A stretch of DNA of 64,000 nt, from contig WFUT01000074.1 of assembly GCA_015484845.1 (NCBI GenBank), positions 19,388 through 83,387 on the forward strand, given 5' to 3'. Both the position numbers and the translations under genes were made by a program. A model generated the notes under the pieces. The model was not told the DNA's origin. It did no database searches and saw only the letters and a program-made list of their open reading frames with translations. This stretch comes from Desulfobulbaceae bacterium (GTDB lineage Bacteria > Desulfobacterota > Desulfobulbia > Desulfobulbales > Desulfobulbaceae). This document shows, in pieces, positions 1-64,000 of the stretch (positions within the stretch are counted from its first letter, which is position 1; every line of letters starts with the position of its first letter).

Positions 1-647
1 ACCACGCGCCCCTCTTCCTTCCTGGTCAGCACGTAAAAGTAGATACCCTGGCCGACCATGATGATACCCAGGACAAGGATGCTGCCGTCCAGAAACGTCC
101 ACCAGCCAAGGCCGAAGTAGCGGGTCAGGGCACTGCCCAGGGCGACCAGGGCCACGCCTGTCCTGATGAATGCCAGGTGGGTACGCGCCTTGGCCAGGGT
201 GGTCCGCTGCATGGCCATGGAGGTGCGTTTTTCGGCCAGGAAGGTGCGGTTCTTGGCCAGAAACGTCCGGAGCCGGGCAAGACCGCTGCGTTTCTCGGCC
301 AGTTCGGTCCTGACCTGGGACCTGCGGGTACGTTTTTCGCCCAGCAGGTTCCGTTCCTCGGCCATGATGTTGCGCTCTTCTGCCAGCAACGTCCGTTCAA
401 TGGCGTACTTGGTGCCAAGCAGGGAGAGGGCCTTGTTCAGGGACTCCTCCTCGATGATGGCCTGCATGATCTCGTCAAGGTCACGCTTGAGTTCTTCGGA
501 ATAGGCCTTGCGGGCCGGAAAGATCTCCTCCAGGAAATCTGTCCGCTTGCCAGCCAGGCGTCGGTGTTTGATCGCAAGCTCAACTGGCTGAAAAACGGCC
601 TTTCTCTCCTCGTCCAGGTGGCCGCTGTGAACGTCTTTTGGCTCCAT
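1..647 (-). CDS. DUF202/YidH-like inner-membrane protein with an expanded heptad repeat (3' end runs off the window)
   Basis: Translated by hand (missing from the ORF track because it is open at the edge): MEPKDVHSG...LLAEERN IMAEERN...TLAKART HLAFIRTGVALVALGSALTRYFGLGWWTFLDGSILVLGIIMVGQGIYFYV. LAxxRT-xLAxxRT followed by two hydrophobic helices is the DUF202 signature. Purine-rich RBS-like sequence upstream of ATG 647. Confidence 0.75.
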   Translation of the reverse strand, partial: MEPKDVHSGHLDEERKAVFQPVELAIKHRRLAGKRTDFLEEIFPARKAYSEELKRDLDEIMQAIIEEESLNKALSLLGTKYAIERTLLAEERNIMAEERNLLGEKRTRRSQVRTELAEKRSGLARLRTFLAKNRTFLAEKRTSMAMQRTTLAKARTHLAFIRTGVALVALGSALTRYFGLGWWTFLDGSILVLGIIMVGQGIYFYVLTRKEEGRV

Positions 648-1253
648 TCTTAGCTCTTCCCCCGTGGCGCTGCCGTAGAGGGCTGTTGTACGTGTTGTGG
701 GTGCATTTCCTTCTCCTGGATGCGGTTCCATCCTGCAGTCCTGCAATCCATCCCCTTTCGGAGGTGGCACGGGAAACAGGGAGCAGGAGACAGGATGGTC
801 CTCTCCCGCGGTTCAGGCAGAGACTCGGACTGTCATCTCCGCCTGTGCCCGCTTTGCGGGCCATGCTGATCATCGGGATTTCCGGGCCGGCCAACCATGC
901 CGTCGCTGCAGTGATGTTGTTTGCCGGCAACAAACCTTCAATATTTACCATTTACAGGGAAAACAGGCGACTAAAAAATGCCATAAATTATAACTAATGA
1001 ATATATCATGATTAATGATCCGTGGCGTCCTTCCGGAAATGGCTGCCTGCACCCGGGGGGCGGGCCGGATGATAATCGGATGACGCGGATCAAGCCACGG
1101 GGGAACAACGGCAGCAGGCAGGGGAATTCTCCCGGAAGAGGGGAGAGACAGGGGCGTTGGCGGGAGTGCCTGGCCGGTACTGGTCGCGCAAACAGAGGGG
1201 GCCTTGCCTCGCCTGGCACAGTTGTTGATTCCGGGACCTTGATGACAGGAAAG

Positions 1254-2045
1254 TCAGTGAACCAGCAACACGGAGGCCTGGGAACTGGCCAGGGTCGCCA
1301 TGCGCCTGCTTTTGCTGGCCGGCAGCGTCGAGGCGACCAGGGCATAGTCCTTGAGGTAGTTGCCAACCTGTTCCGGGGTGCCGGCGGCGGTGACGGACTT
1401 GACCGCGGATTTGCCGGCAGCAAGAAGCCGTGAGTGCACCTCCCTGAGCGTGGCGTCATCCTCGCCGGCAGGCCGGATCTCCAGCTGACCCTTTTCCTTG
1501 TACCTGAAGCTGATAAGGTCAAACCGAAAACCGGAGTTACCCAGGATCTTCATGCTCTGCCTGACGAGTTGTTCCGGGTCGACACCATCGGCACAGAGCA
1601 GGGCGCATTTCTTGGAGATGGAGAGGTTTTTCACAAGCAGGACAGGACAGGGAGCCTGGGTATAGAGCGGCGAGGAGATACGCTTGTAAAACCGGTCCGG
1701 CTCGGCGGTGTTCAGGTATCCCTCGATATAGAACTGGTAGGAACCGCTCCGCAGTTCATAGGTGATCTCCTCGATACGGTTGCCGATAAAGATCTTTGGC
1801 CGACCGGCCAGGGGACAGTCGATATTCTCCGTGCGCAGCATGCGGTACACGGTCCTTCGTCCCCGTGCGCCTGCACCTTCTTCCCAGGTCTTCTGCAACG
1901 GTTCGCCGGCCCGCTCCTGCTCCCCGGCCTGTTCCACGTGGATAACAAAGAGGGAGAGGGGGATAAACTTGTTCAGGTATCCCGTGAATCGCAGGGCAAT
2001 ACTGGAGGCCAGGTTTTCATCGATGTAGAGTAATGTCTTCAGCAT
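1254..2045 (-). CDS. Universal stress protein (USP)-like protein, tandem domains
   Basis: MLKTLLYIDENLASSIALRF N-terminus, APCPVLLVK at the end of domain 1 and ASVLLVH C-terminus. Start moved to ATG 2045 (AAGGTGG upstream). Confidence 0.65.
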   Translation of the reverse strand: MLKTLLYIDENLASSIALRFTGYLNKFIPLSLFVIHVEQAGEQERAGEPLQKTWEEGAGARGRRTVYRMLRTENIDCPLAGRPKIFIGNRIEEITYELRSGSYQFYIEGYLNTAEPDRFYKRISSPLYTQAPCPVLLVKNLSISKKCALLCADGVDPEQLVRQSMKILGNSGFRFDLISFRYKEKGQLEIRPAGEDDATLREVHSRLLAAGKSAVKSVTAAGTPEQVGNYLKDYALVASTLPASKSRRMATLASSQASVLLVH

Positions 2046-2179
2046 GGACGCCACCTTGAGGCAATTCAACACCCAGCCGTATCCGGGAGGGACATCATGG
2101 CTCCTGACCTTTCCCGGCCAGGCCGGGCCGGGGCGGGATCTCCGGGCCGGGGCGGGCTGGCAGGAACAGGCAGGGCATG

Positions 2180-2337
2180 GTTGTTGAATGATTCACTCGC
2201 GGTGGCGGTCGGGCCGCCGAGGACAATGTTTTCCATATCCGGATACTTCTCTTGCACCAGGGAGAGGAACCGCATCCCCTCTGTTTTCAGATCGGTGACC
2301 ATGATGACGTCACCAGGATTTTTTCCGTTTTGCCCCT
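2180..2337 (-). pseudogene. Decayed single-domain response regulator (receiver) remnant
   Basis: One frame gives (AGG)GKTEKILV, a receiver beta1 with no ATG. A second frame gives MVTDLKTEGMRFLSLVQEKYPDMENIVLGG, resembling receiver beta3-alpha3-beta4. The intervening ~45 residues and the C-terminal KP segment are missing. Confidence 0.55.
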
Positions 2338-2360
2338 GGCCTGCCGCCGCTCTGCCGCGG

Positions 2361-4946
2361 TCAGGAAGCCGTATGGATGTCGGGCTCTTTTACCTCTGCC
2401 TGCTCCATGATCGTTCTGATCTTGTTGAAGAAGATATCGATGGTCTCCTCGCTGACCATCTGGACATCGAGCTGCCGGGTAAAGCCGACAAGCAGGCCGA
2501 GAAGAAAAAGACGTTGCAGCATCCGCTGCCGGTTTGTTCTCTTCAGCCTGGCCACGACAATGTCGCCATAGAGCTCGCAGAGAAAGTCGTAGTGGGACAG
2601 GATCCTGGCCAGCAGCCGTGTCCTCCGTGAACGCCTGACCGTTTCCGTCACGCCGCCCGAGAACCGGAAATAGATGTGGTTGCTCAGGATGTTGTCGGAA
2701 ACAAAGGCATCAATGACCGTGTAGTGGTAGCCGAGCCGGAAATTGATGTTGGTGTACTCTGCCGAAACCACGGCCAGGTTGCGCCCCACATCCTCGGGCG
2801 TGGTGATGCGGACGGAGGTGGTCCGGGTCAGGCTCGACATGAAGCTGGAGAAATCGACCCCGGCCGGTGTCATGTCCCATATGCCGGGATAGGACATCCC
2901 GTCGAGCAAGGCGCGCATGGGCACGGAGGTGATCTGCTCGGGACGGATTCCCTGGTCATGGGCGCCCTTGATGCCGCCGCCGACATCGATCAGGATAAGG
3001 TCCAGGGGGAAGTCCCACAACAGTTTACCTGCCTGGGTGTCCCGCTGGTGGGCATGGTAGAAATTCAGGTTGATGATGGTTTCCACCGCCTTTTCGTGGA
3101 CAAAGCGGGTCAGGTCATGGTAGGTGCGGCACCCCTCGGGCGTGAAGTTGTCCGCCGAGGGGTCGACCAGGTTGAGGGGCTCGATCTTTTTCAGGACCCG
3201 CCGCAGCAGCCGGTATTCATACATCTCCTCGATGGGCTCTTCGTGAATGGCATAGTACTGCAGTTCCTGCACTATGCCCTCGTAGACCGTGACACACTCG
3301 GTGTCCAGGGTAATCTCCCGGCCATCGGCGATCACCTCGGTTCCATTTTCGGTCTGGAACAGGGCAGGTACGCGGAATTCCCTGGCCACGGTGGCAAGAT
3401 GACCGGTGGTGGAGCCGACATCGGTGATAAAGCCGGCCGCCTTGTGGATGACCCGGGCCAGCAGGGGAGAGGCATGGCGGGCGACAAGGATACCGCCCAG
3501 GGGAAACTCGTTGAGATCCCTGCCTTCTGTAAACACCCAGGCCGGCCCGGCGGCAATACCCTCCATGGCAGCCACACCCCGGCCTGACATGAGGATGGGG
3601 TATTTTTCCCGGATGTCACTGAGGTCGCAGGCGCGGGGCGCTCTCTTCTGCTGCAGGCGTAACTGCCTGGCCTGGAGCACCACCACCTGGTCCTGCTGGT
3701 CAATGGCAAACTCGATATCCTGCGGCCGCTTGAAATACTTCTCCAGCCGCATGCCGATTTCGGCAAGTTCCCGGAGTTGCTCGTCGGTCAGGCTGGCCTG
3801 CCGGCGCCGGTCTTCATCGACCTCTTCCCTGGCCGTTCCTCCATTGCTGCGCAGGACCATGGCCTCGGTCTTCTCGATGACCTGTGCCTCGCGGACCTCG
3901 TGTGGCGGCCTGCGGTCCAGGACAAAATGGTCGGTGGCCACCTCGCCGGAGACAATGGGCTCGCCCAGGCCCCAGGCCGAATTCACGATCATGGTTTCAT
4001 CCTCGGGCCGTACCGGGTCATAGGTGTAGAGGACACCGCTGGCCCGGGCCGGGATCATGAGCTGGCAGCCCACCGCCATCATGATCTCCGAGGGCCTGAA
4101 ATCCATCATCAGCCGGTATTCCATGGCCTCCGGGCTGTAGAGGCTGGCCAGCACCTCCTTGTAGGCAAAGGGAATGTCGTCGAGAAAGACATTGAGCCGG
4201 CTCAGGTACTGGCCGGCGAACGAGGTGAACTCGTCCTCGCCAAGGGCGCTGGAGCGCACGGCAAAGCAGGGGGTGAGATCCGGGTGCCGCTTGCTGAGGG
4301 TCATGGCGGCGGCAAGGATGTCAAAGCGCAGCTTCTCCGGGGTCTCGGCCGCCATGATGGCCCGCTGGATCCGGCGGGAGGCCTCGTCAACGGGAATTTC
4401 GCTCTGGTGCCAGCTCTGCTGAATGGAGAGGATCTCCTCCCGGATCCTGTTTTCGTCGAGAAAGGTGTTGAACGCTTCGGTGGTTATGGCAAACCCGGCA
4501 GGAATACGCTGGTCAAGGAGGCTGCCGATCTCGGCGATATGGGCGTTTTTCCCGCCCACGGCATCGGCCAGTTCCCTGGTGATGCTGCCATAGGGAAGGA
4601 TGTAATCCTTTACCTGGCTCAGTACCCTTCCCTGGAGAAGGGCCTCTATCTCCTCTTCGATCCTGTGGAAACTTGTATAAAGGGCAGCATATTTCTGTTC
4701 GGTCAGGTGATTGATGGTGACGATGAGCTGCCGGACCAGATCCGCCAGCTTGTGGCAGGTGTTCTGGATATACAGCTCATCGAAGATATAATCTCCACTG
4801 AGTTTATCGTTGGCATCGGCAATCAGGTCAAGGATCTGGTTGTTGAGTTCAAGACTTTTTTTAAACTCGGCAAAAAGAATCTTGAAGGGAACCGTTTCCT
4901 TTTTCCTGCGGCCGATAAGCCGACGAATCCGGTCGAGCAAGCTCAT
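2361..4946 (-). CDS. PEP/pyruvate-binding (ATP-grasp) plus phospho-His swivel domain protein, PEP-synthase-like but with a non-canonical C-terminus
   Basis: Motifs VGGKNA, PAGFAITT, AVRSSALGED-SFAGQY, WGLGEPIVSG, QDIEFAI and LQARQL, and His-domain GSTTGHLATVAREFRVPA. The C-terminal ~260 aa does not show the PEP-binding TIM-barrel motifs. Confidence 0.85.
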   Translation of the reverse strand: MSLLDRIRRLIGRRKKETVPFKILFAEFKKSLELNNQILDLIADANDKLSGDYIFDELYIQNTCHKLADLVRQLIVTINHLTEQKYAALYTSFHRIEEEIEALLQGRVLSQVKDYILPYGSITRELADAVGGKNAHIAEIGSLLDQRIPAGFAITTEAFNTFLDENRIREEILSIQQSWHQSEIPVDEASRRIQRAIMAAETPEKLRFDILAAAMTLSKRHPDLTPCFAVRSSALGEDEFTSFAGQYLSRLNVFLDDIPFAYKEVLASLYSPEAMEYRLMMDFRPSEIMMAVGCQLMIPARASGVLYTYDPVRPEDETMIVNSAWGLGEPIVSGEVATDHFVLDRRPPHEVREAQVIEKTEAMVLRSNGGTAREEVDEDRRRQASLTDEQLRELAEIGMRLEKYFKRPQDIEFAIDQQDQVVVLQARQLRLQQKRAPRACDLSDIREKYPILMSGRGVAAMEGIAAGPAWVFTEGRDLNEFPLGGILVARHASPLLARVIHKAAGFITDVGSTTGHLATVAREFRVPALFQTENGTEVIADGREITLDTECVTVYEGIVQELQYYAIHEEPIEEMYEYRLLRRVLKKIEPLNLVDPSADNFTPEGCRTYHDLTRFVHEKAVETIINLNFYHAHQRDTQAGKLLWDFPLDLILIDVGGGIKGAHDQGIRPEQITSVPMRALLDGMSYPGIWDMTPAGVDFSSFMSSLTRTTSVRITTPEDVGRNLAVVSAEYTNINFRLGYHYTVIDAFVSDNILSNHIYFRFSGGVTETVRRSRRTRLLARILSHYDFLCELYGDIVVARLKRTNRQRMLQRLFLLGLLVGFTRQLDVQMVSEETIDIFFNKIRTIMEQAEVKEPDIHTAS

Positions 4947-4970
4947 CGTCGCGTACCTGTCAGGGGTTCA

Positions 4971-5789
4971 TCAATGGGCGCCTCCTCCTCCCTTGAACAG
5001 GACCCCGATCAGGAGACCCGTGGCAACAGCGATGGCAACCGCCATGATGCCGAAGAGGAGCGAGTGCTCGTAGGCAAGCGAGGCGATGATCTTGGGCAAC
5101 CCGGACAGCTCGATGGTGAGCGTCTCCCGGGCCCGGCCCACGGGCTTGCCGTCCCGGACGGCCACGGCCTCGACCAGGTACTTGCCGGCGGTCATCTTGG
5201 GCGGAATGATCAGGGTCGCGGAGAAGGACTTGGTCTTGCCCTCGACCGGCCCATAGTTGACCGCGCCATCATAGACACCGTAGACCCCGGCCTTCTCCAT
5301 CAGTTTCACGTACTCGCCAAAGACAAATTTCTTGTCCGCGGATTCGGGCTTGATGGCAATGTCCTTGACCAGGGCCTTGTAGCCGACTCCCAGCAGGGCC
5401 ACATCCTTGACCATGGCCTTGTACTTTCCCTCCAGCTGGGCGAGCAGGAGGTCCTTGCCAATCTTTTCCGGGGTGTAGACCATGTACACCGCCGGCGTAT
5501 TTTCCAGCTCCACGTCGGTCTTGTTCATCCACAACAGGCCGGCCACCTTGCCCTTGACCTTCAGGGCCACGTTCTTCTTCGCCCCGATCACGTGGAGAAG
5601 GATGTCGTCGCTGGCCGGCAGGGTGCCGGAGACATTGACCGTGGTGCCGTCATAGAATGTCGTGATCTTCAGGGTCGGGTGGGAGAGCTTGAGCGTCACA
5701 GGTGCTTCCGACGCCCCTGCCGACCCGATCCAGAACAGAACGGCCAGAACAGCAAGGAGCAGTCCGTTTATACGTAGTATTCGATGCAT
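4971..5789 (-). CDS. TIGR02186-family protein (signal peptide plus C-terminal TM), usual partner of TauE/SafE
   Basis: N-terminal signal sequence, KGKVAGLLWMN motif and C-terminal TM ending GGGAH; located directly downstream of TauE. Confidence 0.8.
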   Translation of the reverse strand: MHRILRINGLLLAVLAVLFWIGSAGASEAPVTLKLSHPTLKITTFYDGTTVNVSGTLPASDDILLHVIGAKKNVALKVKGKVAGLLWMNKTDVELENTPAVYMVYTPEKIGKDLLLAQLEGKYKAMVKDVALLGVGYKALVKDIAIKPESADKKFVFGEYVKLMEKAGVYGVYDGAVNYGPVEGKTKSFSATLIIPPKMTAGKYLVEAVAVRDGKPVGRARETLTIELSGLPKIIASLAYEHSLLFGIMAVAIAVATGLLIGVLFKGGGGAH

Positions 5790-5999
5790 TGTGTTGTTTC
5801 TCCTTTTCTCACGAAACAGAATCCAGGGGACAGAAAACCGGCAAGGTTTGCGCCTGCGGCGGCTTCATGGGGGATGGTCTTCCTCTGCCCCTGTTGTCAT
5901 CCTTTTTTGTTAGACCCGGTCCGCCGGGAATGCAACCTGGTCCAGCCATGCTGGTTATCCAGAAATGGTTGTCCGCAGTGCCGGGGGGTATGTTTCTGA

Positions 6000-6941
6000 T
6001 CAGTGTCCACCCTTGAGCGCAACCATGATCGATGGCGTCATCAGCAGGCCGGCCATCATCTTCACGCACACCAGCAACACCAGGCTGGCGAGCATGATCT
6101 TCAATTGGTCAGCGTTGAGCCGCTTGGACACGGCCGTGCCGACCTGGGCGCCGATGGTGGACCCGAGGAGGAGAAGGACGGCAAGGACAAAGTCCACCGT
6201 ATGGTTGGACCAGGCCTGCATGATGGTGACGTTGACACAGGTGAAAAGGATCTGGAACAGGCTGGTGCCGACAACGACGTGCATGGGCATGCGCAGCAGG
6301 TAGACCATGACCGGTACCATGATGAAACCGCCGCCAACACCCATGATGGCTGCCAGGATACCGACCAGGATACCGAAACCGAGCGGCAGGAGCATGGAGA
6401 TCTCACAGCCGGACTTGACGAATTTGTATTGAAACGGCAGGCTCTGAACGAGAGATTTCTTCTCCTCCTTTTCTGCTTCCTTTTTCTTGCTTTTTTTCTT
6501 CTCCACCGGCAGGCCGTCCTGGTGCCGCATACCCTGCAGGCTTTCCCAGAACATGTAGCCGCCGACACCGCCCAGCATGATGACATAGGTGATGGCGATG
6601 AGGAAGTCTGCATTTCCCATGGCCCTGAGCAGCTTGATGACCTGGACACCCACCGTACCACCGGCAATACCACCGATGAGCAGCATGAGGCCCATGGGGA
6701 TATCCACGTTGCCAAGGCGCATGTGGGCCAAGGTCCCCGAGGTCGATGCACCGACGATCTGGTTGGAGTCACTCGCCGCCGCAACCGTCGGCGGAATACC
6801 AAACATCATGAGAAGCGGCGTCATGAGAAAGCCGCCGCCAACACCGAAAATACCTGAAAGCAGACCGACAAAGCCTCCCAGGCCAAGAATTAGAATGATA
6901 TTCACACTGTTTCCCGCGATGGGCAGATACATATGGAACAT
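6000..6941 (-). CDS. Sulfite exporter TauE/SafE (TSUP) family permease
   Basis: MFHMYLPIAG start, repeated GIFGVGGGFLMTP / AIMGVGGGFIMVP motifs, VVVGTSLFQI, and about 8 TM segments. Confidence 0.92.
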   Translation of the reverse strand: MFHMYLPIAGNSVNIILILGLGGFVGLLSGIFGVGGGFLMTPLLMMFGIPPTVAAASDSNQIVGASTSGTLAHMRLGNVDIPMGLMLLIGGIAGGTVGVQVIKLLRAMGNADFLIAITYVIMLGGVGGYMFWESLQGMRHQDGLPVEKKKSKKKEAEKEEKKSLVQSLPFQYKFVKSGCEISMLLPLGFGILVGILAAIMGVGGGFIMVPVMVYLLRMPMHVVVGTSLFQILFTCVNVTIMQAWSNHTVDFVLAVLLLLGSTIGAQVGTAVSKRLNADQLKIMLASLVLLVCVKMMAGLLMTPSIMVALKGGH

Positions 6942-7686
6942 GATCGTTTTCTACCTCTTTTTTGGGTTTTCCGGCCGCGCATCCGCGACCACACAAATAC
7001 GTTTTTTCTCCTTGGATCCCGTTGGTCATCGCTCTCGCCGCAGGCGAAGAAGCGGCGGTTTTCGGGAGCTGATGCCTCCGGGATTCGGCCTCCCTGCCAA
7101 TGCCGTCCGGACACCCCTGTCACGGCCGGCGCCTGTTGATCCGCGGCCAGCAGGCTACGCCGTCCGGGCTCCCCGGCAAACCGACCCTCTCGGTCAGCAC
7201 AGGAGACGCCATCCGGTCAATTCCCCAGCCTCCCCCGGGCCTGGAGTGCAATGGGCGGCCAGGAAGGGGAGGGATAACTTTTCAGAGAGGAAATTTCAGG
7301 ATATCGGACAGTGACGAACCGCTGCAGCGGCACGGACCATGGTATCCGTGCCCGTCCCTGCCCAGCCAGTGGAGTGGACTCCTGCAACCGCGTTCCCGGC
7401 CGGCTCGTGTCATCAGGAGATGCAGATGACCGGCGACCGGCTCGCCGGGCCTGTTGCCGGATGCCGGCGAAAAGACCGCGTGCGGAGACAACCACTGTTT
7501 TCGGGGACAGACACGAATATTTCGGTCTATGAACCGTGATCTTGATGCAGTCTTTTCATGTTCCCTCCTTTTGCAGCAACTGAAATGGTTATGACAATGG
7601 TTATGGGACAGGCGCGAACCCGGATCCCTGTTATACGAAGGCAACGACAACTGTTCGTCGTGTGAAAGGGGTTGTCCCTGTGACTA

Positions 7687-7702
7687 AGCAATTAGGGTGC
7701 CA
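7687..7702 (-). promoter_or_regulatory. Sigma-54 (RpoN) -24/-12 promoter facing the tauE operon
   Basis: The minus strand reads TGGCAC-CCTAA-TTGCT, matching the TGGCAC-N5-TTGCW consensus with exact GG-N10-GC spacing. Confidence 0.85.
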
Positions 7703-7940
7703 GTTTTTTGGGGCAGAAAAGGGGCGCAGCGCCGTGGGCCGCCATGTCGAAATATTGTTAACATGGTGAAATAGCATTATTTAATGGAGCGTGTCCCCGC
7801 GAGATCCCTTGCTGCCTGCCCGGGGTGGGCAGGAAAAATAGAACAACAGGGAAAAACGGCGCAAAATCTTCCTTGCTAATGAAATTTCGGTGTTTTTTAT
7901 CAATTTTCCCTTCCGGGGAAAGAGAGATTCCAATGATAAC

Positions 7941-7984
7941 TGTTTCAAAATGAAAAAGCAATATCCTGGTTTCATTTTGAAACA
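7941..7984. promoter_or_regulatory. Tandem upstream activator (enhancer) sites TGTTTCA-N3-TGAAACA
   Basis: TGTTTCA-AAA-TGAAAAA (7941-7957) and GGTTTCA-TTT-TGAAACA (7968-7984), about 240-280 bp upstream of the sigma-54 promoter. Confidence 0.65.
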
Positions 7985-8058
7985 ATCGAAGAAGGCTTTG
8001 TGTTAACTCTATTGAATCATTAAATTTTTAACCTTGGAAAGGTGCGACAATCTGTCCT

Positions 8059-8077
8059 GTGTTTCACAATGAAACAC
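8059..8077. promoter_or_regulatory. Third, perfect enhancer-like palindrome
   Basis: GTGTTTCA-CAA-TGAAACAC has the same core as the two sites at 7941-7984 and lies just past the activator stop codon. Confidence 0.6.
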
Positions 8078-8080
8078 GTG

Positions 8081-9439
8081 TCAGGCCTTGGCCGGATTGT
8101 TGAGCTCATATTTTTTCATTTTGCGCCACAGGGTCGTCCTGGAGAGCTGCAGAATACGTCCTGCCGCCTTGATATTGTAACCGGTTGTGTGCAGGACCCT
8201 GGCGATGTAGCGTTTTTCGACCTCGGCCAGGGGCAGCAGGGTTTCCTCGTTCCAGCCGCCCTGCGCCGGCTGGGCGCGCAGCCGGGGCGGGAGGTCCTCG
8301 GGCGTCAGCTTCCGGCCCTCGGTCAGGGCGACGGCATGCTGGATGATATTTTCCAGCTCCCGCACATTGCCGGGAAAACCGTAGTTCATCAGCAGGTCGA
8401 GGGCCTGCTGCGAGACGCCCCGCACGTTCTTGGAGAATGCCTTGTTGGCCTTGCGGATAAAATGATGGATCAGCAGGGGGATGTCCTCGCGACGCTCCCT
8501 GAGCCGCGGAAGACGGATGGTGACCACGTTGAGCCGGTAGTAGAGGTCCTCCCGGAAGGTCCCCTTCCTGATGAGTTCCTTGAGGTTCCTGTTGGTGGCG
8601 GCGATGATACGGATATTCAGGTCAATGGGCCGGGTCCCGCCCACCCGCAGGATCTGCCGTTCCTGGAGGACGTGGAGGAGCTTGACCTGCATGGACAGCG
8701 GCATCTCGCCGATCTCGTCGAGCAGAACCGTACCGCCGGCGGCCGCCTCCAGCAGGCCGATTTTCTGCACCACGGCACCGGTGAACGCCCCCTTCTCATG
8801 CCCGAACAGCTCGCTGCAGATCAGGTCTTCGGCAAACCCGCCACAGTTGAAATAGACAAAAGGTGCCTTCCTGTTGTCACCGAGCTCATGGATGGCGCGG
8901 GCGGTCAGCTGTTTACCGGTCCCGGTCTCTGCCTCGAGAAGCACGTTGCAGTTGACCTGGGCCACCTTGGCAATGGTTTCAAAGATGGCCTGCATGGCCC
9001 GGCTGTTGCCGATGAAACCGGGAATGAGCGCCTTCTCGCCGACCTGGGAACGGAGGTGGACATTCTCCCTGTGCAGGCGGATCTTTTCCGCGGCCCGGTC
9101 CGCCATCAGGCGCAGGTCATGGGTCCGGCACGGCTTGGCGAGATAGTGGAAGGCCCCCTCCTTGGTCGCCTCCACGGCACTGTCGATGGAACCGTTGCCG
9201 GTGACGATGATCACCTCGGTCTCCCGGTGGGTTGCCTTGATGTGGGTCAGGATGTCAAAACCATCCCTGTCAGGGAGATGCAGGTCGAGAAAGACGATGT
9301 CAAAGGGTTCGGCCTCCATCTGTGCCAGGAAGGAGCGGCCGGAGGTAAAGGTATGGACAGCATATCCCGCCTGTTGCAGGGTGCGGGCTGTCATCTTCCT
9401 GGCGGCAGGGTCATTGTCAACAACGGCAATGGTGATCAT
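8081..9439 (-). CDS. Sigma-54-dependent response regulator (NtrC/AtoC family: REC-AAA+-HTH)
   Basis: Receiver (VVDND, FLDLHLP, LAKP), Walker A AETGTGKQL, GAFTGA, LLDEIGEM, FREDLYYRLNV, FPGNVRELEN and C-terminal HTH ending SRTTLWRKMKKY. Confidence 0.95.
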   Translation of the reverse strand: MITIAVVDNDPAARKMTARTLQQAGYAVHTFTSGRSFLAQMEAEPFDIVFLDLHLPDRDGFDILTHIKATHRETEVIIVTGNGSIDSAVEATKEGAFHYLAKPCRTHDLRLMADRAAEKIRLHRENVHLRSQVGEKALIPGFIGNSRAMQAIFETIAKVAQVNCNVLLEAETGTGKQLTARAIHELGDNRKAPFVYFNCGGFAEDLICSELFGHEKGAFTGAVVQKIGLLEAAAGGTVLLDEIGEMPLSMQVKLLHVLQERQILRVGGTRPIDLNIRIIAATNRNLKELIRKGTFREDLYYRLNVVTIRLPRLRERREDIPLLIHHFIRKANKAFSKNVRGVSQQALDLLMNYGFPGNVRELENIIQHAVALTEGRKLTPEDLPPRLRAQPAQGGWNEETLLPLAEVEKRYIARVLHTTGYNIKAAGRILQLSRTTLWRKMKKYELNNPAKA

Positions 9440-9620
9440 GGCTGTTTCTGTCCGATGTTCTTGCCACCGTGCCGGAAAGGGCCACGGGAAAGGTTCGCCG
9501 GTAGGCCATCATTCGCGGTACGGTGACAGCGCGCCGACAGCAGGGGTCCGGGTGCGCGCAATGGCCCGGCCCCGGTGCAATCTGTCCGGTATTTCCACCG
9601 TTTCCCCTCGTTTTGCCATC

Positions 9621-10115
9621 CTATCCGTGTTCCAGCCGCCGGCGCAGGCGGGCGGCGTTCCGATGGTCACGGAAAGAGACAATGGTGACCGGTGAACGGT
9701 GGAACAGTCTTTCCGCCACGGAACCGGTGAAGGCATGCATGATGTCGGAGCGGGCCCTGATCCCCATGACGATCATGTCCACCTCTTCCTCCACCGCAAA
9801 GTGGAGCAGGACCCTGGACGGCCGTCCCACCCGGAAGACGACCCTGATCCGCTCCTCGGGAAAGTCGATCTTCCTGATCATCTTCTCCAGCTCACTGATA
9901 CGCTGTTTCTGGATCTCCTGCAGGTAGTGCTCCTCGTCCACGTCGTAGCCGAAGGAGGTGATGAGCTGCACCGCCTCCACATCACGTTCGTTGATCACGT
10001 TGACCAGGACCAGCTCGGCACCCAGGGCATCGGCCAGCCCGGCGGCATATTCCAGCAGTTCCCCGGAGAGGCGGGAAAATGCCAGGGGAACCATGATCTT
10101 CTTGACATCCAGCAT
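9621..10115 (-). CDS. Universal stress protein (UspA family)
   Basis: MLDVKKIMVPLAFS...VDMIVMGIRARS...FTGSVAERLFHRSPVTIV. Start corrected to ATG 10115. Confidence 0.9.
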   Translation of the reverse strand: MLDVKKIMVPLAFSRLSGELLEYAAGLADALGAELVLVNVINERDVEAVQLITSFGYDVDEEHYLQEIQKQRISELEKMIRKIDFPEERIRVVFRVGRPSRVLLHFAVEEEVDMIVMGIRARSDIMHAFTGSVAERLFHRSPVTIVSFRDHRNAARLRRRLEHG

Positions 10116-10146
10116 CGTTTTTCTCCAGTGGTTGTGGCAGGCATCC

Positions 10147-12225
10147 TCAGGCCGCCTGCGCCTGCTCCTGCTCCTGCGGCAGGCGGGCGCGCTGCATGAG
10201 ATAGAGGGCCCCGTACAGGCCCAGGCCGATGAGATAGGTCCAGTAGCGCTGGTCATGGGGCATGCCCAGCCAGGCGGCGATCTGGTCCGGCCGCATCAGG
10301 ATGAAGCAGACACAGAGAAAGAGCGGCATCTCCCATAACTTGTTCCTGGCGATGAACCAGCCCTGGGTGGCCGAGGCAAAGGCGAAATTGCCCAGGCAGG
10401 CCATGACGAAGATAAGAAGACCCTGGGCCCAGGAGTTGACGTTGTGCAGGATAAGGTCCGAGTTGAAGATAAACATGAAGGGCAGGATGGCGGTCCTGAT
10501 GTCATACATGAATCCCTGGATGCCGGTGGCGATGGGTGGTGACTTGGCAATGGCCGCGGCGGCATAGGCGGCAAGCCCCACCGGCGGTGTGTCATCGGCC
10601 AGGATGCCGAAGTAGAAGCAGAAGAGGTGGGCGGACATGAGCGGCACGACAAAGCCCTGCATGGCGCCGATGTGGACAATGGCCGGCGCGGTCAGCGAGG
10701 CCATGACAATGTAGGTGGCGGTTGTCGGCAGTCCCATGCCGATGATCAGGCTGGCCAGGGCGGTGATGACCAGCATCAGGAAGACATTGCCCATGGACAG
10801 GACATCGATGATCTCGGAGATCAGGTTGCCCAGGCCCAGGGCGACCACGCCGACGATGATACCGGCCGCAGCCGTGGCCAGGGCAACGGCCACCATGTTG
10901 CGGGCCCCGGAGACCAGCGATTCCAGGATGCTGAGGCAGGACCTCCTGAAGGCCGGTCCCAGGGGTCTACCCTGCCGGTAGGCGATGACCGGCTCCTGGA
11001 AGAGCATGATGACCAGCATGACCAGGATGGCGTTGAAGGCGGCCAGCTCCGGCGAGTGGCGGACCACGATCAGCTCGTAGAGGAGCATGAACAGGGGAAC
11101 CAGGTAGTGCAGGCCGCTGACCAGGGTCTTGAAGAAGGGCGGCAGCTCGCTCTTGGGCAGCCCCCGGATGCCCAGCTTGGAGGCCTCGATATGGGAGATG
11201 AAGAACAGGGCCGCATAGGAGGCAAAGGCCGGGATGGCGGCGGCCTTGACCACCTCGATATAGGGGACGTTGACATACTCGGCGATGATAAAGGCGGCAG
11301 CGCCCATGATCGGCGGCGCGAGCTGGCCGTCGGTGGAGGCGGCGACCTCGGTGGCAGCGGCCTTGGTGGCCGGATAGCCCACCTTTTTCATCATCGGGAT
11401 GGTGAAGGTGCCGGTGGTGACGATGTTGGCGATGCTCGAGCCCGACACCAGGCCGGTGAGACCGGAGCCGACAATGGCCGCCTTGGCCGGGCCGCCCTTG
11501 TAGCGGCCGAGCAGGGCCAGGGCGAGCTGGATGAAGTAGTTGCCGGCCCCGGCCTTGTCGAGCATGGCCCCGAAGAGGACGAACAGGAAGACGATGGTGG
11601 CCGAGACATCGAGCGGGATACCGTAGATGCCCTCGGTGGACATGGTCATCTGGCCGACGAACCGGTTCATCGACGTTCCCTTGAAGGCGATGACGTCCGG
11701 CATGTAGGGGCCGAGAAAGGCATACAGGATGAAACCGCCGGCAATGACCGGCAGGGCAGGGCCGATGGTCCTGCGGGTCGCCTCGAGCAGGAGGCCGACC
11801 AGGATCAGCCCGACAACGGTGTCGGTCATGCTGGGGGCGCCATAGCGCAGGGTGATGCCCTGGTAGTTAATGATGAGATAGAGGGCGGAATAGGCGGCAA
11901 GGCCGGCAAGCAGGATGTCGAGCAGCGGGATCCTCCTGTGCTCGGCCAGGTACCTGATACCGAAATGGGGTTTCTTCCACAGGGGGTAATTGAGGAAGAC
12001 CAGGGCCATGGCAAAGGCCAGGTGGATGGCCCGGATATAGGTGGAGTCGAGCAGCAGGAGCTTGGGCAGGGAGAGCTGGAACAGGCTCCAGGCAACAGCG
12101 ATGGTGGGAATCAGGAACCGCTGCCATCCCCCCGGCTTTCTGCCGATGCCTTCCTCCTCCTCGGCCAGTTTCCGGGCCAGGTCCATGCCGTTATCGTCAA
12201 CCGTGTCAACTCGAAGTTTGCCCAT
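10147..12225 (-). CDS. TRAP transporter 4TM/12TM fused permease (TAXI type)
   Basis: EATRRTIGPAL, MSTEGIYGIPL, GGPAKAAI, SGSSIANIVTTG, GQLAPPIMGAAAFIIAE, GMGLPTTATY and ADDTPPVGLAAYAAA. Start set at ATG 12225. Confidence 0.95.
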   Translation of the reverse strand: MGKLRVDTVDDNGMDLARKLAEEEEGIGRKPGGWQRFLIPTIAVAWSLFQLSLPKLLLLDSTYIRAIHLAFAMALVFLNYPLWKKPHFGIRYLAEHRRIPLLDILLAGLAAYSALYLIINYQGITLRYGAPSMTDTVVGLILVGLLLEATRRTIGPALPVIAGGFILYAFLGPYMPDVIAFKGTSMNRFVGQMTMSTEGIYGIPLDVSATIVFLFVLFGAMLDKAGAGNYFIQLALALLGRYKGGPAKAAIVGSGLTGLVSGSSIANIVTTGTFTIPMMKKVGYPATKAAATEVAASTDGQLAPPIMGAAAFIIAEYVNVPYIEVVKAAAIPAFASYAALFFISHIEASKLGIRGLPKSELPPFFKTLVSGLHYLVPLFMLLYELIVVRHSPELAAFNAILVMLVIMLFQEPVIAYRQGRPLGPAFRRSCLSILESLVSGARNMVAVALATAAAGIIVGVVALGLGNLISEIIDVLSMGNVFLMLVITALASLIIGMGLPTTATYIVMASLTAPAIVHIGAMQGFVVPLMSAHLFCFYFGILADDTPPVGLAAYAAAAIAKSPPIATGIQGFMYDIRTAILPFMFIFNSDLILHNVNSWAQGLLIFVMACLGNFAFASATQGWFIARNKLWEMPLFLCVCFILMRPDQIAAWLGMPHDQRYWTYLIGLGLYGALYLMQRARLPQEQEQAQAA

Positions 12226-12351
12226 GTGATTCTCTCCGGGTGAGGTGATAATCAGACCGAACAGATCGACCCGCCACGACCCTGCCGGAGCGGGATCCCC
12301 CTGCAGCAAAGCGGCTGCAACCGGCGGTCGTGTCAGGCGATGGCACAACCG

Positions 12352-12383
12352 AAAAAAAAGGCGGCAGCCTTTCGACTGCCGCC
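12352..12383 (-). terminator. Intrinsic terminator-like hairpin after the TAXI binding-protein gene
   Basis: The minus strand reads GGCGGCAG-TCGAAAGG-CTGCCGCC followed by a T tract. Confidence 0.65.
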
Positions 12384-12399
12384 CGCGTCCGCAGCGACC

Positions 12400-13377
12400 T
12401 TATTTCATCAGGCCGACTTCTCGATAGTACTTCATGGCACCGGGATGGATGGGAGCAGTGAGCCCCTCGAGCATGGACTTCTTGGTCAGGGTGGAGTAGG
12501 CCGGGTGCAGCTTCTTGAACTCGTCGAAGTTGACGAACACTTCCTTGGTGACGGCGTAGACGATATCGTTGGGAACCTTGATCGAGGTGACCAGGGTGGC
12601 CTTGACGCCAAAGGTGGGCACGTCCTTGTCATTCTGGGCACCGGGGTACATCTTGACAGGGATCACCGACTTGGCGTAGTAGGGATACTTGGCCAGCATC
12701 TTGTCGATGCCGGGACCGCTGATGGAGACGAACCGTACCTTGCGCGCGCCGGAGGTGGCCTCCTTGATGGCGCCGGAGGGATGCCCCACGGTGTAGAAGA
12801 AGGCGTCGATGCGACCGTCCTGCAGCAGGCCGGGGGCCTCGGAGGCCTTGACGTTCTCGGCCTGCAGGTCTTTCCTGTAGTCGATGCCCACGGCGTTGAG
12901 GGCATCGATGGCGTTCTGGCGCGTGCCGGAGCCGGGATTGCCGATATTGACCTTCTTGCCCTTCAGGTCCTTGATGCTCCTGATGCCGGAATCAACAGCG
13001 GCCACCAGGGTGACGGACTCGGGATAGATGGAGAATACGGAACGAAGGTCCTTCTGCGGTCCCTTGTCCTTCCACTCGGCCAGGCCGTGCCATGCCTGGT
13101 ACTGGCGGTCGGACTGGACGATTCCGAACTCCAGGTCACCGTTCATGACCGCGTTGACATTGAAGACAGAGCCACCCGTGGACTCGACGGTCGCCCGGAT
13201 TCCATACTCCTTTTTCTTCTTGTTGACCATCTTGGCGATGGCGCCGCCGGTCGGGTAGTAGACACCGGTGATGCCGCCGGTGCCGATGGTGACGAAACGG
13301 GTCTTCGCCTGGCCGTTGGCCAGTGTCATCAGCAGGGTCGCCAGTACGGCGATGGAGAAGAACAGTCCTTTTTTCAT
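12400..13377 (-). CDS. TAXI-family TRAP solute-binding protein
   Basis: Signal peptide, IGTGGITGVYYPTG, STGGSVFN, QSD, YPE and GKKVNIGNPGSG, PIHPGAMKYYRE. Start ATG 13377 with a GGAGG RBS. Confidence 0.95.
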   Translation of the reverse strand: MKKGLFFSIAVLATLLMTLANGQAKTRFVTIGTGGITGVYYPTGGAIAKMVNKKKKEYGIRATVESTGGSVFNVNAVMNGDLEFGIVQSDRQYQAWHGLAEWKDKGPQKDLRSVFSIYPESVTLVAAVDSGIRSIKDLKGKKVNIGNPGSGTRQNAIDALNAVGIDYRKDLQAENVKASEAPGLLQDGRIDAFFYTVGHPSGAIKEATSGARKVRFVSISGPGIDKMLAKYPYYAKSVIPVKMYPGAQNDKDVPTFGVKATLVTSIKVPNDIVYAVTKEVFVNFDEFKKLHPAYSTLTKKSMLEGLTAPIHPGAMKYYREVGLMK

Positions 13378-14059
13378 GCATACCTCCCTTGTTGAAGAAC
13401 GTTGGACGGGATAACGGGCCTTCCCCGCAGCCCGATGCCACCACGTGGTTTCGGGACCCGTGGGCAGTGAAAGCTCCACGGGCTGCTCCCGGGCAGGCCG
13501 GTGGTGCCTGTTGAGACGTATCAGAAAATTCAGGGTCGGTCGGAGTTGTGGTCTGCAAACCTGGTCCAGCCATAAACCTGGTCCGGCCATGCTGGTATAT
13601 ATTCAAATCCAGGCCCCTTGACAAGAAAATATTCCTGATGGCCAGGGCAGGTTTTTTGCACCTAAATCCGGCAATTGGCTATTTTGCCGGAGATGCGAGG
13701 CATCAAGGGCCAAGACGTATACGAATACTTCAAGCCCTTGATAACGAAGCAGATTCGGTAAAATTGCCAATGCCTGCGGGCGAGAAAATGAAGAAAAAAA
13801 TCCTTCACACGATCAGTGAGTCGAAAAAAACGATCACGTTCGTATAATCCGCTGATATGGCAAGAGAAAATTTTTTCTTCATTTTCGAAGTGCAGGATTT
13901 AGGTTGCAGGGACCGGGCCGGAGATTCTCTTGCTTTTTTCGCCGCAACCCGGTATGCCCAGATGCAGAAGAGGAGGAACGGTCGGCCATCCCCGGCCAGA
14001 CCGGCCGTTGATCAGCCGCCAGAGCTTTCGGGCCATGCCGCCGTGGCCGGGAGACGCCC

Positions 14060-14329
14060 ATGACCACACCACAGGAAAAGACCACAACGACAGCCGCAGA
14101 CCGGAAGAAAAAGCTCTACGATGTCTCGTTCTACCATGACTGGTGCAAGGCCTGCGGCATCTGCATGGCCTTCTGCCCCCGGGAGATCATCCTGGCGGAC
14201 CGGGCCGGCAAGCCCGAGATAACCGACCCGGACCGCTGTGTCGGCTGCCGGTTCTGCGAACTGCACTGTCCGGATTTCGCCATCACCGTGTCGGAGCGGA
14301 CCCCCAGGAGGAGGAGAAACGATGTCTGA
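14060..14329 (+). CDS. korD: 2-oxoacid:ferredoxin oxidoreductase delta subunit (2x[4Fe-4S] ferredoxin)
   Basis: CKACGICMAFCP and CVGCRFCELHCPDFAI; first gene of the oxidoreductase operon. Confidence 0.88.
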   Translation: MTTPQEKTTTTAADRKKKLYDVSFYHDWCKACGICMAFCPREIILADRAGKPEITDPDRCVGCRFCELHCPDFAITVSERTPRRRRNDV

Positions 14330-15467
14330 GCCCGAGCAGACCCCAGGCCGTCAGCTCCTGCAGGGCAACGAGGCCGTGGTGCACGGGGCCCTTGCCGCCG
14401 GTTGCCGGTTCTTTGCCGGCTATCCCATCACGCCGGCCTCCGAGATCGCCGAACACCTCTCGGTCCTGCTGCCGGCCGTGGACGGCACCTTTATCCAGAT
14501 GGAGGACGAGATCGCCAGTATCGGCGCCGTTATCGGCGCCTCCCTGGCCGGGGTCAAGGCCATGACCGCCACGTCGGGGCCCGGTTTTTCCCTGATGCAG
14601 GAGAACCTGGGCTTTGCCTGCGTGGCCGAGGTGCCCTGCGTGATCGTCAACGTCATGCGCGGCGGTCCCTCCACCGGCCTGCCCACCAGCCCGGCCCAGG
14701 GCGACGTGCAGATGGCGCGCTGGGGCACCCACGGCGATCATCCCATCGTGGTCCTGGCGGTCTCCTCGGTCCTCGATTCCTTTTCCATCACCGTCAAGGC
14801 CTTTAATATCTCGGAAAAATACCGGGTCCCGGTCATCCTGCTCTCCGACGAGGTGGTGGCCCATACCCGCGAGGCTGTCCGGTTGCCGGGCCGGGACGAG
14901 GTCAAGGTCATGGACCGCATCCGGCCCAGCATGCCGCCGGACTGGTACAGGCCCTACGAGGGCGACAACCGCGGTGTGCCGCCCATGGCCGCCTTTGGTG
15001 ACGGCTACCGTCATCACGTCACCGGGCTCATCCACGACGAGCATGGCTACCCGACCCAGAACCGCAAGGAGATCGAGGGATTCCATGAACGGATGGCCGG
15101 CAAGATCCGGCGTGGTTTTGCCGATATCCAGATGACCCGCGGGTTTCACACCCGGGACGCCGAGGTCCTGGTCATCGCCTATGGCTCGGTGGCGCGCTCG
15201 GCACTGCGGGCGGTGGAGGAGGCCCGCCGGCAGGGGATGCGGGCCGGCCTGCTGCAGCTGATTACCCTGTTCCCCTTTCCCCGCGCCACGGTGACACCGC
15301 TTCTCAAGCAGTGCCGGGCCGTGCTGGTGCCGGAGATGAACATGGGCCAGATCAGCCGCGAGGTCCAGCGGGTGAACCAGTGCGACTGCCGCGTGGTCAA
15401 GCACAACCGGGTGGACGGCGAGTTCATCACGCCCATGGAGATAACCCGGGTGCTGCTCAAGCTCTAG
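14322..15467 (+). CDS. korA: 2-oxoacid (probably 2-oxoglutarate):ferredoxin oxidoreductase alpha subunit
   Basis: LQGNEAV, FFAGYPITPASE, QMEDEIAS, TATSGPGFSLM and MRGGPSTGLPT. Start ATG 14322 with a GGAGG RBS. Confidence 0.92.
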   Translation: MSEPEQTPGRQLLQGNEAVVHGALAAGCRFFAGYPITPASEIAEHLSVLLPAVDGTFIQMEDEIASIGAVIGASLAGVKAMTATSGPGFSLMQENLGFACVAEVPCVIVNVMRGGPSTGLPTSPAQGDVQMARWGTHGDHPIVVLAVSSVLDSFSITVKAFNISEKYRVPVILLSDEVVAHTREAVRLPGRDEVKVMDRIRPSMPPDWYRPYEGDNRGVPPMAAFGDGYRHHVTGLIHDEHGYPTQNRKEIEGFHERMAGKIRRGFADIQMTRGFHTRDAEVLVIAYGSVARSALRAVEEARRQGMRAGLLQLITLFPFPRATVTPLLKQCRAVLVPEMNMGQISREVQRVNQCDCRVVKHNRVDGEFITPMEITRVLLKL

Positions 15468-15490
15468 CCCCTTCAATTTCGGATACGACC

Positions 15491-16336
15491 ATGGTTATTC
15501 CCGCTCAGACCCTGCGCCATACCTTCCTGCGTCACAACAAGAAATTCCCCCATGTCTGGTGTCCCGGCTGCGGCAACGGCATCATCATGGCGGCCCTGCT
15601 CCGCGCCATCTACCGGCTCGATGTCAGCAAGGACGACATCGTCCTTGCCTCGGGCATCGGCTGCTCGGGCCGGATGCCCACCTACCTGGACTTCAACACC
15701 CTGCACACCACCCATGGCCGGGCCCTGACCTTTGCCACCGGTGTCAAGCTGGCCAGGCCGTCGCTCAACGTGGTGGCCATCATGGGGGACGGCGATGCCA
15801 CCGCCATCGGCGGCAATCACTTTATCCACGCGGCGCGGCGCAACCTGAACCTGACCGCCATCATCATCAACAACTCGATCTACGGCATGACCGGCGGCCA
15901 GTACTCGCCCACCACTCCCTTTGGCGCCCGTTCCACCACCTCGGTCTACGGCCACATCGAACACGACTTCTCCATCGCCGAGCTGGCGGTCACGGCCGGC
16001 GCCTCGTTCGTGGCCCGGGCCACGGTCTACCATGCCGAGCTCATGGACCGGCTCATCGAGCAGGCCATACGCAAACGGGGGTTTGCCGTGGTCGAGGTGA
16101 TCTCCAACTGCCATGTCCAGTATGGCCGCCGCAACAATCTCGGCGGCGCCGTGGAGATGATCAGGCGTTTCAAGGAACAGGCGGTGCACGTGGACAGGGC
16201 CGAGAAGATGTCAGCGGAAGAACTGCGGGGCAAGATCACCATCGGCGTGCTCACGGACCGGGAATTGCCCATCTCCACCGAGGAATACAAAAAGGTTCGC
16301 GAGCGGGCCAGGGCGGCCAGGGGGGGCAAGGTATGA
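15491..16336 (+). CDS. korB: 2-oxoacid:ferredoxin oxidoreductase beta subunit (TPP-binding)
   Basis: WCPGCGNG, SGIGCSGR, HTTHGRAL, MGDGDATAIGGNH and NNSIYGMTGGQYSPTT. Confidence 0.92.
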   Translation: MVIPAQTLRHTFLRHNKKFPHVWCPGCGNGIIMAALLRAIYRLDVSKDDIVLASGIGCSGRMPTYLDFNTLHTTHGRALTFATGVKLARPSLNVVAIMGDGDATAIGGNHFIHAARRNLNLTAIIINNSIYGMTGGQYSPTTPFGARSTTSVYGHIEHDFSIAELAVTAGASFVARATVYHAELMDRLIEQAIRKRGFAVVEVISNCHVQYGRRNNLGGAVEMIRRFKEQAVHVDRAEKMSAEELRGKITIGVLTDRELPISTEEYKKVRERARAARGGKV

Positions 16337-16938
16337 AACAGCAGGACGGCTGGGAGCGCTACGAGATCCGGTTCTCCGGCTCCGGCGGCCAGGGGCTCAT
16401 CACCGCGGCGGTGGTCTTTGCCGAGGCCGTCGGGGTCTACGACGGCAGGTATGTCTGCCAGACCCAGAGTTACGGGCCCGAGGCCAGGGGAGGCAAGTCC
16501 AAGGCCGAGGTGGTGGTCAGCGATCATCCCATCGACTATCCCAAGGCCCTGGAGCTCGACCTGCTCCTGGCCATGAATCAGGCCGCCTGCGACGCCTACT
16601 TCTATGACCTGAAAAAGAACGGTATCCTGGTGGTGGATTCGACCCTGGTGGAACAGTTCCCCACCTCCCGGGTCATCGCCATCCCGTTCACCGGTATTGC
16701 CCGCGACGAGATCGGCCGGGTCCTGGTGGCCAACATGGTGGCGCTGGGCGCCATCGGCCTGCTTTCGGGCCAGGTCAACCTGGACAACCTGGAAAAGGCG
16801 CTCCTGGCCCGGGTGCCGAAGGGCACCGAGGAGATGAACCGGGACGCCCTGCGGCGGGGAATCGAAGAGGCAGGGAAGATCGACCTGGACCAGCTTCCCC
16901 GCTCGGTCATGAACGAAGACGAGGAGGAATACCCATGA
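16333..16938 (+). CDS. korC: 2-oxoacid:ferredoxin oxidoreductase gamma subunit
   Basis: [22 protein letters not shown] and ANMVALG; ATGA overlap with korB. Confidence 0.92.
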
Positions 16939-17510
16939 AGGTGGTCGCATTCAACGGCAGTGCCCGCAAGAACGGCAATACCGCCATGCTGGTGGGCTAC
17001 GTGTTCGAGGAGCTGGAAAAGGAGGGGATCGGGACCGAGCTGGTACAGCTCTCCGGCGAGCATCCCCATGGCTGTATCGCCTGCTACAAGTGTTTCAAGA
17101 ACAAGGACAGGCGCTGTGCCGTGGACATAGACTGCATAAACGACTGCATCGAAAAGATGGAGCAGGCCGATGGCATCATCCTGGCCTCGCCCACCTACTT
17201 TGCCGACCTCTCCACCGAACTCAAGGCCCTCATCGACCGGGCCGGCATGACCTCGCGGGCCAATGGCGACATGTTCCGCCGCAAGGTGGGGGCCGCCGTG
17301 GTGGCCCGCCGGCGCGGCGGTGCCATCCATGTCTTTGATTCCATCAACCATTTCTTCACCATCGGCCAGATGATCATCGTCGGCTCCTCCTACTGGAACA
17401 TCGGCGTCGGCCGGGAGCGGGGGGAAGTCGCCGAGGACAGCGAAGGGGTCGCCACCATGCGCGATCTGGGCCGGAACATGGCCTGGCTGCTGAAGAAACT
17501 CCACTCCTGA
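16935..17510 (+). CDS. Iron-sulfur flavoprotein (Isf)/flavodoxin-family FMN reductase
   Basis: [11 protein letters not shown], Cys cluster CIACYKC...RC and [12 protein letters not shown]; ATGA overlap. Confidence 0.88.
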
Positions 17511-17856
17511 CCCGCAGATCTTCGCCCCTGTTGCCGCGGGTTGCCCCGGCATGGCTGAGGACGTCCAGGTCCCGGCCCCGACAGGCCATGAAAATGCTGC
17601 CGCCCCACCCGCGCCCGGCGCCGCTTTCCCGGCCGGGCACGGGGTCGGCAGCATGGCTGTTTTGCCGGAACCCTTCCTTTATGAACGACCTTCCCGGATC
17701 CCCCGCTCTTCTTCGTCCTTTTCCCGGCCCCCGGGACCTGCAATTTCACTGAACCTGCTTCGTTTTATCAAGGGGTTGACGTGTTGCATGCTTCTGCGCC
17801 CCTGCTGCCTTGCACCACCTGCGAAATTGCCTGTTGCAGGATTTGGGTGAAAGTAT

Positions 17857-17885
17857 TTGACCTGCATTCCGGCAGACCATATAAC
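17857..17885 (+). promoter_or_regulatory. Sigma-70-type promoter for the zinc-ribbon/HAMP operon
   Basis: TTGACC-N17-TATAAC. Confidence 0.55.
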
Positions 17886-18176
17886 AGAAGAAGAGATGAC
17901 TGTTCGGTCGGCACCCTGGCTGCCACGGTGGTATAACTGCCTGGCACCTCTGCAACTTAGACCGAACGGCATCCATCCCGCTGCCCCGGCGGCGCCGGAA
18001 GAGGCCTTTGGTCCAGGGCCACAATGTGTCAGAAACCCCTGTGCCGCCGTTTCCCGGGCAGATTGCTTTTCCGGTCAGTTCCTGTCGAGGCGCTGGCCGG
18101 TTGTATCTCGCTCCACGGCACGTAACGATTCGTTTGTACGGCTGGATAACCGTATTGCGGGACAAGGAGGAGTTTT

Positions 18177-19229
18177 ATGCTGGTTATCTGCGAGGAATGC
18201 GCAAAGAAATACAACATCGACGAGAACCGGATCAAGGGTGACCGGGCCCGTTTCTCCTGTCTCGAATGCGGCCATATCATTGTTGTCGAAAAACCGCGAA
18301 GTCACTCCTCCGGCGATGCGGCCGGTGAAGAGCTGGCCATGACAATGGCGGGGCAGGATATGGCCGACGATCCGTCCGCGGATGACAGCCGTGCGGCCAC
18401 CGGCGGCAGGAAAGATGCCGGCAGGCAGGGCGCCAGGTCCGGGAAGAGGGGCAGGGGGGTGCCCATCGGTCTCTATCTCCTCGTTGCCCTGACCATCGGC
18501 TTTCTTACCATCACCGGGGTCATGGCCTATCTCTACCTTCGGTACATCCCCGAGCTGATGAACCACCAGGTCGATCTCCGGACCACGGATATCGCCATCT
18601 CCTTCGGCGGTTCGGTCAAGCAGCCCCTGCTGGTGCGCAACTACCTCCTGGTCAACAAGGAGGCGGAACGGATCAGCCGCCTGCCGGGAGTGGCCTATGC
18701 CGCGGTGGTCAACAAGCGGGGTATCGTAGTCGCCGGTTTTTTCAGCGATCTCTCCAGGTTCTCCCCTGATTTCGCCAGGCAGGTGAAGGAAAAGGGCTTT
18801 CCGCAGGTGATTGTCCGGCAGAACCACCTTGCCGCCGGCAGCAGGGAAAAGGACCATGTCTTCACCCTGGGCGGTCAGAAACTGCACGACAAGGCCATTG
18901 CCCTGCCCGATGTGGGCGGCGAGGTCCATGTGGGCATCTACATCTCTGACGTGGACAGGTCGATCAGGAAGGTCCTGCTCTCGCCGACCACGTTCTCCCT
19001 GCTCGGCCTGGTCCTGTTCAGTGGTATCCTCACCTTTTTCCTGATCGCCCGTTCGATCTCCAGGCCACTGCAGGAGCTGACCGAGGTGGTGAACCGGATC
19101 TCGCTGGGTGAACTGGACCTGGCCGTGGAACCGCGTGGCCCACGGGAGGTGCGCGAGCTGGCCTCGGCCTTTGAGCGGATGCAGTATTCCATCAAGGCCG
19201 CCCTGGAACGGATGCGCCGCTCCAGCTAG
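18177..19229 (+). CDS. Zinc-ribbon (MJ0042-like) plus 2-TM periplasmic sensor plus HAMP protein, with no output domain
   Basis: CEEC...CLEC finger, TM1, ~150-aa extracytoplasmic domain, TM2 and HAMP (ISRPLQELTEVVNRISLGELD...EVRELASAFERMQ), then stop. Strong AGGAGG RBS. Confidence 0.85.
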   Translation: MLVICEECAKKYNIDENRIKGDRARFSCLECGHIIVVEKPRSHSSGDAAGEELAMTMAGQDMADDPSADDSRAATGGRKDAGRQGARSGKRGRGVPIGLYLLVALTIGFLTITGVMAYLYLRYIPELMNHQVDLRTTDIAISFGGSVKQPLLVRNYLLVNKEAERISRLPGVAYAAVVNKRGIVVAGFFSDLSRFSPDFARQVKEKGFPQVIVRQNHLAAGSREKDHVFTLGGQKLHDKAIALPDVGGEVHVGIYISDVDRSIRKVLLSPTTFSLLGLVLFSGILTFFLIARSISRPLQELTEVVNRISLGELDLAVEPRGPREVRELASAFERMQYSIKAALERMRRSS

Positions 19230-19334
19230 GCGCCCCGGGATCGGTGCCGCGGCCCGGACGCCCTGCCACGGCGACCGGGCGGGCCGGGGCGATGGTGTTC
19301 CCGTTTCTGACCAATACAAGGAGAAGCAGCAGCC

Positions 19335-20192
19335 ATGACCCACCTCAGACCAAGGCTTATTGTCTGCACCCTGCTCTGCCTGCTCGCCACCGGCTCCCAG
19401 GCCATGGCGGCCTATACCCTGTCCATGCTGCCCCGGTACTCCATCGAGGAGATCCACCGCCGCATCGCGCCCCTGGCCGACTACCTGCAGAGCGCCACCG
19501 GCCTGACCATCAGGCCGGTCCTGGTGCCCACCTTTGCCCGCTACCAGAAACAGCTCGCCTCGGGCATCGATATCGGCTACGAGAATCCCTACATCTATGC
19601 CCTGGCCTCGGGTGCGCACGAGGTCGTTGCCATGGCGGAAAAGGGCAAGGACAACGACCGGTTCCGTGGCATCATCATTGTCCGTGCCGACAGCCCCATC
19701 AGCTCGCTTGAGCAGCTGCGCGGCAAGACCATCTCCATTGTCGGTTTCACCAGCGCCGGCGGCTACCTGTCCCAGAAGCTGACCCTGCAGGAACATGGCC
19801 TGGCGGTGCGCAGGGAATGCCGGGTGGAGGAGGCGCCGGACAACAAGCAGGAGAACGTCATCCTCGCCGTCTACACCGGTGACGCGGATGCCGGTTTCAT
19901 CAGGGAATCGGCCCTGCACAGGGTGGACAACTACGTGCCGCCCGCGGCGATCCGGGTCCTGGCCGAGACGGCCTGGCTACCCAACTGGGCCCTGTCCGTG
20001 CGCCGGTCCATGCCGGCCGCGGACAAGGAAAAGATCACCAGGGCCCTGCTCAAGCTCGCCCCGGACAGCCTTGTGCTCAAGGCCCTCAAGATCAAAAAAT
20101 TCCGCCGCGCCAACGATGCCGAGTACAACAGTATCCGCAGGGCGGCCGGCCTGCCCCTTCCCGCAGCCGCCACCACTCCAGCCAACCAGTGA
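19335..20192 (+). CDS. Phosphate/phosphite/phosphonate (PhnD-like) periplasmic binding protein 1
   Basis: Signal peptide, LSMLPRY, FRGIIIVRADSPI, TSAGGYL, DAGFIRESAL and WLPNWA. Confidence 0.85.
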   Translation: MTHLRPRLIVCTLLCLLATGSQAMAAYTLSMLPRYSIEEIHRRIAPLADYLQSATGLTIRPVLVPTFARYQKQLASGIDIGYENPYIYALASGAHEVVAMAEKGKDNDRFRGIIIVRADSPISSLEQLRGKTISIVGFTSAGGYLSQKLTLQEHGLAVRRECRVEEAPDNKQENVILAVYTGDADAGFIRESALHRVDNYVPPAAIRVLAETAWLPNWALSVRRSMPAADKEKITRALLKLAPDSLVLKALKIKKFRRANDAEYNSIRRAAGLPLPAAATTPANQ

Positions 20193-21022
20193 TCCTCTGC
20201 CGGGCAATGAAAAATTTCCTCCTGCTTTTCGTCCTCCTGTCCGCCGTTGCGGCCTCTCCCTGCCGGGGAGCGGAGTACAACCTCTCCATGCTGCCCCGCT
20301 ACTTTCCCGAAAAACTGACCGCCATGATCACGCCGCTGGCAGAGTATCTGTCGCAGAAGACCGGCCAGCGGATGACCCCGGTGCTCACTGACAACTTTGC
20401 CCAGTACGAGGCCCGGCTGCTGAACGGAACCATAAGGATCGGCTATGAAAACCCGCTGGTCTATGTCAATGTCTCCAGGGTGCACCAGGTCCTGGTGACC
20501 GCGGTCAAGGGCAAGGGAGGCGACCGGTTCCGCGGCATCATCATTGCGCGACCTGATTCCGGCATCAGGTCACCGGCCGACCTGAAAAACAAGAAAATCA
20601 TGATCGTGGGCAGGACCTCGGCCGGCGGCTACCTGTCCCAGAAGATCGCCCTGGCAGGAGTAGGGCTGGACGTGGACCGTGACTGCCAGCTCAGCGTCGC
20701 TGCCGACAACCGGCAGGAAAATGTCATTATCTCGGTGGCCATCGGCGACGTGGACGCCGGATTTATCAGGGAATCCGCCCTGCACAAGGCGGACAAGTAC
20801 ATCGTTCCGGGCTCGGTCGGCGTGGTCTACAGGGCGGCATGGCTGCCCAACTGGGCCTTTTCCGTGGACCGGAGCCTGCCGGCCGCCCTGAAGCAGCGCA
20901 TCAAAAGCGCGCTGCTGGCGCTCGACAGCAAGAGCAAGGTCCTGCAGGCCATGGGCCTGAAGGGCTTCAAGGAGGCCAGGGACAGTGACTACGACGTGAT
21001 GCGGAAATTCAAGACCAGGTAA
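20189..21022 (+). CDS. PhnD-like periplasmic binding protein 2 (tandem paralogue)
   Basis: Same motif set as protein 1. GTG start overlaps the previous stop (GTGA); alternative ATG at 20207. Confidence 0.85.
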   Translation: MILCRAMKNFLLLFVLLSAVAASPCRGAEYNLSMLPRYFPEKLTAMITPLAEYLSQKTGQRMTPVLTDNFAQYEARLLNGTIRIGYENPLVYVNVSRVHQVLVTAVKGKGGDRFRGIIIARPDSGIRSPADLKNKKIMIVGRTSAGGYLSQKIALAGVGLDVDRDCQLSVAADNRQENVIISVAIGDVDAGFIRESALHKADKYIVPGSVGVVYRAAWLPNWAFSVDRSLPAALKQRIKSALLALDSKSKVLQAMGLKGFKEARDSDYDVMRKFKTR

Positions 21023-21032
21023 GCGGAAGAAA

Positions 21033-22025
21033 ATGCTTGTTCCCAGGGAAAAACCATATATGCAGGGGTTGAACAGCTATTACCTGGATATTGCCAGGTT
21101 CGTGGAACACCTGCAGGGAGAGATCGGCTCCGGCTGCATCTACGGCCGGTCCTCGGGCGATGAGATCCTTGTCTATTTCGACGAAAGCGAGGTCCTGCGC
21201 GGCATCATCCAGAACAGCGGCGAGCGGGCACGGGTCTCGCCGGAGCTCAAACCGGTCCTGGCCGCCCTGGGTCGCAAGAGCTTCAACATCGAGGTCTACC
21301 ACCTCGATGCCAATGCCATCTTCTTCTGGGGCCAGTTGCCGCCGTTCAAGCGGGCGCGGGCCACGCTGCGCTCCTCGGACATTCCCCTGCCGGAACTGAT
21401 CTTTCGCCTCAAGCAGAAACGGTTTTCCGGCTTTGTCGACATCCGCCTGGCCGGCAGGGAGGACAGCGCTGTCCTCTTTTTCCACAACGGCCGCCGTGTC
21501 GGAGGCTCCTACTCCTGGGGCAGGGGAGGGCTCAATGCCTCCAACGAGGACTACAACCAGCTGCTGGCCCGGCTCCAGGCCCACCGGGGGCTCTTTGCCG
21601 TTGGCCACTTCCTGGCCGAGCGGGCCAGGCCGGAGGCAAAGAAGGAGACGACTTCCGATGACAGCGATGCCAACGAGGAACTCTTCTCCAACCTGGCCAC
21701 GGCCCTGGAGGAATTTCTTGATATCTACATCCAGGTCATGGCCCGGAAGAAGAAGGCCGAGCCCGTGCTCCGGCTCAAGCAGACCTTCCTCGACCGGCTC
21801 GACGACTATCCCTTCCTTGATCCCTTCCTGGGGATCTTCGACTACGCGGACGGGTCGGTCCGGTTCGCCGACGACGCGCCCCGCAACAGGATCGCCGACG
21901 CCGTGGTGGACTGCGCCTGGCAGGTAATCGACAGTGCCGGCCTGCAGAAGAAGTTCCGCAGCGAACTGTCCAGGTGGTCCTACCGTACTGCCCTCGAGGA
22001 GCGGGGCATCCGGGTGGACCGCTGA
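21033..22025 (+). CDS. Conserved cytoplasmic protein with two DUF4388/PATAN-like repeats
   Basis: Repeat 1 (LDIARFVEHLQGEIGSGCIY...LVYFDESE) and repeat 2 (IPLPELIFRLKQKRFSGFVDI...VLFFHNGRRVGG) resemble the DUF4388 pattern. The domain name is an inference. Confidence 0.55.
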   Translation: MLVPREKPYMQGLNSYYLDIARFVEHLQGEIGSGCIYGRSSGDEILVYFDESEVLRGIIQNSGERARVSPELKPVLAALGRKSFNIEVYHLDANAIFFWGQLPPFKRARATLRSSDIPLPELIFRLKQKRFSGFVDIRLAGREDSAVLFFHNGRRVGGSYSWGRGGLNASNEDYNQLLARLQAHRGLFAVGHFLAERARPEAKKETTSDDSDANEELFSNLATALEEFLDIYIQVMARKKKAEPVLRLKQTFLDRLDDYPFLDPFLGIFDYADGSVRFADDAPRNRIADAVVDCAWQVIDSAGLQKKFRSELSRWSYRTALEERGIRVDR

Positions 22026-23116
22026 GCGGCGCCCCTGGCGGTTGCCGCTTTCCCCCCTTTTTCCGTTTCCCTTCCGGCCAGCTGACCGCAGGCCGCAGAG
22101 ATGTCATCTCCCCGGCTCTGCCGGATAAAGACCGTGTAGCCCCGGCTGCGCAGGATCTCCTGGAAACGCAGGACCCGGTCCCTGCCGGGACTCGTGAATT
22201 CGCCGGAGCCGGTCTCGTTCATGGAGAGCAGGTTGATCTTGCAGGGGACCTGTTCCAGGAGAGTGGCCAGGCGCAGGGCGTCGCTGTCAGAATCGTTGAT
22301 GCCGCGCAGCAGGGTATACTCGAACATGATCCGCTGCCGCCTCTTGCGGGGAAAGGCCCGGCAGGCGGCCATGAGCTCGGCCAGGGGCCAGCGGTCATTG
22401 ACCGGCATGATGCGGCTGCGGGTGGCGTCGTCCGTGGCATGGAGGGATACGGCCAGGTTGACACTGGTCCTGCTGCCCAGCTCCAGCATCTGCGGCACCA
22501 GGCCGCAGGTGGAGACCGTGATCCGGCGGCTGGCAAAGTCCAGGCCGCGTTGCTCGGTCAGGATGGAGAGGGCGTCGAGCAGGTTGGCCAGGTTGGCCAG
22601 CGGCTCGCCCATGCCCATGAAGACCAGGTTGGTCAGGCGACCGCGGTCATGGGCCTGCATCCAGTCGCGCACCGCGCAGACCTGGTTGACGATCTCGGCG
22701 GTCTCCAGGTTGCGGGCAAACCCCATGGCGCCGGTGAGACAGAAGCGGCAGCCCATGGCGCATCCCACCTGCGAGGAGACGCAGAGGGTGTTGCGGTCCT
22801 CCTCCGGGATCAGGACCGACTCGATCATGTGGCCGTCGGCCAGGGGAAAGCCGAACTTGACAGAACCGTCCCGGGAGACCTGGATGACGGGATCAGTGAG
22901 TTGGCTGATCACGGCCCGCTCCTCCAGCACGGCCCGGAATTCCTTTGCCAGGTCGGTCATGGCCGAAAATTCCGGCCTGCCCGGCCGGTAGATCCAGGCC
23001 AGGAGCTGGCGGCCCCGGAAGGCGGGCTGGCCCAGGGACTCGACAAAGGCGATGAGCTGCTCCTGGGTCAGGTTCTTGAGGTCGATCTTTTCCTGTTCGT
23101 CGGGCATGGCGGTCAC
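21980..23116 (-). CDS. rlmN: 23S rRNA m2A2503 / tRNA m2A37 methyltransferase RlmN
   Basis: CVSSQVGCAMGCRFC, VFMGMGEPL, LAVSLHA, FEYTLL and RGDDISAACGQL. Confidence 0.96.
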   Translation of the reverse strand: MTAMPDEQEKIDLKNLTQEQLIAFVESLGQPAFRGRQLLAWIYRPGRPEFSAMTDLAKEFRAVLEERAVISQLTDPVIQVSRDGSVKFGFPLADGHMIESVLIPEEDRNTLCVSSQVGCAMGCRFCLTGAMGFARNLETAEIVNQVCAVRDWMQAHDRGRLTNLVFMGMGEPLANLANLLDALSILTEQRGLDFASRRITVSTCGLVPQMLELGSRTSVNLAVSLHATDDATRSRIMPVNDRWPLAELMAACRAFPRKRRQRIMFEYTLLRGINDSDSDALRLATLLEQVPCKINLLSMNETGSGEFTSPGRDRVLRFQEILRSRGYTVFIRQSRGDDISAACGQLAGRETEKGGKAATARGAAQRSTRMPRSSRAVR

Positions 23117-23979
23117 AGGGCGCGCTGGGATTCGGGGGTGAGGTGGAGGGCTCCGGATATGGCCTGTTCCACGGTGGCCAGGAATCTCTCCCTGTCCCTG
23201 GGCAGACGGCCATCCAGGGAAAAGTAGTTGGAGGCATGGTTGGCCTGGAACTGGGCCCGCAGCTCCAGGCCCCGGATCATGGTCTGCAACTCCCGGAACA
23301 GCCCGGTCCGGTCCGGCATGCGAAAGACGCCCTGCCGGGCCTGGCGCCCCAGTTCGGTGTTGTCGAGCAGCATCAGGGTGAGCACGGCCACCTGGCTGGG
23401 CTGCATCCGGTTGAGGACCTCGGCCGTTGCCCGGGCATGGGCCAGGGAACGGTCCTTGCCGGCAATGCCCAGCAGGCAGGTGACCGAGAGGAAGATCCCT
23501 GTCCGGCGTACCCGGCGGCCGGCCTCGATCATGGTTGCGCTGTCCGCTCCCTTGCCGATGGCCGCCAGGGTGGCGTCGTCACCGCTCTCAAGCCCCATGT
23601 AGATGCGGCCAAGGCCCAGTTCCTTCAACTCCGCCAGCTGCTCCACGTCCAGGCGCAGGATGTCGCGGCTGTTGGCGTACAGGGCAATACGCCGTACCCA
23701 GGGCAACTCCCGCCTGATCCTGCGACAGAGGGCGCGCAGGCGCGGGTAGGGCATGGCCAGGGCGTCGCCATCGGCCAGGAAGACGGTCTTCTGCCGCCGG
23801 CAGTGGCGGCCGGCAAAGCCGATGTCGCGGCCGATCTCCTCGTCGTTCCTGATCCGGAACCGCTTGTCCCGGTAGGCGCCGCAGAAGGTGCAGCGGTTGT
23901 GGGAACAGCCCAGGGTCACCTGCAGGATGATGGAATGGGCCTCGCTGGGCGGCCTGATCACGGTGCCCTCGTAGTGCAT
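23113..23979 (-). CDS. Radical SAM protein of unknown function
   Basis: MHYEGTVIRPPSEAHSIILQVTLGCSHNRCTFC (CxxxCxxC), YMGLESGD and FQANHASNY. Start set at ATG 23979. Confidence 0.88.
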   Translation of the reverse strand: MHYEGTVIRPPSEAHSIILQVTLGCSHNRCTFCGAYRDKRFRIRNDEEIGRDIGFAGRHCRRQKTVFLADGDALAMPYPRLRALCRRIRRELPWVRRIALYANSRDILRLDVEQLAELKELGLGRIYMGLESGDDATLAAIGKGADSATMIEAGRRVRRTGIFLSVTCLLGIAGKDRSLAHARATAEVLNRMQPSQVAVLTLMLLDNTELGRQARQGVFRMPDRTGLFRELQTMIRGLELRAQFQANHASNYFSLDGRLPRDRERFLATVEQAISGALHLTPESQRAL

Positions 23980-24016
23980 CTTGATCCTTGGCGCCGGTGC
24001 CGGGCGTACCGCCTCG

Positions 24017-25099
24017 TCAGCCGTGGGCGCGGGCAAAGGCGGCCATGAAGTCCACCAGCTTCTCCACGCCCTCCACCGGAAAGGCGTTGTAGATCGAGGC
24101 CCGGCAGCCGCCGATGGAGCGGTGCCCCTTGAGCCCGTCCAGGCCGACGGCGGCGGCCTCGCTGATAAAGCGGGCCTCCAGTTCCGGGGTGGGCAGGTTG
24201 AAGGAGATGTTCATCATGGAGCGCGAATCCTTCTCGGCATGGCCCCGGTAGAAGTCGGTGGCGTCGATGGCCTCGTAGACCATGGCCGCCTTCCTGCGAT
24301 TGATCTTCTCTATGGCCTCCACGCCTCCCTGCTCCTTGAGCCAGTGCATGACCCGGCCCACGCAGTAGATGGCGAAACAGGGCGGGGTGTTGAACATGGA
24401 ATCCTTGTCGGCATGGGTCCTGTAGCGGAGCATGGTGGGGATATCTTCCGGCGCGCGGTCGAGCAGGTCGTCGCGGATGATGACCACGGTGACCCCGGCC
24501 GGGCCCATGTTCTTCTGGGCGCCGGCAAAGATGATCCCGAACCGGCTCACGTCCACGGGCCGGGAGAGGATATCCGACGACATGTCGGCAACGAGCATGG
24601 TATCGGTCGTGGGCATGGTGCGGAACTGGGTGCCGTAGATGGTGTTGTTGGAGACAAAGTAGAGGTACTCGCTGTCGGGCGCCACCGTGTACTCGTCGTC
24701 GGCAGGCACCCGGTTGAAGGTGGTGTCCTCGCTGGAATAGGCCACGTCGATATCACCAAAGAGCCGGGCCTCCTTGATCGCCTTCTTCGACCAGGTGCCG
24801 GTGTTGAGATAGGTGGCCTTTTTGCCGCCGGAAAGCAGGTTCATGGGCACCATGAAGAACTGGGACGAGGCGCCGCCCTGCAGAAACAGGATCCTGTAGT
24901 TGTCGGGCACGGCCATGAGTTCACGGATCAATGCCTCGGTCTCCGCGGCCACGGCCATGAACTCCTTGCTGCGGTGGCTCAGCTCGATGAGCCCGATCCC
25001 CTTGTCGTGGAAGTTGACGATATCACGCGCCGCCTCCTGGAGCACGGAGTAGGGCAGGGTGGCCGGACCGGGACTGAAATTATAGATTCTTTCGGGCAT
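24017..25099 (-). CDS. serC: Phosphoserine aminotransferase
   Basis: YNFSPGPATLP, ELSHRS, FLQGGASSQF, FAGAQKNMGPAG, NTPP and GHRSIGGCRASIYNA. Confidence 0.97.
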   Translation of the reverse strand: MPERIYNFSPGPATLPYSVLQEAARDIVNFHDKGIGLIELSHRSKEFMAVAAETEALIRELMAVPDNYRILFLQGGASSQFFMVPMNLLSGGKKATYLNTGTWSKKAIKEARLFGDIDVAYSSEDTTFNRVPADDEYTVAPDSEYLYFVSNNTIYGTQFRTMPTTDTMLVADMSSDILSRPVDVSRFGIIFAGAQKNMGPAGVTVVIIRDDLLDRAPEDIPTMLRYRTHADKDSMFNTPPCFAIYCVGRVMHWLKEQGGVEAIEKINRRKAAMVYEAIDATDFYRGHAEKDSRSMMNISFNLPTPELEARFISEAAAVGLDGLKGHRSIGGCRASIYNAFPVEGVEKLVDFMAAFARAHG

Positions 25100-25147
25100 G
25101 GGGTATTTTCTCCAGGTAAATCAGAAGGCAGATGTACAGCCATATCC

Positions 25148-25624
25148 TCAGGGCCGCTGGCGCAGCCTGATCTGGCGCAGGGCCTCGTAGAGGACGATGC
25201 CTGCGCTCATGGCCAGGTTCAGGCTGCGGATATGCGGATTTTCCATCGGGATGGTATAACAGCGGTCCTGGTACAGTGCAAGAATTTCTTCCGGCAGGCC
25301 CCTGGTCTCGCGTCCGAAAACGAGCATGTCGCCGCAGCGGAAGGTCGCCTCGGTATAGGCGCGGCCGGTCCTGGTGGTAAAGAAGAAGAGGTTGCGCTCG
25401 TCCTGGGCCTGGAGAAAGTCGTCGATTCCCGGCCAGTGGCGGATCATGACATGGGGCCAGTAGTCCAGGCCAGCCCGTTTCAGGTGCCGGTCGTCGGTGG
25501 AGAATCCCAGGGGATGGACCAGGTCGAGCACCGTGTTGGTGGCACCGCAGAGCCTGGCGATGGAGCCGGTGTTGGGCGGAATCTCGGGTTCCACGAGAAC
25601 GATGTGCAGGGGAGGCTCGGGCAT
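25148..25624 (-). CDS. trmL: tRNA (cytidine/uridine-34-2'-O)-methyltransferase
   Basis: HIVLVEPEIPPNTGSIARLC, RAGLDYW, FGRETRGL and RSLNLAMSAGIVLYEA. Confidence 0.95.
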   Translation of the reverse strand: MPEPPLHIVLVEPEIPPNTGSIARLCGATNTVLDLVHPLGFSTDDRHLKRAGLDYWPHVMIRHWPGIDDFLQAQDERNLFFFTTRTGRAYTEATFRCGDMLVFGRETRGLPEEILALYQDRCYTIPMENPHIRSLNLAMSAGIVLYEALRQIRLRQRP

Positions 25625-25940
25625 TGCTTGATCCTGTTTGGGGTGTTGCGAAACAGCGGGCCATGGTCTTTTCGTGGCCCGCTTTGTACCAGAGGATGGA
25701 TTGAGGTTGCAAATTTAAAAATACGTTTTACATTCTTACAATTCAGTTTCGGCCCGGCGCTCGGCAAGGTTGCCACACGACACGGCCTCCTGCTCGCTTG
25801 CGGCCGGCAAGGAGTACCGGATTTTCAGCTCACAGGCATAATAAACAATACCGGAGGATAAGAGGCCAGTCCCCTTGAGGGACGCCGCGGGTGCGAACCG
25901 GCCTGGCCTCTGTCCCCCTGTCTTCTGTCTTCTGATATCT

Positions 25941-27179
25941 ATGGCGTTGATAGTGCAGAAATATGGTGGCACCTCGGTTGGTTCCACGGACAAGATCAAG
26001 GCGGTGGCCAGGCGGGTCATCGAGTGCCAGGACCGGGGCAACCAGATGGTGGTGGTCCTCTCGGCCATGTCCGGCGAGACCGACCGGCTGACCGCCATGG
26101 CCAACGAAATCCAGAAAATCCCCAACCTGCGCGAGATGGACATGCTCCTGTCCACGGGCGAACAGGTCACCATTGCCCTGTTTGCCATGGCGGTCAAGGA
26201 GGCGGGTTCTGATGCCATCTCCCTCCTGGGCGACCAGGTGCGGATCAGGACCGACCGGATGCACACCAGGGCCAGGATCCGTGACATCGACACCACGCTG
26301 CTGAAGAAGCACCTGGACGCGGGCAGGATCGTCACCGTGGCCGGTTTCCAGGGCGTGGACGACGATGGCGACATCACCACCCTGGGCCGCGGCGGCTCCG
26401 ATACCACGGCCGTGGCCCTGGCAGCGGCACTGGGCGCCGATGCCTGCGAGATATTCACCGACGTGGAGGGTGTCTACACCACAGACCCCAACGTCTGCAG
26501 CAAGGCCCGCAAGATCGACCGGATATCGTATGACGAGATGCTGGAGCTGGCCAGCCTGGGCGCCAAGGTGCTGGATATCCGCTCGGTGGGGCTGGCCAAG
26601 CGCTACAGGGTGCCGGTCCATGTCCGGTCAACATTTTCTGAAAACGAAGGAACCTGGGTAGTGGAGGAGGACAGGATTATGGAGTCCATGCTGGTTTCCG
26701 GCGTCACCTATAACAGGAACGAGGCCCGCATCACGATCAAAAAAGTCCCTGACCAGCCGGGTATCGCGGCCAAGATCTTTCTGCCCATCTCCGACGCCGG
26801 CATCCTGGTGGACATGATTATCCAGAACACCCGGGATTCCCATCTCACGGACATGACCTTCACGGTGATGCGCAACGACTATGCCAGGGCCATGGAGATC
26901 GTCAGAAGGGTGGCCGAGGAGATCGGCGCCGAGTCCGTGACCGGCGACCAGGACATCGTCAAGGTCTCCATTGTCGGCGTCGGCATGCGCAACCATTCAG
27001 GTATTGCATCAACCATGTTTCAGATCCTCGCGAAAGAAGGTATCAATATGATGATGGTGTCGACATCGGAGATCAAGGTGTCCTGCATCATCTCCGAGAA
27101 GTATACCGAACTTGCCGTCCGGGCACTGCACGATGCCTTTGCCCTGGACAAGGACAACGTACCTCTGGAAGAGGAGTGA
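25941..27179 (+). CDS. lysC: Aspartate kinase
   Basis: MALIVQKYGGTSVG, STGEQVT, TTLGRGGSDTTA, and two ACT domains ending STSEIKVSC. Start ATG 25941. Confidence 0.96.
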   Translation: MALIVQKYGGTSVGSTDKIKAVARRVIECQDRGNQMVVVLSAMSGETDRLTAMANEIQKIPNLREMDMLLSTGEQVTIALFAMAVKEAGSDAISLLGDQVRIRTDRMHTRARIRDIDTTLLKKHLDAGRIVTVAGFQGVDDDGDITTLGRGGSDTTAVALAAALGADACEIFTDVEGVYTTDPNVCSKARKIDRISYDEMLELASLGAKVLDIRSVGLAKRYRVPVHVRSTFSENEGTWVVEEDRIMESMLVSGVTYNRNEARITIKKVPDQPGIAAKIFLPISDAGILVDMIIQNTRDSHLTDMTFTVMRNDYARAMEIVRRVAEEIGAESVTGDQDIVKVSIVGVGMRNHSGIASTMFQILAKEGINMMMVSTSEIKVSCIISEKYTELAVRALHDAFALDKDNVPLEEE

Positions 27180-27183
27180 GACC

Positions 27184-28785
27184 ATGGCCAGGACCATAGA
27201 GCTGTATGACACAACCCTGCGCGACGGAACCCAGGCAGAGAATTTCAACCTGTCGGTGGCGGACAAGATCCGGGTGACCAGGCAGCTCGACAGGCTGGGC
27301 ATCGACTTCATCGAGGGCGGCTGGCCCGGTTCCAACCCGCTGGCCGTGGAGTATTTCGAGCGGATGAAGGAGATTGAGCTCAAACACGCCAAACTGACCG
27401 CCTTCGGCTCCACCCGGCATTTCCAGAACCCGCCGGAAAAGGACCCCAACCTGCAGGCCCTGCTGCAGGCCGACACCCCGGCCATCACCATCTTCGGCAA
27501 GTCGTGGGACATCCATGTCCACGATGCCCTGCGCATCGAGCTCGAGGACAACCTGCAGATCATCGAGGACTCGCTGGCCTACCTGCGGCCGCAGGTCCGG
27601 CACCTGATCTATGATGCCGAGCATTTCTTTGACGGCTTCAAGAACAACCGGGAATACTGCCTGGCCACCCTGGGCCGGGCCGTGGCCGGCGGCGCCGAGA
27701 CCCTGGTCCTGTGCGACACCAACGGCGGCACCCTGCCGCACGAGATCCCGCCCATCATCGAGCGGGTCCAGCAGTACCTGCAGGAGCTGGGTGCGGACGT
27801 CAGGCTGGGTATCCATTCCCACAACGACTCGGAGACCGCGGTGGCCAACTCGCTCCTGGCCGTGTCCCTGGGCGTGGACCAGGTCCAGGGGACCATCAAC
27901 GGCTACGGCGAGCGGTGCGGCAACGGCAACCTGACCTCGGTGATCCCGGCCCTGGTCTTCAAGATGGGGCTCGAGTGCGAGGTGGGCAAGAACATCGACC
28001 AGCTCTACTCCACCTCGCGCCTGGTGGATGAACTGGCCAACCTGCCGCACAACCGCTACCAGCCCTACGTGGGCGAGTCGGCCTTTGCCCACAAGGGCGG
28101 CATTCATGTCAGCGCCGTGGAGCGCAACCCGCTCACCTACGAGCATATCGAACCGGAGAAGGTGGGAAATATCCGGCGCATCCTGATCTCTGACCAGGCC
28201 GGCCGCTCCAATGTCCTGCACAAGGCGAGAAAGTACGGCCTGACCATTGATGCCAACGATCCGCTCATGGATTCCATCATCAGCGAGCTCAAGGAGCTGG
28301 AGAACCAGGGCTACCAGTACGAGGCGGCCGAGGCGAGCTTCGAGCTGCTCATGCGGCGGGCCCTGGGACTGCAGCGCAAGTTCTTCAAGCTCGAAGGCTT
28401 CCGGGTCATGAACCACAAGTACCGCATGGACAAGACCCCCTTTACCGAGGCCACCATCCGTCTTTCCGTGGGGGGCAAGGAGGTGCACACCGCCTCCATG
28501 GGCGACGGCCCGGTCAACGCCCTGGACCGTGCCCTGCGCAAGGCACTGACCCGGTTTTATCCCAGCCTGGAGGAGATGGAGCTCATCGACTACAAGGTGC
28601 GGGTCCTCTCGGGCGAGTATGGAACCGGCGCCAAGGTGCGGGTCCTGGTGGAGAGCAAGGACGGCAAGTGCCACTGGGGCACGGTGGGGGTCTCGGTCAA
28701 TATCATCGAGGCGAGCTGGCAGGCCCTGGTGGACAGTGTCAACTACAAGCTGATGAAGGACGAGCAGGCAAAGAGTGTCGCATGA
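27184..28785 (+). CDS. cimA: Citramalate synthase (LeuA/CimA family)
   Basis: YDTTLRDGTQ, IEGGWPGSNP, YDAEHFFDG, CDTNGG, HSHND, GYGERCGN and FAHKGGIH. Start ATG 27184. Confidence 0.92.
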   Translation: MARTIELYDTTLRDGTQAENFNLSVADKIRVTRQLDRLGIDFIEGGWPGSNPLAVEYFERMKEIELKHAKLTAFGSTRHFQNPPEKDPNLQALLQADTPAITIFGKSWDIHVHDALRIELEDNLQIIEDSLAYLRPQVRHLIYDAEHFFDGFKNNREYCLATLGRAVAGGAETLVLCDTNGGTLPHEIPPIIERVQQYLQELGADVRLGIHSHNDSETAVANSLLAVSLGVDQVQGTINGYGERCGNGNLTSVIPALVFKMGLECEVGKNIDQLYSTSRLVDELANLPHNRYQPYVGESAFAHKGGIHVSAVERNPLTYEHIEPEKVGNIRRILISDQAGRSNVLHKARKYGLTIDANDPLMDSIISELKELENQGYQYEAAEASFELLMRRALGLQRKFFKLEGFRVMNHKYRMDKTPFTEATIRLSVGGKEVHTASMGDGPVNALDRALRKALTRFYPSLEEMELIDYKVRVLSGEYGTGAKVRVLVESKDGKCHWGTVGVSVNIIEASWQALVDSVNYKLMKDEQAKSVA

Positions 28786-28792
28786 TACAGGT

Positions 28793-29233
28793 ATGACGAC
28801 GGAGAGTTACGGGCCGCGAGGGCCGTTGTCCCCGGACCCGCGCGTGGCCGTGCTCCTCCTCCTGGCCATGGCGCTGGTCTTCCTGCCGCTCACCGGCGGC
28901 AACACCGGTTCGGCGCCGGCGCCGCTCTTCGGCCTGGATAGGGACGGCATGGTCCGGAGGCTGCCTGCCCGGGGAGCGGCCGCGGCAGGGCAGGGGATCC
29001 CGGACACCCTGCCGCCGGCAGTGGCCCTGTTCTTCAACCGTCCCTTCCGCATCAACCAGGCCGGCCGCGCCACCCTGACCATGCTGCCGGGCATCGGGCC
29101 GCACCTGGCGGATCGGATCCTTTCCTTTCGTGCCAGCCATGGGCCGATCACCTCTTCGGCCGACCTCCTGCGGATCAGGGGCATCGGCCCGGACCGGGTC
29201 GCCCGTCTTGCACCGCTTCTCTCGTACAGGTAA
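28793..29233 (+). CDS. comEA: ComEA-family helix-hairpin-helix DNA-binding protein
   Basis: N-terminal TM, then INQAGRATLTMLPGIGPHLADRI...DLLRIRGIGP. Start uncertain (28775 GTG or 28793 ATG). Confidence 0.8.
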   Translation: MTTESYGPRGPLSPDPRVAVLLLLAMALVFLPLTGGNTGSAPAPLFGLDRDGMVRRLPARGAAAAGQGIPDTLPPAVALFFNRPFRINQAGRATLTMLPGIGPHLADRILSFRASHGPITSSADLLRIRGIGPDRVARLAPLLSYR

Positions 29234-29238
29234 CTCCC

Positions 29239-30195
29239 ATGTCCGGGCCAGAGATCACCGGGCCGGTGCTTGTCCTGGTCGGTCCAACGGCCATCGGCAA
29301 GACCGCCCTGTCGCTTGAGATCGCCGACAGGTTCGGCTGCGAGATCATTTCGGTGGACTCCATGCAGGTCTACCGGTACATGGATATCGGCACAGCCAAG
29401 CCCGGGGCCGACGAACTGGCCCGGGTCCGTCACCATCTCATCGACATTGTCCTGCCGGATGAACAGTACAACGCGGCCCGCTTTGTCACCGATGCCCTGG
29501 CCGCCATGGACGACATCTTCAGCCGCGGCCGCATCCCCCTGCTCACCGGCGGCACCGGTCTCTACCTGAGCGCCCTGACCCGGGGCCTGTTCGAGACCGT
29601 ACCCATCAGTGCCCATGTGCGCAACCACGTCCGACAGCGGCTTGACCGGGAGGGCAGGGAGGCACTGTTTGCGGAACTGGCCCGGGTCGACCCCGTCACT
29701 GCCGACAGAATCCATGTCAACGACACCCAGCGGCTGCTGCGTGCCCTGGAGATCTACCATGCCACCGGCCGTCCCTGGTCGGTTCATCTCGAGCAGCAGC
29801 GACAGGCGCAGAGAGGGGCCTGTTTTGCCAGCATCTTCCAGGTCTGCCTGACCTGCAACCGCGACCGGCTCTACCGCCGTATCGAGCAACGCGCCGGTCT
29901 CATGCTGGAGCGCGGCCTGGTGGAGGAGGTGGAACACCTCCTTGCCATGGGCTTTTCTGCCGAACTTCCCTCCATGCAGTCCATCGGGTACCGGCACGTG
30001 AACCGCTACCTGGCCGGCGAATGGAGCCTGGAGCAGAGCCGCGAAAACCTGGTCCGCGACACCAGGCGTTATGCCAAGCGGCAACTGACGTGGTTCCGGA
30101 AAAATCCTGACCTGCTCTGGCTGGAACAGGGGGAGGGGGAGAAGATCATTGACCAGGTTGGTAAGTTCATAACAAGCCAAAAATCAAGAACCTGA
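29239..30195 (+). CDS. miaA: tRNA dimethylallyltransferase
   Basis: GPTAIGKT, ISVDSMQVYRYMDIGTAKP, GGTGLY and TRRYAKRQLTWFR. Confidence 0.97.
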   Translation: MSGPEITGPVLVLVGPTAIGKTALSLEIADRFGCEIISVDSMQVYRYMDIGTAKPGADELARVRHHLIDIVLPDEQYNAARFVTDALAAMDDIFSRGRIPLLTGGTGLYLSALTRGLFETVPISAHVRNHVRQRLDREGREALFAELARVDPVTADRIHVNDTQRLLRALEIYHATGRPWSVHLEQQRQAQRGACFASIFQVCLTCNRDRLYRRIEQRAGLMLERGLVEEVEHLLAMGFSAELPSMQSIGYRHVNRYLAGEWSLEQSRENLVRDTRRYAKRQLTWFRKNPDLLWLEQGEGEKIIDQVGKFITSQKSRT

Positions 30196-30272
30196 AAATT
30201 ACAGTTCATGTACGACATGAAACTGTGCAGCGAGCACCACACACCATGTTGTTCGCCTTCTGAGCAAGAGCC

Positions 30273-32009
30273 GTGGATTACATCTTCCGAACACCGCCCG
30301 GAACCGTGGACAGGGAGGCCTGTGCCCGGCTCGCCAGCGAACTGGACATCCCCCTGCTCGTGGCCAGGCTCCTCTGCCAGCGTGGCATGACCAGCCCCCG
30401 GGAAGCAAGGGACTTTCTCTATCCCAGGCTGGGCGACCTGCCATCTCCCCTGGCGATGAAGGGAATGGCCGAGGCCGTGGACCTGGTCCTGCACCACTAC
30501 AAGCGGGAAAGCCCGGTCCTGGTCCATGGCGACTATGACGTGGACGGGATCAGCGCCACTGTACTGCTCACCACCTTTCTCAGGCGGCTTGGCCTGGAGG
30601 TGAGCTACCACCTGCCCAACCGGCTGCGGGAAGGGTACGGCATCAACGGGGCATCCCTGCGTGAACTTGCCGCCCGCATGGGCGGGCCGGCCCTCCTGAT
30701 CACTGTTGACTGCGGCATATCGGCCGTGGAGGAGACCGTACTGGCCCGGGAGCTGGGCTTTGACGTCATCATCACCGATCACCACGAGCCGCCGCCGGTC
30801 CTGCCGGCGGCCCAGGCCATCCTCAATCCGAAACAGCAGGACTGCACCTTTCCCTTTGCCGGTCTCTCCGGGGCCGGCGTCGCCTTTTTCCTGGTCATGG
30901 CCATTCGCAGCCGCCTGGTCGCCGAAGGGGTGTGGAGCCGGGAAAGCTCTCCAAATCTCAAGGAATATCTCGATCTCGTCGCCCTGGGTACCGTGGCGGA
31001 CGTCATGCCCCTGGCCGAGGTCAACCGGATCCTGGTCCGGGCCGGCCTGGAGGTGCTGACGGCCAGGAAACGGCCGGGAATCTGGGCCCTGTGCGAGCGG
31101 ATCGGCCTGGGCAGCGGCAGGATAACGGCCGAGGATATCTCCTATCGCCTGGCGCCACGCCTGAACGCGGCCGGCCGCCTGGGCAGGCCGGAGATAGCGG
31201 CCAGCCTCCTGCTCTGCCCGGAGGTGGACCAGGCCCTGACCCTGGCCGACCGTCTGGAGGAGGCCAACAATGAGCGCCGGCGGCTCGAGGCCGAGGTCAT
31301 CACCGAGGCCTTTGCTGACTGCGAGACCCTGGTCGACGCGGGATACCAGTCGCTTGTTATATACGGAAAACAATGGCATCCCGGTGTGATAGGAATAGTT
31401 GCCTCAAGGGTTGCCGCAAGGTTCCAGAGGCCGGCCATCGTGTTCACGGACGACACTGATCCGGCCCCGGACCGGCTGAAGGGTTCGGGCCGGTCCATCG
31501 AGGGACTCAACCTCTACGAGGCCCTCAAGCAGTGCACAGACCTGATCGAGCAGTACGGCGGGCACGCCATGGCGGTCGGGCTTACCATCCGGCGGCAGAA
31601 CCTGGAGAACTTCAGGGGAGTGCTTGACTCCGCGGTCAGGGCCAACGGCATCCTGGAGCGGACAAGGCACATGGTCATTGATCTCTGCCTGGCCGGTGAC
31701 AGCTCCGAGATATTCAGCCGCCGCTTCATTGCTGCCTACCAGAACCTGGAGCCGTTTGGCGAAGGAAACCCGGAGCCGGTCTTCCTGGCCCAGGGACAGC
31801 GCCTGGACAATATCAGCCTGGTCAGGGAGCATCTGAAGTTCACGGTCCGGGTCAACCAGGGCACCATCCGCGGCATTGGTTTTGGCCTGGGCGGTCGCAT
31901 CGACGTGGCTGCCGGTCCGGTCAATCTCTTTTTCAAGTTGAAAAATTCCAGCTACAGGGGACGGGAGTTCCTGGAGGTCCATGCGGTCAACATCAGCACA
32001 ACAGGCTGA
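30273..32009 (+). CDS. recJ: ssDNA-specific exonuclease RecJ
   Basis: HGDYDVDG, ITVDCG, TDHH, LGTVADV, PRLNAAGR, KGSGRS, GGHAMAVG and LEPFGEGNPEP. Confidence 0.96.
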   Translation: MDYIFRTPPGTVDREACARLASELDIPLLVARLLCQRGMTSPREARDFLYPRLGDLPSPLAMKGMAEAVDLVLHHYKRESPVLVHGDYDVDGISATVLLTTFLRRLGLEVSYHLPNRLREGYGINGASLRELAARMGGPALLITVDCGISAVEETVLARELGFDVIITDHHEPPPVLPAAQAILNPKQQDCTFPFAGLSGAGVAFFLVMAIRSRLVAEGVWSRESSPNLKEYLDLVALGTVADVMPLAEVNRILVRAGLEVLTARKRPGIWALCERIGLGSGRITAEDISYRLAPRLNAAGRLGRPEIAASLLLCPEVDQALTLADRLEEANNERRRLEAEVITEAFADCETLVDAGYQSLVIYGKQWHPGVIGIVASRVAARFQRPAIVFTDDTDPAPDRLKGSGRSIEGLNLYEALKQCTDLIEQYGGHAMAVGLTIRRQNLENFRGVLDSAVRANGILERTRHMVIDLCLAGDSSEIFSRRFIAAYQNLEPFGEGNPEPVFLAQGQRLDNISLVREHLKFTVRVNQGTIRGIGFGLGGRIDVAAGPVNLFFKLKNSSYRGREFLEVHAVNISTTG

Positions 32010-32010
32010 T

Positions 32011-32340
32011 TTAACAGGATGTATAAAAATTTAACATAATATATATTATGCGACATAGTGGATGGCAGCCAGGGTATGCCCATGAAGCCAACATTTTTCC
32101 GGCTGGACTTTTTCAGCGCCTTCCTGTCTAATACGAGGTTCAGTTGTGACGCCGGAAATCCTTGCTCCGAGGTCGCGGCGGCGCCCTGTTCTCCCGGCAG
32201 GACCGGTTGGACGGTGGCCACGCAGGAGCGGCATGTCCCTGGCAAAATCCTGTTTGCCAGGGGCTGCCCGGCAGGAGGTGAAACGCGCCGGCAGGCCCCT
32301 GGCCGTTTGGTGGGAACGTTTTCTTTTAACATCCTGTTAA
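32011..32340. mobile_element. Putative MITE/IS remnant with 12-bp terminal inverted repeats
   Basis: TTAACAGGATGT at 32011-32022 and its exact reverse complement at 32329-32340; no coding capacity; begins 1 nt after the recJ stop. Confidence 0.45.
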
Positions 32341-32394
32341 CATCATTATTTCAAAAAGATACCTGTTCAACCTAAAGAAAATATAGAGGTGGTC

Positions 32395-33837
32395 ATGAAC
32401 CGTGACGTGTACCAGGATCCCCTGGTTTCCCGTTATACCAGTCGCGAGATGCAGGAGCTCTTTTCCGAGCGTTTCAAGTTTACCCACTGGCGGCGCTGCT
32501 GGGTTGCCCTGGCAGAGGCCCAGCATGAGCTCGGCCTGGAGCTGGTCACCAGGGAGATGGTCGAGGAACTGCGCCGGCACGTGGATGACATTGACTTTGA
32601 ACTGGCCGCGGCCAAGGAAAAAGAGATCCGGCACGATGTCATGGCCCATGTCTATGCCTATGGCAAACAGTGTCCTAAGGCCGAGGCCATCATCCATCTT
32701 GGCGCCACTTCCCAGTTCGTGGTCTGCAACACCGACCTGGTCATCCAGAAGAAAGGATTGGCCCTGATCAAGGCGGCACTGGTGAACGTGATTGCCAATC
32801 TTTCGGAGTTTTCCAGGAAATACAAGGGGATGGCAACGCTTGGCTATACCCACTACCAGCCGGCCCAGCCCACCACGGTGGGCAAGCGTGCCACCCTCTA
32901 CATCCAGGACCTGCTCATGGACCTGGAGTATCTTGAAGAGCTGGAAGGGCAGATCAAGGCGCGCGGTGCCAAGGGGACCGTGGGCACCCAGGCAACCTTT
33001 CTCGAGCTCTTTGGCGGTGACCACGAAAAGGTGCGACAACTCGACCGGCTGGTTGCCGAGAAGCTGGGATTTGACAAGGTCTTCCCTGTCACCGGCCAGA
33101 CCTATCCCAGGAAGCTGGACATGAAGACCGCCGAGACCCTGGCCGGTATCGGCGCCTCGGCGCACAAGTTTGCCGTGGACATGCGCCTGCTCTCCAATCT
33201 CAAGGTCCAGGAAGAACCCTTTGCCAGCAAACAGGTGGGCAGCTCGGCCATGGCCTACAAGCGCAATCCCATGCGCTCGGAACGGATGACCGGCCTGGCG
33301 AGAAAACTGATGGGCCTGCCGGCCGACTTTGCCGCCACGGCCGCCAACCAGTGGTTCGAGCGGACCCTGGACGACTCGGCCATCCGGCGGATGGACATCG
33401 CCCAGGCCTTTCTCCTTGCCGATGCCATCCTGAAGCTGTACGTGAACATTACAGCCAACATGGTTGTTTATCCGAAACAAATAGAAAAATACCTGCGCGC
33501 GGAACTGCCCTTCATGGCCACGGAAAAGATCCTCATGGCCTGCGTGGAACGGGGCAAGAGCCGGCAGGAGATGCACGAGGTGATCCGGGAGCACTCCGTG
33601 GCCGCCGGCCTGGCGGTCAAGGAACAGGGGCAAGATAATGACCTGCTGCAGCGGCTGGCCGATGATCCCCGTATCCCCTTTGCCCTGGATGAGCTCAATG
33701 GTCTGCTTGGCAATTACCGGGAGTTCACCGGCAGGGCCGAACAGCAGACCGACGAGTTTCTTGACGAGGTGGTGCAACCGGTCCTGGAGAAATACAGGGA
33801 CCTGGTCGGCTCCGTGGATGCAACCCTCAAGGTCTGA
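32395..33837 (+). CDS. purB: Adenylosuccinate lyase
   Basis: RHDVMAH, IHLGATS, LGYTHYQPAQ, GSSAMAYKRNPMRSE and WFERTLDDSA. ATG 32395 preferred over GTG 32389. Confidence 0.96.
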   Translation: MNRDVYQDPLVSRYTSREMQELFSERFKFTHWRRCWVALAEAQHELGLELVTREMVEELRRHVDDIDFELAAAKEKEIRHDVMAHVYAYGKQCPKAEAIIHLGATSQFVVCNTDLVIQKKGLALIKAALVNVIANLSEFSRKYKGMATLGYTHYQPAQPTTVGKRATLYIQDLLMDLEYLEELEGQIKARGAKGTVGTQATFLELFGGDHEKVRQLDRLVAEKLGFDKVFPVTGQTYPRKLDMKTAETLAGIGASAHKFAVDMRLLSNLKVQEEPFASKQVGSSAMAYKRNPMRSERMTGLARKLMGLPADFAATAANQWFERTLDDSAIRRMDIAQAFLLADAILKLYVNITANMVVYPKQIEKYLRAELPFMATEKILMACVERGKSRQEMHEVIREHSVAAGLAVKEQGQDNDLLQRLADDPRIPFALDELNGLLGNYREFTGRAEQQTDEFLDEVVQPVLEKYRDLVGSVDATLKV

Positions 33838-33871
33838 CCCGGGCGATGCCGGTGGCGGTCCGGCCGATGCC

Positions 33872-34066
33872 TTGCAGCGGCTCTATCTTCGCATCCGGTG
33901 CGAAGAGATAGCCTACCTGAGATTCATCCTCGAAGGATACGACGGCCTGGCGGTTCTCTCGACCATGGATGCGGACAGCGGCCTTGTCCGCCTGCTCTAC
34001 CCGGCCTCGCGGGGCCGGGAGCTTTTCAGCCTGCTTGGCGAGCTGGCCCCGGGATTGACACCATAA
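33872..34066 (+). CDS. DUF4911-family small protein
   Basis: LRIRCEEIAYLRFILEGYDGLAVLSTMD...VRLLYP. The only plausible start is TTG 33872. Confidence 0.65.
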   Translation: MQRLYLRIRCEEIAYLRFILEGYDGLAVLSTMDADSGLVRLLYPASRGRELFSLLGELAPGLTP

Positions 34067-34129
34067 CACAGGGGCCAGTTGGCAGTTTGCAGTTACTGAC
34101 TACAAACTGACAACGAGAGCATCACGTAC

Positions 34130-34357
34130 ATGGGCGCAGAGCGCCTGGTGAGGTGTTGCACCGCAGAGCGGTGCAACAAGAGCAACCACCCTCCAGGTTC
34201 TCTCCTGAACTCCGGGCGCTACCTCAATCTCGTGACACCGCTCCGGGCGCCACCTCAACCTCGTGACACCGCTCTGCGGTGTCACGTCGGTTGTGCCCGC
34301 TCCGCGGGCATGGATGATTATGTGCCAAGTTGCCCTTGTCGCACCGCTCTGCGCCAT
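34130..34357. repeat. Cluster of REP-like palindromes, including a 31-bp tandem duplication
   Basis: Perfect 11-bp hairpins at 34154-34178 (loop AGA) and 34262-34286 (loop TCT) in opposite orientation, degenerate copies at 34130-34152 and 34335-34357, and direct repeat 34210-34240/34241-34271 (29 of 31 identical). Confidence 0.75.
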
Positions 34358-34384
34358 TTTAAAAACTGACCTGGTATTGATTCC

Positions 34385-35770
34385 ATGGCAAAACACGTCT
34401 ACATCAAGACCTTTGGCTGCCAGATGAACGAGCGCGACTCGGAGATCATCGAGCAGTTGCTTGCCGAGTCCGGCTACATCGGTGTTGATGATCCCGGCTC
34501 TGCCGATCTCATCCTGCTCAACACGTGCAGCATCCGGGCCAAGGCCGAGCAAAAGGTCTACAGCATGCTGGGCCAGCTCAGGGACGAAAAGATTGCCCGG
34601 CCCGGCCTTCGGATCGGTGTTGCCGGCTGTGTCGCCCAGCAGGAGGGAGAAGAGATCTTCCGGCGCATGCGCCATGTCGATATCGTTGTCGGCACCCAGC
34701 AGATCTACCGGTTGCCCGAGATGCTGGCCCGCCTGGAAAGCGGCGAATCCGGCCGGGAGCTGGCCGTGGACATGCACAACGATTTTGCCATCCCGCCCTT
34801 CCAGAAACTCCTGCACGGCACCGGTGCAGCGCCCTCCCCTGCTGGTGGTGAATATAAAAAATTTGTCACCATCATGCAGGGATGTAACAACTACTGCAGC
34901 TACTGTGTCGTGCCGTCAACCAGGGGGCGCGAGGTCAGCCGGCCCGTGGCCGATATCCTGGAAGAGGTGCGCCTGCTGGTGGGACAGGGGGTGCGCGAGA
35001 TCACCCTGCTGGGCCAGAATGTCAACTCCTATGGCCGCACCAACCCGGTGGCTGCCGGGCCGGTCACCTTTGCCGACCTCCTGCGACAGGTCGCCGCCAT
35101 CCCGGGTGTGGAGCGGCTGCGTTTCACCACCTCCAATCCCAGGGATCTCTCCGAAGAGCTGATGCGCTGTTTTGCCGAGCTCGACAACCTCTGTCCCCAG
35201 CTCCACCTGCCGGTCCAGTCCGGTTCCAACGCCATCCTGGCGCGGATGAACCGCAAGTACACGGTGGAGACCTACCTCGACCGCGTGGCCTCCCTGCGGC
35301 GCTGCCAGCCAGACATCGCCCTCACCACGGATATCATTGTCGGCTTTCCCGGCGAGACAGAACAGGACTTCGAGGCCACCATGGAGCTGCTCCGCACGGT
35401 CCGCTTTCATGGCTCCTTTTCCTTCAAGTACTCGGACAGGCCCAACACCCGCTCTGCCGACTTTGCGGACAAGGTGCCGGAAGAGATCAAGAGCGACAGG
35501 CTGCAGCGGTTCCAGTCCCTGCAGGACGAAATCAGTCTTGAACGAAATACCGGCTATATAGGAAAAATACTTGATGTGATGGTTGAATCATGCAGCGGCC
35601 AGGAGGCCAAGGGCCGTACCACGACCAACCATATTGTCCACTTCCGCTCCAGCCGGCCGCTGCAGCCCGGGGATCTTGTCGCGGTCCGGGTCATCCATGC
35701 GGGCAAGCATTCCCTGCGCGGTGAACCGGCACCCGCTGCCGGACAGGGCAACTGCTCAGGTAAAAGATAA
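34385..35770 (+). CDS. miaB: tRNA-2-methylthio-N6-dimethylallyladenosine synthase
   Basis: TFGCQMNERDSE, NTCSIRAKAE, GCVAQ, GCNNYCSYCVVP, LPVQSGS and C-terminal TRAM domain. Confidence 0.96.
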   Translation: MAKHVYIKTFGCQMNERDSEIIEQLLAESGYIGVDDPGSADLILLNTCSIRAKAEQKVYSMLGQLRDEKIARPGLRIGVAGCVAQQEGEEIFRRMRHVDIVVGTQQIYRLPEMLARLESGESGRELAVDMHNDFAIPPFQKLLHGTGAAPSPAGGEYKKFVTIMQGCNNYCSYCVVPSTRGREVSRPVADILEEVRLLVGQGVREITLLGQNVNSYGRTNPVAAGPVTFADLLRQVAAIPGVERLRFTTSNPRDLSEELMRCFAELDNLCPQLHLPVQSGSNAILARMNRKYTVETYLDRVASLRRCQPDIALTTDIIVGFPGETEQDFEATMELLRTVRFHGSFSFKYSDRPNTRSADFADKVPEEIKSDRLQRFQSLQDEISLERNTGYIGKILDVMVESCSGQEAKGRTTTNHIVHFRSSRPLQPGDLVAVRVIHAGKHSLRGEPAPAAGQGNCSGKR

Positions 35771-35812
35771 AGTTTTCCTGCTAACCATACGAAAACACGA
35801 CCGGAGTCATCA

Positions 35813-36457
35813 ATGATAGATATCCACAGCCATACCTTTTTCAGTGACGGCGCCCTGGTCCCGGCCGAGCACCTGCGGCGGGTGGAGGTCCTGGGCTATA
35901 CCGCCATTGCCATCACCGACCATGCCGATTCCTCGAACCTGGATTTTATCATCCCCCGCATCGTGCGCGCGGCCGAGGACCTGAACCCGGTGAGCCGCAC
36001 GCGTCTCATCCCGGGAATCGAGCTGACCCATGTACCGCCGCCGCTCATCGCTCCCCTGACCAGGAAGGCCAGGGAACTGGGCGCCAGGATCGTGGTCGTG
36101 CATGGCGAGACCCCGGTGGAGCCGGTGGCGCCGGGCACCAACCGTGCCGCGCTCGAGGCCGGGGTCGACCTCCTGGCCCATCCCGGCTTTCTCAGCGAGG
36201 AGGATGCGCGGCTGGCAGCGGAAAAGGGGATCTTTCTCGAGCTGTCCGGCCGCAAGGGCCACAGCCTGACCAACGGCCACGTGGCCCGGCTGGCCGAGAA
36301 GACCGGCGCCCGGCTGGCGGTCAATGCCGATGCCCATGATCCCGGCGATTTCCTGACCCCGGAGATGGCGGAAAAGGTGGGACGCGGCGCAGGCCTGGAC
36401 CAGGAGCGCTACAGGCAGCTCCGCCAGGACATGCTCGAGCTGGTCAACAGTATCTGA
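35813..36457 (+). CDS. PHP-domain protein (histidinol-phosphatase-like)
   Basis: DIHSHTFFSDG, ITDH, GIELTHVPP, VHGET, LAHPG and NADAH metal ligands. Confidence 0.88.
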   Translation: MIDIHSHTFFSDGALVPAEHLRRVEVLGYTAIAITDHADSSNLDFIIPRIVRAAEDLNPVSRTRLIPGIELTHVPPPLIAPLTRKARELGARIVVVHGETPVEPVAPGTNRAALEAGVDLLAHPGFLSEEDARLAAEKGIFLELSGRKGHSLTNGHVARLAEKTGARLAVNADAHDPGDFLTPEMAEKVGRGAGLDQERYRQLRQDMLELVNSI

Positions 36458-37152
36458 TGCATGGCAAGAGACAAATGAGTGCTGCTCTCCTGTACCGCCC
36501 TGCCCTGCTCCTTTCTGCCCTGCTGCTCGCCACGACGGCTGCGGCAGCCGCACCGCTCCCGGCCACTGCGACCGGACAGGCAAAGGCCGTGCTGACGCGG
36601 CAGAAGCCGCAGGAGAACGGGGAAAAGGAAACCGTGCGCATCGGCGGGCAAGAGTTCGAGGTACCGCCCCAGTGGCAGGGGCTCAGGATCGAAGAGAAGC
36701 CGCCGGCGCGGAAGGAACTGGCGGCCGTGCCCAGGAGCCTGGCGAAAAACCACGGCCTGATCTTTCTGCGCCGAGATGCCCGCGACGCCCTGGTGGCCAT
36801 GGCGGCCGAGGCCGGGAAAGAGGGCGTGGCGCTCACGATCGATTCCGGCTATCGCTCCATCCGCTACCAGAAAAAGATCATTGCCCGGCAACTGGCACAG
36901 GGCAAGACCTTTTCCCGGATCACCCGTTTCGTGGCCCCGCCCGGCTATTCCGAGCACCGCACCGGTACGGCCGTGGACTTCACGCCCAGCAACTGGCGCT
37001 TTGCCGCCACCCCCCAGTACCACTGGCTGACAGCGCACGCGGCCAGCTATGGCTTCACCGAGACCTATCCCGAAAACGGCCACCGCCACCCCTGGGAGCC
37101 CTGGCACTGGCGCTACCGGCCCGTCGGCCATCATTCCGCCACGGCCAGGTAA
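36457..37152 (+). CDS. D-alanyl-D-alanine carboxypeptidase, M15B (VanY-like)
   Basis: Signal peptide, SGYRS, APPGYSEHRTGTAVD and EPWHWRY. Confidence 0.9.
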   Translation: MHGKRQMSAALLYRPALLLSALLLATTAAAAAPLPATATGQAKAVLTRQKPQENGEKETVRIGGQEFEVPPQWQGLRIEEKPPARKELAAVPRSLAKNHGLIFLRRDARDALVAMAAEAGKEGVALTIDSGYRSIRYQKKIIARQLAQGKTFSRITRFVAPPGYSEHRTGTAVDFTPSNWRFAATPQYHWLTAHAASYGFTETYPENGHRHPWEPWHWRYRPVGHHSATAR

Positions 37153-37225
37153 CTCTCCATCCCTTCCCCTTGCCATCCTGGTTTCCATGCCTCCAGGGTG
37201 GGGGCAACAGGACAGGTGCACGCGG

Positions 37226-39244
37226 TTATTGCTCCTTTGGCGCTCCGAATCCCGGCAGGGTGACCGGTTCCACCTTCTTGCGCGGCGGTTTTCCCGTGAT
37301 ATCGGTCACCCGCCGTACCACCCGGCTGCCGAGCGATTTGCCGCGGGCGGTCACACCCTTGATCAGGTAGTCGTCCAGGTCGATCTCCATGGAGTTATAG
37401 CGGGCCCGGGACGAAGGCACGAAGCTGATCCTGGCCCGCACGCCCTTCTCGCCCACGGCCAGCATCTGGATGATGGACCGCCTGTGCTCGGGAAAGAGCC
37501 TGTACTCGCGGTTAATGATGAACTTGGGCATCCGGAACCGCTTGACATAGCTCCTGTTTTCAAGGCCGTTGCGGTAGATGACGTTGAAAACAAGGTCCTT
37601 GCCCACCACGCCGAACCAGAGCAGGTCGCTGCCGACAAAGAACTTGTCCGCCGGATGGATCACCTTGTAGAGACCGTCCTTGAAGATGAGCAGCAGCCGG
37701 TCATACTCGGAGCAGGTCACTGCCAGGTCCTTTTTCTTGTCGGTCATGGTGATCTTGTGGCCCAGGAATCCTGACTCCCGGTTGTAGACCACCTTGATGT
37801 TTGCCAGGGCAGCGGCCCGGGCGTCCACCTCGTCGAACTGGCGCAGCTCGCTTTTGCGCGGGTACTGCTTGCCGTAGCGGTCGAGCAGGTCCTGGATATA
37901 GTTGACCGTGTAGCCTACCATGTCCTGCAGGTGCTTTTCGATGCGGGCGATATTCCTTTCAATGGCCCGGATCTCCTTCTGCTGGCGGTTGATGTCGTAG
38001 CGGGAGATGCGGCGGATCCTGATCTCCAGGAGCCGTTCCACGTCGTCCTTGCTCACCTTGCGGTCCAGTTCTTCGGCATAGGGCGCCAGGGCCTGGCGCA
38101 CCGTGGAGATCACGGCCCTGTAGTTGATCTTCTCCTCTATCTGCTTATACAGCCGCTCCTCGATAAAGATCTGCTCAAGTCTCCTGGCGTGCAGCTTTTC
38201 CTTCAGCCTCTCCAGTTCCATGCGCAGCTCCTGCTCCAGGAAGCCGACAAGGCGGTCGGTGTTGCGGCGCAGGACCTCTTCCACGGTGGGCTGGGCAGGC
38301 ATGTTGTCCTGGATCACCACCAGGCTGGGGGATACGCTCAGTTCGCAGTCAGTGAAGGCATAGAGGGCGTCGATGGTCTCCTCGGCATAGATGCCGCGGG
38401 CCAGCTTGATCTCTATCTCCACCTCCTCGGCCGTGTAGTCGTTGATGGAGGTGATGCGCAGCTTGCCGGCCCGGGTTGCCTTCTCCACGGAATCGATCAG
38501 GGCCTGGGTGGTCAGGTTGTAGGGCAGCTCGCGGATGACGATGGTCTTCTCGTCCCTCTCCTCGATCCTGGCCCGGCAGCGGATACGGCCGTTGCCGTGG
38601 TTGTAGTCGGTGACATCCACCAGGCCGCCGCGGGGAAAGTCGGGCAAGAGGGTGAACTCGCGGCCCTGGAGATAGTCGATCTGGGCCTGGAGCAGTTCGC
38701 AGAAGTTGTGCGGCATGATCTTGGTGGCCATGCCCACGGCGATCCCTTCTGCGCCCAGGAGCAGGAGCAGCGGCAACTTGGCCGGCAGGGTGACCGGCTC
38801 CTGCATGCGGCCGTCGTAGGAGTCGATGAACTCGGTAAGGTCCTTGTTGAACAGGGTCTCCCGGGCCAGGGGAGTCAGGCGGCACTCGATATACCGGGCG
38901 GCCGAGGCCTGGTCGCCGGTGAAGATGTTGCCGAAGTTCCCCTGCCGCTCGATGAGATAGCCCTTGTTGGCCAGGTTGACCAGGGCGGCGAAGATGGACT
39001 GGTCGCCGTGCGGATGCAGCTTCATGGTCTCGCCGACCACGTTGGCCACCTTGTGGAAGCGGCCGTCGTCCATGTTGTGCAGGGTCTGCAGGATGCGGCG
39101 CTGGACCGGTTTCAGGCCGTCGTCCACGTCCGGGATGGCCCGTTCCCGGATCACGTAGGAGGTGTAATCGAGGAAATTGGTGTCAAAGAGGCGGTGCAGC
39201 CTGCCCCTGCCCTGCCGCTTGCTCTCGTCTTGGCCGGAAGTCAT
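37226..39244 (-). CDS. parC: DNA topoisomerase IV subunit A (short GyrA/ParC paralogue)
   Basis: RAIPDVDDGLKPVQRRIL, HPHGD and catalytic AARYIECRL; 672 aa. Confidence 0.9.
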   Translation of the reverse strand: MTSGQDESKRQGRGRLHRLFDTNFLDYTSYVIRERAIPDVDDGLKPVQRRILQTLHNMDDGRFHKVANVVGETMKLHPHGDQSIFAALVNLANKGYLIERQGNFGNIFTGDQASAARYIECRLTPLARETLFNKDLTEFIDSYDGRMQEPVTLPAKLPLLLLLGAEGIAVGMATKIMPHNFCELLQAQIDYLQGREFTLLPDFPRGGLVDVTDYNHGNGRIRCRARIEERDEKTIVIRELPYNLTTQALIDSVEKATRAGKLRITSINDYTAEEVEIEIKLARGIYAEETIDALYAFTDCELSVSPSLVVIQDNMPAQPTVEEVLRRNTDRLVGFLEQELRMELERLKEKLHARRLEQIFIEERLYKQIEEKINYRAVISTVRQALAPYAEELDRKVSKDDVERLLEIRIRRISRYDINRQQKEIRAIERNIARIEKHLQDMVGYTVNYIQDLLDRYGKQYPRKSELRQFDEVDARAAALANIKVVYNRESGFLGHKITMTDKKKDLAVTCSEYDRLLLIFKDGLYKVIHPADKFFVGSDLLWFGVVGKDLVFNVIYRNGLENRSYVKRFRMPKFIINREYRLFPEHRRSIIQMLAVGEKGVRARISFVPSSRARYNSMEIDLDDYLIKGVTARGKSLGSRVVRRVTDITGKPPRKKVEPVTLPGFGAPKEQ

Positions 39245-39287
39245 GGAAGGATCGTGTTCAGGTTGGTGATGACCAGGGGCGCTCCGC

Positions 39288-41123
39288 TCATACCGGCCTC
39301 AGGGTCAGGTGGTCCATGATGTACTGCTTACGCTCGGGCGTGTTCTTGCCCATGTAGAACCTGAGTACCCGGCTGACCTCGCTGAGGCGGTCGATGCGCA
39401 CCTGCTTCAACCGCATGTCCGGGCCGATGAACTGCTTGAACTCGGGTGGCGAGATCTCGCCCAGCCCCTTGAACCGGGTCACTTCCACGCCCCGGTCTGC
39501 CCGGGAGCGGCCCTTGAGCTCCCTGATCGCCTCGGCCATCTCGTCGTCCGAGTAGCAGTAGCGGGTGATCTTCTTGTTGCGGACCCGGTAGATGGGCGTC
39601 TCCAGGATGTAGACATGGCCCAGCTTGACCAGGGGCTCGAAATAGTGGAGAAAAAAGGTGAGCAGCAGGTTGCGGATGTGCAGGCCGTCCACGTCGGCGT
39701 CCGTGGCCAGGATGACCTTGTCAAAGCGGAGGTTGGAGATGGACTCCTCGATGTCCAGGGCCCGCATCAGGGAATACATCTCCTCGTTCTTGTAGAGCAG
39801 GTCGAGCCGGTGGCCGAGCACGTTTAAGGGCTTGCCCTTGAGCGAGAACACCGCCTGGGTCATGGGATCGCGGGAAGAGACGATGGACCCGGCCGCCGAC
39901 TGGCCCTCGGTGATGAAGACCATGTTCTCACGGCCCTCCCTGGAGGGCTTGCGGCGGGAGGGGTGGTACTTGCAGTCCTTGAGCTGCGGGATCTTGAGCG
40001 CCACCTTCCGGGCCTTGACCTTGGCCTCGCGGCGCACCGACTGCAGCTCGCGGCGGACCCGCTCGTTGCGCTGCACCTTGTCCATGAGGATCTCGGCCGT
40101 ATCGGGAAACTTGTAGAGATGGGTGGACACGGCCTCACGCACTGCATTAACTATCCATGCCCTTATCTCCGTATTTCCGAGCTTATTCTTTGTCTGTGAT
40201 TCAAAGACCGGCTCCTGGACCTTGACCGCCAGGGTGCCGACGATCCCGTCGCGCACATCCTTGCCCGTGTACTTCTTGCCCGAGAATTCATTGACGCCCT
40301 TGAGGATCCCTTCCCGGAAGGCGGAGAGATGGGTGCCGCCCTCGCTGGTATAGGTGCCGTTGACAAAGGAGAAATAAGAGTCACCGTAGTCATCGGTGTG
40401 GGTGAAGGCGAATTCCAGCGTCTTGTCGGAGAGATGGATGGGATCATAGAGGCCGCGGCCATCCAGTTCCCGGTCGAGGAGGTCGAGCAGGCCGTTCTGG
40501 GAATAGTAACGCTCGCCGTTCATGTACAGGCTGAGGCCGGCATTGAGATAGGCGTAACGCCAGAGGCGCTGGTCAACATATTCCGGGTCAAAGCGAAAGC
40601 CGGGAAAGAGAGCAGCATCGGGCAGGAACTCGATCAGGGTGCCGTCTTTTTCGTCGGTCTCCCCCTCCTCTTCGCGCCTGAGCTCGCCATGTTCGAACAG
40701 GGCCTTCTTGAAACGGCCATCGCGGAAGGCGCAGACCGTGAAAACACTGGACAGGGCATTGACCGCCTTGGTGCCGACACCGTTCAGGCCCACGGAAAAC
40801 TGGAAGACCTCGGTATTGTACTTGGCGCCGGTGTTGATCACCGACACGCACTCCACCACCTTGCCAAGCGGTATGCCGCGGCCATAGTCGCGGACCCGGC
40901 AGCGACCCTCATCGTCGATGGCCACGTCAACACGCCTGCCAAAGCCCATGATGAACTCGTCCACCGCATTGTCGATCACCTCCTTGAGCAGGATATAGAT
41001 GCCGTCGTCCGGATGGGAGCCATTGCCGAGCCGGCCGATGTACATGCCAGGCCGCTTGCGGATGTGCTCAAGCGAACTTAAGGTCTTGATCTTGGATTCG
41101 TCGTACTGGTGGTGGGCAGACAC
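39288..41123 (-). CDS. parE: DNA topoisomerase IV subunit B
   Basis: EHIRKRPGMYIG, EVIDNAVDE, DYGRGIP, GLNGVGTKAVNALS, EGQSA, LKGKPLN and ATDADVDGLHI. Confidence 0.92.
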   Translation of the reverse strand: MSAHHQYDESKIKTLSSLEHIRKRPGMYIGRLGNGSHPDDGIYILLKEVIDNAVDEFIMGFGRRVDVAIDDEGRCRVRDYGRGIPLGKVVECVSVINTGAKYNTEVFQFSVGLNGVGTKAVNALSSVFTVCAFRDGRFKKALFEHGELRREEEGETDEKDGTLIEFLPDAALFPGFRFDPEYVDQRLWRYAYLNAGLSLYMNGERYYSQNGLLDLLDRELDGRGLYDPIHLSDKTLEFAFTHTDDYGDSYFSFVNGTYTSEGGTHLSAFREGILKGVNEFSGKKYTGKDVRDGIVGTLAVKVQEPVFESQTKNKLGNTEIRAWIVNAVREAVSTHLYKFPDTAEILMDKVQRNERVRRELQSVRREAKVKARKVALKIPQLKDCKYHPSRRKPSREGRENMVFITEGQSAAGSIVSSRDPMTQAVFSLKGKPLNVLGHRLDLLYKNEEMYSLMRALDIEESISNLRFDKVILATDADVDGLHIRNLLLTFFLHYFEPLVKLGHVYILETPIYRVRNKKITRYCYSDDEMAEAIRELKGRSRADRGVEVTRFKGLGEISPPEFKQFIGPDMRLKQVRIDRLSEVSRVLRFYMGKNTPERKQYIMDHLTLRPV

Positions 41124-41381
41124 GTTGTGCGTTACGGAAATTTAAAGTATTTTGAATTTTGAGCTCAGCATTCACACATTCACGCCGCACGGGCTTATTG
41201 ATGACCAGCCTTCAACCTGCATGCCGCACTTCGAAGGTGAAAATCCTGGTTCCCGGGCCGCGGTTTCTGACCCCTGATATCCAAATCCCGCGATTGGCAA
41301 TCCCGGAGTATGGGATGTAAGTGATACGGAAGCAGGTATATCTCTATAGTCTACCCAGTGGCAGAAATGAAGTCAAAAGAT

Positions 41382-42203
41382 ATGACCGCCACGGTCCTTG
41401 CCGTGGCCGGCTCCGACCCCACCGGCGGCGCCGGCATCCAGGCCGATATCAGGACCATGACCGACATCGGGGTCTACGGGGCAGCGGCCGTGACCTGCAT
41501 CACGGTGCAGAACAGCCGCGGCGTGCAGCAGGTCGTGCCCCTGGCGCCCGGCTTGGTGGCCGAACAGGCGCGGGCCGTTCTCGCCGACCACCATGTCACC
41601 CACATCAAGATCGGCATGATCGGCACCAGGGAGATCGGCGCGGCACTGGGCAGGGTCCTGGCGGAATTCTCCGGCGACGTGATCTTTGACCCTGTCCTGG
41701 CGGCGACCACGGGCGAACAGCTCACGGATCGGGCCGGCCTGGCGGTGATCCGCGGCGCCCTTCTTGCCCGGACCACGATCCTCACCCCCAACCTGCCGGA
41801 GCTGGCCCTGCTCGCCGGCCACGAACAGGATGGTCCTGCCGGTGCCCCCCTGGCCATGGCCCGGGAACTGCTGGCCCGCTCTCCCCGCCTGCGCGCCGTC
41901 CTGGTCAAGGGCGGTCATGGCGGGGACGGTATCCTCACCGATTACCTTGTCCGCAGGCAGCAGACCCTTGCCGAGCAGCACCCGCGCATCGACACCGTCA
42001 ACAGCCACGGCACGGGCTGCATCCTCTCCTCGGCCTTTGCCGCCTATCTCTGCCAGGGCCTTGACGATGCCGCCGCCTTTGCCGCCAGCGTCCACTACCT
42101 GCAGCGCTTACTGGCAGAGAACGCGGCCAGGCGGATCGTCCGGTCCCCCGGCGGCCGCGGCCCCCTGTTCCATGCCCATCCACGGGACAGGGGACCGCAA
42201 TAA
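41382..42203 (+). CDS. thiD: Hydroxymethylpyrimidine/phosphomethylpyrimidine kinase
   Basis: VAGSDPTGGAGIQADI, IKIGM, FDPV, LTPNLPE, VKGGH and SHGTGCILSSA. Start uncertain (41358/41367/41382). Confidence 0.92.
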   Translation: MTATVLAVAGSDPTGGAGIQADIRTMTDIGVYGAAAVTCITVQNSRGVQQVVPLAPGLVAEQARAVLADHHVTHIKIGMIGTREIGAALGRVLAEFSGDVIFDPVLAATTGEQLTDRAGLAVIRGALLARTTILTPNLPELALLAGHEQDGPAGAPLAMARELLARSPRLRAVLVKGGHGGDGILTDYLVRRQQTLAEQHPRIDTVNSHGTGCILSSAFAAYLCQGLDDAAAFAASVHYLQRLLAENAARRIVRSPGGRGPLFHAHPRDRGPQ

Positions 42204-42214
42204 CCGGGCGCTGC

Positions 42215-42421
42215 CTATTCCATCATGTGTACCCGTTCGCAGTCCGGGCAGATCCAGGTGGGACCGTTGCTGATACCCCACTTGTTCTCCTGGAAACACT
42301 CGGGGCAGATCATGAAGCCGCAGGTGCAGGACCAGCAGAAGGGTTTCTCCTGCTTGCAGCAGTGACAGACAAAGGTTTTCCTTCTGCGGCGATAGCCACG
42401 CTTTTTCGGTTTTTCCGTCAT
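42215..42421 (-). CDS. Small Cys-rich, probable zinc-binding protein
   Basis: 68 aa, 10 Cys (CHCC, CWSCTC, CPEC, CPDC) and a basic N-terminus; follows cutA on the same strand. Confidence 0.7.
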   Translation of the reverse strand: MTEKPKKRGYRRRRKTFVCHCCKQEKPFCWSCTCGFMICPECFQENKWGISNGPTWICPDCERVHMME

Positions 42422-42437
42422 ACTGGTTCACCAGGAT

Positions 42438-42758
42438 CTATCCGGGCAGGAGTTCCTTCTCCAGCCAGGCCAGGTATTCCTTGTTGCCCTCCACCACGGG
42501 TATGGCCAGGATCTCCGGGACATCGTAGGGATGCTGTCCGCGGATCAGGATCTGCAGCCCCTCGAACAGGTCCCGCCGGGACTTCATGCAGCAGAGGTAC
42601 TCGTCCGCCTGCTCCAGGGTCCCCTGCCACCGATAGCGGGAATGGCACCTGCTGATCTGGACACAGGCGGCAAGGCGGCTGCCAAGAACCTCTTCCGCTA
42701 TCTTCTCCGCCTGCTCCCTGGTCTCCACCGTGGTGACAACCTGGATATACTCTGTCAT
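42438..42758 (-). CDS. cutA: Divalent-cation tolerance protein CutA
   Basis: RLAACVQI, SRYRWQG and HPYDVPEI...GNKEYLAWL. Start ATG 42758. Confidence 0.93.
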   Translation of the reverse strand: MTEYIQVVTTVETREQAEKIAEEVLGSRLAACVQISRCHSRYRWQGTLEQADEYLCCMKSRRDLFEGLQILIRGQHPYDVPEILAIPVVEGNKEYLAWLEKELLPG

Positions 42759-43015
42759 CTGCCTTCCCCCTCTCCTGTCAGGATCAACTGTCCGGGTCGC
42801 ATGGTGCCCGGTTTCCGCCCCGCTCCCCATGGCGAGACGACACCGGATCCCTGCAGCATACCATGGACGGCGGATGATCTCAATCCTGCCCGCCAGCCGG
42901 GGCAATCTTCCTGTCCATGCTGCCGGATGTTGTCAGGGCGCGGCAGGTGTGCTAGGCTTTGTCCTGCCCGGGAAAAAGAGAGGCGGCAGGCAAAAACAGC
43001 AGACGGTGCAATCGC

Positions 43016-44338
43016 ATGCAGAACATCGTTATCATCGGCGGCGGCGCAGCCGGCATGAGTGCAGCATCCCGAATCAGGAGACTGCAGCCCGGCTGGAAGA
43101 TCACGGTCCTGGAGGCCAGCGGCTGGGTCAGCCATGCGCCCTGTGGCATTCCCTACGTGGTCGAGGGCATCAGCGAGCTGGACAGGTTGATGCACTACAC
43201 GCCGGAATTTTTCATCCGTGAGCGCAACATCGACCTGCACATCCACGCCAGGGTGACGGCCGTGCACCAGGGCGAGGTGGTGGCGCAGGAGAAGGATGGG
43301 GAAAAACGCTACCCCTGGGACCAGCTCCTGTTCGCCACCGGCGCCGTTCCCCGCCGCCCCCCTGTCCCCGGGACAGGGCTTGCCGGCGTCTTCACGGCAG
43401 ACCTGCCCCCGGACGCGGGCATCATCCGGCGGTACATGGAGGACAACGGGGTCAACAAGGTGGTGATCATCGGCACCGGTTACGTGGCCCTGGAGATGGC
43501 CGAGGCCTTTGTGGTCCGCGGAATGCACGTGACCCTGGTTGGCCGCAGTGACCGGGTCCTGCGCAGGACCCTGGACCGGGAGATCACGGATGTGGTCGGG
43601 AAGCGGCTGGCCGACGAACTCGACCTCCGCCTGCAGGAGGCGACCCGGGCGATCGAGGGAACATCCAGGGTGGAGCAGGTGGTCACCGACCGGCAGACCT
43701 ATCCGGCGGACATGGTCATCCTGGCCACCGGCATCAGGCCGGAGACCACCCTGGCCGAGCAACTGGGCCTCAAGCTCGGTGCCGGCGGCGCGATCGGGAC
43801 CGACGACAGGATGCGGACCAGCCGGACCGGCGTCTACGCGGCCGGCGACGTGGCCGAGTGCCACCACCTCCTGACCGGCAAAAAGACCTGGATCGCCCTG
43901 GCGCCGACAGGCAACAAGATGGGATTCGTGGCAGGCTCCAACATGGCCGGCCACGAGGTCCGCTTCCCCGGCGTGGTCGGCACCGCTGTCACCCGGTTCA
44001 TGGACATGGAGATCGGCCGCACCGGCCTGGGCGAGGAAGAGGCCAGGCAGGCCGGGTTTTCGGTAAAAAGCGGCGTGATCAGGACCGCAACCGGGCCCGG
44101 CTATTACCCGGGCCACGGCGAGATATGGCTCAAGGGCATTGCCGAGCAGGGCAGCGGCCGGCTCCTGGGCCTGCAGGCCGTGGGCAAGAGGGTGCTCGCC
44201 AGGATAGACACCTTTGCCCTTGCCCTGCAGCAGGGCTGCACGATCCGCGACCTGTTCTTCACCGACCTGGCCTATGCACCGCCCTTTGCCCCGGTCTGGG
44301 ATCCCCTGGTGACCCTGGCCCGGGTATTGAAATTCTGA
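43016..44338 (+). CDS. cdr: CoA-disulfide reductase / CoA-dependent NAD(P)H:sulfur oxidoreductase (Thermococcales Nsr-like)
   Basis: [10 protein letters not shown], single redox Cys in [19 protein letters not shown] and C-terminal [27 protein letters not shown]. Start ATG 43016. Confidence 0.85.
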
Positions 44339-44394
44339 AACCTCAATCCCGCGACCGGCAGTCCCCTGCCTCCTGTTTTCCGAGGGTGACCGCA

Positions 44395-45231
44395 ATGCTT
44401 TTTGCCGTTGATGTTGGCAATTCCCACACCGTAAGCGGCCTGTTCAGGCATGACCGGCTCGTCGCCCACTGGCGCCTCAAGTCGGACCGGGACAGGACCG
44501 CCGACGAGCTGGCCATCCGCTACCACGCCCTGTTCCAGATGGCGGGGATCGATGCCGGCGCCATAACCGGCTTTATCGTCTCCTCGGTGGTGCCAACCCT
44601 GGAGACGTGCTGGCTGGACTATGCAGACAAATACCTGGGCAGCCGGCTGACCGGCCCGCCCCTGCGGGTCAACCACACCACGGCCACCGGCATCACCGTG
44701 GCCACGGACAACCCGGCCGAGGTGGGGGCGGACCGGATCGTCAACGCGGTGGCGGCCTGGGACATCCTGCGGCAGGCCCTGATCGTCATCGACTTTGGCA
44801 CCGCCATCACCTTTGACTGCGTCAATGAACAAAGGCGCTACGTGGGCGGCACCATCCACCCGGGCATCGGCATCTCGCTCGACGCCCTGGCCGGCCGCAC
44901 CGCCAAGCTGCCGCGGGTGGACATCAACGCCACGCCGAAACAGGTCATCGGCACCAGCACGGTGAGCGCCATCCGCTCCGGCATGCTCTACGGCTTTGGC
45001 GGCCTGGTGGACCGGATGGTGGAGATCCTGGCCAGGGAGCTGGCGCCGGAACAGGACCGGGTGCCCACGGTGGCCACCGGCGGCATGGCCCACCTGGTGG
45101 CGCCGTTTGCCGCGGCCATCGACCGCATCGAGCCGGACCTGACCTTAAACGGCCTGCGCCTGATCCATGCCATGAACCGGAACCGACAACACGACGTCCA
45201 TGCCAGTGCCCCCTGCCACCAGTCTTCATGA
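44395..45231 (+). CDS. coaX: Type III pantothenate kinase
   Basis: AVDVGNSHT, SSVVP, VGADR, IDFGTAITFD, GGTIHPG and VATGG. Confidence 0.95.
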   Translation: MLFAVDVGNSHTVSGLFRHDRLVAHWRLKSDRDRTADELAIRYHALFQMAGIDAGAITGFIVSSVVPTLETCWLDYADKYLGSRLTGPPLRVNHTTATGITVATDNPAEVGADRIVNAVAAWDILRQALIVIDFGTAITFDCVNEQRRYVGGTIHPGIGISLDALAGRTAKLPRVDINATPKQVIGTSTVSAIRSGMLYGFGGLVDRMVEILARELAPEQDRVPTVATGGMAHLVAPFAAAIDRIEPDLTLNGLRLIHAMNRNRQHDVHASAPCHQSS

Positions 45232-45238
45232 GACGGCC

Positions 45239-46192
45239 ATGACCAGACCGCGGCCTGTCCTGCTGCCACCGCGCCTGCGGCCCGGTGACACCATCGGCGT
45301 CATCCTGCCGGCCGGGCCGGTGCGGGACCACGCCAGGGCCGAAAAGGGCATGTCCCTCCTGCACCAGATGGGCTACCGGCTCCGCCTGCCGGCGACCGGA
45401 CCGGCCGATGCCGACTATCTCGCCGCCCCGGACGAGGTCCGCCTCCGTACCCTGCACGCCCTCTGGGCCGACGAGGAGGTCAGGGCCCTGATGGCCATGC
45501 GCGGCGGCTACGGCTGCCTGCGCATCGTCGACCGGCTGGACATGGAATTTTTCCGCCGCCATCCCAAGTGGCTGGTCGGCTTCAGCGACCTGACCGTGCT
45601 CCATGCCGCCCTCAACCGCGATGCCGGCCTGGTCACCATGCACGGCCCCATGGTCGCCACCCTGGGGCGGACGGCAAGGGAGGACCTGCAGCGGCTCTTC
45701 TCGCTGCTCGCCGGGGAACCGGCCGGCCTGCACGACACCGCGGCAATGGAGATCCTGCGTCCCGGCATTCGCCGGGGCCGCCTGTGCGGCGGCAACCTCA
45801 CCTGCCTGCTCTCCCTCCTGGGCACACCGTGGGAACCCGCCTGGCAGGACGCCATTATCCTGCTCGAAGACACCGGCGAGCCCATGTACCGGCTCGATCG
45901 CATGCTCACCCAGCTGGCGCAGGCGGGACGGCTGCAGCAGGCAGCCGGCCTGCTGCTCGGCAGCTTCGATCATCCCTCCGGCGACACCCTTGAGACCATC
46001 CGCCTCCAGGAACAGGTCTGGCAGCGGGTCCTGGAGCTGACCCGGGATGCCGACTTGCCGGTCTGGGCCAATGTTCCCCTTGGCCACGGTCAACGCAACG
46101 CGGCCCTGCCGCTCGGCATGGAAGCCGAGATGAACAGCCTGACCGGCACCCTCACCCTGCTCCCGCATTCGGTGCACCGAGTTCACGAATAG
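45239..46192 (+). CDS. ldcA: LD-carboxypeptidase (peptidase S66)
   Basis: RGGYG, GFSD (Ser), GGNL, LLED (Glu) and LGHG (His). Start ATG 45239. Confidence 0.9.
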   Translation: MTRPRPVLLPPRLRPGDTIGVILPAGPVRDHARAEKGMSLLHQMGYRLRLPATGPADADYLAAPDEVRLRTLHALWADEEVRALMAMRGGYGCLRIVDRLDMEFFRRHPKWLVGFSDLTVLHAALNRDAGLVTMHGPMVATLGRTAREDLQRLFSLLAGEPAGLHDTAAMEILRPGIRRGRLCGGNLTCLLSLLGTPWEPAWQDAIILLEDTGEPMYRLDRMLTQLAQAGRLQQAAGLLLGSFDHPSGDTLETIRLQEQVWQRVLELTRDADLPVWANVPLGHGQRNAALPLGMEAEMNSLTGTLTLLPHSVHRVHE

Positions 46193-46194
46193 CC

Positions 46195-46848
46195 ATGCTG
46201 AAACGATACCTCCAGACCGCCCTCTTCCTCCTCCTGCTCACCCTGCTCTACGGCCTGGGCCTGCTGCCGGTGCTCCTGGTCCGTGCCAGTCTCCAGACCG
46301 GTCCATACCTGCTGGCCCTGCTGTGCTGGCTTACGTTGGTGGCCGTCTCCCTGCCCTTTTTCCTGGGCATGATCATCCGCCGGGTCTGGTTCTTTGCCGG
46401 CACCGGCGAACCGGTGCTCCTGGACCTGCTCAGGGAGAAGATCCTGGCGATCAACGACATGGATGCACCGGTGCAGGTCAGGAAAAAACGGCATGGCCTG
46501 GTGGTCTGCTGGCGGCACGATGACCCGGCCTGGTGCGAGAAGATGGACAGGGCCGGCATGAAAAAGACCTTTGAGCTGCACCTGGAGTTTGACAATGCCA
46601 CCAAGACGGTGACCCTCTCCGACCGGGTCCGGAAGGTGGACTTTGATCTCTGCCCGGTCAAGGTCAAGACCGGCCTGCTGGCCCTGCCCCGCCCCTGCTT
46701 CCGGGTGGCTGTCGGGCCGGACTGGAACGTGGAGGCCTACCGGGACCGCCGCGACGCGGACTACCTCTTTCAGCCCTGGGAGATCAAGTCACCGGTCATG
46801 GGAACCATCCTGAACAACGGCTGGAACGTGCGTTTCAGCCTGCGCTGA
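46195..46848 (+). CDS. Hypothetical membrane protein (two N-terminal TMs plus soluble domain)
   Basis: Fills the gap between ldcA and the AEC gene with 2-nt and 1-nt junctions; codon use typical of neighbours; no recognised motif. Confidence 0.75.
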   Translation: MLKRYLQTALFLLLLTLLYGLGLLPVLLVRASLQTGPYLLALLCWLTLVAVSLPFFLGMIIRRVWFFAGTGEPVLLDLLREKILAINDMDAPVQVRKKRHGLVVCWRHDDPAWCEKMDRAGMKKTFELHLEFDNATKTVTLSDRVRKVDFDLCPVKVKTGLLALPRPCFRVAVGPDWNVEAYRDRRDADYLFQPWEIKSPVMGTILNNGWNVRFSLR

Positions 46849-47765
46849 TGCCTCCGCTGGCAACCCTGGCGGTTATCGCACCGGTCTTTCTCGTGCTCTT
46901 TGCCGGCAAGGGGTTGCACCTGGCCGGCCTCATCGATTCCCGGTTCACGCAGCGCTCTAACAGTCTCATCTATCATGTTCTTTTGCCGGCACTTCTCTTC
47001 AGAAAGATATCCGGCTCCGATGTCCGGCACGTGGTCAATGCGCCGCTGCTGCTGGTCATGGCGGCCACGATCCTGCTGATGTTCGGCATCACCTGGGCCG
47101 TGAGCAGGACCCGGCTCGTCCCCCGCCGGGCCGGGGGCTCGTTCATGATGAACTCCTTCCGGGGCAATTTTGCCTACATGGGCCTGCCGGTGAGCTTCGC
47201 GGCCTTTGGTGACACCGGCCTGCTCCATGCCAGCATCCTGATGGCCTTCATGGTGCCCCTGGTCAACCTCCTGTCGGTGATCAGCCTGCGGTTGCACAGC
47301 CGCGAAAGCCCGGACCGCTCCCTGCTCGCGGCCACCCTGTTCAACCCCCTGGTCCTGGCCTGCATGGCCGGCCTGGCCATGGCCGCCAGCGGCCTGGCCC
47401 TGCCGGCCGTGCTCGGCCGCAGCCTGGACATCATCTCCGGCGCCACCCTGCCCCTGGCCCTCTTCAGCATCGGTGCCTCGCTTGCACCGGCCCTGGTCCG
47501 CGGCAACCTCCTCCTCATCCTCCTCGGCACGGCCTGCAAGCTGCTCCTCATGCCAACCATTGCCCTGCTCCTCCTCCACCTCGCCGGACTGCCCCTGGAC
47601 ACCATGGCCCGGGTCATGATCATCCTGGTGGCCTCGCCCTCGGCCACCATCAACTACATCCTGGCCGCGGCCCTGGGCGGAGACACCGAGTCCACCGGCG
47701 GCACCATCGTCACCACCACTCTCCTCTCCATGGGGACCTACATGCTCTGGCTTGGCCTGCCCTGA
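46848..47765 (+). CDS. AEC (auxin efflux carrier / malate permease) family transporter
   Basis: LLPALLF, FRGNFAYMGLP, NPLVLA, GATLPLALFSIG, KLLLMP and ASPSA; about 10 TMs. Confidence 0.9.
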   Translation: MPPLATLAVIAPVFLVLFAGKGLHLAGLIDSRFTQRSNSLIYHVLLPALLFRKISGSDVRHVVNAPLLLVMAATILLMFGITWAVSRTRLVPRRAGGSFMMNSFRGNFAYMGLPVSFAAFGDTGLLHASILMAFMVPLVNLLSVISLRLHSRESPDRSLLAATLFNPLVLACMAGLAMAASGLALPAVLGRSLDIISGATLPLALFSIGASLAPALVRGNLLLILLGTACKLLLMPTIALLLLHLAGLPLDTMARVMIILVASPSATINYILAAALGGDTESTGGTIVTTTLLSMGTYMLWLGLP

Positions 47766-48089
47766 GCCGGAAAAAGATTTCCATTCCGTGATTCTCCTTG
47801 ACAAGCAGGGGAAAATATCGCATTAGGTCAACCGCCGCCAGCCATGGTCGCGGCCCGACCGCCAGGTCAGGCCCCCATGACCGACGACAATGACCCTGCC
47901 GGCACACCACCGGAAGGTCATTCTCGTGGGCATTCCCCCACGGATCTCCACGGCCATGCCGCCGTGGTCAACGGCCCCGGATCCAAACCATCCCAGCAGG
48001 CCAGCAAGAGATGTTTACACCGCCCGGTTCCGGCCATCCGGCCATCCGGAACCGTGTCGTCTCGTCTTTTTTTGGGACAACGGAGTGAT

Positions 48090-50042
48090 ATGGAAACCTT
48101 TTTCCTGGCAATCTCGTTCATCATCGCCGCGGGGGTCCTGCCCTTTCTCTTCCTGCGCAGTTCCAGGCTCATGAGAGGATCGGCCGTCATCATGACCGCG
48201 GCCGGCGGCCTCACCGGCCTCCTCTTCGCGGCCCGGGCCATGACCACCGCCACGCCGCCCGCTGCCACCTTCCTCCTCCCGGGCGGGCTCCGGGTTCTCA
48301 TGCAGGTGGACGCGGTCTCGGCCTTCTTCCTGCTGCCCATATTCCTGGTCGCCCCGGTTGCCGCCCTGTACAGTTTCCATTACACCAGGGCGCAGGGCCC
48401 GCGCGCCGCGGCAGGCTATCTCTTCTTTTCCCTCCTCACCGCCGCCATGGCCGCGGTCGTCTGCGCCGCCGACATCACCGGCTTCATCATCGCCTGGGAA
48501 CTGATGTCGATCTCGTCCTTCTTTCTCGTGATACACGATTTCGGCAAAAAGGAGAGCCGCCGGGCCGGCTACATCTACCTTCTCTTTGCCCAGGCCGGGG
48601 CCATGGTCATCTTCGCCACCTTTGCCCTCGCCTACGGCAAAAGCGGCTCCCTCGATTTTGCCTCCTTTGCAACCATGCCCGCGCAGGCCCGGATCCTCGT
48701 CTTTGTGCTCGCCTTCATCGGCTTCGGCTCCAAGGCGGGCATCATTCCCCTGCACACCTGGCTCCCCCATGCCCATCCCGCGGCCGAGAGCCATGTCTCC
48801 GCCCTGATGAGCGGAGTGATGATAAAGATGGGGATATACGGCATGGTCCGCTTCTACGCCATACTCCGGCCGCCGGGTCCGGGTTGCGCAATGCTGCTGA
48901 TCCTCACCGGCGCCGTGACCGGGGTTCTCGGCGTGGTCCTCGCCCTGGGCCAGCACGACCTGAAGCGACTGCTCGCCTATCACAGCGTGGAGAACATCGG
49001 TATCATCGTCCTCGGCCTGGGAATCGGCATGCTCGGCGCAGCCACCGGCCATCCGCTGATGGCCCTCCTGGGCTTTGCCGGCGGCCTGCTCCATGTCCTC
49101 AACCACGCCCTGTTCAAGTCCCTGCTCTTCATGGGCGCAGGCAGCGTGCAGCGGGGCGCCGCCACCCTGAACATCGAGCAACTCGGCGGCCTGATGAAGA
49201 GGATGCCGCTCTCCGGCACCTGCTTCCTGGCCGGGAGCCTGGCGATCTGCGGCCTGCCGCCGTTCAACGGTTTTGTCAGTGAATTTCTCGTCTACAGCGG
49301 CGGGTTCCAGGGAGTGGCAAACAGCGAGGCGCAGATGTTTACCGCCCTGGCAGCGGTGATCTCGCTGGCAGTGATCGGTGGCCTGGCCGTGGCCTGCTTT
49401 ACCAAGGTGGTGGGCGTGGTCTTTCTTGGCGAGCCCAGGAGCGAGAAGGCAAAAATAGCGCCCCCCGCGGGCCGCTGCATGCAGGCGGCAATGGTTCTTC
49501 TCGCCGTCGCCTGCCTTGGTATCGGCCTGGGAGCCCCCTGGTTCATCGCCCTTGCCCGCAGGGCGGCAGGGCCACTTCTTGCAACGCCGACGCCCATGCC
49601 CGCGCCGCTGGACACCGCCGCGTACGCGATTGCCCTTGCGGCCGCCGGTTTCCTGCTCCTGCTTGCCATCCTCGCCGCTGGCCGCGGTCTGCTTGCCCAC
49701 GGCCGGCCGGCCGAATCCGCCACCTGGGGCTGCGGCTTCTCCAGCCCGACGCCGAGAATGCAGTACACCGGTTCTTCCTTTGCCGCCGAGATTGTCGGTT
49801 TCTACCGTCCTTTTGTGATCATCCGCAGGGATTTTTCAGGAATCCACGGCCTGTTTCCACCCCTGTCCTCTTTCAGGAGCCACACAATAGACCTTGTCGA
49901 GCTGGGGATAAGGCGGTGGCTGGCCCGCTCGGTCATGGCCCTGACCGGAAAGATACGCTGGCTGCAGCACGGTCACATCCAGCTCTACATCGCCTACATC
50001 TTCTTCGCCATGCTCGGGCTCCTGCTCTGGCTGATGGTATAG
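48090..50042 (+). CDS. ehrA: Ehr/Hyf complex antiporter-like membrane subunit (HyfB-like)
   Basis: AWELMSISSF, GFGSKAGIIPLHTWLPHAHPAAESHVSALMSG, LKRLLAYHSVEN and CGLPPFNGFVSE. Start ATG 48090. Confidence 0.9.
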   Translation: METFFLAISFIIAAGVLPFLFLRSSRLMRGSAVIMTAAGGLTGLLFAARAMTTATPPAATFLLPGGLRVLMQVDAVSAFFLLPIFLVAPVAALYSFHYTRAQGPRAAAGYLFFSLLTAAMAAVVCAADITGFIIAWELMSISSFFLVIHDFGKKESRRAGYIYLLFAQAGAMVIFATFALAYGKSGSLDFASFATMPAQARILVFVLAFIGFGSKAGIIPLHTWLPHAHPAAESHVSALMSGVMIKMGIYGMVRFYAILRPPGPGCAMLLILTGAVTGVLGVVLALGQHDLKRLLAYHSVENIGIIVLGLGIGMLGAATGHPLMALLGFAGGLLHVLNHALFKSLLFMGAGSVQRGAATLNIEQLGGLMKRMPLSGTCFLAGSLAICGLPPFNGFVSEFLVYSGGFQGVANSEAQMFTALAAVISLAVIGGLAVACFTKVVGVVFLGEPRSEKAKIAPPAGRCMQAAMVLLAVACLGIGLGAPWFIALARRAAGPLLATPTPMPAPLDTAAYAIALAAAGFLLLLAILAAGRGLLAHGRPAESATWGCGFSSPTPRMQYTGSSFAAEIVGFYRPFVIIRRDFSGIHGLFPPLSSFRSHTIDLVELGIRRWLARSVMALTGKIRWLQHGHIQLYIAYIFFAMLGLLLWLMV

Positions 50043-50052
50043 GGAGGCAGCA

Positions 50053-50961
50053 ATGCTCAAATCCACACTGATCATGCTCGCGGCCATGGCCGCCGCGCCG
50101 GTGCTGGCGGCCATCACCGGCCGGGTCAAGGCCTGGTTGGCCGGCCGCCGGGGACCGGACTGGACCCTCAACTACGCCACCCTGGCCAAGCTGCTCAGGA
50201 AGACACCGGTCTACAGCCGCTCGACCACCTACGTCTTCCGCCTGGGACCGCTGGTGGGCCTGGCGACCATCCTTGCCGCCCTGGCCTTCCTTCCCATTGC
50301 CGGCCGGCCACCCATCTTCTCCTTTGCCGGAGACGTTGTCTTTGTCTTCTACCTCCTCGGCCTGGGCCGTTTTTTCGTGGTGGCCGCGGCCCTGGACACG
50401 GCCTCTCCCTTCGAGGGCATGGGCGCGGCCCGGGAGGCACTGTTCGGGACACTGGCCGAGGCCACTGTCTTCATGGTCCTCTTTCTTCTCCAGCAGACCC
50501 ATGGCGGCATGAGCCTTGCCACCTACCTCGCCGCCACAACGGCAGGCCCGGGCATGAACGGGGCCGCCCTCGTCCTTGCGGTCATTGCCCTGTTCATGAT
50601 CCTGCTCACCGAGAACTCCCGGGTGCCCGTGGACGATCCGACCACTCACCTCGAGCTCACCATGATCCACGAGGTCATGATCCTGGACCACTCGGGCCCG
50701 GACCTTGCCATGATCGAGATGGGCGGCTGGCTGAAGCTCCTCTTCTATGCCACCTTCATCGCCGACATCGCCTGCCCGTTTCGCGGTGGCCCAGGAGACT
50801 ATCTCCTCTACATCCTTGCCCTGCTTGTCATCTATGGCGGCATCGGCCTGGTCGAATCGATCACCGCCCGTTTCAGGATGAGCCTGGTGCCCAAGTTCAT
50901 CCTCACCTCGTTCGCCCTTGCCTTTTTCGCCCTGATATTCACCATGGAGATGCCGGGATGA
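50053..50961 (+). CDS. ehrB: Ehr/Hyf complex NuoH-like subunit (HyfC-like)
   Basis: GRRGP, FEGMGAARE, ENSRVPVDDPTTHLELTMIHEVMILDHSG. Confidence 0.9.
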   Translation: MLKSTLIMLAAMAAAPVLAAITGRVKAWLAGRRGPDWTLNYATLAKLLRKTPVYSRSTTYVFRLGPLVGLATILAALAFLPIAGRPPIFSFAGDVVFVFYLLGLGRFFVVAAALDTASPFEGMGAAREALFGTLAEATVFMVLFLLQQTHGGMSLATYLAATTAGPGMNGAALVLAVIALFMILLTENSRVPVDDPTTHLELTMIHEVMILDHSGPDLAMIEMGGWLKLLFYATFIADIACPFRGGPGDYLLYILALLVIYGGIGLVESITARFRMSLVPKFILTSFALAFFALIFTMEMPG

Positions 50962-51608
50962 GCCACTGCGCCGATATCTGTCTTGCCCTGATCTTTCTCT
51001 CCGTCCTCCTGGGGATGGCAGCCAACCGCCTGATGGAGCTGGTCAAGATCATGGCCTTCCAGGGGACCATCGTCTCCATCCTCCCTGTCCTGCTCGAGGC
51101 CGGACAGCGGGACGCCGCCGGCCTCGGCTTCATGGCGGTGATGCTGACGGTGAAGGGCCTGGTCATGCCCCTGGCCCTTTATGCCGCGATCAAGAAAGTG
51201 GCCAACCTTCGCGAGGTGGAGCCCTTTGTCGGCTACCGTGCCTCGATCTTCAGCGCCCTGGCCCTGGTGCTTGCCGCCGGGTTCATCGACCGGACGCTGG
51301 CCCCCTTCATGCCGCCGACCCACGTGATGCTCATGCCTGCCAGCATCGCCACCATCGGCGCTGGTTTTTTCCTGATGATGGCACGGCGCAAGGCCATCAC
51401 CCAGGTCATCGGCTACCTGATGCTGGAGAACGGTATCTACCTCACCGGTATCGCCCTTGCCGGCGAAACCCACTCCCAGCGGTTACTCGAGTTCGGCGTA
51501 CTGCTCGATCTCCTTGCCGGTGTAATGATAATGGGGATAATCATCAACCGAATCAACCAGACCTTTGACGACGTCGATACCGGCATGCTCGGAAGCCTCA
51601 GGGATTGA
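50958..51608 (+). CDS. ehrC: Ehr/Hyf complex HyfE-like membrane subunit
   Basis: QVIGYLMLENGIY and EFGVLLDL; ATGA overlap. Confidence 0.88.
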   Translation: MSHCADICLALIFLSVLLGMAANRLMELVKIMAFQGTIVSILPVLLEAGQRDAAGLGFMAVMLTVKGLVMPLALYAAIKKVANLREVEPFVGYRASIFSALALVLAAGFIDRTLAPFMPPTHVMLMPASIATIGAGFFLMMARRKAITQVIGYLMLENGIYLTGIALAGETHSQRLLEFGVLLDLLAGVMIMGIIINRINQTFDDVDTGMLGSLRD

Positions 51609-51639
51609 CGCCGCAGCCAGGCACAACGGAAACAACAAC

Positions 51640-53070
51640 ATGCTCGAATCAGTGATCTTCATCCCGCTGCTGGCCGGCCTTGCCGCCTTCTTCCTGCCGC
51701 CACGGCCAGGCAGGGCGCTGCTGGTAGCAGCCGGTCTCCTTCACGCGGCCGCGGTGACCGCGATCCTCTGCGGCGCGGGCAACGCCCTCTGGCCGCAGTA
51801 CTTCTCCGTCACCGCCATGGGTGCGCTGGTCCTGGCCCTGACCTCGTTCCTGTACCTGATGACGGCCATCTACGCCGTCTCCTACATGGCAACCGTGGAG
51901 CTGCACGCCGAACCGGCATGCAACGGCGCCATGCTCCTCTTTCTCGCGGCCATGAGCATGGCCGCCATCGCCGACCACGTAATCGTGCTGTGGATCGCCA
52001 TCGAGGCCACCACCCTCACCTCGGCACCGCTCATCCTTCTGCACCGTTCCAAGGGGGCCCTCGAGGCGGCATGGAAATACGTCCTCATCTGCTCGGTGGG
52101 CATTGCCCTGGCCCTGCTCTCGGCCTTTTTCCTGGTCCTGGCCATGAACCTCGGCCGGGTGCACACCGCCCTGGGATATACGGCCCTGACCCGGGCCGCG
52201 CGCAGCCTCGATCCCGTCTGGCTGAAGGCCGCCTTTATCTTCTCCCTGATCGGCTATGGCACCAAGATGGGGCTGGCCCCCATGCACACCTGGCTGCCGG
52301 ATGCCCACAGCGAAGCGGTCAGCCCGGCCTCGGCCCTCCTCTCCGGCGCCCTGCTGAACTGCGCCTTCCTCGGGATATACAAGGGCCACGCCCTCCTGAC
52401 CGCGGCCGGGCTCGGTGACTTTTCCGGCCGGATCATGATCTTCTTCGGCCTGGCCTCGATCATCGTCGCCGGGGCCTTTATCATGCACCAGAACGACTAC
52501 AAGCGGATGCTGGCCTACTCGAGCATCGAGAACATGGGGATCATAGCCTTTGGCAGTGGCATCGGCGGACTTGCGGCCGCCGGCGCTGTCATCCACATGA
52601 TCCATCATTCCCTGGTCAAGTCGAGCCTGTTCCTTTCCTCCGGCAACATTCTCCTGGGATATGGCAGCAAGAAGATCAACGGGACCGGCCGGATGATGAC
52701 GAGACTTCCGGCGACCGCCACGGCATTCTTCGCCGGTTTCGCAGGCATATCAGGGATGCCGCCCTTTGGCCTGGTGGTGAGCGAGATCCTCATCACCGCG
52801 GGCGCCATGCGGGCCGGCCGGCCGATTGCGGCCGCGATCTTCCTTGCCGGCCTGCTCCTGGTCTTCAGCGGCGCAAGCCGCCATCTCATCCGCATGACCT
52901 TTGGCCCGGGCCACGGCGGAGAACTGCTGGTGGAAGAGAACACGCTCAGGGTCCTGCCCTCCTATGTCCTGCTCGCCGCGTCCATTACACTGACCTTCTG
53001 GATGCCCGGCATCATGACCGGCATCGTCAACCAGGCCGCAACCCTGATCGGAGGTGGATTCCATGGCTGA
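51640..53070 (+). CDS. ehrD: Ehr/Hyf complex antiporter-like subunit (HyfF-like)
   Basis: WIAIEATTL, EAAWKY, GYGTKMGLAPMHTWLPDAHSEA and KRMLAYSSIENMG. Start ATG 51640. Confidence 0.9.
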   Translation: MLESVIFIPLLAGLAAFFLPPRPGRALLVAAGLLHAAAVTAILCGAGNALWPQYFSVTAMGALVLALTSFLYLMTAIYAVSYMATVELHAEPACNGAMLLFLAAMSMAAIADHVIVLWIAIEATTLTSAPLILLHRSKGALEAAWKYVLICSVGIALALLSAFFLVLAMNLGRVHTALGYTALTRAARSLDPVWLKAAFIFSLIGYGTKMGLAPMHTWLPDAHSEAVSPASALLSGALLNCAFLGIYKGHALLTAAGLGDFSGRIMIFFGLASIIVAGAFIMHQNDYKRMLAYSSIENMGIIAFGSGIGGLAAAGAVIHMIHHSLVKSSLFLSSGNILLGYGSKKINGTGRMMTRLPATATAFFAGFAGISGMPPFGLVVSEILITAGAMRAGRPIAAAIFLAGLLLVFSGASRHLIRMTFGPGHGGELLVEENTLRVLPSYVLLAASITLTFWMPGIMTGIVNQAATLIGGGFHG

Positions 53071-54568
53071 TTTCATTGCGGTGCACAACGGCCGGCCCGT
53101 GGCCATGGCGGCAGTTCCGCTCCTGGACTTTTCCTCTTTCCGCGAGCGCCTGCTGGAACTGTGCCGTTTCGGCTGCGTGGTGCAGTACTTCGCCCTGGCC
53201 ACCGAACAGGGATTGTGTGCCGTTGCGGTGATCCGCCTCGAGGACCAGCTCCTCGCCGGTCGTGCCCTGCTGCCGCAACAGTTTCCTTCCCTGACCCGGG
53301 AACGGCCCCGCTTCCACATGTTCGAACGGGAGATGGCCGAGCAGTACGGTGTGCTCCCCCAGGGACACCCCTGGCTCAAGCCCCTGCGCTACCACTGCAA
53401 CTGGCGGGGCGTGGATGACGTGTTCGGCAACGACTACAACGAGGACATTCCCGGCCGCTATCCCTGGTACCGGGTGGAGGGCGACGAGATCCACGAGGTG
53501 GCGGTGGGGCCGGTGCACGCCGGGATCATTGAACCGGGCCATTTCCGCTTCCAGTGCAACGGCGAGACCGTCCTCCACCTGGAGATCGGCCACGGCTACC
53601 AGCACCGGGGCGTGGAACCACTGCTCTGCAGGGTCCCGGAGAAACGGCGACCATTCATCGCCGAGGCGGTTGCCGGTGACACCGGCATGGCCGGCAGTCT
53701 GTCGTACGCCCAGGCGGTGGAAGGCCTGGCCGGACTCGAGGTCGGCACAGGGGCACAGGCGGTCCGCACCATCGCGGTGGAACTGGAGCGCCTCGCCAAC
53801 CACGTCGGCGACCTCGGCGCCCTGGCCGGCGACGTGGCCTTTACCCCGCCGGCCGCGTTTTTCGGCCGCATGCGGGGAGAGTTCCTCAACCTCCTTCTCC
53901 TGCTCTCGGGCAACCGGTTCGGCCGCGGCCTCATCCGGCCGGGGGGAATCGCCTTTCCCGTCGATGTTGCGGCACTGGCCGCCATCGCCGCCAAGGTGCA
54001 GGAACTGAGGCTGGAACTGGTCCGCTGCGTGGACCTGCTCCTGTCAGCCCACACGGTACTGTCGCGGTTCGAGAACTGCGGCATCGTGTCCAGGGAGGCG
54101 GCCGAATGCCTGGGCATGGTGGGACCGGCAGGAAGGGCGTCGTGGATGGCCTATGACGCGCGAATCCACTTTCCAACCGAACGATACCCCGACCTCCCGG
54201 CCGCAAGGATGGAACGGCCCACCGGCGATGTCCTTGCCCGGGCAAGGGTCAGGGCCGGCGAGATCATGCACAGCCTCGACTGTGTCGAGATCCTGGCCCG
54301 GGAAGGGCAAGACGTCGCGGCCACGGAGAACCGGGTCCCCGGGCTTGCCCCCGATTCAATGGTGGTCACTGTCAACGAGGCATGGCGGGGGGAGCTGTCC
54401 CATTGCCTGGTCACCGGCCCCGGCGGGGAGATCATCCGCTACAAGATCAAGGATCCGTCCTTCCACAACTGGGCCGGGCTGGCCATGGCCCTCCGGGACG
54501 AGGGGATCAGTGATTTCCCGGTCAACAACAAGAGCTTCAACCTTTCCTACTGCGGGATGGACCTCTGA
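53063..54568 (+). CDS. ehrL: Ehr large subunit (NuoC/NuoD-like, HyfG homologue lacking NiFe ligands)
   Basis: NuoC-like FERE...HPWLKP, VGPVHAGIIEPGHFRF, GYQHRGVE and EAWRGE, KIKDPSF. No RxCxxC, and the C-terminus is DFPVNNKSFNLSYCGMDL rather than DPCxxC. Confidence 0.9.
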   Translation: MADFIAVHNGRPVAMAAVPLLDFSSFRERLLELCRFGCVVQYFALATEQGLCAVAVIRLEDQLLAGRALLPQQFPSLTRERPRFHMFEREMAEQYGVLPQGHPWLKPLRYHCNWRGVDDVFGNDYNEDIPGRYPWYRVEGDEIHEVAVGPVHAGIIEPGHFRFQCNGETVLHLEIGHGYQHRGVEPLLCRVPEKRRPFIAEAVAGDTGMAGSLSYAQAVEGLAGLEVGTGAQAVRTIAVELERLANHVGDLGALAGDVAFTPPAAFFGRMRGEFLNLLLLLSGNRFGRGLIRPGGIAFPVDVAALAAIAAKVQELRLELVRCVDLLLSAHTVLSRFENCGIVSREAAECLGMVGPAGRASWMAYDARIHFPTERYPDLPAARMERPTGDVLARARVRAGEIMHSLDCVEILAREGQDVAATENRVPGLAPDSMVVTVNEAWRGELSHCLVTGPGGEIIRYKIKDPSFHNWAGLAMALRDEGISDFPVNNKSFNLSYCGMDL

Positions 54569-54581
54569 GACGGAGGCACTG

Positions 54582-55328
54582 ATGCTGAAGGTACTGCGAA
54601 CCAGGCTGGAACAGGGATACAGGACAATGCGCTGGCCGCGCCAGGAGCTGGTGCTTCCCGCCCCCTACAGGGGCCGGCCGATGATAAACCGCGACTGTGA
54701 CCCCGAGACGGTCCGCGCCTGCGCCCGGGCCTGTCCCCAGGACGCCATCGACGCGGACCGCAAAAGCGTGGACATGGGCAGGTGCCTCTTCTGCGGGACC
54801 TGCGCCCGGATATCGAAGGAGAGATTTGTCCGTTTTACCAGGGACTTTGACCTGGGCAGCGCCAGCCGGTCCGGCCTTGTCTGCGACGGCGGCGACCCGG
54901 CCGGGCTCGCCGACCATGCAAAAGAACATTTCCGGAAGCTGTTCGGCCGTTCCCTGCAGCTGCGGCAGGTGTCAGCCGGCGGCTGCAACGCCTGCGAGGC
55001 CGAGATCAATGTCCTCGCCACCCCGGCATACGATCTTTCCCGTTTCGGGATCAGCTACGTCGCCTCACCCCGGCATGCCGACGGTATCCACGTCACCGGC
55101 CCGGTAACCCGCAACATGCGCGCCGCTCTCCTTGCCACCTTCGAGGCTGTGCCGGAACCAAGGGTCGTGATCGCCTCCGGGGCCTGCGCCATATCCGGGG
55201 GACCGTTCACCGGCAGCCCGGAGGTCTGCCAGGGCCTGGACACGATCCTGCCCGTGGACCTCTATATTCCCGGCTGCCCGCCCCATCCCATGACCACCCT
55301 CAAGGCCCTGCTGGATTTTTTCAGGTAA
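54582..55328 (+). CDS. ehrS: Ehr small subunit (NuoB-like) fused to an N-terminal ferredoxin domain
   Basis: CLFCGTC ferredoxin motif, then GGCNACEAE, SPRHADG, GACA and PGCPPHP. Start ATG 54582 with a GGAGG RBS. Confidence 0.9.
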   Translation: MLKVLRTRLEQGYRTMRWPRQELVLPAPYRGRPMINRDCDPETVRACARACPQDAIDADRKSVDMGRCLFCGTCARISKERFVRFTRDFDLGSASRSGLVCDGGDPAGLADHAKEHFRKLFGRSLQLRQVSAGGCNACEAEINVLATPAYDLSRFGISYVASPRHADGIHVTGPVTRNMRAALLATFEAVPEPRVVIASGACAISGGPFTGSPEVCQGLDTILPVDLYIPGCPPHPMTTLKALLDFFR

Positions 55329-55355
55329 GATTTCCGGAGATTTTCCAACTGCGGT

Positions 55356-55967
55356 TCAGGCGGCCTGTTGCCGGAGCCTGGCCAGGATCCAGTCCACTGC
55401 CGCGGCCAGGTCCTCTGCCACCAGGGCGGGCTGCAGTTGCTTTGCCGGGCCGATGTAGGCATGGTCTCCCCGGCCGTAGCCGGTCAGGACCAGGATGGGG
55501 GTCGCGCCGACCCGGGCGCCGCATTCCAGGTCCGACCAGCGGTCGCCGACCATGAAGGAACGTGCCAGGTCGAGATCCATCTCCCGGGCAGCCTGTTCCA
55601 GGAGGCCGGTGCCGGGCTTGCGGCAGTCACAGCGCACGCGGTAGCGCTCCTCCTTTGCCTCGGGATGGTGCGGGCAGACGTAGAGACCGTCGATGCGGGC
55701 GCCTTCTGCCGCGAGCTGCGCCTGCATCAGTTGGTGGACCTGGTCCAGGAGGCTGGCGGGAAAATAGCCGCGGGCCAGGCCGGACTGGTTGGTGACCACG
55801 ACCACGGGAATGTTGTGCTCGTTGAGCCGGCGGATGGCGGCGCCAACCCCGGCCAGGAGATGGAACCGGCTGACGTGGTTGATGTAGCCCATCTGCTCGT
55901 TGATGGTGCCATCGCGGTCAAGAAAGACGGCCGGCCGTTTTGCCGACTGCCGCGGGGCCGGGCTCAC
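55356..55967 (-). CDS. gmhB: D-glycero-D-manno-heptose 1,7-bisphosphate phosphatase
   Basis: AVFLDRDGTI, VVTNQSG, CPHHP...CDCRKP and MVGDRWSD. GTG 55967 overlaps the waaF stop. Confidence 0.93.
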   Translation of the reverse strand: MSPAPRQSAKRPAVFLDRDGTINEQMGYINHVSRFHLLAGVGAAIRRLNEHNIPVVVVTNQSGLARGYFPASLLDQVHQLMQAQLAAEGARIDGLYVCPHHPEAKEERYRVRCDCRKPGTGLLEQAAREMDLDLARSFMVGDRWSDLECGARVGATPILVLTGYGRGDHAYIGPAKQLQPALVAEDLAAAVDWILARLRQQAA

Positions 55968-57031
55968 GAGACCGTCTCCAGGAGAAGGTAGGGCTCCATG
56001 GCCGCCAGCACCTGGTCGGCCGTCACCTGTTCCATGCACTGGAAGTGGCCCTGCGGGCAGTGGGTCTTCATGCAGGGACTGCACGGCATGGCGTGGCGGA
56101 CAACGGCGGCCCGTTCGCTGTAGGGACCGGTGGCCACATGGTCGGTGGAGCCGAAGATGGCCACCAGGGGCACGTCCAGGGCCGCGGCCGCGTGCATGAG
56201 ACCGGAATCATTGGTAACAAAGACGTCGCAGAGGTCGATGAAGGCCAGGGCCAGGGCCAGGTCGGTCCGGCCGGTCAGGTCGAGGATACGCTGCGGGTGC
56301 GGGCAATAGTCCCGGATCTGGCCGGCCGCCCGGCGGTCGGCATCGGTGCCAAAGACCAGGACCAGGCCGTCAAGGCGGTCGGTGAGCAGCCGGGCCAGCT
56401 CGCCGAAGCGGCGCGCCGGCCAGCGCTTGGCCGGACCATAGGAGGCGCCGGGGTTGAGGCCGATGACCGGGCCGCGCACGTCCTGCTCCCGGCGGAACCG
56501 CTCCAGCGTCTGCCGGGCGTGCTCCTCCGCGGCCGGGGCAAGATACAGCTCCAGTCGGTCCGGCCCGGGCCGCAGTCCCAGGCCGGCCAGCATCTCCTGG
56601 TAGTAATGGACCTGGTGCCGGCTGCCGATATCCGGCGCCTTGCGCACGCCGTGGGTCAGCAGCAGGCCCCGGCCGTCGGTGGTGTAACCGGCCCGGACCG
56701 GGATCCGGGCCAGGCTGGTGACCAGGGCCGCCTCAAAGGCGTTCTGCAGCAGGATGGCGGCGTCGAACCCGCGGCCGGCCATCTCCTGCACCAGGCGCAG
56801 GCGGCCGCGCATACCGTGGTGACGCCCCTGTTTCTCATAGAGCAGCAGCCGGTCCACCCAGGGGGAATGGCGGAAGATATCCGCCACCCAGGGCAGGGCC
56901 AGCAGGGTGATCTCGGCAGCGGGAAAATTCCGGCGGATGGTGCGCACCGCCGGAATGGTCATCACCGCGTCGCCGATCCAGTTGGTGGAACGGACCAGGA
57001 TCCGTTCCGGTTGGGCGGGAAACGGCTTCAT
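55964..57031 (-). CDS. waaF: Lipopolysaccharide heptosyltransferase II
   Basis: NWIGDAVM, NPGASYGPAKRWP, TDLALA, TNDSGLMH and AIFGST. Start ATG 57031. Confidence 0.92.
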   Translation of the reverse strand: MKPFPAQPERILVRSTNWIGDAVMTIPAVRTIRRNFPAAEITLLALPWVADIFRHSPWVDRLLLYEKQGRHHGMRGRLRLVQEMAGRGFDAAILLQNAFEAALVTSLARIPVRAGYTTDGRGLLLTHGVRKAPDIGSRHQVHYYQEMLAGLGLRPGPDRLELYLAPAAEEHARQTLERFRREQDVRGPVIGLNPGASYGPAKRWPARRFGELARLLTDRLDGLVLVFGTDADRRAAGQIRDYCPHPQRILDLTGRTDLALALAFIDLCDVFVTNDSGLMHAAAALDVPLVAIFGSTDHVATGPYSERAAVVRHAMPCSPCMKTHCPQGHFQCMEQVTADQVLAAMEPYLLLETVS

Positions 57032-57038
57032 GGCCCGG

Positions 57039-58793
57039 CTACTCGGCCTCCTGGCAGGCCAGCAGCTCGGCCAGCCCCTTGCGGGCAAACTCGATGGAGG
57101 GATCCTGGGACAGGGCGATGTGGTAGTTGGTGATCGCCTCATCGGTCCGGCCCAGTTTTTCCAGGTTCAGGGCCAGGTTGGCATAGTCGATGGCCGAGAC
57201 CGGGTTGAGCTCCACGGCCCGCCTGAAGTGATGGACCGCGGTCTCGTAGTTCTCGCACTTGAAGTGGCAGACCCCGAGGATGTTGTGGATATCGGGCCGC
57301 TCCTCGTCGCAGGCCAGGCCGGTGTCCAGGGTGGTGATGGCCTCCCTGAACCGCTGCAGGTCGCGCAGGCAGCTGCCCATGTAGGAATAGATATAGGGCA
57401 GATCCTCCTGGCTGGGATTGCGGGCCAGGGCCTGTTCGAACCGTTGCAGGGCCTCCTCTGCCATGCCCTGCTCGTAGAGGTTCTTGCCCCGGTAGAACTC
57501 CAGGTAATAGGCATTGTCGATCCTGGCCTCCATGGCGGCGAGCTTGTCTTCCAGGGCCGCCGGCTCCAGGAGCTCGGTGGCCAGCTTGGCCGCGAACAGG
57601 GCCGCATCGCCGCCGGCTGCCCGCTCCCGGAAGTGGGCCCCGGGCACGATGGTATAGACGGCCGGGATCTGGAGCCTGGGGTGCATGGTGTTGAGGATCA
57701 GCACCTCCATGTTCAGCCTGCGCAGCGAGTCAACACAGTTGAGCACCTCGCGCCGCATGTCCGGGTCGCCCACGTTGACCATCTCGTCCAGGGCAATGGT
57801 CTGCTCCGGCCTGACCACGTGCTCCACCTCGTCCAGGGAGAGGGGCTTGGGCAGGCCCGAGGCCACGTAGTTGGCCGAGGTATTGAAGTCGCCGGCCAGT
57901 TGCGCGATCTCGGTCAGGGCACGGATCAGGGCCTTGGTCGGATCGGGCGTGGTGCCGGCGGTATAGACGATCTCGCTGGTCTCGGGAAAGGTGGCGGGAT
58001 CCCAGGCCAGGGCGCCGACCGTGGGAATGCCGGTATCAAGGGAGAAATCGTTGAGGTAGAGCTCGATGCCGCAGCGCCGGAACTTGTCGATCAGGGTCCG
58101 CGCCACCGGGTCGGTGACCGAATCGGGATCAATGGCCGGGGTCTTGAGTTTCTCCCGGCTCACCACGGCGCAGACATGGCGTTCGACGATCTCGCAGATC
58201 CCCTGCAGGATCGCCTCCTCGTAGGTGTTACCGGCCGAGGGGCCGTTGAACTCGTTGATGGCGTAGAACCAGGAAAAGGGCACCAGGACGTCGCTGCCGC
58301 TGCTCAGGTTGGTAGCCCAGGTCCAGCGCATGGGCAGGCCGGAGAGCAGCTCCTCCAGGATCTCCGGGGCCAGGGTCGTATCATGGACCGACTGGAGCAG
58401 GAAACGGATATCCAGGACCGGGTAGCCGGCCTCCCGCATGGCGGCATAGTCACCAGTGACAAAGTTGTCCGGGTTCTTCATGAAACTGAAGAAACTGAAC
58501 CGCTCGCCCAGCTCCATGCAGGCACTGGCCCGGGACTGCTCCGGGGTCGAGCCCTTGCCCATCTGCTTCTTGGTGCCAATGGTGTTCAGGGCATCCTGGC
58601 CGCAGACCGAGAAATAGACCGGAATATCCAGCCTGCCGGTGTCGATGCGCCGCACCTCCTTGAGGATGTCGAGATCGGCCTCCCTGAGCCGCTGCATGAA
58701 CCGCGCAACGGTCTCCTCGGGGGTGCAGGCCTTGTCCTGGTCATAGGTATATGCCTTGCGGCAGTCAGCAAGTCGAATCGTTTTCTTTTCCAT
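57039..58793 (-). CDS. YcaO-family protein with C-terminal TPR repeats
   Basis: KQMGKG...SACMELGER, NGPSAGNTYEEAILQGICEIVER and YTIVPG, followed by four TPR-like 34-mers. Confidence 0.9.
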   Translation of the reverse strand: MEKKTIRLADCRKAYTYDQDKACTPEETVARFMQRLREADLDILKEVRRIDTGRLDIPVYFSVCGQDALNTIGTKKQMGKGSTPEQSRASACMELGERFSFFSFMKNPDNFVTGDYAAMREAGYPVLDIRFLLQSVHDTTLAPEILEELLSGLPMRWTWATNLSSGSDVLVPFSWFYAINEFNGPSAGNTYEEAILQGICEIVERHVCAVVSREKLKTPAIDPDSVTDPVARTLIDKFRRCGIELYLNDFSLDTGIPTVGALAWDPATFPETSEIVYTAGTTPDPTKALIRALTEIAQLAGDFNTSANYVASGLPKPLSLDEVEHVVRPEQTIALDEMVNVGDPDMRREVLNCVDSLRRLNMEVLILNTMHPRLQIPAVYTIVPGAHFRERAAGGDAALFAAKLATELLEPAALEDKLAAMEARIDNAYYLEFYRGKNLYEQGMAEEALQRFEQALARNPSQEDLPYIYSYMGSCLRDLQRFREAITTLDTGLACDEERPDIHNILGVCHFKCENYETAVHHFRRAVELNPVSAIDYANLALNLEKLGRTDEAITNYHIALSQDPSIEFARKGLAELLACQEAE

Positions 58794-58907
58794 GGTGTTG
58801 TCGTGTAATGAGTGTGTTGTTGGTTGGTTTCTTGATCCTGGCGGCGGCCCGGGGACAAAACCTCGCCCGCCCGCGGCGGACCCGGGTGCCCCGCTGCCGT
58901 GCCCGGT

Positions 58908-60122
58908 TCAGATGGCGCTGAAATTCTCGGCCAGGTCAACGGCGTCCAGATAGGCTGCCATCATCCGGTCGGTATCCATGCCGATATCCTCGAGCAGCGC
59001 CGTACACCGCTGCCAGTCACCCTGCTCGTAGGCGAGCACGGTCTCCAGGTAGGGCGCGCAGGGGCCGGTGCCGTGGGTCAGCGCCTGCTTGATATTGGCC
59101 GGCAGGGGCAGCCGCTCCATCAGCTCCGCCATCTCCATGTCCAGCATGGCATCGAGCAGGGAGAAGAGTCCCAGCAGGAAGAGCTCCGACGTATCGCCCT
59201 GCCTTCCCCGGCCATGTTTTCCCAGCAGCTCGCAGAGCCTGGCCCGGATCACCGCGGTCCGGATCAGCTCGTCGGGCTTGTCCGACGACAGGCCGGAGGT
59301 GGCCACCAGGGAGACGAACTGCCGCACCCCGGCCTCACCGAGATAGAGGAGCGCATGCCGGATCGAGGAGATCTCGTTGAGCAGGTAGTAGTAGGCCGAG
59401 TTGATGTAGCGCAGCAGCTTGTAGGAGATGGCCACGTCCGGGGAGATCATCTGCTCGATCCGGTCCATGCGCACGTTTTCCCGGTTGACCTCCACCAGGA
59501 GGTTGAGCAGGTTGACCTTGGAGGTGGCGATCTCGCGGTTGTGCATGACCTCCGGCCTGCTGAAAAAGTAGCCCTGGAACAGGGAAAACCCCATGGCCAG
59601 CGCCGCGTCGAACTCCTGGTAGGTCTCTATCTTCTCGGCCAGGAGCTTCTTGCCCTGCTCCCGCAACGCGGCACCTTCCCGCTCGATCACCTCCAGGGGA
59701 ACCAGGCGGAAATCGACCTTGATGATGTCGGCCAGCTCCACCAGGGCCGCCTGGTTGCCGCTGAAGTCAAAGTCGTCCAGGGCGATGAGATACCCGTTTT
59801 CCCTGAGCTGCCTGCAGGCGGTGACGATCTCGGCTGTTGGCTCGACATCCTCGAGGATCTCGACAATGACCTTGTCGGCCGGAAACTGGGTCGGCGTCCT
59901 GTCGAGCAGGTGCCTGCCGGTGAAGTTGATCAGGGCCCACTTGGAGCCGGTGATCCTGTCCATGCCGATATTGAGAAAGGTCGAGCTCAGGACCCGGGCC
60001 GTGGCCATGTCGCCGTCGGCACCGGAAAAGACATTTTCCAGGCTGCTGCGGTACAGGAGCTCGTAGCCGAACAGGCCTTTCCTGCGGTTGAATATCGGTT
60101 GCCGGGCAATAAAGCTGTCCAT
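58908..60122 (-). CDS. EAL plus HDOD domain protein (YuxH/PdeH-like c-di-GMP phosphodiesterase)
   Basis: FIARQPIF, GYELLYR, INFT, VEILE, ALDDF, IKVD, LAEKIET and FQGYFF, then HDOD (SYKLLRYINS, LFLLGLFSLLDA). Start ATG 60122. Confidence 0.92.
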   Translation of the reverse strand: MDSFIARQPIFNRRKGLFGYELLYRSSLENVFSGADGDMATARVLSSTFLNIGMDRITGSKWALINFTGRHLLDRTPTQFPADKVIVEILEDVEPTAEIVTACRQLRENGYLIALDDFDFSGNQAALVELADIIKVDFRLVPLEVIEREGAALREQGKKLLAEKIETYQEFDAALAMGFSLFQGYFFSRPEVMHNREIATSKVNLLNLLVEVNRENVRMDRIEQMISPDVAISYKLLRYINSAYYYLLNEISSIRHALLYLGEAGVRQFVSLVATSGLSSDKPDELIRTAVIRARLCELLGKHGRGRQGDTSELFLLGLFSLLDAMLDMEMAELMERLPLPANIKQALTHGTGPCAPYLETVLAYEQGDWQRCTALLEDIGMDTDRMMAAYLDAVDLAENFSAI

Positions 60123-60124
60123 GA

Positions 60125-60625
60125 TTAACGCCCCGGGCCGGAAGCCGACCCGGCCGTGGCCGCCAGTTGCGGCAGCCGCTGCCGCCAGGAGCGGCCGTGC
60201 GCGGTCAGGGTCACGGTCCTCCCCTCCCCGCCGCTGCTCCCGATCCTGATCTCCAGGAAGCTCTCCGGCCGCAACCCGCCCAGCCTGTCGGGCCACTCGA
60301 TGGCACAGACCCCTGCTCCTTCCAGGTATTCGGCCAGGCCGGCCGCCTCCACGTCCTCCTCTCCGGCCAGGCGGTAGCAGTCCATGTGGTAGAAGGGCAG
60401 CCGGCCGGGATACTCGTGCAGCAGGGCAAAACTGGGACTGGTGACATGGTACTGGTCCGGGACGCCGAGGCCGCGCGCGATCCAGCCGGCCAGGGTGGTC
60501 TTGCCCGCGCCCAGCTCGCCCGCCAGGAGAATGACGTCACCAGGCCCGCAGATGGCGCCAAGCCGCCGGCCCAGGCTCTCGGTCTGTGCGGGATCAGCCA
60601 GGGACAGGGTCAGGCTGTCAGCCAT
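60125..60625 (-). CDS. tsaE: tRNA threonylcarbamoyladenosine biosynthesis ATPase
   Basis: LAGELGAGKTT, VTSPSF, HMDCYRL and IEWPDR. Start ATG 60625. Confidence 0.95.
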   Translation of the reverse strand: MADSLTLSLADPAQTESLGRRLGAICGPGDVILLAGELGAGKTTLAGWIARGLGVPDQYHVTSPSFALLHEYPGRLPFYHMDCYRLAGEEDVEAAGLAEYLEGAGVCAIEWPDRLGGLRPESFLEIRIGSSGGEGRTVTLTAHGRSWRQRLPQLAATAGSASGPGR

Positions 60626-61823
60626 TGTCCGCTCCCCCGACGACAGGAACCGGCACGCGGCTGTCAACAGGCAGGGTGACCACCATGGACTCCCCGTCCC
60701 CGCTGGTGTCGAGATGCAGGGACCCGCCGAGCATGTTCACCAGTTCGCCCACCGTGACCATGGTATGATCCAGCGGTCTTGCTTCGTTTCCGGCCATGGC
60801 CTGCGCCCCGGCCCTGTCCGCCTTCATGGTCAGCACCATCTCCCCGTCCCTGGTGTCGAAGCGCACCTGCAGGCTGTCACCATTCCGCTGGCAGAATCCC
60901 TGCAACGCCTTCTGGACGATGCGATAGACCAGTTTCTTTTTCGGATGCAGGAAGAGCCGGTCCAGGGGAGTGGCCGCAAAGGCGATGTCCACCTTCCTCC
61001 TCCGGCTGAAACGGCGGACCAGTTCGGCAATGGCGGCATCCAGGCCCAGGTCGTCGATGCTCACCGGGCTCAGGCTCGAGGAGAGCAGCCGGATCTTGTC
61101 AATGATCTCGTTCAGGAATCCCCGCAACAGCTGCAGGTTGCCGTTGATCAGTTCCCTGGACAGCTCGCCGCCGCTGTTGATCTCGTTCTCCAGCAGCTTG
61201 ATCTGCAGCTTCAGGCCGGTCAGCGACTGGCCGAGATCCTCGCTCAGGCGGGTGGCAAGCTGTTCTTTTTCATCCTCCTGGCCGTTGATCAGGCTGGAGG
61301 AGAGGCTGGCCAGCCGCCGGTCGGAGCGGGCCAGCTCCTCGCTGGCCCGGCGCAGCCGGTTCTCGTACCTGCGCACCCTGTCGCAGAGGGTCCTGTTCTC
61401 CCTGGTCAGCAGCCAGGTCTGCCGGGCCTGGTCCAGGATGAGGCGTAACTGGACAATATCCCAGGGCTTGAGGACATACTGGTAGATATGTCCCTTGTTG
61501 ATGGCATCGATGATGTCCGAGACATCCATGTACCCCGTGATGATGATCCGGACCGTTTCCGGCTGCCGGGCATAGACCTCTGCCAGCAGCTCGACACCGG
61601 ACATGGAGCCCAGCTGCTGGTCGCAGAGGACCATGGCGATATCGGGACTGCCGGCAAAGATCTCCAGTGCCTCCTCGCCGCCGGCAGCGGTGAGGACCTG
61701 GTACTCCTCGCCGAAAGTGGCAACAAAATGTCCTGTATTGACCGGGTCAGGATCGACAAGCAGGATCTTCACCCTGCGTCCCGGCAACCGGCCGGCGTCA
61801 CGGCTCATATGCTGCTGTTCCAT
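60618..61823 (-). CDS. Response-regulator receiver fused to a degenerate NarX/UhpB-type (HisKA_3) kinase core
   Basis: Intact receiver (VLCDQQL, IITG, VLKPW). H-box reads LSEDLGQSLT instead of LHDELGQ, and the ATP-box residues are substituted. Start uncertain (61823 or 61808). Confidence 0.8.
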   Translation of the reverse strand: MEQQHMSRDAGRLPGRRVKILLVDPDPVNTGHFVATFGEEYQVLTAAGGEEALEIFAGSPDIAMVLCDQQLGSMSGVELLAEVYARQPETVRIIITGYMDVSDIIDAINKGHIYQYVLKPWDIVQLRLILDQARQTWLLTRENRTLCDRVRRYENRLRRASEELARSDRRLASLSSSLINGQEDEKEQLATRLSEDLGQSLTGLKLQIKLLENEINSGGELSRELINGNLQLLRGFLNEIIDKIRLLSSSLSPVSIDDLGLDAAIAELVRRFSRRRKVDIAFAATPLDRLFLHPKKKLVYRIVQKALQGFCQRNGDSLQVRFDTRDGEMVLTMKADRAGAQAMAGNEARPLDHTMVTVGELVNMLGGSLHLDTSGDGESMVVTLPVDSRVPVPVVGGADNG

Positions 61824-61855
61824 CGGTCCATATCGTCTCCGGCTCCAGCCCCGCC

Positions 61856-63727
61856 TTACTTGGCGTCGTCGGTCCACCATGTCCAGAGGAACTGGTATGG
61901 ATTGTAATAAAGGGGCAGTTTTTCAGGGTAATGCAACCGGGAGCTAAAGGCAATCCGATGGTACGGCAGGTACCAGTTTGGTACTACATAGTAGCTGTAC
62001 CAGAGCACCCGGTCAAGAGATTTGCAGGCCACGGTGAGCTGCTTGCGGTTTTCGGCATAGATAATGGCGTCCACCAGCCGGTCGACAATGGGACTGGCGA
62101 CCCCGGCCAGGTTGCGCGACCCCTTGCGCGTGGCAGCCTGCGACGACCAGTAGTCGCGCTGCTCGTTGCCCGGCGACTGCGACTGGGCAAAGACGTTGAC
62201 CACCATGTCAAAGTCGAAATTCCTGATCCGGTCCAGGTAGAGAGCAGCGTCGATGGTGCGGTAGGTCGCCTCGATCCCCAGTTTTTTCAGGTTCTTCACG
62301 TATGGCGCCATGACCCGTTCAAAGGAGGGGCTCACCAGGAGGATCTCGAACCGGAAGGGATCGCCCTTCTGGTTGCGCAGGACCCCGTCCTTCACCTTCC
62401 AGCCGGCCCGGGCAAGAAGCCGCATCGCCTTGCGCAGGTTGCCGCGCAGGCTGTTGGGCGGCGTGGTGGTGGGCGCTTTGAGCGGGGTGGTGAAGACCTC
62501 GGCGGGCAGCTTGTCCCGGAACGGCTGCAGCAGGGCGAGTTCACCCGGGCCGGGCAGGCCGGTGGCCGCCAGGTCGGAATTGGAAAAATAGGAGTTGCTG
62601 CGGGTGTACTGGTTGAAGAAGAGCGCCCGGTTGGTCCACTCGAAGTCAAAGGCAAGGCCCAGGGCCTGGCGGACGCGGCGGTCCCGGAACAGCGGCCGCC
62701 GGGTATTGAAGACAAAACCCTGCATGCCGGCGTCGTTCTTGTGGGGAAACTTTTTCTTGACCAGTTCTCCGGAATCAAAGCGGCGACCGGTGAGGTCCCG
62801 CACCCACTGCTTGGCGATGTTGACCACCATGAAGTCGAACTCGCCCGCCTTGAAGGCCTCCACCGAGACCACCTGGTCCTTGAAGTACTTGACCGTGATG
62901 GTGTCAAAGTTGAACATGCCGCGGCGCACGGGCAGGTCCCTGGCCCAGTAGTCGGGGTTTCGCCGGTAGGTTATCGATTCGCCGGGGCGGACGTCGGCCA
63001 CCACGTAGGGACCGGAGCCCACGGGCGGCACCATGACGTCGGCGCCGCCATCGGGATCAAAGCCATGCTTTTCATAGAAGGCCTTTTCGAGCACCGGTAA
63101 CTGGGCCGCGATCAGGTGCAGTTCCCGGTTGACCCTGGCAAAGTGGAACCGTATCCGTTTCCTGTCCAGGATCTCGGCGCTGGTGATGTCCTGGAAATAG
63201 ACCTGGTAAAAGGGATGGGCGCGGTCGCTCTTGAGGGTGTCGAGGGAGAACTTGACATCCTCCACGGTCACGGGCCGGCCGTCGGAGAACCGGGCCCGGT
63301 CGTCAATGGTGAAGGTGACCGAGCGCCGGTCCGGTGCAAGCTGGATATCACGGGCGATCAGGCCATACTCGGAAAAGGGCTCGTCCAGGCTCGGCACGGC
63401 CAGGGTCTCGAAGACCAGGGAATCAAGGCCAAACGGCGCGGTCCCCTTGAGGGTAAAGGGGTTCATCTTGTCAAAACTGCCCAGGTCGTGCAGGACCAGG
63501 CTGCCCCCCTTGTGCGCCCTGGGGGATGTGTAGTCGAACCGTTTGAAACCAGGCGGATACTTTACCTTGCCGTCAATACTGATACCATGGGCGGCCAGGG
63601 CCTGCCCGGTCGCGCCCAGCAGGAAGAGCAGAACCAGGGCGAGTACCCGGGCCGGGGTCGCGGCCGGGACATGCGGCCGGCGGGCAGCCATCCCGCCCGC
63701 CGGCCGGTATCCGGTTACTGTGTGCAT
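61856..63727 (-). CDS. Extracellular solute-binding protein, family 5 (YejA-like)
   Basis: HGISIDGKVKYPPGFKRFDY, GSFDKMNPF, ARFSDGRP, GSGPY, RRNPDYW, VRQALGLAFDFEW and SQSPGNEQ. Confidence 0.92.
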   Translation of the reverse strand: MHTVTGYRPAGGMAARRPHVPAATPARVLALVLLFLLGATGQALAAHGISIDGKVKYPPGFKRFDYTSPRAHKGGSLVLHDLGSFDKMNPFTLKGTAPFGLDSLVFETLAVPSLDEPFSEYGLIARDIQLAPDRRSVTFTIDDRARFSDGRPVTVEDVKFSLDTLKSDRAHPFYQVYFQDITSAEILDRKRIRFHFARVNRELHLIAAQLPVLEKAFYEKHGFDPDGGADVMVPPVGSGPYVVADVRPGESITYRRNPDYWARDLPVRRGMFNFDTITVKYFKDQVVSVEAFKAGEFDFMVVNIAKQWVRDLTGRRFDSGELVKKKFPHKNDAGMQGFVFNTRRPLFRDRRVRQALGLAFDFEWTNRALFFNQYTRSNSYFSNSDLAATGLPGPGELALLQPFRDKLPAEVFTTPLKAPTTTPPNSLRGNLRKAMRLLARAGWKVKDGVLRNQKGDPFRFEILLVSPSFERVMAPYVKNLKKLGIEATYRTIDAALYLDRIRNFDFDMVVNVFAQSQSPGNEQRDYWSSQAATRKGSRNLAGVASPIVDRLVDAIIYAENRKQLTVACKSLDRVLWYSYYVVPNWYLPYHRIAFSSRLHYPEKLPLYYNPYQFLWTWWTDDAK

Positions 63728-63859
63728 GGTCTTTTCCGGTGAAAGAATGGATGGATCGCAACTCCATGGCCGGCCTGTCCGCGGACAGACCGGTACGGGT
63801 TCAGCATAATCGAAAAGCAGGATCTAAAACAACGACTATGCGGCTGCGGGTGAAAAAAA

Positions 63860-63888
63860 TTGACGGATTATTGCAAGCCGTGTATTAC
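63860..63888 (+). promoter_or_regulatory. Possible sigma-70 promoter for the leuC-like gene
   Basis: TTGACG-N17-TATTAC, with a GGAGG RBS before ATG 63935. Confidence 0.4.
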
Positions 63889-63934
63889 AGAATGCCTCAT
63901 CAGACAAACCACTCCCGTGGAGGTCAAGACGATC

Positions 63935-64000
63935 ATGGGACAGACAATAGCGGAAAAGATATTTGCGGCCCACCTGCGGGACACCCCCACCCCGGGCAAC
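63935..64000 (+). CDS. leuC: 3-isopropylmalate dehydratase large subunit / aconitase-family protein (5' fragment)
   Basis: MGQTIAEKIFAAHL, the typical LeuC/HacA N-terminus; only 22 codons are visible. Confidence 0.7.
   Translation, partial: MGQTIAEKIFAAHLRDTPTPGN

Follow-up and report, generated by a model that had tools for sequence, protein, structure and literature searches.

Organization of the locus

The DNA analysed here (the window) is a stretch of 64,000 nucleotides from a Desulfobulbaceae bacterium. It encodes a membrane receptor without enzymatic output next to two binding proteins and one soluble protein, raising the question of how such a receptor could pass on a signal, and to what. 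The preliminary description had proposed four co-directional, closely packed genes, and the ORF coordinates bore this out:

18177..19229, + strand: g1, membrane receptor without enzymatic output, 350 aa (from ORF, Pfam and hydropathy)
19335..20192, + strand: g2, secreted PhnD-fold binding protein, 285 aa, g2-type
20189..21022, + strand: g3, secreted PhnD-fold binding protein, paralogue of g2
21033..22025, + strand: g4, adaptor-like cytoplasmic protein, 330 aa

The start of g3 is either the GTG at 20189 (277 aa) or an ATG at about 20207-20210 (271 aa, MKNFLL...). In Desulfobulbales the locus is flanked by housekeeping genes, namely 2-oxoacid:ferredoxin oxidoreductase, FMN reductase and RlmN. 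The answer we consider probable, if only just, is that the four genes would form one sensory module, in which the binding proteins load the receptor and contact signalling runs via g4 to a PATAN/MglA-type switch.

The receptor g1

As had been proposed, g1 consists of a Zn ribbon, a TM segment, a sensor-like domain, a second TM segment and HAMP, followed by a near-immediate end; Pfam and hydropathy agreed with this order. The domains were placed as follows:

18177..18281, + strand: residues 1-35, MJ0042/Zn_ribbon_4 zinc ribbon (Pfam PF13717, 36.7 bits against a cut-off of 30.3)
18537..18977, + strand: residues about 121-267, periplasmic single-Cache-like sensor domain (weak sCache_3_2 match)
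19041..19226, + strand: residues 289-350, HAMP and a 14-residue conserved basic tail (ALERMRRSS) (HAMP match)

The ribbon contains two CxxC pairs (CEEC...CLEC) and is followed by a disordered linker leading into TM1. Its best solved relative is the ZnR domain of GltJ/AgmX (7zok, E=0.0012), followed by 2nb9, and residues 2-82 also gave a weak GltJ match in NCBIfam. Two TM segments were located by hydropathy, at about residues 95-120 and 268-293. The weak sCache_3_2 match covers residues 135-199 in Pfam, and PF17203 is precomputed for many g1 homologues as well as for the receptor of one Desulfobacterales locus (L103). HAMP was matched at residues 289-336 with 48.3 bits, and the protein ends at residue 350; no kinase, MCP, GGDEF, HisKA or HATPase domain was found in g1 with Pfam and NCBIfam.

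At least 120 g1 homologues, 314-404 aa in length, carry Zn_ribbon_4 and HAMP only. A comparison of some 60 receptors, drawn from over 15 GTDB families, showed that all of them stop 5-20 residues after HAMP, each with a conserved basic tail whose motif A[IM]ERL[RQ][RK]R is kept across these families; no kinase domain was seen among them. Judged from these sequences, the output-less form is the norm of the g1 family. A truncated kinase or MCP was also considered for g1, and was ruled out because the homologues all terminate shortly after HAMP.

The soluble protein g4

The g4 protein was predicted to contain two tandem alpha/beta domains (residues 1-113 and 119-193), a disordered linker (198-212) and a helical C-terminal domain (213-330). 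The AF2 model has a pLDDT of 91 overall and of 95.7 for residues 1-197, and no solved structural neighbour was found for the g4 AF2 models. The description of g4 as a soluble tandem protein therefore held, while its likeness to DUF4388 proved weak, the match to PF14332 (17.8 bits, E=0.0035) lying below the gathering cut-off of 25 bits. No Pfam or NCBIfam family was assigned above cut-off. Weak DUF4388 matches occurred in 14 of 43 g4 family members at E<=0.05 (best 2e-6), the second domain of g4 is weakly PATAN-like, and profile-profile alignment of g4 with true PATAN regulators (hhalign) gave a probability of 29.5%. These scores suggest that g4 is PATAN-like at best and no filed member of DUF4388. 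Its relatives (259 close homologues; 277 representative clusters) are all named 'hypothetical'.

Conservation, synteny and fusions

The four genes are kept together across Desulfobulbales, in line with the joint conservation expected of a module. In this order, g1 and g4 are adjacent in every locus with upstream sequence, with 0, 1 or 2 binding proteins between them; such synteny may largely reflect vertical inheritance. Across the phylum, the receptor and g4 were adjacent or near each other in 30 of 40 sampled loci. The smallest forms are Zn-ribbon-only peptides adjoining g4 (L009, L027, L051), and a natural fusion (P0346, on 3 contigs) joins the Zn ribbon to the N-terminal domain of g4. A second fusion (P0333) combines a receiver, PATAN and g4. 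Fusions tie g4 to a PATAN regulator, which is itself followed by a roadblock and then an MshEN-T2SSE ATPase.

A neighbourhood survey for mglA, roadblock and pil genes had been suggested, and it turned out positive for distant g1/g4 pairs, which adjoin MglA, an MglB-type roadblock, a PATAN response regulator and a PilB-like ATPase. MglA and/or an MglB-type roadblock was present within 9 kb in 21 of the 40 sampled loci, and also in L025. Loci of this kind often also have DUF8082 and PilB-like ATPase genes and a PATAN response regulator. One arrangement (L025, L058-L066) reads Roadblock-MglA-x-DUF8082-g1-g4-(PAS)-RR/PATAN-Roadblock-MshEN/T2SSE, and is called the supercluster below.

Candidate outputs in this genome and in relatives

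No gene for MglA, a roadblock, a PATAN regulator or a pilus component was found closer than about 9 kb to the locus, either here or in the Desulfobulbales loci examined. In the window's own genome only the receptor end sits at this locus, and the MglB, MglA and PATAN/roadblock genes lie on other contigs. Contig C186 encodes an MglB-like protein and an MglA that is 73% identical to the L025 copy, and five PATAN and three roadblock matches were counted in the genome. The supercluster's own PilB-like ATPase and second roadblock were not detected in this 97%-complete genome. MglA was found in 229 of 401 genomes and g4 in 49 of 401; six of the 49 g4-positive genomes were absent among the MglA-like matches listed (E<=1e-20; tables compared by eye, without a scripted tally). 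Because MglA is far more widespread and these six genomes have no listed match, co-occurrence of g4 with MglA is weak evidence.

The module may therefore be sensory, with an output in this lineage other than the MglA/pilus switch, for example transcription via the DUF8082 winged-helix partner or other PATAN/roadblock modules, MglA being one of several wirings. We regard this as unlikely, at roughly one chance among several. It would account for the two Desulfobacterales cassettes (L101, L103) in which g1-g2-g3 have DUF8082 as a neighbour but neither g4 nor MglA, for the many loci that consist of DUF8082-g1-g4 only (L079-L088, L094) and for the g4-positive genomes without a listed MglA-like match. 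The window's genome also has DUF8082-like genes (C69, C10) and a Robl-RR/PATAN-ParA-like-Robl cluster (C197). However, the fusions lead from g4 to the PATAN regulator and its neighbouring roadblock and ATPase, about half of the sampled loci have MglA and/or an MglB-type roadblock close by, and the closest solved relative of the g1 ribbon is an MglB-binding domain: in GltJ, MglB is bound by the ZnR and MglA-GTP by the neighbouring linker (PMC11135422).

The binding proteins g2 and g3

The preliminary description of g2 and g3 as PhnD-like paralogues with signal peptides and a TSAGGYL loop was confirmed. Both match PF12974 in Pfam (183 and 184 bits), both N-termini are signal-peptide-like, and the two proteins share TSAGGYLSQK at a mutual identity of about 52%. 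Conserved cleft motifs are SAGG..SQK, ENV..DAGF and PNW. Against the PhnD equivalog TIGR03431 (cut-off 261 bits), g2 and g3 scored 77.8 and 74.0 bits, both far below; by these profiles they belong to the wider PF12974 fold family but not to the PhnD equivalog. The nearest solved structures to g2 are PtxB, PhnD and ArrX (E=2.8e-8 for ArrX 6x6b).

In the tree, g2 and g3 form separate clades, the g3-type being the single copy kept in cable bacteria, and the binding proteins of the module group together in a clade (99/97) apart from the other PhnD-like proteins of the genome. At another locus of the same genome, the genes for a PhnD-like protein and a HAMP histidine kinase share 4 bp.

The order g1-g2-g3 is also kept in Desulfobacterales, in Desulfosalsimonas (L101) and a 6.4-Mb genome (L103), with the g2-type first and the g3-type second and with g4 absent from both. 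A receptor followed by a binding protein was also found in a distant family (L072, L076). Among the loci compared, binding proteins were never found where the receptor has no periplasmic domain. Full-length receptors without a binding protein do exist (L002, L013, L025 and others), and therefore g1 may also sense directly.

Alternatively, g2 and g3 could be ordinary uptake proteins that deliver phosphonate, phosphite or a comparable anion to an ABC or other transporter whose genes lie elsewhere; that they stand between g1 and g4 would then be incidental. Membership in PF12974, the source name 'phosphonate ABC transporter substrate-binding protein' and the transport proteins PtxB and PhnD among the nearest structures would fit this, and the genome, though 97% complete, is not closed. 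Against it, PhnC and PhnE are missing from the operon, as noticed earlier, and profile search of the genome found neither above cut-off; what came closest to PhnC belongs to an amino-acid ABC system. In the loci examined, g2/g3 homologues never have a permease or ATPase gene beside them, the equivalog scores are low, and the receptor-g2-g3 order persists over two orders and in two different partner contexts. We therefore consider uptake improbable; conserved order and the lack of a detectable PhnCE suggest that g2 and g3 belong to the receptor rather than to a transporter.

More improbable still is that the locus is a relic, left over from a supercluster that has been taken apart, in which the receptor end no longer signals. 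In favour of this, the supercluster is scattered in this genome, and relatives are reduced step by step: binding proteins or the periplasmic domain are lost, some peptides consist of the ribbon alone, g4 can be truncated, and L058 may contain fragments of binding proteins. In the same GTDB family g4 occurs in only 2 of 6 other genomes, one of them with an internal TGA. Against it, the four reading frames are all intact and are conserved, at 45-95% identity, in many Desulfobulbales, cable bacteria among them, and invariant motifs are preserved in each of the four proteins.

Proposed mechanism

For the module reading, we infer a route from the gene content, domain architecture, conservation, synteny and fusions observed, together with the lack of any PhnCE transporter found. 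In the periplasm, g2 and g3 would bind a small ligand, probably an oxyanion, and the loaded proteins would dock on the Cache-like domain of g1. The conformational change would then travel via TM2 and HAMP. Because g1 has no enzymatic output, it would signal by direct contact, its cytoplasmic parts (HAMP with the basic tail; N-terminal Zn ribbon with linker) touching g4. The g4 protein would act as an adaptor with two PATAN-like domains, coupling to PATAN-type response regulators and to the Ras-like MglA/roadblock MglB switch. Since this switch is co-encoded in relatives with an MshEN-T2SSE (PilB-like) ATPase, what the ancestral module controlled was probably a pilus-type machine or cell polarity.

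More tentatively, and at somewhat less than even chance, the locus may represent a kinase-free bacterial analogue of a G-protein-coupled receptor pathway, in which the Zn ribbon/linker and HAMP tail of the SBP-loaded HAMP receptor act through g4, as a new adaptor family, on the state or location of MglA/MglB and on PATAN regulators, and these on a pilus-type ATPase or polarity. If so, such a pathway would operate in sulfur-cycling Desulfobacterota, including cable bacteria. As it combines a sensor without enzymatic output, binding proteins for which no PhnCE transporter was found and an uncharacterised adaptor found in the GTPase/pilus-motor clusters of relatives, the locus offers a testable case of receptor signalling via protein contact alone.

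Comparison with known systems

The g4 family and the binding-protein-coupled receptor variant appear undescribed, and parts of the module resemble several known systems. Effector-less HAMP receptors of the Af1503 type, with Af1502 (STAC) partners, occur in Archaeoglobus fulgidus (PMC4834066). Like Af1503, g1 has the order TM-sensor-TM-HAMP with no further domain after HAMP, its sole C-terminal cytosolic module, and is encoded beside an uncharacterised partner. Unlike Af1503, it is bacterial, and has an additional N-terminal Zn ribbon and a Cache-like sensor proposed to work with PhnD-fold proteins. Its partner in the window is g4, a protein of 330 aa with two domains that bears no relation to STAC; transporter genes are not associated, and the window contains no STAC (Af1502-type) protein. 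In relatives, DUF8082 stands upstream of the g1 receptor; its C-terminal half has an invariant GPxA motif, and AF1502 (5a1q) was the sole match there, at a non-significant E=0.11.

Actinobacterial conservons (CvnA-D) are thought to signal via a GTPase and not via a response regulator (PMC4316618; PMC13343842), as the supercluster of relatives would too. As in conservons, the supercluster of relatives groups a HAMP membrane sensor, an MglB-type roadblock, a small winged-helix-like protein and an MglA-type GTPase. The roadblock (CvnB) and GTPase (CvnD) in one operon are thus seen in distant relatives and not in the window, in whose genome the GTPase is not adjacent. Further differences are that CvnA has a histidine-kinase module and g1 does not, that DUF742 (CvnC) is missing, and that g4, a PATAN regulator, a PilB-like ATPase and binding proteins are added.

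GltJ (AgmX) of Myxococcus xanthus shares with g1 an N-terminal cytoplasmic MJ0042-type Zn ribbon, which in both is connected by a disordered linker to a membrane anchor; the g1 ribbon has the two CxxC pairs and the score above the Pfam cut-off that characterise a GltJ-ZnR-type ribbon. Unlike GltJ, g1 has no GYF domain, stands outside the Agl-Glt gliding machine and carries a sensor and HAMP. PATAN regulators of the cyanobacterial PixG/PatA type are reported to interact with the pilus motor (bioRxiv 10.1101/2021.06.11.447907). Unlike these, g4 has no receiver domain and scores below the Pfam cut-off, and the window has no pilus gene, whereas g4-containing clusters elsewhere encode a receiver-PATAN protein beside the MshEN-T2SSE ATPase.

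In the AioX/ArrX-AioS/ArrS systems, a transporter-less PhnD-fold periplasmic protein is the ligand-binding subunit of the adjacent membrane sensor (PMC5908839; PMC8050422). The same arrangement, a PhnD-fold protein encoded beside a membrane sensor rather than a transporter, was found for g2 and g3. AioX and ArrX work with a histidine kinase and a response regulator towards transcriptional output, whereas g1 is kinase-less with no adjacent regulator gene, and here a pair of binding-protein paralogues is retained.

Organization of the locus

The four-gene architecture claimed in the preliminary description was correct in every particular, as examined by open reading frames, Pfam, NCBIfam and hydropathy. 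The genes and their flanks are arranged as follows.

16935-17510, plus strand: FMN reductase gene, upstream flank of the four-gene set
18177-19229, plus strand: g1, receptor, 350 aa
19335-20192, plus strand: g2, PF12974 binding protein
20189 or 20210 to 21022, plus strand: g3, PF12974 binding protein
21033-22025, plus strand: g4, adaptor-like protein, 330 aa
21980-23116, minus strand: rlmN, downstream flank, convergent with g4

The gap between the FMN reductase gene and g1 is 666 bp (window 17511-18176), with comparable gaps in related loci, and no convincing ORF, Rfam match or sigma-70-like promoter match was found in it. The Rfam scan of window 17300-22300 gave no match, and the matches of the promoter and terminator scan were not above chance. 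The 3' ends of g4 (plus) and rlmN (minus) overlap by 46 bp (window 21980-22025), and there is no terminator-like site between the two genes. The g1-g4 region has a G+C content of 63% and contains long antisense ORFs, such as that at 18075-19919 on the minus strand, which we take as spurious; the matches of the plus-strand genes are strong. A functional tie to the upstream oxidoreductase/FMN reductase or to the downstream RlmN was rejected, as this synteny is seen only in Desulfobulbales and the g1/g4 pair also co-occurs elsewhere.

g1 is a receptor without output domain

The following features were found in g1.

Residues 1-35: Zn_ribbon_4 ribbon, 36.7 bits, above cut-off
About 60 residues after the ribbon: low-complexity linker
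Residues about 95-120 and 268-293: hydrophobic segments
Periplasmic stretch: weak sCache_3_2 match (many g1 homologues pass this model)
Residues 289-336: HAMP, 48.3 bits

Only 14 residues follow HAMP. The NCBIfam matches of g1 were restricted to the HAMP part of kinase and chemoreceptor models and to a weak GltJ match at residues 2-82. In about 60 receptors from loci of more than 15 GTDB families, the protein always stops 5-20 residues after HAMP helix 2, and the basic tail A[IM]ERL[RQ][RK]R is conserved. The best 120 g1 homologues (314-404 aa) carry Zn_ribbon_4 and HAMP with no further domain. A truncated kinase or MCP was rejected, as the short form is common to all homologues and g2 lies only 105 bp away. 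An anti-sigma factor, which the combination of Zn ribbon and TM might suggest, was also rejected, since the ribbon is of the MJ0042 type, not zf-HC2, and there is no adjacent sigma factor gene.

The Zn ribbon is present in receptors of Desulfobulbales and of one Desulfobacterales-like clade, and other receptors begin at TM1. In two reduced receptors (L012, L017) ribbon, TM and HAMP are kept and the sensor domain is missing, and at three loci (L009, L027, L051) a ribbon-only peptide of 68-84 aa adjoins g4. The closest solved match of the g1 ribbon is GltJ ZnR (7zok, E=0.0012). GltJ ZnR binds MglB, and the neighbouring GltJ linker binds MglA-GTP (PMC11135422), so the likeness offers a lead as to what the g1 ribbon and linker might do.

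g2 and g3 are probably sensory binding proteins

Both g2 and g3 have signal-peptide-like N-termini and a TSAGGYLSQK loop, and they match PF12974 with 183 and 184 bits, respectively. Their PhnD equivalog scores (78 and 74 bits) are far below the cut-off of 261, and among solved structures the closest are PtxB, PhnD and ArrX, the last a sensory protein. Proteins of the PhnD fold such as AioX and ArrX are able to serve as receptor subunits (PMC5908839; PMC8050422). The claim that PhnC and PhnE are lacking in the operon held, and neither was found above cut-off anywhere in the own genome, which is 97% complete and in 233 contigs. The best PhnC-like match there, on contig C52, belongs to an amino-acid ABC system and is no PhnCE candidate. 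Both g2 and g3 are probably sensory.

In 26 related loci of public genomes the order was always receptor, then zero, one or two binding proteins, then g4, in agreement with conservation of the genes as a set. The tree showed that cable bacteria retain the g3 type only and one lineage the g2 type only. The most telling conserved order for the pairing of receptor and binding proteins comes from two loci that are not of Desulfobulbales, L101 of Desulfosalsimonas propionicica and L103 of a 6.4-Mb genome, where a receptor 41-45% identical to g1 is followed by a g2-type and then a g3-type gene, with a DUF8082 gene upstream and g4 absent. In Desulfosalsimonas the usual slot of g4 after the second binding protein (L101:9971-11910) is taken up by an IS110 transposase together with an EcoEI_R_C fragment, suggesting rearrangement.

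In a distant family (L072, L076) a binding protein also follows the receptor. Receptor-linked binding proteins formed one clade (99/97) against the three other PhnD-like proteins of the own genome, the only outgroups. They were never seen where the receptor is without periplasmic domain; since the lineages in question are related, this pattern is no more than suggestive. At L058:10115-10370, between receptor and g4 in a distant genome, two short out-of-frame pieces resemble g3 residues 27-69 and 79-125 at a weak 35-45 bits, and by sequence they may be a decayed binding-protein gene.

Two further PhnD-like arrangements were observed in the own genome. At C72:8792-11487 (L100), the gene for a secreted PhnD-like protein of 298 aa and that for a 600-aa kinase (TM-HAMP-PAS-HisKA-HATPase) have an overlap of 4 bp, with a sigma-54 activator and another kinase nearby; this pair is likely a classic binding-protein-dependent two-component system. 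At C6:7120-8598 a single open frame encodes 552 aa with two tandem PF12974 domains.

g4 represents a family with a confident predicted fold

No Pfam or NCBIfam family matched g4 above cut-off. Its close homologues number 259, and clustering at 50% identity gives 277 groups, all of them named hypothetical. The earlier label "DUF4388-like" stood as a weak likeness, seen in a sub-threshold DUF4388 match of 17.8 bits and in weak DUF4388/PATAN matches of 14 of 43 family members, but not as membership: hhalign against PATAN regulators aligned 36 columns with a probability of 29.5%. From sequence comparison, g4 would be PATAN-like and not a PATAN family member.

The AlphaFold2 model (pLDDT 91 at full length; pLDDT 95.7 and pTM 0.89 for residues 1-197) predicts two alpha/beta domains in tandem, then a disordered linker at 198-212 and a helical C-domain. 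Foldseek of the full length and of residues 1-197 against PDB gave nothing at E<=0.001, with TM <=0.25 and mostly 0.10-0.19, and the sliding-clamp "hits" among these (E>0.001, TM no better than 0.25) were rejected as not real. The g4 sequence profile gave no PDB match either. With a confident fold, no solved neighbour and no entry in Pfam or NCBIfam, the family is a target for family definition.

Genome neighbourhoods and fusions of g4 in the phylum

Among 401 sampled genomes of the phylum, 49 carry g4, and about 19 kb was fetched around it in 40 of them. A g1-type receptor was adjacent or near in 30 of these 40 loci; five of the ten receptor-less ones (L092, L093, L095, L096, L097) match g4 weakly or partially and may belong to other families. 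Two natural fusions were found: P0346, a Zn ribbon fused to the g4 N-domain (three contigs, independent samples), and P0333, a receiver and PATAN fused to full-length g4. Together these fusions place g4 between the cytoplasmic N-terminus of the receptor and a PATAN regulator. Downstream of the P0346 fusion are a receiver-PATAN, a 117-aa protein and an MshEN-T2SSE ATPase.

Proximity to mglA, roadblock and pil genes had been raised as a check, and the neighbourhoods agreed with it. Of the 40 fetched stretches, 21 contain MglA. At L025 and L058-L066 the gene order begins with an MglB-like Roadblock and an MglA-like GTPase, continues with a 265-aa protein without assignment, DUF8082, g1, g4 and (PAS/HisKA), and ends with receiver-PATAN, another small roadblock-like protein and a TPR/MshEN/T2SSE ATPase. 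Phyletic co-occurrence of g4 and MglA adds little, because MglA-like genes are common (229 of 401 genomes) and six g4-positive genomes were missing among the listed MglA-like matches, in a table read by eye.

DUF8082 (PF26309), searched with an HMM of our own, stands upstream of output-less HAMP receptors (L025:3750-4232; L101:6415-6879; alignment A5) and consists of a winged helix and a C-terminal half in which a GPxA motif is invariant. The sole PDB match of this half was AF1502, at a non-significant E=0.11; AF1502 is a STAC protein that partners Af1503, a receptor without output domain (PMC4834066).

In the own genome the components of this supercluster are dispersed over contigs.

C186:673-4704 (L098): MglB-like roadblock, MglA, 977-aa acidic repeat protein
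C197:8300-12115, reaching the contig edge: roadblock, MBL-fold, receiver+PATAN regulator, ParA/MinD-like ATPase, C-terminal-roadblock protein
C10: PATAN-roadblock and roadblock-DUF8082-like genes (own DUF8082 HMM)
C69: DUF8082-like gene at the contig edge (own DUF8082 HMM)

The contigs being short, some of these may be true chromosomal neighbours. The 977-aa protein matched no Pfam or NCBIfam family; the "LSLDWEITDE" domain, also present in the 265-aa protein of the L025 cluster, occurs in it two or more times. The PilB-like ATPase of the relatives' cluster was not found in the own genome; an MshEN-like ATPase on C216 was rejected, as its surroundings are not a related cluster, and a candidate PATAN regulator on C19 is an NtrC-type activator.

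Proposed mechanism and comparison with known systems

Architecture, conservation, synteny and fusions were observed directly, and the four genes very likely form one functional module. We infer all contacts, the ligand and the output. On balance we lean to a scheme in which the kinase-less receptor g1, dependent on g2/g3, would signal by contact with g4 and through it to PATAN/MglA-type switches. The pilus or cell polarity is a tentative candidate for the output, and we hold it rather doubtful.

To our knowledge, how HAMP receptors without output domain relay their signal has been an open question since Af1503 became the HAMP structural model. This locus supplies defined testable partners, with binding proteins outside and a conserved adaptor inside, and the natural fusions indicate which parts should be in contact. 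The proposed scheme, if true, would tie solute sensing directly to Ras-like GTPase polarity switches, whose inputs as known so far are for the most part chemosensory or kinase-based. The organisms concerned are Desulfobulbales, cable bacteria included, whose motility control is, as far as we know, little understood.

Literature searches turned up no description of the cluster, of the g4 family or of the variant coupled to binding proteins. The parts have precedents in Af1503-type receptors, conservons, AioX-type sensors and MglA/PATAN neighbourhoods (PMC4316618).

Follow-up and report, generated by a model that had tools for sequence, protein, structure and literature searches.

The window analyzed here, a 64,000-nucleotide stretch of DNA from a Desulfobulbaceae bacterium, encodes a 440-residue flavoprotein whose sequence, architecture and phylogeny assign it, as a bacterial member, to the PF1186/PH0572 CoADR/NSR family known from Pyrococcus and Thermococcus. 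Elsewhere this CoA-dependent reductase is nearly confined to hyperthermophilic archaea, and the bacterial copy is well preserved. The explanation that best joins the observations, to which we give a probability of about 0.8, is that a CoA persulfide reductase of the PF1186 type was acquired in one transfer from a lineage of the Thermococci and would now have an accessory sulfane-sulfur or CoA-thiol role. The case is a clean and well-bounded archaea-to-bacteria transfer, in which the donor lineage can be identified and the empty site is defined exactly. We found no account of it in the literature.

Sequence and domain architecture of the reductase

The reductase frame translates into 440 codons followed by a stop (Table 1). 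A preliminary description, written from the letters of the sequence, had identified the product as a Thermococcales-type CoA-dependent sulfur reductase, and all of the motifs that it quoted are located in the translation: at residues 37–51, 124–134, 295–309 and 317–334, as EIWLKG at 369–374, as a C-terminal 27-mer at 414–440, and as GTGYVA and GRSDR in the second dinucleotide fold. The single redox cysteine that it named, Cys43, lies inside SHAPCG and does not vary across the 72 sequences compared; the remaining cysteines are C282 and C408, and a CxxxxC pair is absent. Pfam matches are confined to Pyr_redox_2 (PF07992, 200 bits), Pyr_redox (PF00070, 73 bits) and Pyr_redox_dim (PF02852, 64 bits), which are the FAD, NAD(P)H and dimerization domains of a class-I pyridine nucleotide-disulfide oxidoreductase (PNDOR). 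The protein stops at residue 440 with no match to PF00581, in agreement with the earlier statement that it has no rhodanese tail.

The likeness to the Pyrococcus enzyme, which the preliminary description had proposed, was borne out by a phmmer search against the PDB. P. horikoshii CoADR (PhCoADR; 4fx9 and 3kd9) scores 590–593 bits over residues 3–440 with zero gaps, and BLASTP gives about 59% identity to the P. horikoshii sequence. Lower in the ranking are the next NADH oxidase (321 bits), NPSR/CoA-persulfide reductases (~228 bits), Npx structures (~198 bits, versus 592 for PhCoADR) and S. aureus CoADR (168 bits). In the alignment, the reductase retains Cys43, Tyr61 (Tyr66 in PhCoADR), Arg70 (Arg75 in PhCoADR) and Tyr363. 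The GxGxxA/GRSxR pattern, previously associated with NADPH preference, is present and is common to 20 of the 29 Thermococcaceae sequences.

Scored against the NCBIfam model TIGR03385, the window protein reaches 493.0 bits, under the equivalog cut-off of 578.8; further bacterial copies score 493–514 bits, and the Thermococcales enzymes pass with 596–601. Because the bacterial copies miss this cut-off, their public labels vary between ‘CoA-disulfide reductase’ and ‘FAD-dependent oxidoreductase’. The curated threshold thus excludes bacterial orthologues, and some of them carry only the latter label.

Distribution of the gene

A search of 5.8 billion proteins returned the relatives of the reductase in three tiers. 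The top tier is a handful of sequences with 81–84% identity, among them entries titled Desulfobulbus sp. and Thermodesulfobacteriota bacterium B35, and the second, at 67–70%, consists of Desulfobulbaceae, Desulfobulbus and Deltaproteobacteria MAGs. Directly below, at 58–64%, are the CoADRs of Thermococcus, Pyrococcus and Palaeococcus, the best named matches beyond the protein's own clade. Scanning 185,579 species, each represented by one genome, with two signature peptides gave 73 loci, six of them from Desulfobulbaceae-type bacteria; the others are all archaeal and belong to Thermococci, Archaeoglobi, Vulcanisaeta, Sulfolobales and Thermoproteati.

Within the host's own order the gene is rare. 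Among 40 relatives, an orthologue is present only in the host's two fellow genus members (81–83% identity), and the other homologues in these genomes are paralogues with 31–41% identity, mostly in frames of 560–650 aa. Extending the comparison to 401 genomes of the order, with orthologues called at E ≤ 1e-130, identified seven carriers, all in one family and distributed over two of 83 genera: the host genus (g1; three of three genomes) and a second genus (g9; four of 13).

Phylogenetic placement and direction of transfer

Maximum-likelihood trees were built quickly from 142 sequences and more carefully from 95 (LG+C20+F+G4, PMSF), and the two agree. The bacterial reductases form a single clade (support 100/100), which is grouped with the Thermococci (100/97). 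Inside this group the tree leaves a three-way split between the bacteria, a small Thermococci MAG lineage (L029/P0089) and the crown Thermococcaceae. The next outgroups are Archaeoglobi with a deep Thermococci MAG (97/99), then Vulcanisaeta, Sulfolobales and Thermocladium, and the outermost archaeal-type branches are Thermofilum, Bathyarchaeota and another Thermocladium, names that are taken from cluster members. Four basal representatives (P0143, P0144, P0184 and P0185) bear no taxon name. The entire archaeal-type clade has support of 100/99 and 60 rows; the sampled paralogues of the host's order (L004–L008) and a Dehalococcoidia cluster (P0139) lie outside it. An archaea-only clade, a group set after the tree was seen, is rejected by the AU test (delta lnL 118, p-AU 0.00046). 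A compositional artefact is unlikely because the bacterial clade mixes GC-rich genes from g1 with mid-GC genes from g9.

BLASTP and the trees place the protein with the Thermococci, the trees outside the crown Thermococcaceae, and neither the best matches nor the tree put it among vertically inherited bacterial NADH oxidases or CoADRs. The transfer from archaea to bacteria suggested in the preliminary description is strongly supported by the trees, the AU test, the presence in two of 83 genera and the empty insertion site described below. Based on these relationships, a donor from a lineage of the Thermococci outside the crown Thermococcaceae, with movement in the direction of the bacteria, is strongly supported.

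Transfer the other way, from an ancestor of the Desulfobulbaceae into the Thermococci, would be compatible with a crown Thermococcaceae that is monophyletic to the exclusion of the bacteria (95/96), as the bacteria stand at sister level and are not nested in the crown. However, the named successive outgroups of bacteria plus Thermococci are all archaeal, the second Thermococci lineage (L029/P0089) meets the same node, and the bacterial distribution is tiny. We consider this direction highly improbable.

The insertion site

The gene order around the insertion is native to the family and to several other families of the order: thiD, cutA on the minus strand, coaX, an LD-carboxypeptidase gene and a gene for a conserved 217-aa hypothetical protein. 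Relatives that do not carry the reductase have roughly 100–250 nt between cutA and coaX, and the g1 reductase sits exactly in this gap (Table 1). The true start of cutA is probably further inside the annotated frame. In the g9 carriers G328 and G308, the cutA–coaX junction is intact and the reductase has a P-type ATPase, a PilZ protein and FeoB as its neighbors.

Table 1. Features at and around the reductase gene, in window coordinates.
Feature	Position	Strand	Remarks
thiD, phosphomethylpyrimidine kinase	41358..42203	+	conserved native synteny block
cutA, native	42438..42905	-	CutA1 domain at ORF residues 56–150; left flank of insertion
intergenic, divergent, cutA to reductase	42906..43015	.	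left edge of insertion
reductase gene, PF1186/PH0572-type CoADR/NSR (assigned from sequence)	43016..44338	+	440 aa; Cys43, GTGYVA 153–158, GRSDR 176–180, Gly362 at PhCoADR His367 position
spacer reductase–coaX, 56 nt	44339..44394	.	weak 5-bp hairpin and T-rich tail at 44357–44370, chance-level
coaX, type III pantothenate kinase, native	44395..45231	+	PF03309, 225.6 bits; right flank of insertion
LD-carboxypeptidase	45200..46192	+	native synteny block, downstream of coaX

The preliminary description had also interpreted the proximity of coaX as a genetic link to CoA supply. The short gap that it reported is exact and the neighbor is indeed a type III pantothenate kinase, but the proposed link did not hold up. 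The coaX gene is vertically inherited, was present in 25 of 25 relatives searched and belongs to the native family-wide block; the reductase lies beside it in g1 only, with a spacing that varies from 56 nt in the window to 498 and 237 nt in the other two g1 genomes (L009 and L010). One g1 genome has a DDE transposase upstream in place of thiD–cutA. The adjacency is real but not conserved, reflecting where the gene landed, and the linkage to coaX looks accidental. A promoter scan of the plus strand of the cutA–reductase intergenic region found no sigma-70-like site, a search for transcription signals in the spacer before coaX found nothing besides the chance-level hairpin, and a repeat search found neither target-site duplication nor terminal repeats flanking the reductase.

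To relate the two carrier genera, coaX and the LD-carboxypeptidase gene were used as a two-gene proxy for the species tree. In this tree g1 and g9 fall within one subclade (97/97), but not demonstrably as sisters. The topology fits equally a single gain with losses and relocation and a gain after which the gene passed between members of the family.

Composition, age and selection

The reductase gene has a GC content of 0.670 and a GC3 of 0.875, at the 85th percentile (mean GC3 of host ORFs of at least 300 aa, 0.754), and by synonymous codon usage it ranks at the 71st percentile of the host. The g9 copies follow the composition of their own lower-GC hosts. These values are within the host range, consistent with the amelioration to host GC suggested earlier. 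Ratios of dN/dS are 0.19–0.26 within g1 and 0.13–0.19 for other pairs. Since the composition matches the host and insertion scars are absent, we judge the transfer to be old, and the substitution pattern indicates that the gene is kept by purifying selection. The IVYWREL index was tried as a measure of thermophily and set aside: the g1 copies score as high as the Thermococcaceae, and the index is uninformative because Arg replaces Lys in the GC-rich host.

Composition and codon usage that are wholly host-like would also be expected of a CoADR or NADH oxidase inherited vertically in the bacteria and only resembling its archaeal counterparts, and PNDOR paralogues are widespread in the order. Against this, the other homologues in the order are just 31–41% identical, with those sampled falling outside the archaeal-type clade; 394 of the 401 genomes are without the gene and the insertion site of the relatives is empty; and the AU test rejects an archaeal group from which the bacterial clade is removed. 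Distribution, tree, AU test and empty site have effectively refuted vertical inheritance. The chance that an archaeal fragment was misassembled or misbinned into a bacterial MAG is negligible: the window genome consists of 233 contigs and Thermococcus and carrier MAGs come from shared assemblies such as T2, but the gene lies amid native bacterial genes at host GC within the 64-kb window, and the same arrangement with native flanks recurs on a MAG contig of 65 kb and on one of 1.17 Mb from the six-contig genome titled Thermodesulfobacteriota bacterium B35. That some of the donor-lineage and recipient MAGs derive from one metagenome assembly is of interest for the transfer from Thermococci itself.

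Residues lining the CoA channel

In PhCoADR, the narrow channel for CoA is lined by Tyr65, Tyr66, Pro67, Arg75 and His367 (PMC6026696). The window protein has Gly at the position of His367, and each of the 21 bacterial copies has Gly, Ala or Ser there, in contrast to the 47 sequences from Thermococci and main-group Archaeoglobi, which without exception have His. Pro67 is replaced by Thr in the window protein, the position being variable in the bacteria and invariant in the Thermococcaceae. Position 65 is His in the window protein and likewise in 28 of 29 Thermococcaceae, and both Tyr66 and Arg75 are retained.

H367G belongs to a set of four substitutions introduced to widen the channel of PhCoADR; the kcat of the quadruple mutant is four times as high, and its activity on CoA disulfide at low temperature is better (PMC6026696). 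By analogy, the channel of the bacterial enzymes may be somewhat wider, and their substrate or temperature profile may be shifted. Because His367 is replaced in all bacterial copies, the substrate preference may have moved, for example to CoA disulfide; the authors of the PhCoADR study caution that PNDOR substrates are poorly predicted from sequence (PMC6026696). A crude index of proteome composition suggests that the host is roughly mesophilic. It is conceivable, though we regard it as unlikely, that an enzyme from a hyperthermophile was retuned for lower temperature by natural channel widening, through the replacement of His367 and a relaxed constraint on Pro67, and that a few vent-associated Desulfobulbaceae thereby acquired an NADPH-driven reductase of CoA persulfide and CoA disulfide with a material effect on their handling of zero-valent sulfur. 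The bacterial clade offers a natural test of whether CoA-dependent persulfide and disulfide reductases owe their substrate choice to the shape of the channel.

Proposed function

The preferred substrates of PhCoADR are CoA per- and polysulfides, with NADPH as the preferred cofactor (PMC6026696), and as NAD(P)H:S0 reductases both PF1186 and TK1299 depend strictly on CoA (PMC9431562). We predict the substrates, cofactor preference and physiological role of the window protein as follows. It would be a homodimeric FAD enzyme of the PF1186/PH0572/TK1299 type found in Pyrococcus and Thermococcus, in which Cys43 holds bound CoA. NAD(P)H, probably NADPH, would reduce the Cys-S-S-CoA mixed disulfide via FAD, and the enzyme would convert CoA persulfide, CoA polysulfide, polysulfide and, less well, CoA disulfide to H2S and CoA-SH. 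The gene probably entered an ancestor within the Desulfobulbaceae in one archaea-to-bacteria transfer. It now occupies two different chromosomal sites in two genera, the site in g1 being an insertion between native cutA and native coaX, and it is fully adapted to host codon usage. Its most likely role would be cytoplasmic sulfane sulfur handling and CoA-thiol homeostasis in a habitat rich in sulfide and polysulfide, and not core respiration.

A larger role had been envisaged in the preliminary description, namely that of a dissimilatory cytoplasmic reductase of S0 or polysulfide, coupled to CoA supply via coaX, which would be the reductive branch of sulfur disproportionation. The host is a dissimilatory sulfur bacterium, as both dsrA (583 bits) and aprA (952 bits) score above their curated cut-offs; with CoA, members of the family produce H2S from S0 or polysulfide in vitro (PMC9431562, PMC6026696); S0 induces Nsr in Thermococcales (PMC6981617); and sample prefixes (T2_, HyVt- and the S14x series) are common to some of the carrier MAGs and to Thermococcus MAGs. 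However, the reductase is unlikely to be a general disproportionation step, because only two of the 83 genera and four of the 13 g9 genomes carry it. The adjacency to coaX is an insertion into a native block in one genus, with variable spacing. The host also has a longer native paralogue (G000 C20) of 575 aa, whose tail contains CDAGTRS and matches rhodanese weakly (21.1 bits), and frames of similar length are present in most relatives; if these long paralogues are of the NPSR type, a CoA-dependent persulfide reductase was already in this lineage. In P. furiosus, deletion of Nsr reportedly had no obvious effect on growth with S0 (PMC6981617). The narrow distribution, the possible native enzyme and this deletion result make a core role in disproportionation unlikely, and an accessory role in sulfane sulfur or CoA-thiol homeostasis is the better guess. 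The reductase alone does not explain sulfur disproportionation.

We also considered whether the protein serves mainly in oxygen defense, as an NAD(P)H oxidase or peroxidase with CoA and sulfur chemistry secondary. Its close relative TK1299 shows NAD(P)H oxidase activity (PMC9431562), NADH oxidases and peroxidases are the next-best structural classes, and anaerobes encounter O2 at vent interfaces. PF1186, on the other hand, is without oxygen-related activity (PMC9431562), the reducing equivalents of PhCoADR remain on NAD(P)H, a behavior typical of enzymes lacking O2-reducing activity (PMC6026696), and the window protein scores 240.7 bits against the model for H2O-forming NADH oxidases (NF046103), below its cut-off of 600. 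We consider an oxygen-defense function improbable.

A candidate MBS/MBX partner nearby was examined and rejected: the complex encoded at 47.8–55.3 kb of the window scores 141.6 bits for HycE and 120.8 bits for MBH but just 60.6 bits for MBS.

Comparison with known systems

The closest counterparts are P. horikoshii CoADR/Psr (PH0572; 4FX9, 3KD9), P. furiosus NSR (PF1186) and T. kodakarensis TK1299, which have the same length and the same three domains, and align without gaps. The Thermococcales enzymes are 58–64% identical to the window protein and belong to the same clade (100/97). SHAPCG, Tyr66, Arg75 and the C-terminal LARVLKF are common to the Pyrococcus-type enzymes and the window protein, and its GxGxxA/GRSxR pattern, of the NADPH type, matches that of most Thermococcus. 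In contrast to the Pyrococcus-type enzymes, the window protein belongs to a bacterial and probably roughly mesophilic host, has Gly in place of His367 and scores below the TIGR03385 cut-off. Most of its Lys has given way to Arg (K 2% and R 10%, versus K 7% and R 5%), and there is no clear MBS-type membrane complex beside the gene.

The Npsr/CoADR-RHD enzymes of Shewanella (3NTA), Enterococcus (8A56) and Archaeoglobus (6PFZ) are likewise single-Cys, CoA-bearing PNDORs that act on persulfide or polysulfide. They differ in carrying a C-terminal rhodanese domain, which is absent in the window protein, and are more distant from it (~228–290 bits, 33–39% identity). The 575-aa paralogue of the host may have this architecture.

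Single-Cys CoADR chemistry is also found in the enzymes of S. aureus and B. anthracis (1YQZ and 3CGB), genuine CoA-disulfide reductases from Firmicutes in which CoA is the principal thiol. They are distant (168–259 bits) and belong to another clade, but their wide channel is perhaps partly mimicked by the His367-to-Gly replacement. Thermotoga maritima NSR (TM0379) and T. kodakarensis TK1481 are again cytoplasmic NAD(P)H-dependent reductases of polysulfide or S0, stimulated by CoA, and the T. maritima enzyme comes from a bacterium that lives alongside Thermococcales. This pair represents another subfamily, 34% identical to PF1186 (PMC9431562), for which CoA is not strictly required.

Co-occurrence of carriers and Thermococcus

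For T2, a Desulfobulbaceae MAG carrying the archaeal-type CoADR/NSR reductase and a Thermococcus MAG both come from one metagenome assembly; the recipient lineage and the donor lineage were therefore both represented in a single sample. In the record titles, the assembly or sample prefixes T2_, HyVt- and S14x are common to Thermococcus MAGs and carrier Desulfobulbaceae MAGs, and the carrier/Thermococcus records sharing a prefix are L009/L035, L013/L024 and L017/L026.

Genes around the reductase

The surroundings of the reductase are summarized in the table. The topoisomerase pair is very strongly conserved among relatives (B subunit identity 89–96%); one member has 672 aa and DNA_topoisoIV as its sole domain, and the other is GyrB-like, with 611 aa. 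Between thiD and cutA lies a 142-aa ORF whose initial ~65 residues recur at 43–59% identity in many relatives, at the equivalent position upstream of the cutA 3′ end. The ORF has no Pfam match, and its conserved part may represent a small conserved gene. In B35, a DDE transposase is found upstream of the reductase in place of the thiD-cutA flank, indicating a rearrangement on the left of the block in this genome.

Features in the window and in compared genomes
Feature	Location	Strand	Basis or remark
Type IIA topoisomerase subunit pair	window 37226-41123	-	upstream of thiD
142-aa ORF, conserved first ~65 residues	window 42227 to about 42430	+	tblastn
Six-gene membrane complex, group-4 [NiFe] hydrogenase-like	window 47844-55328	+	domain content and PDB matches
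DDE transposase (PF13701)	L010 1595-2926		Thermodesulfobacteriota bacterium B35, same genus as host
Native CoADR-family paralogue, 575 aa	host genome (G000) C20:16504-17853	-	tail with weak rhodanese match

Paralogues of the reductase

The native paralogue, a candidate persulfide reductase, contains CDAGTRS in the C-terminal tail, and most relatives of the host have paralogues in frames of comparable length. Archaeoglobi have two paralogues of the CoADR/NSR-type enzyme (L070-L072, P0134). The second lies on a long branch (0.76) in the tree. In it, His367 is replaced by Arg or Lys and Tyr65 by Ala or Thr (PhCoADR numbering), suggesting a different substrate channel.

The membrane complex

The complex downstream of the reductase includes two Proton_antipo_M subunits, one NuoH-like subunit and a 504-aa large subunit that is a 30kDa/49kDa fusion; the small subunit is NuoB-like, and its N-terminus resembles a ferredoxin. 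The entire large subunit contains no CxxC motif, which makes NiFe binding impossible and gives this subunit the look of an Ehr/Mbx-like non-hydrogenase. The top PDB matches are HycE (141.6 bits), followed by MBH (120.8) and MBS (60.6).

Follow-up and report, generated by a model that had tools for sequence, protein, structure and literature searches.

A stand-alone YcaO-TPR protein of a Desulfobulbaceae bacterium as a candidate DsrC-modifying enzyme of the DVU2210-type family

The window, a 64,000-nucleotide stretch of contig WFUT01000074.1 of a Desulfobulbaceae bacterium, carries on its reverse strand an open frame of 584 aa (57039..58793) that encodes the genome's sole YcaO protein, a member of the DVU2210-type family discussed below. 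The YcaO domain, ATP-dependent and amide-activating, covers residues 78-386 (57636..58562, reverse strand; Pfam PF02624, E 2.4e-77), and superfamily membership is clear at 260.9 bits against a cut-off of 25.7, with TIGR00702 also above its cut-off (127.4 bits against 75.65). A preliminary description of this DNA had read the ATP/Mg glutamate motifs as intact, and they are: the acidic Mg/ATP site SACMELGER (residues 90-98; 58500..58526, reverse strand) fits the SAxxExxER pattern, and SAGNTYEEAILQGICEIVER (residues 186-205; 58179..58238, reverse strand) fits the published ATP motif Sx6-7Ex3Qx3ExxER exactly. Residues E94, E97, R98, E192, E193, Q197, E201, E204 and R205 show no variation among 34 homologues, which reach down to 42% identity. 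The C-terminal region (residues 429-583; 57045..57509, reverse strand) holds the four TPR repeats claimed earlier, followed by a capping helix; Pfam TPR_1 and TPR_2 matches (E 1e-20 to 1e-22) agree with four helix pairs and a capping helix in the AlphaFold2 model (pLDDT 92, pTM 0.88). The gene is intact, with a catalytic YcaO core and a four-TPR architecture.

A terminator-like hairpin detected by consensus scan (58865..58881, reverse strand) parts the gene from an EAL/HDOD gene upstream, so that the YcaO-TPR gene would head its own unit. Its stop codon ends at 57039 and is separated by 7 nt from the in-frame ATG, at 57031, of a GT9 heptosyltransferase-family gene (55964..57031, reverse strand) with which it is probably co-transcribed; the longest open frame of the GT9 gene has a possible start at 57142, within the YcaO-TPR gene. 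A gene for a GmhB-like HAD phosphatase (55356..55967, reverse strand) overlaps the GT9 gene by GTGA. The 7-nt gap had been described as preceding waaF, a name that we can support at the level of the GT9 family only, and the LPS-core operon in which the gene was said to be embedded amounts here to these two downstream genes. Upstream lies tsaE (60125..60667, reverse strand), a neighbour conserved within the Desulfobulbaceae only, which we treat, like the GmhB-like gene, as context; the GT9 gene is likewise left outside the enzyme's own system. All genomes sampled from the same family (6/6) share the order tsaE-YcaO-GT9-gmhB, which recurs at about 20 Desulfobulbaceae loci, and together with the tight spacing this would suit an envelope- or LPS-related function for a protein that heads an apparent heptosyltransferase and GmhB operon. 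Neither the two remaining families of this taxonomic order nor Electronema shows that arrangement, and it is likewise missing from all 36 further enzyme-bearing families, which makes such a function very improbable. The LPS link was rejected as functional evidence because the order is confined to the Desulfobulbaceae; the position ahead of two LPS-core genes is incidental, reflecting gene order in that family, and has no family-wide meaning for the enzyme.

Partner genes of peptide-modifying YcaO enzymes were searched for throughout the assembly, which is 97% complete. No match to TfuA (PF07812), no E1-like cyclodehydratase partner (no match to TIGR03603) and no second YcaO was found genome-wide, which extends to the whole assembly what had been noted for the neighbourhood of the gene, answers the proposed genome search for tfuA and agrees with a stand-alone enzyme of the non-RiPP type. 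A RiPP-maturing cyclodehydratase or amidine-former acting on a precursor peptide encoded elsewhere would be in keeping with the similarity to LynD and TruD, whose azoline-forming YcaO cores are comparable in sequence and fold (E 1e-22, equal to the similarity to methanogen YcaO), and with a single SagB-type domain protein on contig C84. The latter is barely above its cut-off and unlinked to any YcaO, and the TOMM/cyanobactin cyclodehydratase model TIGR03604 gives 101.5 bits against a cut-off of 219.25. Missing from the present protein and locus are the N-terminal E1-like/RRE domain and RiPP cluster of LynD and TruD, and the C-terminus is a TPR array rather than Pro-rich. A survey of 180 YcaO-TPR neighbourhoods turned up neither a conserved small ORF nor a protease or an exporter, and the single-copy, 42-95% conserved and vertically inherited family-wide presence of the gene is unlike that of a secondary-metabolite gene. 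We thus regard a role in RiPP maturation as highly unlikely. A RiPP partner set elsewhere in the genome, which the preliminary description had named as grounds for abandoning its reading, was rejected since TfuA and the E1-like protein are missing and the SagB-type gene is unlinked; dsrC and a lysine-methyltransferase gene, considered below, are partners of another kind. The SagB-type gene itself encodes a double nitroreductase; beside it are genes for a universal stress protein and a radical-SAM protein, but no peptide gene.

Foldseek placed M. jannaschii YcaO, M. kandleri YcaO, LynD and E. coli YcaO at the top of its matches. The best structural matches are the McrA-glycine thioamidating YcaOs of M. 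jannaschii (MJ1094, PDB 6PE3/6PEU) and M. kandleri (6CI7), with TM-scores of 0.75-0.77 on target, the M. jannaschii enzyme standing first at 0.77, and the corresponding model TIGR03266 matches over the full length (E 2e-36), at 125.8 bits against an equivalog cut-off of 365. Some methanogen enzymes work without TfuA in sulfidic hosts and their target is a glycine, as we infer here; they have no TPR domain, however, and the present genome has no McrA. E. coli YcaO (PDB 4Q84-4Q86) thioamidates the folded ribosomal protein uL16 at Met82 without TfuA, its TPR domain mediates dimerisation, and primary metabolism is the expected origin of its sulfur donor, while YcaOs of high-sulfide organisms function without TfuA (Rice et al. 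2026, PMC13063428). This enzyme shares with the present protein a layout of about 585 aa with a YcaO domain and a C-terminal TPR-type domain (about 620 Foldseek columns), as well as the lack of TfuA and RRE, so that the fusion is no special invention. Beyond the layout the two proteins differ: the sequence match reaches only E 1e-8, the model NF040716 for the E. coli type gives 57 bits against an equivalog cut-off of 700 with residues 162-298 alone matching, and canonical TPR motifs are detectable by Pfam here, unlike in the E. coli enzyme. The pI of 4.84 (family median 5.03) is ordinary for cytoplasmic proteins, whereas that of the E. coli enzyme is about 4.4, acidic and complementary to basic uL16.

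The closest described relative is DVU2210, the "YcaO-like, TPR domain protein" of Desulfovibrio (Nitratidesulfovibrio) vulgaris Hildenborough (Zane, Wall & De Leon 2020, PMC7774982), and with that 2020 report the family can no longer be called undescribed. Both are stand-alone genes in sulfate reducers, of the same architecture and length class (about 580 aa, N-terminal YcaO, C-terminal TPRs), and the ATP motif of DVU2210, SAGNTEEESILQGSCELVER, is nearly identical to SAGNTYEEAILQGICEIVER, a comparison that covers the published 20-residue motif only. Desulfovibrio homologues (D. piger and others), entitled "YcaO-like family protein [Desulfovibrio ...]", are 42-44% identical to the present protein over residues 1-579. 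By these sequence comparisons the present gene is a member of the DVU2210-type YcaO-TPR family of sulfate reducers.

We then examined 301 genomes sampled evenly across the phylum, counting full-length members of the family. The gene was found in 102 of them, and 100 of these 102 also carry dsrA; it occurs in only 2 of 144 dsrA-negative genomes, one of which is 61% complete, and is missing from 57 dsrA-positive genomes. The distribution follows dsrA, whereas that of the E. coli type follows the ribosome. Comparison of 100 neighbourhoods from 37 families revealed dsrC as the only widely shared neighbour, directly adjacent at 25 loci in 11/37 families and in two gene orders. In nine families dsrC follows the YcaO-TPR gene on the same strand at a distance of 94-243 nt, and in one (8/8 genomes) it precedes it, also on the same strand, by 138-173 nt; these neighbours are genuine dsrC, their products being 67-83% identical to DsrC of the present genome. 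Two further neighbours found directly upstream are LarE (307 bits), in three families, and a MOSC protein gene, in Desulfotignum and Desulfobacter.

In Desulfovibrio the YcaO-TPR gene, which here stands ahead of LPS genes, is instead translationally coupled to a Methyltransf_16 lysine-methyltransferase-like gene that overlaps its start by 4 nt (4/4 named loci and 7/8 sampled genomes). Of the 102 YcaO-TPR genomes, 71 carry an orthologue of this methyltransferase; when only dsrA-positive genomes are counted, the figures are 70/100 where the enzyme is present and 0/57 where it is absent. One Desulfarculales locus has the order methyltransferase-dsrC-YcaO-TPR, and in one genome the methyltransferase gene lies 178 nt from dsrC. 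These genomic and phyletic links to dsrA, dsrC and the methyltransferase favour a role of YcaO-TPR in the dissimilatory sulfite-reduction system.

DsrC sequences covary with the enzyme to some extent. The motif FPSGPGK, with Gly89, is found in all 62 sequences from YcaO-TPR-positive genomes, as is Met95 (62/62), whereas FPSGPAK, with Ala89, is found in 49/54 sequences from dsrA-positive genomes without the enzyme, the other five keeping Gly89. Within one family (f41), two enzyme-less members have Ala89 and the other members combine the enzyme with Gly89. On the DsrC tree, the pattern comes down to two independent changes, both concordant (independent-pairs sign test, p = 0.5), and we accordingly rejected it as statistical proof; at the level of sequence it is suggestive of a link between DsrC and the presence of YcaO-TPR. 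A published observation falls in the same part of the protein. The D. vulgaris DsrC peptide LK*EVYELFPSGPGK was listed with "trimethylation + oxidation" (+42 and +16 Da) in three pull-downs (Chhabra et al. 2011, PMC3125180, Table 1). The +16 Da was assigned as oxidation by the authors, +15.995 and +15.977 being inseparable at the mass accuracy used, and ApsA and ApsB were likewise trimethylated (PMC3125180). The peptide holds no Met, Cys or Trp. To our knowledge, neither a thioamide nor a trimethyl-lysine is annotated in the crystal structures of native DsrAB-DsrC (2V4J, 2XSJ, 3OR1/3OR2), and our literature search returned nothing joining DsrC with a thioamide or, among the papers listed, with YcaO.

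Our main reading, to which we give a probability of roughly 0.45, is that the protein is a housekeeping-type, trans-acting YcaO that modifies the backbone of DsrC independently of TfuA, probably by thioamidation. In the mechanism that we infer, for substrate, site, chemistry and TPR role alike, YcaO-TPR would most likely bind folded DsrC and O-phosphorylate with ATP one backbone amide in the hinge L77-K-x-x-Y-E-L-F-P-S-G-P-G89-K90, just ahead of the Cys93/Cys104 swinging arm. The oxygen would then be replaced from a sulfide, persulfide or thiocarboxylate donor to give a thioamide (+15.977 Da), with no need for TfuA, and the TPRs may serve dimerisation, docking of DsrC or both. The Methyltransf_16-type lysine methyltransferase would probably trimethylate a nearby DsrC lysine in the same maturation. 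A protein substrate, as proposed earlier, is likely, and TfuA-independent thioamidation is still the most plausible chemistry in view of the fold match to M. jannaschii YcaO, the lack of TfuA, the sulfide-producing host and the sulfur-transfer neighbours in relatives. Against DsrC as the target, the genes for YcaO-TPR, DsrC and the methyltransferase are unlinked in the present genome, and YcaO-TPR falls far short of the curated cut-offs for the two YcaO families known to thioamidate proteins. Since 57 dsrA-positive genomes do without the enzyme and a DVU2210 deletion strain respires sulfate normally (PMC7774982), any such modification must be dispensable.

The sulfur-transfer neighbours DsrC, LarE and MOSC suit DsrC as a sulfur donor equally well as DsrC as the target. 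YcaO-TPR could then thioamidate another protein, perhaps DsrAB/AprAB or, as E. coli YcaO does, uL16, and receive the sulfur from LarE, from MOSC or from DsrC acting as a TusE-like persulfide carrier. Every recurrent neighbour is a sulfur-transfer protein, a donor from primary metabolism is expected for the E. coli enzyme, whose layout agrees overall, and trimethylation in D. vulgaris extends to ApsA and ApsB. A ribosomal substrate, however, leaves the restriction to dsrA-positive genomes unexplained, and uL16 in particular is at odds with the low NF040716 score; the pI, though not decisive, lacks the hallmark acidity of E. coli YcaO. Moreover, it is in DsrC that the +16 Da was measured and the site-specific pattern at residue 89 is seen, in both cases away from the donor cysteine. 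We therefore consider another protein target rather unlikely, though deserving of more weight than the remaining alternatives.

The phenotype of DVU2210 raises a further possibility. Its deletion, or an S-to-R mutation, combined with deletion of sat confers molybdate resistance; the mutated residue is the first Ser of the ATP motif, SAGNTYEEAILQGICEIVER here (PMC7774982). Following the futile-cycle idea of Zane et al., the enzyme might consume ATP on small oxyanions of the molybdate/sulfate type instead of modifying a protein, and the molybdenum-cofactor-related MOSC gene upstream in Desulfobacterales would fit. DVU2210 did not, however, make E. coli molybdate-sensitive (PMC7774982). The TPRs, dsrC and the lysine methyltransferase indicate a protein partner, and the phenotype would also follow if molybdate captured the activated amide, thereby uncoupling ATP hydrolysis. 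We know of no YcaO with activity on free oxyanions, and find this explanation improbable.

Returning to DsrC as the target, a more specific version, possible but tentative, is that YcaO-TPR and the lysine methyltransferase form a DsrC-maturation system that places a thioamide at or next to Gly89 (FPSGPGK) and a trimethyl-lysine at Lys78. Molybdate would intercept the ATP-activated amide, causing the enzyme to burn ATP, hence the toxicity in sat-less D. vulgaris. DsrC is the pivotal sulfur carrier when microbes reduce sulfate or oxidise sulfur, and both processes shape corrosion, sulfide in the gut and, worldwide, the cycling of sulfur and carbon. If true, this would be the third protein-backbone thioamide known, after McrA and uL16, and the thioamide and methyl-lysine at the swinging-arm hinge would represent a new layer of control on the DsrC pathway. 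It would also assign a function to a large YcaO family that is so far an orphan, and would offer a mechanism by which molybdate, the standard inhibitor used against sulfate reducers, hits its unexplained second target.

Apparent fusions of the methyltransferase (590-810 aa, in two families) were rejected, since high-GC DNA keeps the frames open well beyond the actual genes of about 230 aa. The ties of YcaO-TPR to dsrC and the lysine methyltransferase, context that the preliminary description did not have, come from relatives; in the present genome both genes are present elsewhere, unlinked to YcaO-TPR, with dsrC on contig C214 and the methyltransferase orthologue on contig C123, beside a sirohaem-synthase gene.

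The gene at window 57039-58793 (-) is an uninterrupted open reading frame of 584 codons whose product joins a YcaO domain (residues 78-386; Pfam, E 2.4e-77) to canonical TPRs running from about residue 430 to the C-terminal end (Pfam). Its catalytic core is intact: the sequence holds SACMELGER at residues 90-98 and SAGNTYEEAILQGICEIVER at residues 186-205, the latter matching the published YcaO ATP motif Sx6-7Ex3Qx3ExxER, and the acidic residues of both motifs are all invariant among the 34 homologues compared, at identities down to 42%. An AlphaFold2 model from the alignment of these homologues is confident (pLDDT 92.1, pTM 0.88) and contains four TPR helix pairs and a capping helix. Both motifs and the fusion of YcaO to four TPRs, as read in the preliminary description, are thus borne out by the sequence, the Pfam domains and the model.

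The top-ranked Foldseek match was the YcaO of M. jannaschii, which forms thioglycine (TM 0.77 on the target), followed by LynD, E. coli YcaO (EcYcaO) and M. kandleri YcaO; the match to EcYcaO extends over about 620 aligned columns and includes its C-terminal domain. By sequence, the core is equally distant from TruD/LynD and MJ1094 (E about 1e-22), whereas EcYcaO is more distant (1e-8). NCBIfam assigns the protein solely to the generic YcaO domain family, with scores far under the cut-offs of the McrA-thioamidation, EcYcaO and TOMM families.

The full architecture occurs in more than 6000 database proteins. The nearest homologues, at 70-95% identity, belong to Desulfobulbaceae and cable bacteria, and named genomes with YcaO-TPR proteins fall in Desulfobulbales, Desulfobacterales, Desulfarculales and Desulfovibrio. 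The Desulfovibrio members, annotated as 'YcaO-like family protein', are 42-44% identical across residues 1-579. DVU2210 of D. vulgaris is described as a YcaO-like and TPR protein (Zane et al., 2020; PMC7774982), and its ATP motif is nearly identical to that of the window protein. The gene is a further member of a known, biochemically unsolved family.

EcYcaO thioamidates folded uL16 without TfuA and does not accept short peptides; it has 586 aa, its C-terminal TPR domain of 150 residues mediates dimerisation, its sulfur donor in vivo is unknown, and TfuA is also dispensed with by YcaOs of high-sulfide organisms (Rice et al., 2026; PMC13063428). The window's genome (3.38 Mb in 233 contigs, 97% complete) carries a single YcaO copy and, genome-wide, neither TfuA nor an E1-like cyclodehydratase partner, which extends to the whole assembly an absence previously noted for the vicinity of the gene. 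The precursor peptide, protease and exporter missing near the gene are not conserved in relatives either: among the YcaO-TPR neighbourhoods, neither a small ORF nor a protease or exporter gene was conserved. It is therefore highly improbable that the enzyme matures a RiPP whose precursor is encoded elsewhere. A SagB-type protein of 424 aa, double nitroreductase-like, is encoded on another contig (C84; L293, 1360-2634 (+)), flanked by genes for a universal stress protein and a radical-SAM protein. It scores 79.6 bits, barely above the cut-off of 78.4, and around it there is no YcaO, no peptide gene and nothing RiPP-like.

The minus-strand gene order is solute-binding protein, response regulator, tsaE, EAL/HDOD, YcaO-TPR, GT9 heptosyltransferase-family gene and GmhB-like phosphatase. 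The 7-nt spacing between YcaO-TPR and GT9 is as first described, and the GT9 and phosphatase genes are joined by a GTGA overlap. Because a terminator-like hairpin lies within the 114-nt gap upstream, the YcaO-TPR gene is probably the head of a three-gene transcript. The LPS-operon setting noted initially proved local: in 80 named and 100 evenly drawn loci, the arrangement tsaE-YcaO-GT9-gmhB was confined to the family of the window's genome (6/6 sampled genomes) and further Desulfobulbaceae, and was not found in the two remaining families of the same taxonomic order, in Electronema or in any other lineage. An LPS role for the enzyme, which this arrangement might suggest, is accordingly very unlikely. 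The EAL + HDOD protein (58908-60122 (-)), between tsaE and YcaO-TPR, looks degenerate and is found in the closest relatives only (3 loci, 52-87% identity). Converging on gmhB is a six-gene operon for a Hyf/Ech-type membrane-bound [NiFe] hydrogenase (47844-55328 (+)), with antiporter-like subunits, a HycE-like large subunit and a HycG-like small subunit.

Full-length YcaO-TPR was present in 102 of 301 genomes drawn evenly from one phylum, and we clustered de novo all flanking ORFs of 100 of these. The one widely shared neighbour was dsrC (25 loci, 11/37 families), on the same strand as YcaO-TPR; it precedes that gene by 138-173 nt in one family (8/8 genomes) and follows it by 94-243 nt in nine. 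The products are genuine DsrC, 67-83% identical to that of the window's genome. The remaining neighbours that recur encode sulfur-transfer proteins. In three families (f36, f72, f42) the gene directly upstream is for a LarE sacrificial sulfur transferase (TIGR00268, 307 bits) and ends 17-24 nt before the YcaO-TPR start (L110, L099 and relatives), and a 145-aa MOSC protein is encoded directly upstream in Desulfotignum/Desulfobacter (L049, L051, L059, L066, L075, L076). The latter resembles the MOSC half of MoaC/MOSC fusions, is preceded by an ECF sigma/anti-sigma pair, and is of interest for the DVU2210 molybdate phenotype discussed below. The LarE homologue of the window's genome is on contig C136. 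In family f32 (G198, G285, G104), dsrC is followed after about 500 nt by the gene for a second YcaO, a paralogue of about 490 aa that lacks TPRs and is absent from the window's genome.

Among the 301 genomes, dsrA is present in 100/102 with the enzyme (one of the two exceptions is 61% complete), and 57 dsrA+ genomes are without it. In 4/4 named Desulfovibrio loci and 7/8 sampled Desulfovibrionaceae, a gene for a Methyltransf_16 (lysine methyltransferase) homologue of about 235 aa shares 4 nt with the start of YcaO-TPR. Orthologues of this methyltransferase occur in 74 genomes, 71 of them with the enzyme; of the dsrA+ genomes, 70 of the 100 that carry the enzyme have one, and none of the 57 that lack it does. 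The nesting of methyltransferase within YcaO-TPR within dsrA is clean; since related, non-independent genomes are included, Fisher values overstate its significance. A Desulfarculales locus reads methyltransferase-dsrC-YcaO-TPR, and one genome has only 178 nt between the methyltransferase gene and dsrC. In the window's genome the methyltransferase orthologue is on contig C123, away from dsrC on C214. There (L083, minus strand) it occupies 1411-2103, directly upstream of a sirohaem-synthase-type gene (658-1323; NAD_binding_7 + Sirohm_synth_M); sirohaem is the cofactor of DsrAB. We put the probability of a functional tie between the enzyme and the Dsr system at about 0.8.

We compared DsrC from 62 enzyme-positive and 54 dsrA+ enzyme-negative genomes. 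The C-terminal region reads ELFPSGPG89KGACKM95AGLPKPTGCV in 62/62 of the former, whereas most of the latter carry Ala89 (49/54) and Leu, Val or Ile at position 95 (47/54); the region is otherwise invariant across both sets. Family f41 has Ala89 in two enzyme-less genomes and Gly89 in its enzyme-carrying members, and five enzyme-less genomes, one only 66% complete, retain Gly89. The TPR-less paralogue is the sole YcaO of the two f41 genomes with Ala89. On a DsrC tree computed without the compared columns, residue 89 changes only twice, each time with enzyme loss or absence and never in the opposite direction (sign test on two events, p = 0.5). The pattern is suggestive, being what a Gly-specific modification site would be expected to leave, but is not proof.

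Three independent pull-downs yielded a modified D. vulgaris DsrC peptide, LK*EVYELFPSGPGK (residues 77-90), reported as carrying 'trimethylation + oxidation'; the instrument could not resolve near-isobaric shifts (Chhabra et al., 2011; PMC3125180). The peptide follows the DsrC numbering used here and is without Met, Cys and Trp. Exchange of O for S adds 15.977 Da and oxidation 15.995 Da. In the literature collection searched, no paper named both DsrC and a thioamide, and among the papers listed for YcaO together with DsrC none mentioned YcaO.

The data directly establish the intact core, the domain architecture and the coupling seen in gene neighbourhoods and phyletic profiles; for substrate, site and chemistry we infer the following. 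The enzyme would bind folded DsrC, the TPR array serving in dimerisation and/or docking by analogy with EcYcaO, and would use ATP to O-phosphorylate a single backbone amide within the hinge FPSGPGK. Sulfide, abundant in the host, or a carrier (LarE, MOSC, persulfide) would displace the phosphate to leave a thioamide, and the co-distributed methyltransferase would trimethylate a nearby lysine. That DsrC is the substrate we hold at slightly under even odds; a thioamide on it is a more tentative proposal. If true, DsrC maturation by this enzyme would represent a novel variation on protein-backbone thioamidation. Against DsrC as substrate stand the unlinked YcaO-TPR, dsrC and methyltransferase genes in the window's genome, the third of dsrA+ genomes without the enzyme, the few independent events in the covariation and, to our knowledge, the lack of any annotated modification in native DsrC crystal structures. 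The dsrC neighbourhoods would also suit DsrC as sulfur donor for a different substrate, which we consider unlikely.

The enzyme is, moreover, dispensable for sulfate respiration, which also counts against DsrC as substrate: the DVU2210 single mutant respires sulfate normally, and in a sat-deletion strain, deletion of DVU2210 or a Ser-to-Arg change in its ATP motif confers molybdate resistance (PMC7774982). Activation of small oxyanions, as Zane et al. proposed (PMC7774982), we regard as improbable. With DsrC as substrate, the phenotype would make sense if molybdate were to attack the activated amide and uncouple ATP hydrolysis.

In the window's genome, a RimK-like ATP-grasp gene (PF08443; L082 on C214, 1928-2692 (-)) converges on dsrC (1486-1803 (+)). 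A homologous gene lies about 2.2 kb past YcaO-TPR, beyond dsrC where adjacent, in six other families (f34, f21, f96, f65, f53, f79), and may encode an additional protein-modifying enzyme tied to dsrC.
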